From contig DATLUD010000060.1 of assembly GCA_035533275.1 (NCBI GenBank), positions 1-17,334 on the forward strand: a stretch of 17,334 bases of DNA. Direction: 5' to 3'. Position 1 is the first letter of the stretch, and every line of letters starts with the position of its first letter. Both the position numbers and the translations under genes were made by a program. Shown here piece after piece: positions 1-17,334 of this stretch. The notes beneath the pieces are model-generated. The model was given only the letters and a program-made list of their open reading frames with translations. It was not told where the DNA came from and searched no databases. This stretch comes from Candidatus Dormiibacterota bacterium. Lineage in GTDB: Bacteria > Vulcanimicrobiota > Vulcanimicrobiia > Vulcanimicrobiales > SCRA01.

Positions 1-270
1 ACGCTGAGAGGCGCGGTTGACGCGTGGACGGCCGGGAGCGGCGGAGAGCGGTGAAGGGGAGGGTGATGCTCCCGCCGGATCGGCGGGGCAAAAGAGCAGG
101 GCCACCCCTCCCTTCGCCGGACTACCGTACTGTAGCCAATCATGTAGCCTATCGGTGTCCGCGCCGGTTCGCGACGGCCCTCCTTGACCCGCGGTCAAAA
201 CAGCCAAAAATGCAGATACCTCGGTATTGTCGTGGCATTGTGGGTATCTGGAAAACTTGTCGGGTCATAA

Positions 271-315
271 CTGAAAGACCTGGTGTCGCCAGTTCGATTC
301 TGGCTCTCGGCACCA
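271..315 (+). tRNA. tRNA-like 3' domain ending in CCA. It consists of an anticodon-loop-like CUGAAAG, T-stem GCCAG/CUGGC, T-loop UUCGAUU, acceptor 3' strand UCUCGGC, discriminator A and encoded CCA. No complete cloverleaf could be folded. It is a fragment/att-type remnant or the 3' end of a longer structured RNA (possibly 3..315).
   Basis: Canonical T54-Psi55-C56-R57-A58 T-loop (TTCGATT, 293-299) with a 5-bp T-stem (288-292/300-304). A 7-nt acceptor 3' strand (305-311) is followed by ACCA (312-315). GCTGAGA at 3-9 is complementary to that strand, with a U.G pair at 3:70. The region 190-300 is markedly lower in GC than the surrounding coding DNA. Confidence 0.45.
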
Positions 316-320
316 CCGTC

Positions 321-354
321 GAAGCCCCGTCGCATCTAGTATCGGCGGGGCTTC
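321..354. terminator. Strong GC-rich hairpin: a 12-bp stem (gaagccccgtcg / cggcggggcttc, one G.U pair) with a 10-nt loop. It sits between the tRNA-like element and the convergent lipoprotein gene and is a likely bidirectional terminator.
   Basis: Inverted repeat read directly from the sequence. It lies immediately after the CCA end and 18 nt before the stop of the minus-strand gene. There is no U-tract, which is common in high-GC genomes. Confidence 0.5.
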
Positions 355-372
355 TCCGTGCTCGATCGCCGG

Positions 373-1287
373 TCACTCCTGCGGGGTCGTCTGCACGCGT
401 GCGCCGTTTTCGTCTTGATTGATCACGGAGCCGCCGCAGATCTGCACGCCCTCGCCGCGTTGCCACTTCGCGGCCGCCGCCTGGTCGGCGCCGGCGACGC
501 CGTAGACGGATCCATCGGCGGTTTGAATGACCGAGCCGTCGGCGGAGACGGAGTAGATGGTGGTCTCTGTGCACGCGGGTGCGGGAGCGTACGGTGTCGC
601 GACGACCGAGATCGGCGTCGGGAACGGCCGCGTGCGTGGGGCATTGCTGGTCCGCTCAACGGCGGCGGGCGTCGGACGAGGCGCGGGGTTCGGCGCCGCG
701 GGGCGCGCGGCGAGATCCGCTGGGGGCGGCGGATCGGCCGCGGCGGCGGGCGCCTGCGCGCGCTGTGGCGGCACGGCGTCGGCGACGTGGCTCCAGCTCA
801 CATTGCTCGAGAACACCACGAGTTTGCCGTGCATCATGCCGTAGGTCCACGTGCGCCGTCCGCTGGGGCAACACACGTTGTCGGAGGCGCGGTAGGCGGC
901 GCTGGCGACGATGAGCCGTCCGCCGTCGATGCGGACCCCCTCGACGCTGCTGCTGAGCGAGAGATCGCCCGCGAAGACCACGTCGCTTTGAGCGATCCGA
1001 AAGACACCCACGTCGAAGGCCTTGCCGCCGCTGCCGGCCTCCATCGGCGCGGCGACGATCATCGTGCGCTCGGGGCCGATCATGCCGACCGCGGCGCGAT
1101 CGGCGTCGACGTTCAAGCCGTTCTGCGTCTTGGGCAAGCGATCGAGCGAGAGCACCGCGGAGAGATCGGTCGGCCCCGGCGCAACGGTAGCCACCGCGCT
1201 CGCAGACTGCGTCGCGCGCGCGTCTCGCAGATACGTGCAACCGCTGAGCAAGACGGTTGCCGCAAGCAGCAGTCCCCAGACTCTCAT
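373..1287 (-). CDS. Secreted lipoprotein (304 aa) with a signal peptide and lipobox (LLSGC), a Pro/Ala-rich linker and a C-terminal Cys-containing domain. Family not recognised with certainty.
   Basis: The N-terminus MRVWGLLLAATVLLSGCTY is a classic lipoprotein signal. GAGGAAGG lies 9 nt upstream of the ATG at 1287. A long low-complexity AP-rich linker and a CC pair are present. Confidence 0.75.
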   Translation of the reverse strand: MRVWGLLLAATVLLSGCTYLRDARATQSASAVATVAPGPTDLSAVLSLDRLPKTQNGLNVDADRAAVGMIGPERTMIVAAPMEAGSGGKAFDVGVFRIAQSDVVFAGDLSLSSSVEGVRIDGGRLIVASAAYRASDNVCCPSGRRTWTYGMMHGKLVVFSSNVSWSHVADAVPPQRAQAPAAAADPPPPADLAARPAAPNPAPRPTPAAVERTSNAPRTRPFPTPISVVATPYAPAPACTETTIYSVSADGSVIQTADGSVYGVAGADQAAAAKWQRGEGVQICGGSVINQDENGARVQTTPQE

Positions 1288-1450
1288 CGATGGCGCCTTC
1301 CTCGCCGACGGCCGAGGCTCCCGGCTCCGCGCCGTCGACGGCGTATGATTCTTCCCTCGACCGTTTTCCTACTAAGCGAGCGCGAGGTCGCGGACGATCG
1401 CGCGCGCCGCTTGCCGAGCGACGCGTGCGTCATCGGGGTACGATTGACCC

Positions 1451-2413
1451 ATGCCGGAACCCGGCGTGATGCTCGCGACGCTGATCGACGCACCGTTCGA
1501 CGACCCGGATTGGGTCTTTGAGACTAAGTGGGACGGCGTGCGGGCGATCTGCCGCGTCGACGAGCATCGGAGGCTCCGCTTGCTCTCGAGGACGGGGCAC
1601 GACCTCAGCGGCATCTTTCCCGAGTTGACCGCCATCGCTCGCGCGGTCGCGGGCGTGCCCGTCACCCTCGACGGCGAGGTGATCGCGCTCGACGCGCAGG
1701 GCCGCTCATCGTTCCAGGCGCTCCAACCGCGCCTCAACCGGCGGCGGCCGCCGCCGGAGGCCGACCGCGTGCCCGTGCGGTTCGCCGCGTTCGACATCCT
1801 GGAGCATCGCGGGCGCGATCTGAGGAGCTTGCCGCTCGAGGAGCGCATGCGCATCCTCCGCGCGGCGCTCCCGGAGATCCCCGGCGTCGCGACCATCTCG
1901 ACGGCGGTGCGGGAGGGGGGCAAGGCGGCGTTCGCCGCCGCGGCGCGGGCGGGACTCGAGGGCATCGTCGGAAAGCGGCTGGCGTCGCGCTACGCGCGCG
2001 GGCGCTCGCGCGAGTGGGTGAAGATCAAAGCGCGCCGGCAGCAGGAGTTCGTGGTCGGCGGATGGACCGAGCCGCGCGGCAGCCGGAGCCGCTTCGGCTC
2101 GCTGCTCCTCGGCTTCTACGAGGACGGCGTCCTCCGGTACGCCGGCTCCGTGGGCACGGGATTCGACGAGCGCGCGCTGGAGGACGTGAGCGCCCGTCTG
2201 CACACGATCGGGCGGGCGTCGTCACCGTTCGCGCAGCCGCCGTCGCGCCTGGCCTCCGCCGTCCACTGGGTCGAGCCGCGGCTCGTCGCTGAGGTGAAGT
2301 TCGCGGAGTGGACGCGCGGCGGACGCGTCCGCCAGCCGGTCTTTCAAGGCCTGCGCGACGACAAGCCGCCCCGCGAGGTGGTGCGCGAAGTGGCTGCATC
2401 CGCCGGCGGTTAG
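1451..2413 (+). CDS. ligD: ATP-dependent DNA ligase: a stand-alone LigD ligase domain of the non-homologous end-joining system.
   Basis: Nucleotidyltransferase motif I KxDG (ETKWDGVRAI), an MLATL N-terminal signature and an OB-fold C-terminal region. It is convergent with ku, with overlapping stop codons in TTAG at 2410-2413. The start could alternatively be the ATG at 1469. Confidence 0.85.
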   Translation: MPEPGVMLATLIDAPFDDPDWVFETKWDGVRAICRVDEHRRLRLLSRTGHDLSGIFPELTAIARAVAGVPVTLDGEVIALDAQGRSSFQALQPRLNRRRPPPEADRVPVRFAAFDILEHRGRDLRSLPLEERMRILRAALPEIPGVATISTAVREGGKAAFAAAARAGLEGIVGKRLASRYARGRSREWVKIKARRQQEFVVGGWTEPRGSRSRFGSLLLGFYEDGVLRYAGSVGTGFDERALEDVSARLHTIGRASSPFAQPPSRLASAVHWVEPRLVAEVKFAEWTRGGRVRQPVFQGLRDDKPPREVVREVAASAGG

Positions 2414-3237
2414 GCCACGTGCTTGCGGTGCGGCGACTTCTTGCGGCGCTTGCGCGTCTCGTCGAGACTGCGGCGGAGGACCTCGCGGAGATCGATGACG
2501 TTCGTCGCCTTCTTGCGGGCTTTGGCCTTTCCCAAGGCCGGACGCTCGCCGCGCGCCCGAGCCTCGATGAGGGCGGTGAGCTCCTCGCGGTAGGTATCCT
2601 TGAACGCGGCGGGATCGAACGAGGCGCTCATCGCCTCGACCAGCATCGCCGCCGACTTCATCTCCGGCGCGCTGGCCTTGATGCGGTCCGAGGGCGCGTC
2701 GATCTCCGCCTCGTCCACGATCTCATCGGCATAGTGCATCAGCTCCAGCACCAGCGTCGCGCCGCGCGGCTTCACGGCCGCCACGTGCTGGCGGGTCCGA
2801 ATCACCACCTGGGCGATGCCGACCTTGCGCGTCTTGATCAAGACGTCGCGCAGCAGCCCGTAGGCGTGCCGCCCGTTCTTCTCCGGTTCCAGGTAGTAGG
2901 GCTTGTCGAAGAGCACGGGGTCGATCTCGTCGACCTGAACGAACTGCACGATGTCGATGCTCTGCGTGGCCTCCACGTCCACGCGGGCGAAGTCCTCATC
3001 GCTCACCACCACGTACCGTTCCTTGGCCGCCTCGAATCCGCGAACCACGTGATCCCATTCGACCCGCTTGCCGCAGGAGTCGCAGAGGCGCACGTTGCTG
3101 ATGCGGCCGTGGTCCTCGTCGTGGAGAAAGTGAAAGCGCAGCTCGTTCGGTCGGATGGCCGCGACGAGTCTCACCGGGATGGAGACCAACCCGAAGTTCA
3201 CCGATCCGCTCCACAGCGCGTGAGCCATCTCAGCCAT
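2410..3237 (-). CDS. ku: Ku protein, the NHEJ DNA-end-binding protein (275 aa), with a lysine-rich C-terminal tail.
   Basis: The N-terminus MAEMAHALWSGSVNFGLVSIPVRL is the bacterial Ku signature. The true start is the internal ATG at 3237, not the upstream extension in the ORF track. This ATG overlaps the stop of the upstream PE-Pol gene within ATGGCTGA. Confidence 0.9.
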   Translation of the reverse strand: MAEMAHALWSGSVNFGLVSIPVRLVAAIRPNELRFHFLHDEDHGRISNVRLCDSCGKRVEWDHVVRGFEAAKERYVVVSDEDFARVDVEATQSIDIVQFVQVDEIDPVLFDKPYYLEPEKNGRHAYGLLRDVLIKTRKVGIAQVVIRTRQHVAAVKPRGATLVLELMHYADEIVDEAEIDAPSDRIKASAPEMKSAAMLVEAMSASFDPAAFKDTYREELTALIEARARGERPALGKAKARKKATNVIDLREVLRRSLDETRKRRKKSPHRKHVA

Positions 3238-4585
3238 CCTTCCACAGACGTTGGGCCTTGGCCAGCGCGGGGCCGAGGCGCTGGGGTGTGCCGTACGAGC
3301 CGCGCCACGGATCCGCCGCCTCGGCGGCGTTCGCCAGCGACCAGCGGTGCAGGGCCTTGGCCGGCTCCGCGACGCGGCTCCGCGTCCAGCCTTCGACGGC
3401 GTCCCAGTCCAGCGGCATCGAGACGGGGGCCCCGGGCTGCGCGCGCACGGAGAACGGCGCCGCCATCGTCTTGCCCCGCCCCACCTGCGCGGCGTCGAGA
3501 TAGACGGTGCCGGGCGGGCGCTTTGCCGGCGTGCGCGCCAGGGTGACGTCGTCGGGGCGGAGCGCCGCGACGCGCAGAGCCACCAGTTCCGCGAAGCGGC
3601 GCACATCGGCGTAGTCGTGCTCCTCGCGCAGACGCACCAGCACGTGCAGGCCGCGCGAGCCGGAGGTCTTCACGCGCGAACGCAAGCCCAACTCCGAGAG
3701 CGCGTCGCGAACCGCGACGGCCACGCGCGCGATGCGCCGCAGGGGCGTCCCCGGCGTCGGGTCGAGGTCGAAGAAGAGCAGGTCGGGGCGATCGGGGTCG
3801 GAGAGGCGCGACTGCCAGACGTGGAGGGTGATCGCGGCGAGGTTGGCCAGGTAGAGCAGCGTGCGGCGGTCGTTGCAGACCACGTAGGCGGAAGGCTCGC
3901 CGTGCGCCCCGGCCGGCATGTGCTTCTCGATGAACGATTTTCCGGCGATGCCGTCGGGGTAGCGCTCGAGCATCAGGGCGCGATCCCGCAGATAGGGCAG
4001 CATCGCCGGCGCGACGCGCTCGTAGTATGCCACCAGGTCGTGCTTGGTGAGCCCCTCGCCGGGCCAGAGCACTTTCTCGGGGTTGGTGAGCGCGGCGATC
4101 TGCTTCACCGTGCGGCCGGTGAGCACGGAGGCCGGATGGGCCGAGGCGCGCCAGCGCCGATCCGCCCCGGCATCGCGCTGCTTGATCAGCAGCCACGCCT
4201 CCTCACCGGCGCGCGGCCGCATCCGCACCAAAGCGAAGGCGCCGCGCAGCTTCTCGCCGTGGAGGCCGATCTCCAGCCGCCCCGCGCGCAGCGCGTGCGC
4301 CGCGGAGCCGCCGTCGAGCAGCTCGTAGGTGCCGGCGTCCCAGACGATCACCTCGCCCGCGCCGTATCTCCCTTCCTCGATGCGTCCCTCGAAGTCGTAG
4401 TAATCGAGCGGGTGGTCTTCCACGCGAATCGCCAGGCGGCGCACGCCCGGATCGAGCGATGGCCCCTTGGGGACCGCCCACGACGCCAGCGCGCCGCCGA
4501 TCTCAAGCCGGAAGTCGTAGTGCAGATGACGCGCGTGGTGGAGCTGGACCACAAAGCGCGGCTCGCGCGCCTTTTTCGTAGTCAT
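3230..4585 (-). CDS. LigD-type bifunctional 3'-phosphoesterase plus primase-polymerase (PE-Pol) protein with no ligase domain (451 aa).
   Basis: The N-terminal PE domain carries FVVQLHHARHLHYDFRLE. The Pol domain carries the DxD motif LLFFDLDPTPG, the SGSRGLHVLV motif and VYLD. It forms an operon with ku. Confidence 0.88.
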   Translation of the reverse strand: MTTKKAREPRFVVQLHHARHLHYDFRLEIGGALASWAVPKGPSLDPGVRRLAIRVEDHPLDYYDFEGRIEEGRYGAGEVIVWDAGTYELLDGGSAAHALRAGRLEIGLHGEKLRGAFALVRMRPRAGEEAWLLIKQRDAGADRRWRASAHPASVLTGRTVKQIAALTNPEKVLWPGEGLTKHDLVAYYERVAPAMLPYLRDRALMLERYPDGIAGKSFIEKHMPAGAHGEPSAYVVCNDRRTLLYLANLAAITLHVWQSRLSDPDRPDLLFFDLDPTPGTPLRRIARVAVAVRDALSELGLRSRVKTSGSRGLHVLVRLREEHDYADVRRFAELVALRVAALRPDDVTLARTPAKRPPGTVYLDAAQVGRGKTMAAPFSVRAQPGAPVSMPLDWDAVEGWTRSRVAEPAKALHRWSLANAAEAADPWRGSYGTPQRLGPALAKAQRLWKDG

Positions 4586-4658
4586 GGCCAGTACATACCC
4601 ACCGAAGCCTCGCCGGCGCTTGCCCCGCGCTCGGGCGCGCGCAGGTTGATGAGGAAGC

Positions 4659-5927
4659 GTGCGACAACCTGGGAGAGTGACATCCTCCGGCCTCGGTTAC
4701 CTCTTCGCCGGGCGCGCGATCCGCAGCTTCATGCAGAGCTATCTGGCGGTCGTGGTTCCGCTCTACCTGCTGTATCGCGGCTTCTCGCCGTTCGCGATCG
4801 GCGTGCTGGTCACGTGCGCGGCCGGCACGGGGGCGCTGCTCTCCGTGCTGGCGGGATTCGCCGCGGATCGCTACGGCCGCAAGGTCGTCCTGATCACGCT
4901 CTCGCTGGCGGGAGCGGCGGCCGGCGCGCTCTTCGCGCTGAACGGTCCGTATGCGGCGCTGGTGGCGGCGGGTGCGCTGGGATCGATCGGACGCGGCGGC
5001 GGAGCGGCCAGCGGCGGCGCGTTCGGGCCGTACTATCCCGCCGAGCAGGCGCTCTTGGCCGAGCGCATCGCCGACCACCGGCGCACGGCGCTCTTCGGGA
5101 TGTTCTCGTTCGTGGGCGTGATCGCCGGCGCGCTCGGCTCGCTCGTGAGCGCCGCGCCCGAGGTGGCGCTGCGCTTCCGCTTGACCACGCGCGGCGGCGG
5201 CTACGACGCCGTCTTCTGGCTCACCGCCGCGCTCGGCCTCGTCTTGGCGGCCAGCGTGCTCCCGATCCCGGAGTCGCGCGCGGCGCGCCGCCCCGCGCAG
5301 TCACAGGCCCCGCTCTCGGCGCGCACGCGGCGCCTGCTGGTGCGCCTGGGAGCGACCAACGCCACCAACGGGCTGGCCGTCGGCTTCCTCGGCCCGATCC
5401 TCACGCTGTGGTTCCATCTGCGGTTCGGCGCGGGCGAGGTGCAGATCGGGACGCTCTTCTTTCTGATGAACCTTGTGGGCGCCGTGCCGTACCTCCACAT
5501 CTCGCGAATCGTCCGCATGGTGGGGGGAGCGGTGCGGACCATCGTGTCGGTGCGCATCATCGCGTGCGTGCTGTTGGCCGTCGTCCCGTTCATGCCCACG
5601 TTCTGGACGGCGGGGGCGCTCTACCTCGTGCGCATGCTCTTCAACGTGATCTCCCTGCCCGTGCGGCAATCGTTCGTCATGGGCGTGGTGCCGCCGGAGG
5701 AGCGCTCGCGCGTGGCGGGGCTGTCGAACTTTCCAGCGCAGGTGCTGCAAATGGTCGGCCCCGCCATGGCGGGGGCGATGTTCGAGAACTTCTGGATCGG
5801 CGCTCCGCTGCTGTTGGCCTCGGCGCTCCAGCTCGTCAACGCGGGGCTCTACTGGACGTTCTTTCGCGGCGTGCTCCCGCCGGAGGAGCAGAAGCTCATG
5901 CGGCCTCCGGTGCCAGGGCGCTCATGA
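4659..5927 (+). CDS. Major facilitator superfamily (MFS) transporter (422 aa, GTG start).
   Basis: Twelve hydrophobic segments and the GxxxDRxGRK-like motif (ADRYGRKVV) between TM2 and TM3. The start is uncertain by a few codons. Confidence 0.8.
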   Translation: MRQPGRVTSSGLGYLFAGRAIRSFMQSYLAVVVPLYLLYRGFSPFAIGVLVTCAAGTGALLSVLAGFAADRYGRKVVLITLSLAGAAAGALFALNGPYAALVAAGALGSIGRGGGAASGGAFGPYYPAEQALLAERIADHRRTALFGMFSFVGVIAGALGSLVSAAPEVALRFRLTTRGGGYDAVFWLTAALGLVLAASVLPIPESRAARRPAQSQAPLSARTRRLLVRLGATNATNGLAVGFLGPILTLWFHLRFGAGEVQIGTLFFLMNLVGAVPYLHISRIVRMVGGAVRTIVSVRIIACVLLAVVPFMPTFWTAGALYLVRMLFNVISLPVRQSFVMGVVPPEERSRVAGLSNFPAQVLQMVGPAMAGAMFENFWIGAPLLLASALQLVNAGLYWTFFRGVLPPEEQKLMRPPVPGRS

Positions 5928-7071
5928 CCTCGAAGAGGCTGCGCTTGCCCTCGAAGCCGATGCCGGGGAGCTCGGGGAGCGCCACGTGGCCTTCCACCAC
6001 GCGGACGCCGTCGGGAAAACCCCCGGTCGGCTGGAAGAGGTCGGGATACGACTCGTTGCCGCCCAATCCCAAGCCCGCGGCGATGTGCAGGGAGAGCTGG
6101 TGCCCGCCGTGGGGGATGCAGCGGCGCGGCGACCAGCCGTGGTCGCGGAGCATCTCGAGCGTGCGCAGATACTCGACCAGGCCGTAGCTGAGCGAGCAGT
6201 CGAACTGCAGCACGTCGCGGTCGGCGCGCATGCCGCCGTGGCGGATCAGGTTGCGCGCGTCCTGCATGGAGAAGAGGTTCTCTCCCGTCGCGAGCGCCCC
6301 GTCGTACGCCGCGGCCACCTCGGCGTTCAGGGCGTAGTCGAGGGGATCGCCGGGCTCCTCGTACCACCGCAGGCCGTACGGCATCAGCGCCTCGGCGTAG
6401 CGCAGCGCCGTCGCCAGGTCGAATCGCCCGTTGGCGTCGACGGCCAGATGCTCCCCCGAGCCCACCACCTCCAGCACGGCCTCGATGCGCCGCAGGTCGT
6501 CGTCGAGGGGCGCTCCGCCGATCTTCATCTTGACGACCGTGTAGCCGCGCTCGAGGTAGCCGCGCATCTCGCGTTTGAGAGCGTCGTGATCCTTGCCGGG
6601 ATAGTAGTAGCCTCCGGCGGCGTAGACGAAGACCCGCTCGTCGGTATCGCCGCCGCGGTAGCGATCGGCCAGCACCCGGAAGAGCGGGCGACCTTCGATC
6701 TTGGCCACCGCGTCCCAGACGGCCATGTCGATCACGCCGACGGCCACGGAGCGCTCGCCGTGTCCCCCCGGCTTCTCGTTCGTCATCAGCGTAGCCCAGA
6801 TCCGGGAGGGATCGAGGTTGGCGCCCTCGGGCGTCAGCAGCGTCTCGGGCGGCGCGGCCATGATTCGCGGAATGAATCGCTCGCGCAACAGGCAGCCTTG
6901 AGCGTAGCGGCCGTTGGAGTTGAAGCCGAATCCCACCACCCGGCGGCCGTCCCGCACCACGTCGGTCAGCACGGCGACGATGCTGGTGGTCATGGTGCTG
7001 AAGTCGATGTAGGCGTTGCGGATCGGGGAGCTGATGGGGATCGTGGTCTCGCGGACCTCGACGATCCTCAC
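5896..7071 (-). CDS. Enolase-superfamily enzyme of the mandelate racemase / acid-sugar dehydratase subgroup (391 aa).
   Basis: KxK motif (VVKMKIGG), metal-ligand context (AVDANGRFD, WYEEPGDP) and a C-terminal catalytic His (IPHGGH). The GTG start at 7071 overlaps the upstream TGA within GTGA, with GGAGG 10 nt upstream. The long N-terminal extension in the ORF track is spurious. Confidence 0.8.
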   Translation of the reverse strand: MRIVEVRETTIPISSPIRNAYIDFSTMTTSIVAVLTDVVRDGRRVVGFGFNSNGRYAQGCLLRERFIPRIMAAPPETLLTPEGANLDPSRIWATLMTNEKPGGHGERSVAVGVIDMAVWDAVAKIEGRPLFRVLADRYRGGDTDERVFVYAAGGYYYPGKDHDALKREMRGYLERGYTVVKMKIGGAPLDDDLRRIEAVLEVVGSGEHLAVDANGRFDLATALRYAEALMPYGLRWYEEPGDPLDYALNAEVAAAYDGALATGENLFSMQDARNLIRHGGMRADRDVLQFDCSLSYGLVEYLRTLEMLRDHGWSPRRCIPHGGHQLSLHIAAGLGLGGNESYPDLFQPTGGFPDGVRVVEGHVALPELPGIGFEGKRSLFEVMSALAPEAA

Positions 7072-8147
7072 GGACGCACCGCCTCCTCGGAGGCCGCGGC
7101 GCGGGCGATGGCGGCTCCCATCTCGTGCGTCGAGGCCGTTCCGCCCAGGTCGCGCGTGCGCGGGCCATGCTCCAGCACGTGCTCGATCGCGCGCTCCACG
7201 GCGGCCGCCGCATCGGCATGCCCCAAGTGCTCCAGCATCATCGCTCCCGACCAGATCTGGCCCACCGGGTCGGCGATGCCTTGGCCCGCGATGTCGGGAG
7301 CGGAGCCGTGCACGGGCTCGAACATCGAGGGGAAGTCGCGCTCCGGGTTGAGGTTGGCCGAGGGGGCGATGCCGATGGTTCCCGCCACGGCGGGACCGAG
7401 ATCGGAGAGGATGTCGCCGAAGAGATTCGAGCCGACCACCACGTCGAACCAGTCCGGATGCTGCACGAAGTGCGCCGTCAGGATGTCCACGTGGTACTGG
7501 TCGGTGCGGACGTCGGGATAGTCGGCCTTCATGGCGGCGAAGCGCTCGTCCCAGTAAGGCATCGAGAAGACGATGCCGTTGGACTTGGTGGCGGAGGTCA
7601 GGTGCTTCTTCGGCCGCCGGCGCGCCAGCTCGAAGGCGTAGCGCAGGATGCGGTCGACGCCGCGGCGCGTGAAGACCGTCTGCTGGACCACCAGCTCCTC
7701 GTCGGTTCCGGCGTAGAGGCGGCCGCCGATCTCCGAATACTCCCCCTCGTTGTTCTCGCGCACCACGTAGAAGTCGATGTCGCCGATGCCGCGCCCGGCC
7801 AGCGGCGAGGTCACCCCGCGCATCAGACGGACGGGGCGCAGGTTCACGTACTGGCGGAACTGGCGGCGGATGGGGATGAGCAAGCCCCACAGAGAGACGT
7901 GGTCGGGGACGCCGGGATAGCCGACGGCGCCGAGAAAGATGGCGTCGTGGCGGGCGATCTGCTCCAGCCCATCCTCGGGCATCATCCGCCCGTGCTGCGC
8001 GTAGTGCTCGCAGCTCCACGGGAGAATGTCCCAGGTGAAGGAGATGCCGAAGCGCTTCCCCACGGCGTCGAGGACCCTCATGCCCTCGGGGACCACTTCC
8101 TTGCCGATGCCGTCTCCGGGAATGACGGCGATGCGATACTGCCTCAC
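7068..8147 (-). CDS. ttuC: Tartrate dehydrogenase/decarboxylase, also D-malate dehydrogenase, of the TtuC/DmlA type in the isocitrate/isopropylmalate dehydrogenase family (359 aa).
   Basis: Near-collinear identity with E. coli DmlA/YeaU (YRIAVIPGDGIGKEV ... NLFGDILSDLGP ... FEPVHGSAPDIAG). The GTG start at 8147 is preceded by GGAGG at a 6-nt spacing. Confidence 0.88.
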   Translation of the reverse strand: MRQYRIAVIPGDGIGKEVVPEGMRVLDAVGKRFGISFTWDILPWSCEHYAQHGRMMPEDGLEQIARHDAIFLGAVGYPGVPDHVSLWGLLIPIRRQFRQYVNLRPVRLMRGVTSPLAGRGIGDIDFYVVRENNEGEYSEIGGRLYAGTDEELVVQQTVFTRRGVDRILRYAFELARRRPKKHLTSATKSNGIVFSMPYWDERFAAMKADYPDVRTDQYHVDILTAHFVQHPDWFDVVVGSNLFGDILSDLGPAVAGTIGIAPSANLNPERDFPSMFEPVHGSAPDIAGQGIADPVGQIWSGAMMLEHLGHADAAAAVERAIEHVLEHGPRTRDLGGTASTHEMGAAIARAAASEEAVRP

Positions 8148-8200
8148 GTGAGCCCTCCTGAAACGAAGAGAAGCGTTCACGCGGTCGCCGCGTCCGACCT

Positions 8201-8247
8201 CCAAGGTGGCGCCTTGGCCATCTGGCTAACGTAGGGGGATGGCCAAG
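8201..8247 (+). promoter_or_regulatory. Overlapping inverted repeats (CCAAGG/CCTTGG and CTTGGCCAT/ATGGCCAAG). The second repeat encloses the ribosome-binding site and start codon of the CP ATP-grasp gene. It is a candidate translational-control hairpin or operator.
   Basis: Perfect 9-bp arms at 8213-8221 and 8239-8247, with the GGGGG SD sequence in the loop. A 6-bp IR at 8201-8206/8212-8217 offers an alternative pairing. Confidence 0.4.
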
Positions 8248-9704
8248 ACGCGAATCGGCGCCTCAGTGTTCGAGACGGAGCAGGAGTACGCGCTGGGGAC
8301 CCACTTCGACGAGTTCTTCGAGCGCGACGGCGTTGCTCGCGAGCACTACGCCGGGCTCGTCGAGGCGTTGGCGGAATATCCACGCGAGGAGGTCCTGGGC
8401 CGCGTCCAGTCCATCAACGCGGCGCTCCTCCAGCGGGGAGTGACCTTCACCGTCTACGCGGATGCCAGCGGCATCGAGCGCGTCTTCCCTTTCGATCTGA
8501 TCCCGCGCATCCTGCGCGCGGAGGAATGGAGCCGCATCGAGCGGGGCATCGCCCAGCGCGTGCAGGCGCTCAACGCCTTTCTCCACGACGTCTATCACGA
8601 TCAGCGCATCCTGCGCGAGAAGCGCGTCCCCGCGGACCTGGTCTACTCGTGCAAGCACTTCTGCCGGGAGATGGTCGGCGTGGACGTGCCCGGCGGCGTC
8701 TACGTGCACGTCTCGGGGATCGACCTCATCCGAGACGAGCGCGGCGAGTTCTTGGTCCTGGAAGACAACTGCCGGACGCCCTCGGGGATCTCGTACGTGC
8801 TCGAGAACCGGGACGTCCTGAAGCGGAACTTCCCCGACCTCTTCGCGGGATACGCGGTGCGTCCCGTGGACGACTATCCCCGCCGCCTGCTGGACGTCCT
8901 GCGCCACGCGGCGCTGCAGTGGCGGGAGAACCCGACCGTCGTGGTGCTGACGCCGGGCATCCACAACTCGGCCTACTTCGAGCATGCGATGCTCGCGCGG
9001 CGCATGGGAGCCGAGCTCGTGGAGGGGCGCGACCTGGTGGTGATCGACGACGTTGTCTACGTGAAGACGACGCGCGGCCTCCAGCGGGTGGACGTCATCT
9101 ACCGGCGCGTCGACGACGACTTTCTCGATCCTCTGTACTTCATCCCCGAGTCGGTGCTCGGCGTGACGGGGCTGCTCGATGCCTACCGGGCCGGCAACGT
9201 GGTGCTGGCCAACGCGATCGGCACGGGCGTCGCCGACGACAAGTCGGTCTATCGCTTCGTTCCGGAGATGATCCGCTTCTACTTGGACGAGGAGCCCGTC
9301 CTGGGCGTCGTGCCCACGTTCGATTGCACGGACCCGGCGCAGCGCCGCCACGTGGTGGGGCATCTCGCGGATCTGGTGGTGAAGAGCACGGCGGCCTCCG
9401 GCGCTACGGCATGCTGATGGGGCCCTACGCCGACGCGGCCGAGCGGGAGGAGTTCGCGCGCAAGATCGAGGCGAACCCGCGTGAGTTCATCGCTCAGCCC
9501 GTGATCTCGCTCTCGTCGCATCCCACGCTGGTCGACGGCGTGCTGGCCCCCAGGCGCGTCGATCTCCGCCCCTTCGCCCTCTACGGGCGTGAGGTGGACG
9601 TCCCACCGGCGGCCCTGACCCGCGTGGCCCTGCGCGAAGGCTCGCTCGTGGTCAACTCCTCGCAGGGGGGCGGCAGCAAAGACACCTGGGTGCTGCAGGG
9701 GTAG
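8239..9704 (+). pseudogene. Circularly permuted ATP-grasp type 2 protein (DUF404/DUF407 family; ~489 aa if intact). It is interrupted by a 1-nt deletion near 9403, which leaves two ORFs, 8239..9417 and 9411/9381..9704.
   Basis: The N-terminal part matches the family up to VVKSTAASG. The C-terminal part (YGMLMGPYADAAEREEF ... IAQPVISLS ... VDLRPFAL ... SLVVNSSQGGGSKDTW) is in the -1 frame. Changing tccggcgctacggc to tccggcggctacggc restores the conserved SGGYGML motif. Confidence 0.8.
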
Positions 9705-9712
9705 CGAAGCAT

Positions 9713-10654
9713 ATGCTGACGCGAGTCGCCGATTCGCTGTACTGGCTCGGGCGCAACATCGAGCGCGCCGAGACGATCGCGCGCATCCTGGACGTGAACT
9801 ACACCCGCGCCATGGATCTCTACTCCATGCGAGACGGGCGCGGGGAGCATCTGTGGCGCTCCGTGATGCGTTGCGCGGGGTTCGTGGCGGATCCCCAGCT
9901 GCCCGCAGGGGGACGCGTGGCCGCCGAGGTGATCGCCTTCTGCGGCCTCGACCACGAGAATCCGTACTCGCTGCGCTCGTCCATCCGCATCGCCAGGACC
10001 AACGCGCTGGGCATCCGGTCGGAGCTGACCAGCGAGGTCTGGGAGACCGTGAACGCGCTCTACCTCTACGCGGAGGAGCAGGAGGCGCGCAGCGTCCTGC
10101 GCAGCGGGCCCTCGAAGTTCCTGCGGCGCGTGCGGGACGCGGCGCATGCCTTCGCGGGGGTGACCTCCGAGACGCTGACCCACGGGGACCGTTGGTCGTA
10201 TCTGGTGGTGGGGCGCTTCTTCGAGCGCGCCTATATGACGGTGCGCATGCTCGACGCGGTGGACATCGAGCGCGAGCCGTGGCCCGAGGCCCAACGCCTT
10301 CTGGAGATGTGCTGCGCGGGGGAGCCGTTCACCCAGACCGTCGGCCATGCCTCCGAGCCGCGCGACGTGCTGGAGTTCCTGATCCTGCACCGCCAGTTCC
10401 CCCGCTCGCTGCACTTCTGCATGCGCCGGGTCGACGAGGCGATGCACGCGATCTCCGGCACGCCGCCCGACACGTTCGCGAACGACGCCGAGCGCCGCCT
10501 GGGGCGAGCGCGGGCCATGCTCGACTACGCCTCGATCGGCGACGTGCTCGGCGGCGGTCTGCCGGCGTTCGGAGCGGCCATGCGCGAGGAGTTCGAGGCG
10601 CTGCACGCCGCCATCTCTGCGAGCTATCAGCCCGGCATGGTGGGGGCCCCGTGA
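9713..10654 (+). CDS. Alpha-E domain protein (DUF403; 313 aa), the partner of the CP ATP-grasp.
   Basis: N-terminus MLTRVADSLYWLGRNIERAETIARILDVN. It starts 8 nt after the ATP-grasp stop. Confidence 0.85.
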   Translation: MLTRVADSLYWLGRNIERAETIARILDVNYTRAMDLYSMRDGRGEHLWRSVMRCAGFVADPQLPAGGRVAAEVIAFCGLDHENPYSLRSSIRIARTNALGIRSELTSEVWETVNALYLYAEEQEARSVLRSGPSKFLRRVRDAAHAFAGVTSETLTHGDRWSYLVVGRFFERAYMTVRMLDAVDIEREPWPEAQRLLEMCCAGEPFTQTVGHASEPRDVLEFLILHRQFPRSLHFCMRRVDEAMHAISGTPPDTFANDAERRLGRARAMLDYASIGDVLGGGLPAFGAAMREEFEALHAAISASYQPGMVGAP

Positions 10655-10656
10655 GC

Positions 10657-11517
10657 ATGGAATACACGATCGCTCACGAGACGTCGTACTGGTACCCGCA
10701 GCCCGTGGTCGAGAGCTACACGGTGGTCCACCTCCAGCCGCGCAACGACGCGACGCAGTACTGCACCCGTTTCGAGCTCAGCGTGAAGCCGCGCGCGGGC
10801 GTTCGGAGCACCGTGGACCGGTACGGCAACGGGGTGCAGCACTTCGAGATCCTCTCCAGCCATCAAGAGCTGACGGTGCGCGCCAGCTCGACCGTGGTGA
10901 GCCTGGCCCCGCGGACGGTCGGCGAGCCGAGCGAAGCGACCCTGGAGCTCCTGCGGAGCGATCCGGAGCTGGACCTGCTCTACGACTTCGTGCAGGAGAG
11001 CGCGTACGTGCAGTTTGCGCCGGAGGTCGCGGGGTTCGCGGCGGATCTGGCGCCGCGGGGCGACCGCATCGGGGCGTGGTGCGGCGAGGTGTCGCGGGCG
11101 ATCCACCGGCGCCTGCGCTACGACACCACCGCGACGAGCGTCCGCTCCACCGTCGTGGAGGCACTGCAAAGCCGGGCCGGAGTCTGTCAGGACTTCGCGC
11201 ACGTGATGATCGCCGTGCTGCGCTCCGCGGGCATTCCCGCGCGGTACGTGAGCGGATACGTCTTTCGCGGCGAGACGGCGCCGGGAATCTTGGGGGCGGA
11301 GGCCTCGCACGCGTGGTGCGAGGCCTATCTCCCTCCGTACGGCTGGGTCGGATTCGACCCGACCAACGACGTCTTGGTCAACGACCAGTTCGTGCGCGTG
11401 GCCATCGGGCGGGACTACCACGACGTCAGTCCGGTCCGTGGCGTCTACAAGGGCTCCGGGAGCAGCGAGATGTCCGTCAACGTCGCCATGGATGCCCTGC
11501 AGTTTGCCCAACAGTAG
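10657..11517 (+). CDS. Transglutaminase-like cysteine protease/transglutaminase (Bact_transglu_N plus TGase core; 286 aa).
   Basis: Cys-His-Asp core (GVCQDFAHVMIAVLRSAGIPARYVSGY ... ASHAWCEAY ... GFDPTN). The ATG is 3 nt after the alpha-E stop (GTGAGCATG). Confidence 0.85.
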   Translation: MEYTIAHETSYWYPQPVVESYTVVHLQPRNDATQYCTRFELSVKPRAGVRSTVDRYGNGVQHFEILSSHQELTVRASSTVVSLAPRTVGEPSEATLELLRSDPELDLLYDFVQESAYVQFAPEVAGFAADLAPRGDRIGAWCGEVSRAIHRRLRYDTTATSVRSTVVEALQSRAGVCQDFAHVMIAVLRSAGIPARYVSGYVFRGETAPGILGAEASHAWCEAYLPPYGWVGFDPTNDVLVNDQFVRVAIGRDYHDVSPVRGVYKGSGSSEMSVNVAMDALQFAQQ

Positions 11518-11535
11518 CGCGCCGGTTCGCCTCCG

Positions 11536-11769
11536 TCACTCGATGCGCCCGAGGACGTCGCCTCGGTGCACCACCTCGTTGGCGGCCTTGAGGGTCCGCA
11601 GCCTCCCGTCGGCCGGCGCGCGGATCTCCAGCGTCGCCTTGAGCAGCATGAACTCGGCGATCAGGTCCCCGTGGCGCACGGCGGCGCCGTCGTCGGCGAG
11701 CCAGGTGGTGATCACCCCGTCGGCGACGCCGTTCCAGAGCTCGTCGGGAACCACGATGTCGACGGCCAT
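11536..11769 (-). CDS. Free-standing lipoyl/biotinyl-attachment domain protein (77 aa) that ends the E1 operon. The lysine motif is atypical (EFMLLKATLEI instead of ETDKA).
   Basis: Aligns to E2 lipoyl domains (IVVPD ... KATLEI.AP.DG). The ATG at 11769 is 7 nt after the E1 beta stop. Confidence 0.75.
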   Translation of the reverse strand: MAVDIVVPDELWNGVADGVITTWLADDGAAVRHGDLIAEFMLLKATLEIRAPADGRLRTLKAANEVVHRGDVLGRIE

Positions 11770-11776
11770 GCGGGCT

Positions 11777-12817
11777 CTAGGCTCCCCGTCCCGCGAGCGC
11801 GGCCATGCTCTCGTACGCGGCCACGATCTTGGCGGGATTGGGCAGGGCGAACTCCTCCATCGGGCGCGAGTAGGGAATGGGGATGTCGGGGTAGCCCACG
11901 CGCTTGGGCGTGGCCTTGAGCATCGAGACGTCGTGCTCGACCACGGTCGCCATGATCTCGCCCGTCATCCCGTAGCTTTGATAGTCCTCGTCCACCACGA
12001 TGAGGCGCCCGGTCTTGCGCACGGAGGCGATCACGTGCTTGCGGTCCAAGGGCACCAGCGAGCGCAGATCGATCACCTCCGCGGAGACGCCTCGATCGGC
12101 CAGCAGGTCGGCGGCCTTGAGGGCATGATGGACGCCGGAGGTGATGCCGACGATCGTGACGTCGGTACCCTCGCGCACGGTGGCCGCCTTGCCGATGGGC
12201 ACCGTGTAGGCTTCCTCGGGCACCCCGACGATCGACGCCGGCTCCGTGCCGAGCCACCCCATGCCCTGCAAGCCCTTGTGGAAGAGATAGATGACGGGGT
12301 TGTCGTCGCGGATGGCCGCCGTCATCAAGCCCTTGGCGTCGTACGCGTTCGACGGCGCGACGACTTTCATTCCGGGCAAGTGGGCGAACGTGCCGTGGAG
12401 GCACTGGGAGTGCTGTCCCGCGTCGCTGTAGCCGCCGCCGGTGGCCGTCATCAAGACCATCGGAACCCGCACGCTCCCGCCGGAGAAGTACGTGTTCTTG
12501 GCCATGAAGTTGTAGATCGCGTCCATGCAGACCCCAAAGAAATCGACGAACATCAGCTCGACGACGGGGCGCATGCCGTCGGCCGCGGCCCCGGCCGCGG
12601 CGCTGATGAACGCTGTCTCGGAGATCGGCGTATCGCGCACCCGCTCGGCGCCGAACTCCTCGTACAGGCCGCGCGTGTTGCCGAAGACGCCGCCGAGCTT
12701 GGCGATGTCCTCGCCCATCACGAAGACGCGCGGGTCGGTGCGCATCTCTTGCGCGATCGCCTCTGCCATGGCCCGCGCGATGGTCAGCTTGCGGGCGCTG
12801 GGTGTGCCGTTGCTCAT
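11777..12817 (-). CDS. Thiamine-diphosphate-dependent 2-oxoacid / acetoin dehydrogenase E1 component, beta subunit (AcoB/PdhB-like; 346 aa).
   Basis: Transketolase-like pyrimidine-binding and C-terminal domains (ISETAFISAAAGAAADGMRPVVELMFVDF ...). The ATG at 12817 is preceded by GAGGAG at a 6-nt spacing. Confidence 0.88.
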   Translation of the reverse strand: MSNGTPSARKLTIARAMAEAIAQEMRTDPRVFVMGEDIAKLGGVFGNTRGLYEEFGAERVRDTPISETAFISAAAGAAADGMRPVVELMFVDFFGVCMDAIYNFMAKNTYFSGGSVRVPMVLMTATGGGYSDAGQHSQCLHGTFAHLPGMKVVAPSNAYDAKGLMTAAIRDDNPVIYLFHKGLQGMGWLGTEPASIVGVPEEAYTVPIGKAATVREGTDVTIVGITSGVHHALKAADLLADRGVSAEVIDLRSLVPLDRKHVIASVRKTGRLIVVDEDYQSYGMTGEIMATVVEHDVSMLKATPKRVGYPDIPIPYSRPMEEFALPNPAKIVAAYESMAALAGRGA

Positions 12818-12837
12818 GGTATTCTCCTCACTCGCGC

Positions 12838-13824
12838 CTAGACGAAGACCTTGTCCAGAGCCGCCGCGGGCTCGGGGTAGGGACTGCGCCGCGCGAACGC
12901 GATCGCGTCGTCCACGCGCTTGCGCGCGCGGGTGACGATCTCCGCATCCTCTTGCGGCGTCAGGGCGTCGACGGTGGTCAAGTACCCGCGGTAGGCCGGG
13001 ATGGGATCCCTGGCCGCGAGCATCTCGAGCTCCTCCTTGGGACGATACTGCTGCGCGTCCCCCATGAAGTGGCCGGAGAGGCGGAGCGTCTCGATCTCGA
13101 TGAGCGAGGGGCCTTCGCCGTTGCGGGCGCGCTCGATGGCTTGCCCGGCGACTTTGAAGACCTGGAGCACGTCGTTGTTGGCCACGTAGTGTCCCGGGAT
13201 GCCGTAGCCGATGGCGCGGACGTCGTTGTGCTCCACGGGCGTCGAGGCGCTCTTGGGAACGGAGATCGCCCACGAGTTGTCCTCGATCACGAAGATCACC
13301 GGAAGCTTCCAGATGGCCGCCAAGTTGAGCGCCTCGTGGAAGGCGCCTTGGTTGGCCGCCCCTTCTCCAAGGTACGCCACCGCCACGCCGTCCTTGCTCT
13401 GGAGCTTGCGCGAGAGGGCGGCGCCCACCGCCGGCCCCACGCTCTGGCCGATGATGCCCGAGCACGAGAAGTTGACGGCGGGATCGAAGAGGTGCATGTG
13501 GCCGCCGCGGCCGCCGCTCAGCCCGTCGCCCTTGCCGAAGATCTCGGCCGCCATCTTGTCGAGATCGACGCCTTTGGCGATGGCGACGTGGTGGGCGCGG
13601 TGCGTCGACGTCACCACGTCGGTCGGCTTCAAGTGGATGCAGACGCCCGCGGCGCACGGCTCTTGCCCCTTGGAGAGATGCATCTCGCCGGGTATCGGCC
13701 CGCTTGCCATGTTGAAGACCGGTGTCTTGCCTTCGAGATAGATCGCCTCGATGGTGTCCTCGAAGTAGCGCGAGGCCACCATCCGTTCGTACATCCAGAG
13801 CTTCTGCTCTCGCGTGGGTAACAT
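12838..13824 (-). CDS. Thiamine-diphosphate-dependent dehydrogenase E1 component, alpha subunit (AcoA/PdhA-like; 328 aa).
   Basis: TPP-binding motif (YLGEGAANQGAFHEALNLAAIWKLPVIFVIEDNSWAIS) and the phosphorylation-loop region. GGAGG lies 5 nt before the ATG at 13824. Confidence 0.88.
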   Translation of the reverse strand: MLPTREQKLWMYERMVASRYFEDTIEAIYLEGKTPVFNMASGPIPGEMHLSKGQEPCAAGVCIHLKPTDVVTSTHRAHHVAIAKGVDLDKMAAEIFGKGDGLSGGRGGHMHLFDPAVNFSCSGIIGQSVGPAVGAALSRKLQSKDGVAVAYLGEGAANQGAFHEALNLAAIWKLPVIFVIEDNSWAISVPKSASTPVEHNDVRAIGYGIPGHYVANNDVLQVFKVAGQAIERARNGEGPSLIEIETLRLSGHFMGDAQQYRPKEELEMLAARDPIPAYRGYLTTVDALTPQEDAEIVTRARKRVDDAIAFARRSPYPEPAAALDKVFV

Positions 13825-13862
13825 GACGCCTCCCTTCCCCAGGACGTGATGAGCCTGCCGTA

Positions 13863-13873
13863 GGCATTATGCC
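13863..13873. promoter_or_regulatory. An 11-bp perfect palindrome, GGCATTATGCC, in the 72-bp divergent intergenic region between the E1 alpha gene and the PolDom-like gene. It is a candidate operator for a dimeric regulator.
   Basis: Palindrome read from the sequence, flanked by CCTG/CAGG. It is the only AT-containing symmetric site in this short divergent promoter region. Confidence 0.3.
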
Positions 13874-13896
13874 CACGTCAGGCGCGGCATCTCGCC

Positions 13897-14817
13897 GTGA
13901 TCAGACTACAGGCCTATGCGCGCGTTGCCGCGAAGCATCCACCAGGTTGCTTTGACGCTCGCGGAGGGCGTGTGGAGACGGGGCTTCAGACCGCACTCGC
14001 TCAACACTATGCGCTGGTGCAAACGCAGCTGCTCGAGGCCGTCGGCGGACGCCCCGTGGCAGGCTTGCGAGCCCCGCACGGACTGCCGGCTGGCTTCGTC
14101 CAGCACGATCTCGGCGCCGGGGCACCCATACCGACGTTCGAGCACGTCGGCGAGGACGGCCTCTCGATCCGCGTCGCGCTGCTCGAGTCCCCGGAGCATC
14201 TCGCCTTCATGGTCCATCTGATGACGGTGGAGATGCGGCCGTGGTGCTCCGGGGCCGAGCACGCCGAGGCGGGCTTGGGCGACGTGCTCGCCTTCGAGCT
14301 GGAGGCCGTTGAGCCGGCAGACGCGGCGCTGATGCGGCGCGGAGCTCTGCTGCTGCGCGACGCGCTGGCCGCGGTGGGTCTTGGATCCAACGTGCAGCTG
14401 GCCAAGCCGCCGGGGCTCGACGTGCTGGTGCCGCTCGACCGCGGCTACCCGGTCTCGCAGCTGCGCGCGGCGGAACGCTTCCTCGCCGGAGAGCTCACGC
14501 GGCGCCACCCGGACGTCTTCAGCATCGCCTACTATCGCTCGCAACGCGCCGGGCGCGTCCACCTCGGCACCGGTGCCAAGGGCGTCTCGCGCACCTACCG
14601 CGCGCCGTACTCGCTGCTCGCGGTGCCGGGGCTCTCCGTGGCCCTGCCGATCACCTGGCGCGAGCTCGAGCGCGACGCCAACGCCCCCGTGGCGGCACGT
14701 GACCTGCCGGCGTTCCTGCGCGCGCACCCGCGCGACCCCGACGCGGGCGTTTCGCCGCAGAATCCGCTGGAGCTGCTGGTGCGCGCCGAGGAGGCGCGCC
14801 CGCGTGATGGAGAGTGA
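13897..14817 (+). CDS. Divergent, probably catalytically inactive paralog of the LigD primase-polymerase (PolDom) domain (306 aa).
   Basis: Collinear similarity to the Pol domain of the PE-Pol protein in this window. Every catalytic position is substituted: FFDLDP becomes AFELEA, SGSRGLHV becomes AKPPGLDV, and VYLD becomes VHLG. The start is a GTG at 13897, or alternatively 13972. Confidence 0.7.
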   Translation: MIRLQAYARVAAKHPPGCFDARGGRVETGLQTALAQHYALVQTQLLEAVGGRPVAGLRAPHGLPAGFVQHDLGAGAPIPTFEHVGEDGLSIRVALLESPEHLAFMVHLMTVEMRPWCSGAEHAEAGLGDVLAFELEAVEPADAALMRRGALLLRDALAAVGLGSNVQLAKPPGLDVLVPLDRGYPVSQLRAAERFLAGELTRRHPDVFSIAYYRSQRAGRVHLGTGAKGVSRTYRAPYSLLAVPGLSVALPITWRELERDANAPVAARDLPAFLRAHPRDPDAGVSPQNPLELLVRAEEARPRDGE

Positions 14818-14828
14818 CGACGCGGCGC

Positions 14829-15170
14829 CTACTCTTTGCCGATTTTCTGATTCTCGTTGTTGAGAAGAAAGATCTTGTCGGCGTGGCGAACGCCGAGGCC
14901 CTTCTGATCATAGAAGATGCCGACGTAGCGCCCTGGCTTGATGGCCTTCATTTGGTACGTCGTCTTGCCGTCGGCGGAAAAAATCTGATCGAACTTTGGC
15001 ACGAGAACGAAACTCAATGTCTGGTGCGTCGTCGGGCTATAAACCTTTATGTTATCCATCGAGACATGTTTCGTGATACCGTAGAACGTCGAAGCGGCAA
15101 GCGCGGCGTTCGGCGCCAGCATGGCGATGGCGGCTGTGAGCGAAATCAGTATCATGCTCATGTGTTTCAT
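14829..15170 (-). CDS. Small secreted protein of unknown function (113 aa) with a Sec signal peptide and AxA cleavage site. Its GC content (~52%) is atypical for the region.
   Basis: The N-terminus MKHMSMILISLTAAIAMLAPNAALAAS has a signal-peptide pattern. GGAGG lies 7 nt before the ATG at 15170. The codon usage is AT-rich, unlike its neighbours. Confidence 0.7.
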   Translation of the reverse strand: MKHMSMILISLTAAIAMLAPNAALAASTFYGITKHVSMDNIKVYSPTTHQTLSFVLVPKFDQIFSADGKTTYQMKAIKPGRYVGIFYDQKGLGVRHADKIFLLNNENQKIGKE

Positions 15171-15525
15171 GCGTTTTCCTCCAGGCCGATCGGGACGGGC
15201 TCGGTCGCCATCGTCGCATCACGGATCACCATCGCAGCGGACCGTTCTCTGTGCACCAGGGTTACCGAGCTGCGCCATGCGGCGCTTGCTCCGGCGGCGT
15301 CGGCAAATCAATTGTAGCTGGCGTAGCTCGCGTCTGCCAATCGTTGAAACGAGGGATGCGGTGCCGGCGTTATCCCCAGTTTCCACGATACCTGAACCGT
15401 GGCGGCTGTGGTACGCTGACGCCGGTGCCGCCGCGCGGCGCAGCGCGACGGCGGCGGATACCGCGAAACCTTGGCCGCAATGCCAAAACGGTTCCGACGC
15501 GCAAGATCTCAAAAGAGGTAGCAAG

Positions 15526-16350
15526 GTGCTGATCGGATTCTTCGGTCCATTCGTCGTGGTCGTCGTGCTCCTGATCGTGGTGAGCGCGTCCGTCAAAGTG
15601 TTGCGCGAATACGAGCGCGGCGTCGTCTTTCAGATGGGCCGCTTCTCGCGCGTCAAGGGGCCGGGCCTCATCCTGCTCGTCCCCTTCGTCCAGCAAATCG
15701 TTCGAATCGACTTGCGGACGATCGTCATGGAAGTTCCGAGTCAAGATCTGATCTCTCGCGACAACGTCTCGGTCAAAGTGGACGCCGTTCTTTACTTCCA
15801 TGTCGTGGATGCGGCCAAGGCCGTCATCCAAGTGGAGCAATTCGTCGCGGCGACAAACTTGCTCGCGCAGACTACGCTACGCTCGGTTTTGGGTCAGCAT
15901 GACCTCGATGAGATGCTGGCAGAGCGCACACGGCTCAACACGGACATTCAGGACATCCTCGATACGCGAACCAAAGCATGGGGCATCGAGGTGAGCGCGG
16001 TCGAGATTCGTGACGTCCAGCTGACGGAGAACATGGTCAAGGCGATCGCCAAGCAAGCAGAAGCCGAGCGCGATCGGCGCGCAAAGGTGATCCATGCCGA
16101 AGCCGAGTTCCAGGCATCGCAGGTGCTCGTCAACGCTGCGACGATTCTTGGATCGATCCCGGCGGCGATGCAGTTGCGCTATCTGCAGACCCTGACCGAG
16201 GTGGGAGGAGAGCACAATTCAACGATCGTGTTCCCCATGCCGCTCGACATCGTCAAGCCATTCTTGGATATCCTCGAGAGAGCGGCAGCCCCGGCCCCCG
16301 CCAGCGCGATGGTCACGAACGGGCTCAAGCTCACGGTGCCGCCGGCGTAA
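15526..16350 (+). CDS. SPFH/band-7 (stomatin-like, slipin) membrane protein (274 aa).
   Basis: N-terminal TM segment (LIGFFGPFVVVVVLLIVV) and an SPFH domain (VLREYERGVVFQMGRF ... IRDVQLTENMVKAIAKQAEAERDRRAKVI). The GTG start is preceded by AAGAGG. Confidence 0.85.
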   Translation: MLIGFFGPFVVVVVLLIVVSASVKVLREYERGVVFQMGRFSRVKGPGLILLVPFVQQIVRIDLRTIVMEVPSQDLISRDNVSVKVDAVLYFHVVDAAKAVIQVEQFVAATNLLAQTTLRSVLGQHDLDEMLAERTRLNTDIQDILDTRTKAWGIEVSAVEIRDVQLTENMVKAIAKQAEAERDRRAKVIHAEAEFQASQVLVNAATILGSIPAAMQLRYLQTLTEVGGEHNSTIVFPMPLDIVKPFLDILERAAAPAPASAMVTNGLKLTVPPA

Positions 16351-16424
16351 GAGTGCGCTGGCCCGATGGCCATGGGACCGGGTGATGAAGGAGATGGCCG
16401 CACCTTGGTTGCTTGCGCGGCGCG

Positions 16425-16760
16425 TCAGGATGGCGCGCCGGTGGGCGGGAGGGGCTGGTTCGTTGCGTCGTGCCGGCGCGCGGAAGCCGCGCCGATCACC
16501 GCGTTGTAGACCCAGGCCACGATGGCGCCGCCGAGCGCGGAGATGGCCACGAACCAGACGAAGCCGATCAGCCCGAAGCCGCCATAGCCCCAGCCCATGT
16601 GCGGGTAGCCGGGTGCGCCTCCGTACGGGCCCCGCATCACGGATCCCATGCCGTACATGAACGGCATGCCCATCGAGAGCGATGCGAGGACCCCTAGCGC
16701 GGCGAAGCCCGCGGCCAGACCGGCAGGGCTCAAGGGGTGGTAGCGTGGTGTCTCGTTCAT
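16425..16760 (-). CDS. Small glycine/tyrosine/methionine-rich membrane protein (111 aa) with two predicted TM helices. Function unknown.
   Basis: GGAGGA lies 7 nt before the ATG at 16760. The two hydrophobic segments flank a GPYGGAPGYPHMGWGYGG loop. The N-terminal extension in the ORF track is spurious. Confidence 0.6.
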   Translation of the reverse strand: MNETPRYHPLSPAGLAAGFAALGVLASLSMGMPFMYGMGSVMRGPYGGAPGYPHMGWGYGGFGLIGFVWFVAISALGGAIVAWVYNAVIGAASARRHDATNQPLPPTGAPS

Positions 16761-16819
16761 CGTCGTCTCCTCCGGGGCGCGGGCTCCATCGATAGCGTAC
16801 CCACGTTGGGAGACGCGGC

Positions 16820-17334
16820 ATGCGCGCGTCACGAATAGGCTGGATGGCCCTACGCGGAGAAGTCGACCCGGACATGAAACCCCTGCTCTCGCTTCAGTAC
16901 GTGCCGGCCGGCACGGGATACCGCCTGCGGCTGGGGCCCCTCGAGTTCAGCCAGAGCTCGTTCCTGATCCTCACGGCCGTCGTCGTCGGCGGCAGCTGCG
17001 GCCGGGAGGGGCCGATCGTGCAGATCGGCGCGACCATCGGCTCGGTCTTGGGGCAGATCGTCCAGGCCCCCGCGCCCATCGTTCGAACGCTGGTCGCCTG
17101 CGGGGCGGCGGCCGGCATCTCCGCAACCTTCAACGCCCCCATCGGGGGCGTCTTCTTTGCCAGCGAGGTGATCCTCGGCGACTTCGCGCCGCACTCGTTC
17201 GCGGCGATCGTCGTCTCCAGCGTCACGGCCGCCGTCATCGGGCGGGCCTATCTGGGCGATCGCCCCTCGTTCGACGCCGCCGGCTTCAAGTTGATCTCCG
17301 GGCAGGAGCTCTGGCTCTACGCGCTGCTGGGGAT
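16820..17334 (+). CDS. ClC-family chloride channel/transporter homolog (partial; continues past the window end). Its N-terminus is short relative to canonical ClC proteins.
   Basis: GREGPIVQIGATIG, TLVACGAAAGISATFNAPIGGVFFASE and LWLYALLG align collinearly with E. coli ClC-ec1 from helix D onward. The start could be the ATG at 16820, 16844 or 16874. A stop at 16793 in this frame excludes an upstream continuation. Confidence 0.7.
   Translation, partial: MRASRIGWMALRGEVDPDMKPLLSLQYVPAGTGYRLRLGPLEFSQSSFLILTAVVVGGSCGREGPIVQIGATIGSVLGQIVQAPAPIVRTLVACGAAAGISATFNAPIGGVFFASEVILGDFAPHSFAAIVVSSVTAAVIGRAYLGDRPSFDAAGFKLISGQELWLYALLG

Follow-up and report, generated by a model that had tools for sequence, protein, structure and literature searches.

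A triad of genes encoding a circularly permuted (CP) ATP-grasp protein, an Alpha-E protein and a transglutaminase-like protein is among the most widespread conserved bacterial gene clusters of unknown function. The set has been described as COG2308/COG2307/COG1305, often together with the proteasome homologue Anbu and with no substrate given (PMC3235984; PMC5666114), and papers on these operons name the families either by the three COGs or as DUF404/DUF407, DUF403 and transglutaminase-like domain. Known from 2008-2009 onward as the core of the "Anbu operon", it is found in Proteobacteria and Cyanobacteria as tightly linked genes on one strand, examples being PP_2685-PP_2688 of Pseudomonas putida and I35_5080-5083 of Burkholderia cenocepacia. 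In P. putida the three genes and Anbu are strongly induced under nitrogen limitation (PMC3235984), and PP_2685 (proteasome beta subunit) and PP_2688 (CP ATP-grasp) are induced on nitrate compared to ammonium (PMC8050072), while the B. cenocepacia operon is NtrC/sigma-54 dependent (PMC5491218). Anbu is not obligatory, since it is said only to co-occur "frequently" with the triad (PMC5666114), and Fuchs et al. saw Anbu in no other form when it was expressed together with the remaining proteins of the operon (PMC5666114). An earlier, sequence-only reading of the DNA studied here had called the triad biochemically uncharacterised, and we indeed found no paper up to 2026 that assigns it a biochemical function.

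In Mycobacterium tuberculosis, we take Rv2411c-Rv2409c to be the same triad, and Rv2567 to be a fusion of the ATP-grasp and Alpha-E proteins. The one experimental result that we found for these proteins is negative: E. coli lysates with Rv2411c or Rv2567 made no GABA-trehalose (bioRxiv 10.64898/2026.04.15.718621). A paper on Rv2569c was discarded as evidence on the transglutaminase, because it describes a serine protease and never mentions transglutaminase.

Organization of the locus

We analysed a window of 17,334 nucleotides from an uncultured soil bacterium labelled Dormibacterota, the closest homologues of which are found in Eremiobacterota. Positions 8239-11517 of the plus strand carry a self-contained module of the known CP ATP-grasp/Alpha-E/transglutaminase-like type. 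Pfam searches recovered exactly the three families that had been predicted, and the genes are consecutive and as tightly spaced as had been claimed, with all three on the plus strand and gaps of 8 bp between the ATP-grasp and Alpha-E genes and 2 bp between the Alpha-E and transglutaminase-like genes. Promoter and terminator scans of 7900-11900 returned no promoter-like or terminator-like site. The short gaps, and the lack of internal sites of either kind, would be compatible with transcription of the three genes as one operon. None of the three proteins matched NCBIfam or the PADLOC anti-phage defence models, and searches of the window against Rfam at gathering thresholds returned nothing.

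The ATP-grasp gene (8239-9704, plus strand) consists of two ORFs in different frames. ORF1 (8239..9417, 392 aa) encodes the N-terminal four fifths of the protein and ends in VVKSTAASGATAC followed by a stop codon; ORF2 (9417..9704, 95 aa, MGPYADAAE...WVLQG) encodes the C-terminal fifth in the shifted frame. Gene calls on contig L002 show the identical split into 392 and 95 aa. Restoring one G yields a product of 488 aa, which matches the circularly permuted ATP-grasp domain families (PF04174/PF14403) across the complete CP_ATPgrasp_2 profile (1-374 of 374; E 1.6e-161) and with an E value of 3e-149 to CP_ATPgrasp_1. At E ≤ 1e-20, the protein has homologues in at least 8,000 clusters (90% identity).

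The Alpha-E protein (9713..10654, plus strand, 313 aa; identical to NCBI HVA38237.1) covers positions 1-293 of the 294 in PF04168 (E 3.1e-74). Its AlphaFold model is all-helical, with 15 helices and a pLDDT of 90.9. It carries two G-R-x-x-E-R motifs, R14/E17/R18/E20 and G167/R168/E171/R172; in the family alignment R14, R18, E20, G167, R168 and R172 are invariant, and E17 and E171 are present in at least 90% of sequences. The transglutaminase-like protein (10657..11517, plus strand, 286 aa; identical to NCBI HVA38238.1) contains Bact_transglu_N (E 5.6e-20) and Transglut_core (E 5e-24) domains. The Cys-His-Asp residues expected of it are present as C177, H218 and D234, and 97% or more of 80 homologues linked to the triad keep each of them. 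Among contigs of the species, all five SNPs in the Alpha-E gene are synonymous; the transglutaminase-like gene has three synonymous SNPs and two conservative non-synonymous ones, the latter in a variable linker. Given this SNP pattern, neither gene looks decayed.

Compared to the Anbu operon, the window contains the same three families with a frameshifted ligase, and has neither an Anbu gene nor a second large transglutaminase gene. No Anbu/Proteasome-family member was detected among the scanned ORFs of the window or in the gene calls of contigs L001 and L002, and the 17-kb window holds no gene for Lon or another protease.

Conservation of gene order

We then compared the order of the genes across genomes. 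In the 71 genome loci with enough downstream sequence, the Alpha-E gene lies directly 3' of the ATP-grasp gene in every case, and the full triad is found in the same order and orientation in 67, drawn from seven phyla (Eremiobacterota, Binatia, Verrucomicrobiota, Planctomycetota, Acidobacteriota, Armatimonadota and Cyanobacteria). This linkage is far beyond chance, and the synteny expected from the sequence-only reading was thus borne out. The three genes travel as one unit, since their flanks vary even between close relatives: the surroundings all differ between the window, L085/L086, L005 and L087-L089. The window copy confirms the picture of a triad that moves as a self-contained unit among unrelated genomic contexts.

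Protease genes are found close to the triad in several other genomes. A proteasome-like ORF lies two genes past the triad in Tundrisphaera (L023), Hsp20 and Lon genes are located 1-5 kb from it in L005, L007, L087, L088 and L089, and S9/Tricorn-type peptidases are nearby in L005, L085 and L088. For a possible fourth partner, the flanking ORFs of 80 genome loci were clustered and 15 recurring clusters inspected. This candidate was rejected: the real genes among these clusters were all from Verrucomicrobiota loci and by eye housekeeping-like (SecA, apolipoprotein N-acyltransferase, tRNA-guanine transglycosylase and others), and the remaining clusters were spurious high-GC ORFs.

A one-base deletion in the ligase gene

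The ATP-grasp gene had been reported to be frameshifted, and we located the lesion at 9400..9404 of the plus strand, where GGCGC replaces GGCGGC through the loss of one G at codon 389 (window, GGCGCTAC; intact allele, GGCGGCTAC). The same deletion is present in the window, which is an NCBI MAG contig, in L002 and L003 (ENA) and in L004 (JGI), that is, in four of the seven contigs of the species; these four are mutually distinct by SNPs (99.5-99.9% identity). L001 and two JGI contigs of the same species carry intact alleles of 488 aa. All the contigs compared are population consensus sequences from metagenomes. Genome orthologues give a single uninterrupted match in 80 of 80 cases.

The deletion falls within a K-x4-SGGYGML loop and turns SGGYGML into SGATAC followed by a stop. 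In 120 homologues, K382, S387, G388, G389, G391, M392 and L393 are invariant and Y390 is kept in 117; the VVK...SGGYGML motif is also seen in PDB 3n6x. In an AlphaFold model of the intact allele, the loop follows the strand that bears K382 (residues 379-383) and has low model confidence, as expected of a flexible ATP-grasp loop. The lysine and the Gly-rich loop are contiguous with the C-terminal Mg/ATP-binding segment in the intact L001 allele and are separated from it in the window. As the lost base lies inside this near-invariant loop, the ligase is therefore probably inactive in the window strain. Both L003 and L004, which are frameshifted, additionally carry P429F (CCC to TTC), which replaces a proline found in all of 120 homologues. 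Residue 397 is His in the intact L001 allele and Tyr in all frameshifted contigs; since the intact allele P0243 also has Tyr, this SNP is not a marker for the deletion.

The stop codon of ORF1 and the ATG of ORF2 overlap in TGATG (9415-9419). This overlap could permit translation of the C-terminal fragment, and a weakly active two-chain enzyme is conceivable.

A sequencing or assembly artefact, with the ligase intact in the living organism, would be compatible with an indel of one base where the surrounding GGCGGC is rich in GC, and with the consensus nature of metagenome contigs. It is nevertheless extremely unlikely, given that the identical deletion occurs in four separately assembled contigs that come from different samples and repositories and differ elsewhere, that two of these bear the further substitution at the invariant proline, and that L001, from the same study series, assembles the intact allele without difficulty. 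We conclude that the one-base deletion is genuine. A functional enzyme could still be made if termination-reinitiation at TGATG gave two chains that assemble, or if ribosomes bypassed the lesion, and the overlapping codons, the frequency of the deletion allele and the apparent constraint on the downstream partner genes could be read in this way. We consider this very improbable, since G389, Y390 and G391 would be lost from a loop that is near-invariant in the 120 homologues and 3n6x, P429F in L003 and L004 alters a residue that is invariant and belongs to the putative second chain, and the 80 genome orthologues are all uninterrupted. The sequence around 9397-9417 contains no slippery X-XXY-YYZ heptamer, which argues against bypass; programmed frameshifting was rejected on the same ground, together with the intact allele in the species and the downstream P429F in some frameshifted contigs. 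It is also unlikely that, instead of simple decay, the frameshift represents an on/off polymorphism that is maintained and by which populations switch the module between states. Such a polymorphism could take one of two forms: the Alpha-E protein and the transglutaminase-like enzyme may retain a ligase-independent function, or the TGATG overlap may give a two-chain ligase. Partial decay is the reading we prefer: because the deletion cuts the ligase gene in the phosphate-binding loop, the window module has most likely decayed in part and lost its function, although the SNPs in its two downstream genes speak against decay of those. An intact allele of the ligase survives in the species. The only local peculiarity of the window copy is this natural knock-out polymorphism of the ligase.

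Structural relatives and proposed chemistry

The ATP-grasp protein matched PDB 3n6x with an E value of 7e-171 over residues 21-487, and this was the only entry recovered in a profile search of the PDB, which returned no characterised enzyme and no glutathionylspermidine synthetase (GspS). PDB 3N6X (Mfla_0391 of Methylobacillus flagellatus, from structural genomics) is a direct orthologue of the window protein, with 54% identity to its model in the structural alignment, and was deposited only as a 'putative glutathionylspermidine synthase', with no function for it found elsewhere; unlike 3N6X, the window protein is broken off within the loop.

Folds were compared by Foldseek, with the AlphaFold model of the intact allele against solved structures. 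The best matches after 3n6x were all carboxylate-amine ligases, namely glutathione and homoglutathione synthetases of the eukaryotic type (E 1e-14 to 1e-12), E. coli GspS (a synthetase/amidase), YgiC/YjfC, trypanothione synthetase and Cp1B, a fungal E-64 ligase (PMC12568646). Among characterised enzymes, the eukaryotic-type glutathione and homoglutathione synthetases and Cp1B match the model best (E 1e-14 to 4e-11, TM 0.54-0.60), at 11-14% identity. All of these are carboxylate-amine ligases that depend on ATP and use small substrates; they lack Alpha-E and transglutaminase partners, and their biological context differs from that of the triad. The nearest characterised folds in these model-based comparisons are amide ligases for small substrates.

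In GspS, the ligase is paired with a papain-like thiol amidase that reverses its reaction. E. coli GspS and trypanothione synthetase share the circularly permuted ATP-grasp fold (Foldseek E 1e-11 to 1e-7), and the ligase/amidase pairing of GspS parallels the ligase and transglutaminase-fold thiol enzyme of the triad. The likeness to GspS is at the fold level only, with no sequence relationship detectable in the PDB profile search. In addition, the thiol enzyme of the triad is a separate transglutaminase-fold protein, whereas GspS has a fused CHAP domain, which Pfam did not detect in any triad protein, and GspS has no Alpha-E partner.

The best explanation, to which we assign a probability of about 0.6, is that the triad carries out amide ligation together with cleavage or transfer by a thiol enzyme, with the ligase step disabled in the window strain. 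At the expense of ATP, the ATP-grasp enzyme would convert a carboxylate of its substrate to an acyl-phosphate and couple it to an amine, so that an amide or isopeptide bond forms on a substrate that is a small peptide, an amino acid or an amine. The Alpha-E protein would be an obligate partner of the ligase and would serve as a subunit for specificity, regulation or scaffolding. Cleavage or transfer of the ligase-made bond, via a thioester intermediate, would then fall to the Cys-His-Asp transglutaminase-fold enzyme, and the two enzymes would resemble the synthetase and amidase that are paired in glutathionylspermidine synthetase. In the window strain, the one-base deletion would disable the ligase step. 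The chemistry proposed here is drawn solely from fold analogy, since no family member has a known substrate or product.

A tentative alternative, less probable in our view, is that the triad is a protein-tagging and turnover system, in which the ligase would attach an amino acid or peptide to proteins, or build a peptide on them, the transglutaminase-like enzyme would remove or transfer the tag, and a compartmentalised protease (Anbu, Lon or Tricorn-like) would degrade the tagged protein, for example in nitrogen recycling. The linkage to Anbu and the nitrogen-responsive expression in P. putida (PMC3235984; PMC8050072), and the NtrC/sigma-54 dependence in B. cenocepacia (PMC5491218), are in agreement with this. 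With Anbu in Proteobacteria, the proteasome-like ORF in L023, and Lon/Hsp20 and S9/Tricorn-type neighbours in Eremiobacterota-type contigs, the protease links agree with an action on proteins no less well than with one on small molecules. However, the 17-kb window has no such protease gene, the protease neighbours shift position and could stem from shared ancestry in one phylum, and the recurring neighbour clusters inspected over 80 loci are housekeeping-like. Moreover, the form of Anbu was unchanged by co-expression with the operon proteins (PMC5666114), and the nearest characterised folds all use small substrates. We favour amide ligation coupled to a thiol enzyme; by fold, the nearest characterised relatives are indicated to be amide ligases that use small substrates. 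With its broken ligase and an uncultured host, the window copy itself does not advance the question of the triad's chemistry. The intact and frameshifted alleles are, nonetheless, a natural pair that could provide a ready-made control for heterologous reconstitution.

The upstream region

The ATP-grasp gene is separated by 91 bp (8148..8238) from a divergent Iso_dh-family gene on the minus strand, which starts with GTG at 8147 and is preceded by GGAGG, according to gene calls on the near-identical contig L001. This interval presumably holds the promoters of both genes, and a search for sigma-70-like promoters within it gave no match.

As had been noticed earlier, the start codon of the ATP-grasp gene is enclosed by an inverted repeat, GCGCCTTGGCCATC/GATGGCCAAGACGC (8209..8251, plus strand). 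Its 14-nt arms (8209-8222 and 8238-8251) are complementary at 13 of 14 positions and flank a 15-nt spacer, with the ATG at 8239 lying in the 3' arm. As RNA, the repeat would form an 11-bp core stem in which the start codon is paired, together with the final two G of the adjacent upstream G-run; folding of 8200-8260 gave a minimum free energy of -26.4 kcal/mol (z = -1.96). It is the only repeat of this quality across the 17.3-kb window, and first-order Markov shuffles contained a mean of 0.53 such repeats per window, with at least one in 10 of 30 shuffles. A repeat family based on one arm was rejected, as the near matches in the window (≤3 mismatches; 13 observed compared to 4.6 expected) are weak and lie inside coding sequence. 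The repeat is identical in L001 and the 99%-identical contigs, and the next relatives, the orthologues L005 and L007 at 73% identity, lack it in their upstream sequence; it is lineage-specific. Should the frameshift prove to be a maintained on/off polymorphism, the start-codon hairpin could supply a second, translational layer of control.

Gene content of the triad region

Three reading frames follow one another on the forward strand at 8239–11517, in a window of about 68–70% G+C, and the first of them, the circularly permuted (CP) ATP-grasp gene, is broken. Its ORF1 (8239–9417, +) encodes 392 amino acids ending in ...LVVKSTAASGATAC*, and ORF2 (9417–9704, +) contributes 95 residues in a second frame (MGPYADAAE...WVLQG). 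With one G restored, the product is a 488-aa protein that matches the entire CP_ATPgrasp_2 profile (E = 1.6e-161) as well as CP_ATPgrasp_1 (E = 3e-149). The second gene (9713–10654, +; 313 aa) encodes a full-length Alpha-E domain (E = 3.1e-74), and the third (10657–11517, +; 286 aa) matches Bact_transglu_N (E = 5.6e-20) and Transglut_core (E = 5e-24). Gaps of 8 bp (ATP-grasp/Alpha-E) and 2 bp (Alpha-E/transglutaminase) separate the genes, and a scan of the triad region found no promoter-like or terminator-like sites within it. Since reading frames, domain matches, gaps and site scan agree, the coordinates and domain calls of the sequence-only reading, which had placed these three families here, are correct. 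The NCBI entries HVA38237.1 and HVA38238.1 are identical to the Alpha-E and transglutaminase products, respectively, and come from a MAG with third-party annotation that is labelled Candidatus Dormibacteraeota. The nearest ATP-grasp homologues beyond this species are 73–78% identical, and the taxon-labelled ones among them belong to Eremiobacterota (Vulcanimicrobiaceae, Baltobacteraceae).

The frameshifted allele

An exact look-up of the Alpha-E protein yielded four metagenome contigs, 99.4–99.9% identical to the window. In L001 (ENA ERZ27256799) the 488-aa ATP-grasp gene is unbroken and reads TCC GGC GGC TAC GGC ATG, or S-G-G-Y-G-M, while one G is deleted, TCCGGCGCTACGGCATG, in the window and in L002 (ERZ27256814), L003 (ERZ27256801) and L004 (JGI 3300031670). 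The frameshifted contigs differ from one another at other positions and are therefore independent assemblies from related strains; the frameshift seen in the sequence-only reading is thus a genuine allele, and not an error of one sequence. Two JGI contigs carry further intact 488-aa alleles (P0243 and P0245), one of which also has the Y340 and Y397 of the frameshifted haplotypes, and the species-level tally stands at four frameshifted and three intact contigs.

The deletion converts the loop SGGYGML to SGATAC followed by a stop. K382, S387, G388, G389, G391, M392 and L393 are invariant in 120 homologues (Y390 in 117/120), and 3n6x, an orthologue of solved structure, has an identical VVK-x4-SGGYGML stretch. 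AlphaFold, given the intact allele, places K382 on strand 379–383 and models residues 388–392 as a loop of low confidence. This arrangement matches that of the ATP-grasp superfamily, in which a lysine is accompanied by a flexible glycine-rich phosphate loop. The invariant C-terminal NSSQGGG-KD segment falls within the remaining 95 out-of-frame residues. An ATG overlaps the stop codon of ORF1 (TGATG, 9415–9419), and reinitiation there could produce the C-terminal piece; with or without it, the phosphate loop is lost. In L003 and L004 a position that is proline in 120/120 homologues carries P429F (CCC to TTC), a substitution consistent with relaxed constraint on the broken gene. Programmed frameshifting was rejected because the site has no slippery heptamer, an intact allele exists within the same species, and the gene is uninterrupted in 80/80 genome orthologues. 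Taken together, the ligase of the window copy is probably naturally inactivated, side by side with intact alleles.

Neither partner gene shows signs of decay at the level of sequence. All five SNPs in the Alpha-E gene across the five sequences are synonymous, and of the five in the transglutaminase gene three are synonymous, the other two being the conservative substitutions T95S and E104K in a variable linker. The patterns of these SNPs conflict with one another, which indicates recombination, and for this reason we make no claim of selection after the frameshift arose.

The inverted repeat said to enclose the ATP-grasp start codon was also recovered. Its arms (8209–8222 and 8238–8251), complementary at 13 of 14 positions across a 15-nt spacer, lie within a 91-bp divergent intergenic region and form the sole repeat of such quality in the window (0.53 expected). 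The computed RNA fold (-26.4 kcal/mol, z = -1.96) places the AUG in a stem, together with the final two G of the G-run that precedes it, and the repeat may act on translation as a hairpin or serve as a palindromic operator. Contig L001, with its intact allele, carries the identical repeat; the corresponding upstream sequence of the relatives L005 and L007 lacks it, and the repeat has no relation to the frameshift.

Conservation and genomic neighbours

A scan with one genome per species gave 80 loci spanning Eremiobacterota, Binatia, Verrucomicrobiota, Planctomycetota, Acidobacteriota, Armatimonadota and Cyanobacteria. Among the 71 with at least 2.2 kb of downstream sequence, the Alpha-E gene came next on the same strand in every case, followed by the transglutaminase gene in 67. 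Flanking genes vary: the window has sugar-acid-type genes (MFS transporter, MR_MLE, Iso_dh) 5' of the triad and a 2-oxoacid dehydrogenase E1 pair 3' of it, and in L085/L086 (75% identical) the triad is flanked by the genes for methylmalonyl-CoA mutase and for the mutase chaperone MeaB, an otherwise coherent pair that it seems to have split by insertion. Hsp20 and Lon genes occur within 1–5 kb, on varying sides, in five Eremiobacterota-type relatives (L005, 10313–13206; L007, 10294–13221; L087, 1799–4707; L088, 12081–15013; L089, 11517–14422), and S9 or Tricorn-type peptidases are close by in L005, L085 and L088. An EamA gene stands beside Hsp20 and Lon where sequence reaches far enough (L005, L087, L088, L089). 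None of these Hsp20, Lon, EamA or peptidase genes is in the window. In L023 (Tundrisphaera sp. TA3), a proteasome-family (Anbu-like) ORF (11467–12354) two genes past the transglutaminase completes the classical extended operon; compared with the full Anbu operon, the window copy has no Anbu. Clustering all flanking ORFs of the 80 loci found no universal fourth partner. Because gene order is conserved in distant genomes while flanking genes change, the triad is a self-contained module, and its association with proteolysis genes is loose and lineage-dependent.

Several Verrucomicrobiaceae carry a tandem pair of triads. A divergent second set of triad genes lies directly upstream in Verrucomicrobiota loci L060, L064, L065, L071, L074, L077 and L079–L083 (Prosthecobacter, Verrucomicrobiaceae and one Opitutaceae MAG, L079); the second ATP-grasp is 32–39% identical to the query, and a second Alpha-E was found only in L064, L071, L077 and L080–L083. 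In a Binatia MAG (L006, 7730–11538) the triad is directly followed by hydantoinase/oxoprolinase A and B subunits, a one-off arrangement that might point towards chemistry of the gamma-glutamyl or 5-oxoproline type.

Proposed chemistry

By sequence, the sole solved ATP-grasp relative is 3n6x, an uncharacterised structural-genomics entry (Mfla_0391 of Methylobacillus flagellatus). A structure search with the AlphaFold model next matched eukaryotic-type glutathione and homoglutathione synthetases and the E. coli glutathionylspermidine synthetase/amidase, and further YgiC/YjfC, trypanothione synthetase and the E-64 ligase Cp1B (PMC12568646), which all share the permuted ATP-grasp fold. These enzymes join an amine to the carboxylate of a small acid or peptide. 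Because all of these fold matches make such amide bonds, we favour ATP-dependent amide ligation, in which the substrate would be a small peptide, amino acid or amine. The Alpha-E model (pLDDT 90.9) is all-helical, with 15 helices and two invariant G-R-x-x-E-R motifs, and the structure search found no informative relative; its gene always directly follows that of the ligase, of which it is presumably an obligate subunit. The transglutaminase-fold protein has a Cys-His-Asp triad and would hydrolyse or transfer the ligase product through a thioester, so that the pair would mirror the ligase/amidase logic of glutathionylspermidine synthetase. We infer this mechanism as a whole, including all three roles. 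A serious rival is that the triad is a protein-tagging system, to which its protease-gene associations lend weight.

According to Valas and Bourne (2008), Anbu is usually accompanied in its operon by COG2308, COG2307 and COG1305, and in P. putida the operon ranks with the genes most induced by nitrogen limitation (PMC3235984). Nitrate also induces its genes in P. putida (PMC8050072), and in B. cenocepacia they depend on NtrC/sigma-54 (PMC5491218). A peptide-synthesis system was predicted by Iyer et al. (2009), as summarised by Fuchs et al. (2017), who report the operon to be non-essential and Anbu to be unchanged when co-expressed with the other operon proteins (PMC5666114). We found no biochemical assignment for the triad in later literature; the only experimental mention found is negative, GABA-trehalose not being made by Rv2411c or Rv2567 (bioRxiv 10.64898/2026.04.15.718621). 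Domain families, conserved synteny and the published operon descriptions support the earlier interpretation as a predicted peptide-ligation/modification triad, which was accurately reported and is a known, very common conserved unknown.

Other features of the window

A stand-alone lipoyl-domain protein (11536–11769, -; 77 aa) follows the E1-beta (11777–12817, -) and E1-alpha (12838–13824, -) genes, its stop 18 bp from that of the convergent transglutaminase gene; the arrangement is unchanged in L001–L004, and no E2 catalytic domain was found in the window. Non-homologous end-joining functions are spread over separate genes at 1451–4585 and 13972–14817, namely an ATP-dependent ligase (+), Ku (-) and LigD phosphoesterase and PrimPol (-), and another PrimPol stands alone some 9 kb from the others. 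Positions 1 to about 350 do not align to the otherwise 99%-identical L001 and L002, and the left end is a strain-variable junction. Between 14500 and 16500, G+C falls from about 0.69 to 0.60–0.64 near an SPFH/Band_7 gene (15526–16350).

Follow-up and report, generated by a model that had tools for sequence, protein, structure and literature searches.

The window, meaning the whole 17,334-nucleotide stretch of DNA that was analysed, comes from a soil bacterium of Candidatus Dormibacteraeota. It contains a set of non-homologous end-joining (NHEJ) genes, in which LigD is split, and, 9.3 kb from this LigDom-Ku-PE-Pol cluster, a gene for a stand-alone paralogue of the LigD primase-polymerase domain (PolDom). 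The relevant features are listed below.

1451..2413, + strand: stand-alone ATP-dependent ligase domain (PF01068 and PF04679) with a KWDG adenylation motif (KxDG)
2410..3237, - strand: Ku (PF02735, E 3.8e-42), start candidates at 3237 and 3228
3230..4585, - strand: canonical PE-Pol fusion (PF13298 and PF21686, E 1.5e-76)
13897..13971, + strand: N-terminal extension of the initial annotation, probably an untranslated leader (GC3, reading of the sequence)
13972..14817, + strand: gene for the PolDom paralogue, 281 aa, GTG start and TGA stop (PF21686, GC1/GC2/GC3, AF2)

The start of Ku overlaps the stop of PE-Pol. The PE-Pol protein passes both equivalog-domain cut-offs (TIGR02778, 232.7 against 214.7; TIGR02777, 187.8 against 144) and is the predicted active NHEJ polymerase of the genome. 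The immediate neighbours of the paralogue include no DNA-repair genes: a divergent E1 dehydrogenase operon adjoins it, and downstream come an uncharacterised 113-aa ORF as well as an SPFH gene. Searches of PADLOC and PHROG with the protein gave no match, leaving a defence-system or phage context unsupported, and scans for Rfam families, tRNAs, repeats and promoters or terminators returned nothing relevant. The window has 69% GC and long spurious ORFs are common in it; a 273-aa ORF runs antisense to the paralogue, and elsewhere a CP-ATP-grasp gene looks frameshifted.

Gene structure, family membership and fold

The initial annotation described an ORF of 306 aa at 13897..14817 with a plausible start. 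The ORF is present on the + strand and its translation carries all the motifs quoted for it (AFELEA, AKPPGLDV, VHLG, LRDALAAVGL and YSLLAVPGLSVALPITW), but the start has to be moved. Because a GGAGGG Shine-Dalgarno sequence lies at 13963-13968, within the leader, because GC3 drops upstream (0.54 in 13897-13971 against 0.88 downstream) and because JGI, NCBI (HVA38242.1, labelled merely as a hypothetical protein) and ENA all call a 281-aa product, the true start is probably, indeed almost certainly, the GTG at 13972, 75 nt further on. The GC1/GC2/GC3 values of 13972..14817 (0.82/0.49/0.88) resemble those of neighbouring genes. There are no internal stops or frameshifts, and where the protein aligns with canonical homologues, over about 230 residues, gaps are few and short.

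The region 13972..14817 encodes a genuine LigD-type primase-polymerase domain of the AEP superfamily. The Pfam check proposed earlier bore out the family assignment: LigD_Prim-Pol (PF21686) matched with E 3.9e-31 and 109 bits (gathering cut-off 27.4), aligning ORF residues 33-277 with profile positions 4-250 of 254. The score against NCBIfam TIGR02778 ligD_pol was 88.2 bits, below the equivalog cut-off of 214.7, and BLASTP against the window's own PE-Pol protein gave 26% identity (E 4e-14). The paralogue is no recent local duplicate of this resident domain, which ranks 157th of 159 homologues by score. An origin as a chance ORF or an assembly artefact, to which the frequency of long spurious ORFs in the window might point, is refuted by the near full-length Pfam match, the correct codon-position GC pattern and the NCBI record, near-identical copies being found in four independent assemblies (JGI, ENA, NCBI); its probability is negligible.

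Contrary to the earlier statement, the alignment does not extend over the whole length of the domain: the stretch of ~25 residues with which canonical PolDoms begin is absent from the 281-aa protein, and in no frame of 13897..13971 was anything found that is left of the LTNxDKVLWP strand of canonical domains. The AF2 model of the 281-aa protein (pLDDT 92.8, pTM 0.90) is a prediction driven by the alignment of canonical homologues and cannot prove that the paralogue folds. With this model, Foldseek returned PolDom structures (5dmu, 2iru, 2r9l, 3pky, 5op0 and 2fao) at TM 0.78-0.86 and E 2e-19 to 1e-16. A loss of DNA binding cannot be read from charge, since the pI and net charge of the protein are no outliers.

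Active-site and DNA-contact residues

The catalytic columns were set by five independent alignments, made with BLASTP, phmmer against solved structures, phmmer across 159 homologues, and MAFFT. The phmmer alignments to solved polymerases comprised 5dmu, 2iru and Prim-PolC (5op0/6sa0), and 2fao also matched. Residue numbers of Mycobacterium tuberculosis PolDom are prefixed Mtb. The segments concerned, all on the + strand, are as follows.

13978..13992, + strand: TGLQT, counterpart of canonical TGxTK (alignments; pocket residues from PMC3898472)
14068..14100, + strand: DNA 'wedge' segment RAPHGLPAGFV (alignments; residue roles from PMC3898472)
14236..14238, + strand: Arg114, replacing the His that reads the ribose 2'-OH (Mtb H111; homologue column)
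14290..14307, + strand: motif I AFELEA, replacing (F/V)FDLDP (alignments)
14401..14421, + strand: motif II AKPPGLD, replacing (S/T)G(S/G)(K/R)GLH (homologue columns)
14530..14556, + strand: loop 2 YYRSQRAGR (homologue column; residue roles from PMC3898472)
14557..14568, + strand: motif III VHLG (homologue columns)
14608..14619, + strand: YSLL, replacing YS(L/V)R (homologue column)

All alignments agree at the catalytic columns, with two changes of Asp to Glu, Ser/Thr-Gly to Ala-Lys, His to Asp and Asp to Gly, and neither an alternative acidic residue nor another register is available. The substitutions proposed in the initial annotation (ExE, AKPPGLD, Gly) are thereby upheld, and the loss goes further than was listed there, essentially all metal- and NTP-binding residues being replaced. 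In motif I both metal-binding Asp residues (Mtb D137 and D139) are Glu (E134 and E136) and the Pro is Ala; by column count the two positions are Asp in 156 and 151 of the 159 homologues, and the exceptions inspected at the second are artefacts of alignment register. The same artefact accounts for the apparent motif I substitutions of five candidates for another dead PolDom among these homologues (P0083, P0095, P0112, P0124 and P0007), so these were rejected. In motif II the residues that bind phosphate change from Ser, Gly, Lys and His to Ala, Lys, Pro and Asp (Mtb S172 is A169 and Mtb H178 is Asp175), with only the central Gly173 kept; the homologues have Ser or Thr in 159/159, Gly in 158/159 and His in 154/159. 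The third catalytic Asp (Mtb D227), present in 158 of the 159, is Gly224, and no acidic residue lies within five positions of this metal A ligand position. Only one of these homologues (P0156) lacks any residue of the triad, namely the motif III Asp. The triphosphate-binding Arg (Mtb R244; PMC8656161), invariant in the family sample (159/159), is Leu241, and the position of Mtb H111, which reads the ribose 2'-OH (PMC8656161), is His in 142/159. Mtb Q230 and N231 correspond to A227 and K228; only Mtb T236 is kept, as T233.

The two-metal site is destroyed (DxD to ExE, motif III Asp to Gly), as is the triphosphate pocket (with Ala for Ser, Lys for Gly, Pro for Lys, Asp for His, Leu for Arg and Lys for Asn), which should make NTP binding and nucleotidyl transfer impossible. 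Polymerase activity is very probably absent. Glu134, Glu136 and the new Asp175 might instead bind metal together and support either a changed polymerase reaction or one that is not polymerisation. Both motif I positions are indeed still acidic, human PrimPol has DxE, so that Glu at the second position is compatible with catalysis (PMC10778844), and the motif II His position, where a new carboxylate appears, adjoins the triphosphate and metal B site. Such a rewired enzyme is nevertheless very improbable. All triphosphate ligands are lost (Ser172, Lys175, His178 and Arg244 have become Ala, Pro, Asp and Leu), together with the equivalents of Asn231, Gln230 and His111; Asp227, the metal A ligand, has no acidic substitute close by; the pocket, turning from positive to neutral or negative, would repel NTP; and no homologues share the pattern to indicate a newly selected site.

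The DNA-contact residues Mtb R53, P55, F63, K217, R220 and K235 are retained or conservatively replaced. In the wedge, R53, P55 and F63 are kept as R58, P60 and F67, and the templating-base residue F64 is Val68; in loop 2 the basic residues K217 and R220 are retained as R214 and R217, the latter column being Arg in 154/159. The 5'-phosphate pocket, a mark of NHEJ-type PolDoms as against replicative AEP primases, is gone. It consists of N13, K16 and K26 in Mtb PolDom (PMC3898472), where one point mutation abolishes DNA binding (PMC3898472). Beginning two residues before TGLQT, the 281-aa protein has nothing that corresponds to N13 or K16, and the second pocket lysine (K26) is Thr or Gln. Since the whole pocket is absent, canonical docking on a recessed 5'-phosphate end should be impossible, and the DNA-end-binding decoy suggested in the initial annotation is unlikely in its canonical form. 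The Mtb residues reported to contact Ku (D162, V194 and R198; bioRxiv 2025.12.12.693941) are conserved neither across the family nor in the resident canonical PolDom.

Distribution and pattern of loss

Proteins were searched with a word-indexed method over 5.8 billion clusters and exhaustively with phmmer over 1.84 billion representatives (~15 billion proteins). No orthologues were found among these ~15 billion proteins, in JGI metagenome DNA or by cluster look-up; the only copies were near-identical ones with at most one amino-acid difference, all from one population, and the next best match beyond it was 34% identical. The orthologue survey that had been proposed for conservation of the ExE and Gly substitutions is therefore limited to that population. 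None of the 159 nearest cluster representatives shares the ExE/AKPPGLD/G pattern. The gene is a singleton of one uncultured Dormibacteraeota population; of the earlier view that inactive PolDoms form an undescribed class, the first part holds in that no paper was found on naturally dead PolDoms whose active sites are substituted, but a singleton is not a class. The synteny search covered 80 loci around the closest E1-alpha homologues (the best 75% identical, from Alphaproteobacteria MAGs) and revealed no PolDom or SPFH gene nearby in any of them. Two population copies were compared with the window: over 6.7 kb L001 shows 5 SNPs, all of them outside the gene, and over 5.6 kb L082 shows 10, of which one is in the gene and non-synonymous (L245V) and four in E1a, E1b and SPFH are all synonymous, numbers too small to mean much.

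A signature set was made up of the 44 columns whose conservation among the 159 homologues reaches 75% or more, with active-site residues taken from PMC8656161. The paralogue keeps 32 of the 44, its 12 mismatches comparing with a family median of 4. The losses are concentrated: six of the seven active-site residues are replaced, against six of the 37 other conserved columns (Fisher p = 8e-4). This focus on the active site argues for long selection on the fold without catalysis, and together with the intact fold residues, frame and codon bias it would indicate long non-catalytic selection as a protein. Non-random loss, the lack of frameshifts and a normal GC3 and ribosome-binding site fit a coding-constrained scaffold rather than neutral decay. 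No frameshift, internal stop, loss of codon bias or random loss of conserved residues marks the gene as a pseudogene. On the other side, its terminal branch, at 0.85, is the longest among 150 homologues, for which the median is 0.38; this, like the N-terminal truncation, is compatible with relaxed constraint.

The paralogue, once active or once non-catalytic, could be an evolutionary relic that has become functionless and is drifting as an incipient pseudogene in which no stop codon or frameshift has arisen so far, a less probable alternative. It would account for a singleton on the longest branch, for the number of mismatches at conserved columns and for an N-terminus that is short for the family and has left no sign of its strand in the DNA before the gene. 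Within the population, the one SNP that falls in the gene changes an amino acid; the open frame says little in 69% GC DNA, where stops are rare and the antisense strand has a long ORF too, and the CP-ATP-grasp gene offers an apparent precedent for a frameshift in the window. Neutral decay that replaced 6/7 active-site residues would not, however, have spared 31/37 others (p = 8e-4), nor does decay sit well with the length and continuity of the alignment or with the preserved GC3 (0.88) and ribosome-binding site. At most, the relic reading applies to the gene as it has been very recently, not to the way in which its sequence came about. The earlier description as a conserved scaffold, not a decaying gene, stands as regards the non-random loss and the intact frame, GC3 and ribosome-binding site, whereas conservation, for want of orthologues, is unsupported.

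Interpretation and comparison with known systems

The best explanation, somewhat more probable than not, is that a fast-evolving, lineage-restricted LigD PolDom paralogue became a pseudo-enzyme in which the fold and the majority of the structural signature residues are preserved. On the sequence it is real, restricted to its lineage and catalytically dead. A non-catalytic function under selection, at least formerly, is somewhat probable, and binding without catalysis is most likely the surviving activity. The retained wedge (R58, P60 and F67) and the basic loop 2 residues R214, R217 and R232 could still hold a DNA strand. Alternatively, the domain might be a protein-protein module for the split NHEJ proteins (Ku, LigDom and PE-Pol) 9 kb away. 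This would parallel a known property of POL, which mediates the interaction of Ku with LigD (PMC7719229; bioRxiv 2025.12.12.693941) and so has a part in bacterial NHEJ other than catalysis. That the function lies specifically in NHEJ is doubtful, and it is slightly less probable still that a catalysis-free PolDom serves as a non-enzymatic NHEJ accessory where LigD is split into LigDom, PE-Pol and Ku genes. Such an accessory might be an adaptor binding Ku or the ligase, a regulator heterodimerising with the active PolDom, or an occupant of the 3' strand via wedge and loop 2.

A natural PolDom that has the fold and lacks the sites for metal, nucleotide and 5'-phosphate would offer a ready means of studying POL as a scaffold apart from its work as a polymerase. 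Such a protein would also be, in the literature searched, the first pseudo-enzyme with a substituted active site found for the bacterial NHEJ toolkit. If the accessory reading is true, the paralogue would be a natural separation-of-function variant, the structural role of POL being selectable by itself. The weight of the finding is that of a single uncultured Dormibacteraeota population without orthologues, and any present-day function is putative.

Compared with LigD PolDom/Prim-PolD (PF21686, TIGR02778; 2IRU, 3PKY, 4MKY, 2FAO and 5DMU), the paralogue has the same predicted fold (TM 0.78-0.86) and core length, and the signature residues kept (32/44) include GRP, RxPxG, the Phe63 equivalent, loop 2 RAGR, APYS and PxxW; it differs in that all three motifs and the equivalent of Arg244 are replaced and the strand of the 5'-phosphate pocket is missing. 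Like PolD1, PolD2 and Prim-PolC of mycobacteria (Actinobacteria), it is a single domain apart from the ligase and an extra copy beside the main polymerase, and the helix at its C-terminus aligns with alpha-8 in Prim-PolC. Those three are active polymerases with intact motifs, whereas the paralogue has lost the active site; Prim-PolC continues into Loop 3 after alpha-8 and lies in a LigC operon (PMC5663958), while the paralogue ends directly after the helix and has no ligase neighbour. Non-canonical prokaryotic PolX proteins of some lineages also keep a repair-polymerase fold without polymerase chemistry (PMC9226535); theirs is an unrelated, non-AEP fold, and they form conserved clades for which another activity, that of an exonuclease, is demonstrated, unlike the paralogue, which forms no clade.

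No report of a naturally dead PolDom or AEP pseudo-enzyme with a substituted active site was found in the literature, the nearest case being LigD1 of Agrobacterium tumefaciens. Its POL domain is likewise a natural PolDom without polymerase activity beside an active paralogue (PMC1920237), inactivity being predicted in the present case. AtuLigD1 POL owes its inactivity to a deletion at the C-terminus, still has most of its catalytic residues and remains joined to ligase and PE domains (PMC1920237), whereas the Dormibacteraeota protein has a complete C-terminus, substituted catalytic residues and a short N-terminus, and stands alone.

Gene, start site and fold family

The window has a GC content of ~69%, and codon-position GC supports a gene on the plus strand, in frame with ORF 13897..14817. 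The initial annotation read this ORF as a 306-aa paralogue of the LigD-type NHEJ primase-polymerase domain (PolDom), and the strings it quoted are all present in the translation. GC3 is 0.54 over the first 25 codons versus 0.88 for the remainder, GGAGGG lies 4 nt upstream of an in-frame GTG at 13972, and the gene callers of JGI, NCBI and ENA all begin there; the start was therefore moved from 13897 to 13972, giving a protein of 281 aa (13972..14817). Residue numbers of the paralogue follow the 306-residue scheme (minus 25 for the real protein). It occurs in four assemblies with at most one L/V difference, one being a MAG labelled Candidatus Dormibacteraeota in which it is HVA38242.1, 'hypothetical protein'. 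SNPs within the gene number 0 and 1 (L245V) in the near-identical population copies L001 and L082, respectively, too sparse for judgement.

The paralogue is a genuine member of the PolDom fold family. The anticipated Pfam match was found (LigD_Prim-Pol, PF21686, E 3.9e-31, profile positions 4-250 of 254), and phmmer matched the solved NHEJ polymerases of Methanocella (5dmu, E 6e-17) and M. tuberculosis (Mtb; 2iru), as well as M. smegmatis Prim-PolC (5op0) and Pseudomonas (2fao). An AlphaFold2 model based on a 63-sequence alignment had a pLDDT of 92.8 and a pTM of 0.90, with top Foldseek matches that were all PolDom structures (TM 0.78-0.86); because the input alignment was made of canonical homologues, this indicates fold compatibility, not proof of folding. 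Against the NCBIfam equivalog-domain model TIGR02778 the paralogue scored 88 bits, below the cut-off of 214.7, which is passed by the window's own PE-Pol protein (3230..4585, minus strand).

Active-site columns

Although placed in the fold family by Pfam, the paralogue appears to lack every defining feature of a working NHEJ polymerase. Catalytic columns were placed by BLASTP against the resident PolDom, by phmmer alignments to 5dmu, 2iru and Prim-PolC (5op0/6sa0) and to 159 nearest homologues, and by MAFFT, with the same placement in all five alignments. Residue roles in Mtb PolDom were taken from PMC8656161 and PMC3898472.

Mtb PolDom residues, their roles and the counterparts in the paralogue
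D137, D139; metal ligands, motif I; E134, E136
D227; metal A ligand, motif III; G224
S172; NTP phosphates, motif II; A169
H178; NTP phosphates, motif II; D175
R244; triphosphate; L241
H111; ribose 2'-OH; R114
F64; templating-base stack; V68
Q230; primer 3'-OH network; A227
N231; near-invariant motif III column; K228
T236; ribose 2'-OH; T233 (kept)

The active-site columns named initially (ExE, AKPPGLDV and VHLG) were borne out, and the list of losses grew by the counterparts of R244, H111, F64, Q230 and N231. In motif II, Lys170 and Pro172 stand in for the canonical Gly and Lys. The five residues on either side of G224 include nothing acidic, which rules out rescue of motif III by a register shift. 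The protein begins two residues ahead of TGLQT, which corresponds to the canonical TGxTK, and thus lacks N13 and K16 of the 5'-phosphate pocket; K26 is replaced by Thr or Gln. No remnant of the missing N-terminal strand was found in any frame of the upstream 150 nt.

Relatives and genomic context

A word-indexed search of 5.8 billion clusters returned the paralogue itself, followed by proteins of ≤33% identity, all with canonical motifs. In an exhaustive phmmer search of 1.84 billion representatives the sole match below 1e-30 was the query; the best other match had an E of 3.7e-25 at 28% identity, and none exceeded 34%. In JGI metagenome DNA, a scan yielded a single copy at 99% and, apart from it, two loci with 27-28% identity. 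The 'conserved' scaffold or class proposed earlier thus has no orthologue in these collections, and the suggested survey of ExE/G conservation found only near-identical copies. None of the 159 nearest homologues has the same substitution pattern; apparent motif I changes in some were register artefacts, and a genuine loss of the motif III Asp is confined to one, P0156.

In P0156 (484 aa, NCBI source) Gly replaces this Asp (RLYIGGERN) and Tyr occupies the His111 position; its PolDom is otherwise canonical, and it is the sole other genuine triad loss among the 159.

Median identity of the paralogue to its homologues is 30%, versus 37% typical within the family, and in a neighbour-joining tree of 150 sequences its terminal branch is the longest (0.85, median 0.38). 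Origin by recent duplication of the resident PolDom was rejected, the latter ranking 157th of 159 by score. The NHEJ set in the window (1451..4585) is complete but split:

1451..2413, plus strand, stand-alone ligase domain with KWDG
2410..3237, minus strand, Ku
3230..4585, minus strand, PE-Pol fusion, no ligase

The ligase domain converges on Ku with stop codons overlapping by 4 nt, and the PE-Pol stop overlaps the Ku start; the architecture of this split set, in a Candidatus Dormibacteraeota MAG, is 'non-conventional'. The paralogue lies 9.3 kb from this cluster, across genes unrelated to repair: an MFS transporter, an enolase-superfamily gene, an isocitrate/isopropylmalate-type dehydrogenase, an ATP-grasp/alpha-E/transglutaminase trio and an E1 alpha/beta dehydrogenase operon. 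A distance of <10 kb is suggestive of a link, with a chance of <1% in a few-Mb genome by rough estimate. No PolDom was found at 80 loci around the closest E1-alpha homologues. The gene is divergent from E1-alpha and convergent with a 113-aa ORF, and so looks monocistronic; promoter-like or terminator-like sites were not found, nor were defence-system or phage matches of its protein (PADLOC, PHROG).

The convergent ORF (14829..15170, minus strand) is without Pfam, PADLOC or PHROG match. GC of region 14829..16350 is ~0.60 versus 0.69 for the window, and GC3 of the SPFH/Band-7 gene (15121..16350, plus strand) is only 0.73; its long ORF start overlaps the 113-aa ORF, and the JGI version is shorter (274 aa). 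A 1-nt frameshift near 9390-9410 seems to divide the circularly permuted ATP-grasp gene (8239..9704, plus strand): ORF 8239..9417 covers PF14403 positions 1-301 and another frame of 9300..9701 covers positions 300-374 (E 9.6e-21). The break reflects a misassembly or else a true pseudogene. Next come Alpha-E (9713..10654) and, at about 10660..11517, transglutaminase, which complete the usual three-gene set. For the E1 pair (11777..13824, minus strand), accompanied by a small biotin/lipoyl-domain gene in the L001 calls, the nearest genome relatives are in Alphaproteobacteria MAGs (75% identity for E1 alpha, 87% for E1 beta), which, on a contig assigned to Dormibacteraeota, hints at horizontal transfer of the operon.

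Pattern of losses and possible role

At 44 columns conserved in at least 75% of the 159 homologues, the paralogue keeps 32; its 12 mismatches compare with a median of 4 and a maximum of 12 among homologues. Literature-defined active-site columns were replaced in 6/7 cases against 6/37 others (one-sided Fisher p = 8e-4), an enrichment that persists at other conservation thresholds, and of the latter six, P137, G170 and N228 fall within motifs I-III. Kept are the GRP, RxPxG, APYS and PxxW motifs, the DNA-wedge residues (Mtb R53, P55, F63), loop 2 (K217 as Arg, R220) and K235 as Arg, and the alignment of ~230 residues is interrupted by few gaps, all of them short, and by no frameshift. We conclude that the sequence probably diverged under selection as a folded protein with constraint on catalysis absent, and that such losses would not be expected from neutral decay of a working gene; the first reading of a dead scaffold, not a random wreck, is thereby supported. 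The main rival is a relic without present function.

Polymerase or primase chemistry is probably absent, since Ser, Lys, His and Arg of the triphosphate pocket are Ala, Pro, Asp and Leu and the metal A ligand is missing. A rewired acidic site of E134, E136 and D175 is only remotely probable: Glu is tolerated at the second motif I position of human PrimPol (PMC10778844), but here all NTP ligands are missing. Canonical docking on a 5'-phosphate recessed end is likewise unlikely, because in Mtb PolDom one substitution in the pocket is enough to abolish the interaction (PMC3898472); the pocket losses leave the DNA-end-binding decoy suggested initially unsupported. The wedge and loop 2 may still contact a DNA strand, or the domain may make protein-protein contacts. 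The Ku-LigD interaction is mediated by the POL domain (PMC7719229); Mtb interface residues (bioRxiv 2025.12.12.693941) are uninformative here because they are unconserved across the family. We favour a putative non-catalytic binding module, possibly an NHEJ accessory, since the fold is kept, the catalytic, NTP and 5'-phosphate sites have been lost, and these contacts could remain.

Several POL copies occur in 37% of NHEJ-positive genomes, in surveys that did not look at active-site integrity (PMC7719229), and no papers on a primase-polymerase as pseudoenzyme were found in the literature. The paralogue, a singleton in one uncultured population, would interest specialists as a neat curiosity and potentially as a separation-of-function tool. 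Helix alpha-8 of Prim-PolC has an aligned counterpart at the C-terminus of the paralogue, whereas Loop 3 of Prim-PolC is absent (PMC5663958). The stand-alone paralogues PolD1, PolD2 and Prim-PolC are active, in contrast to the replaced catalytic residues here. AtuLigD1 POL, the one natural inactive POL found in the literature, is inactive via C-terminal truncation and keeps most catalytic residues (PMC1920237), whereas in the present paralogue the residues themselves are substituted.
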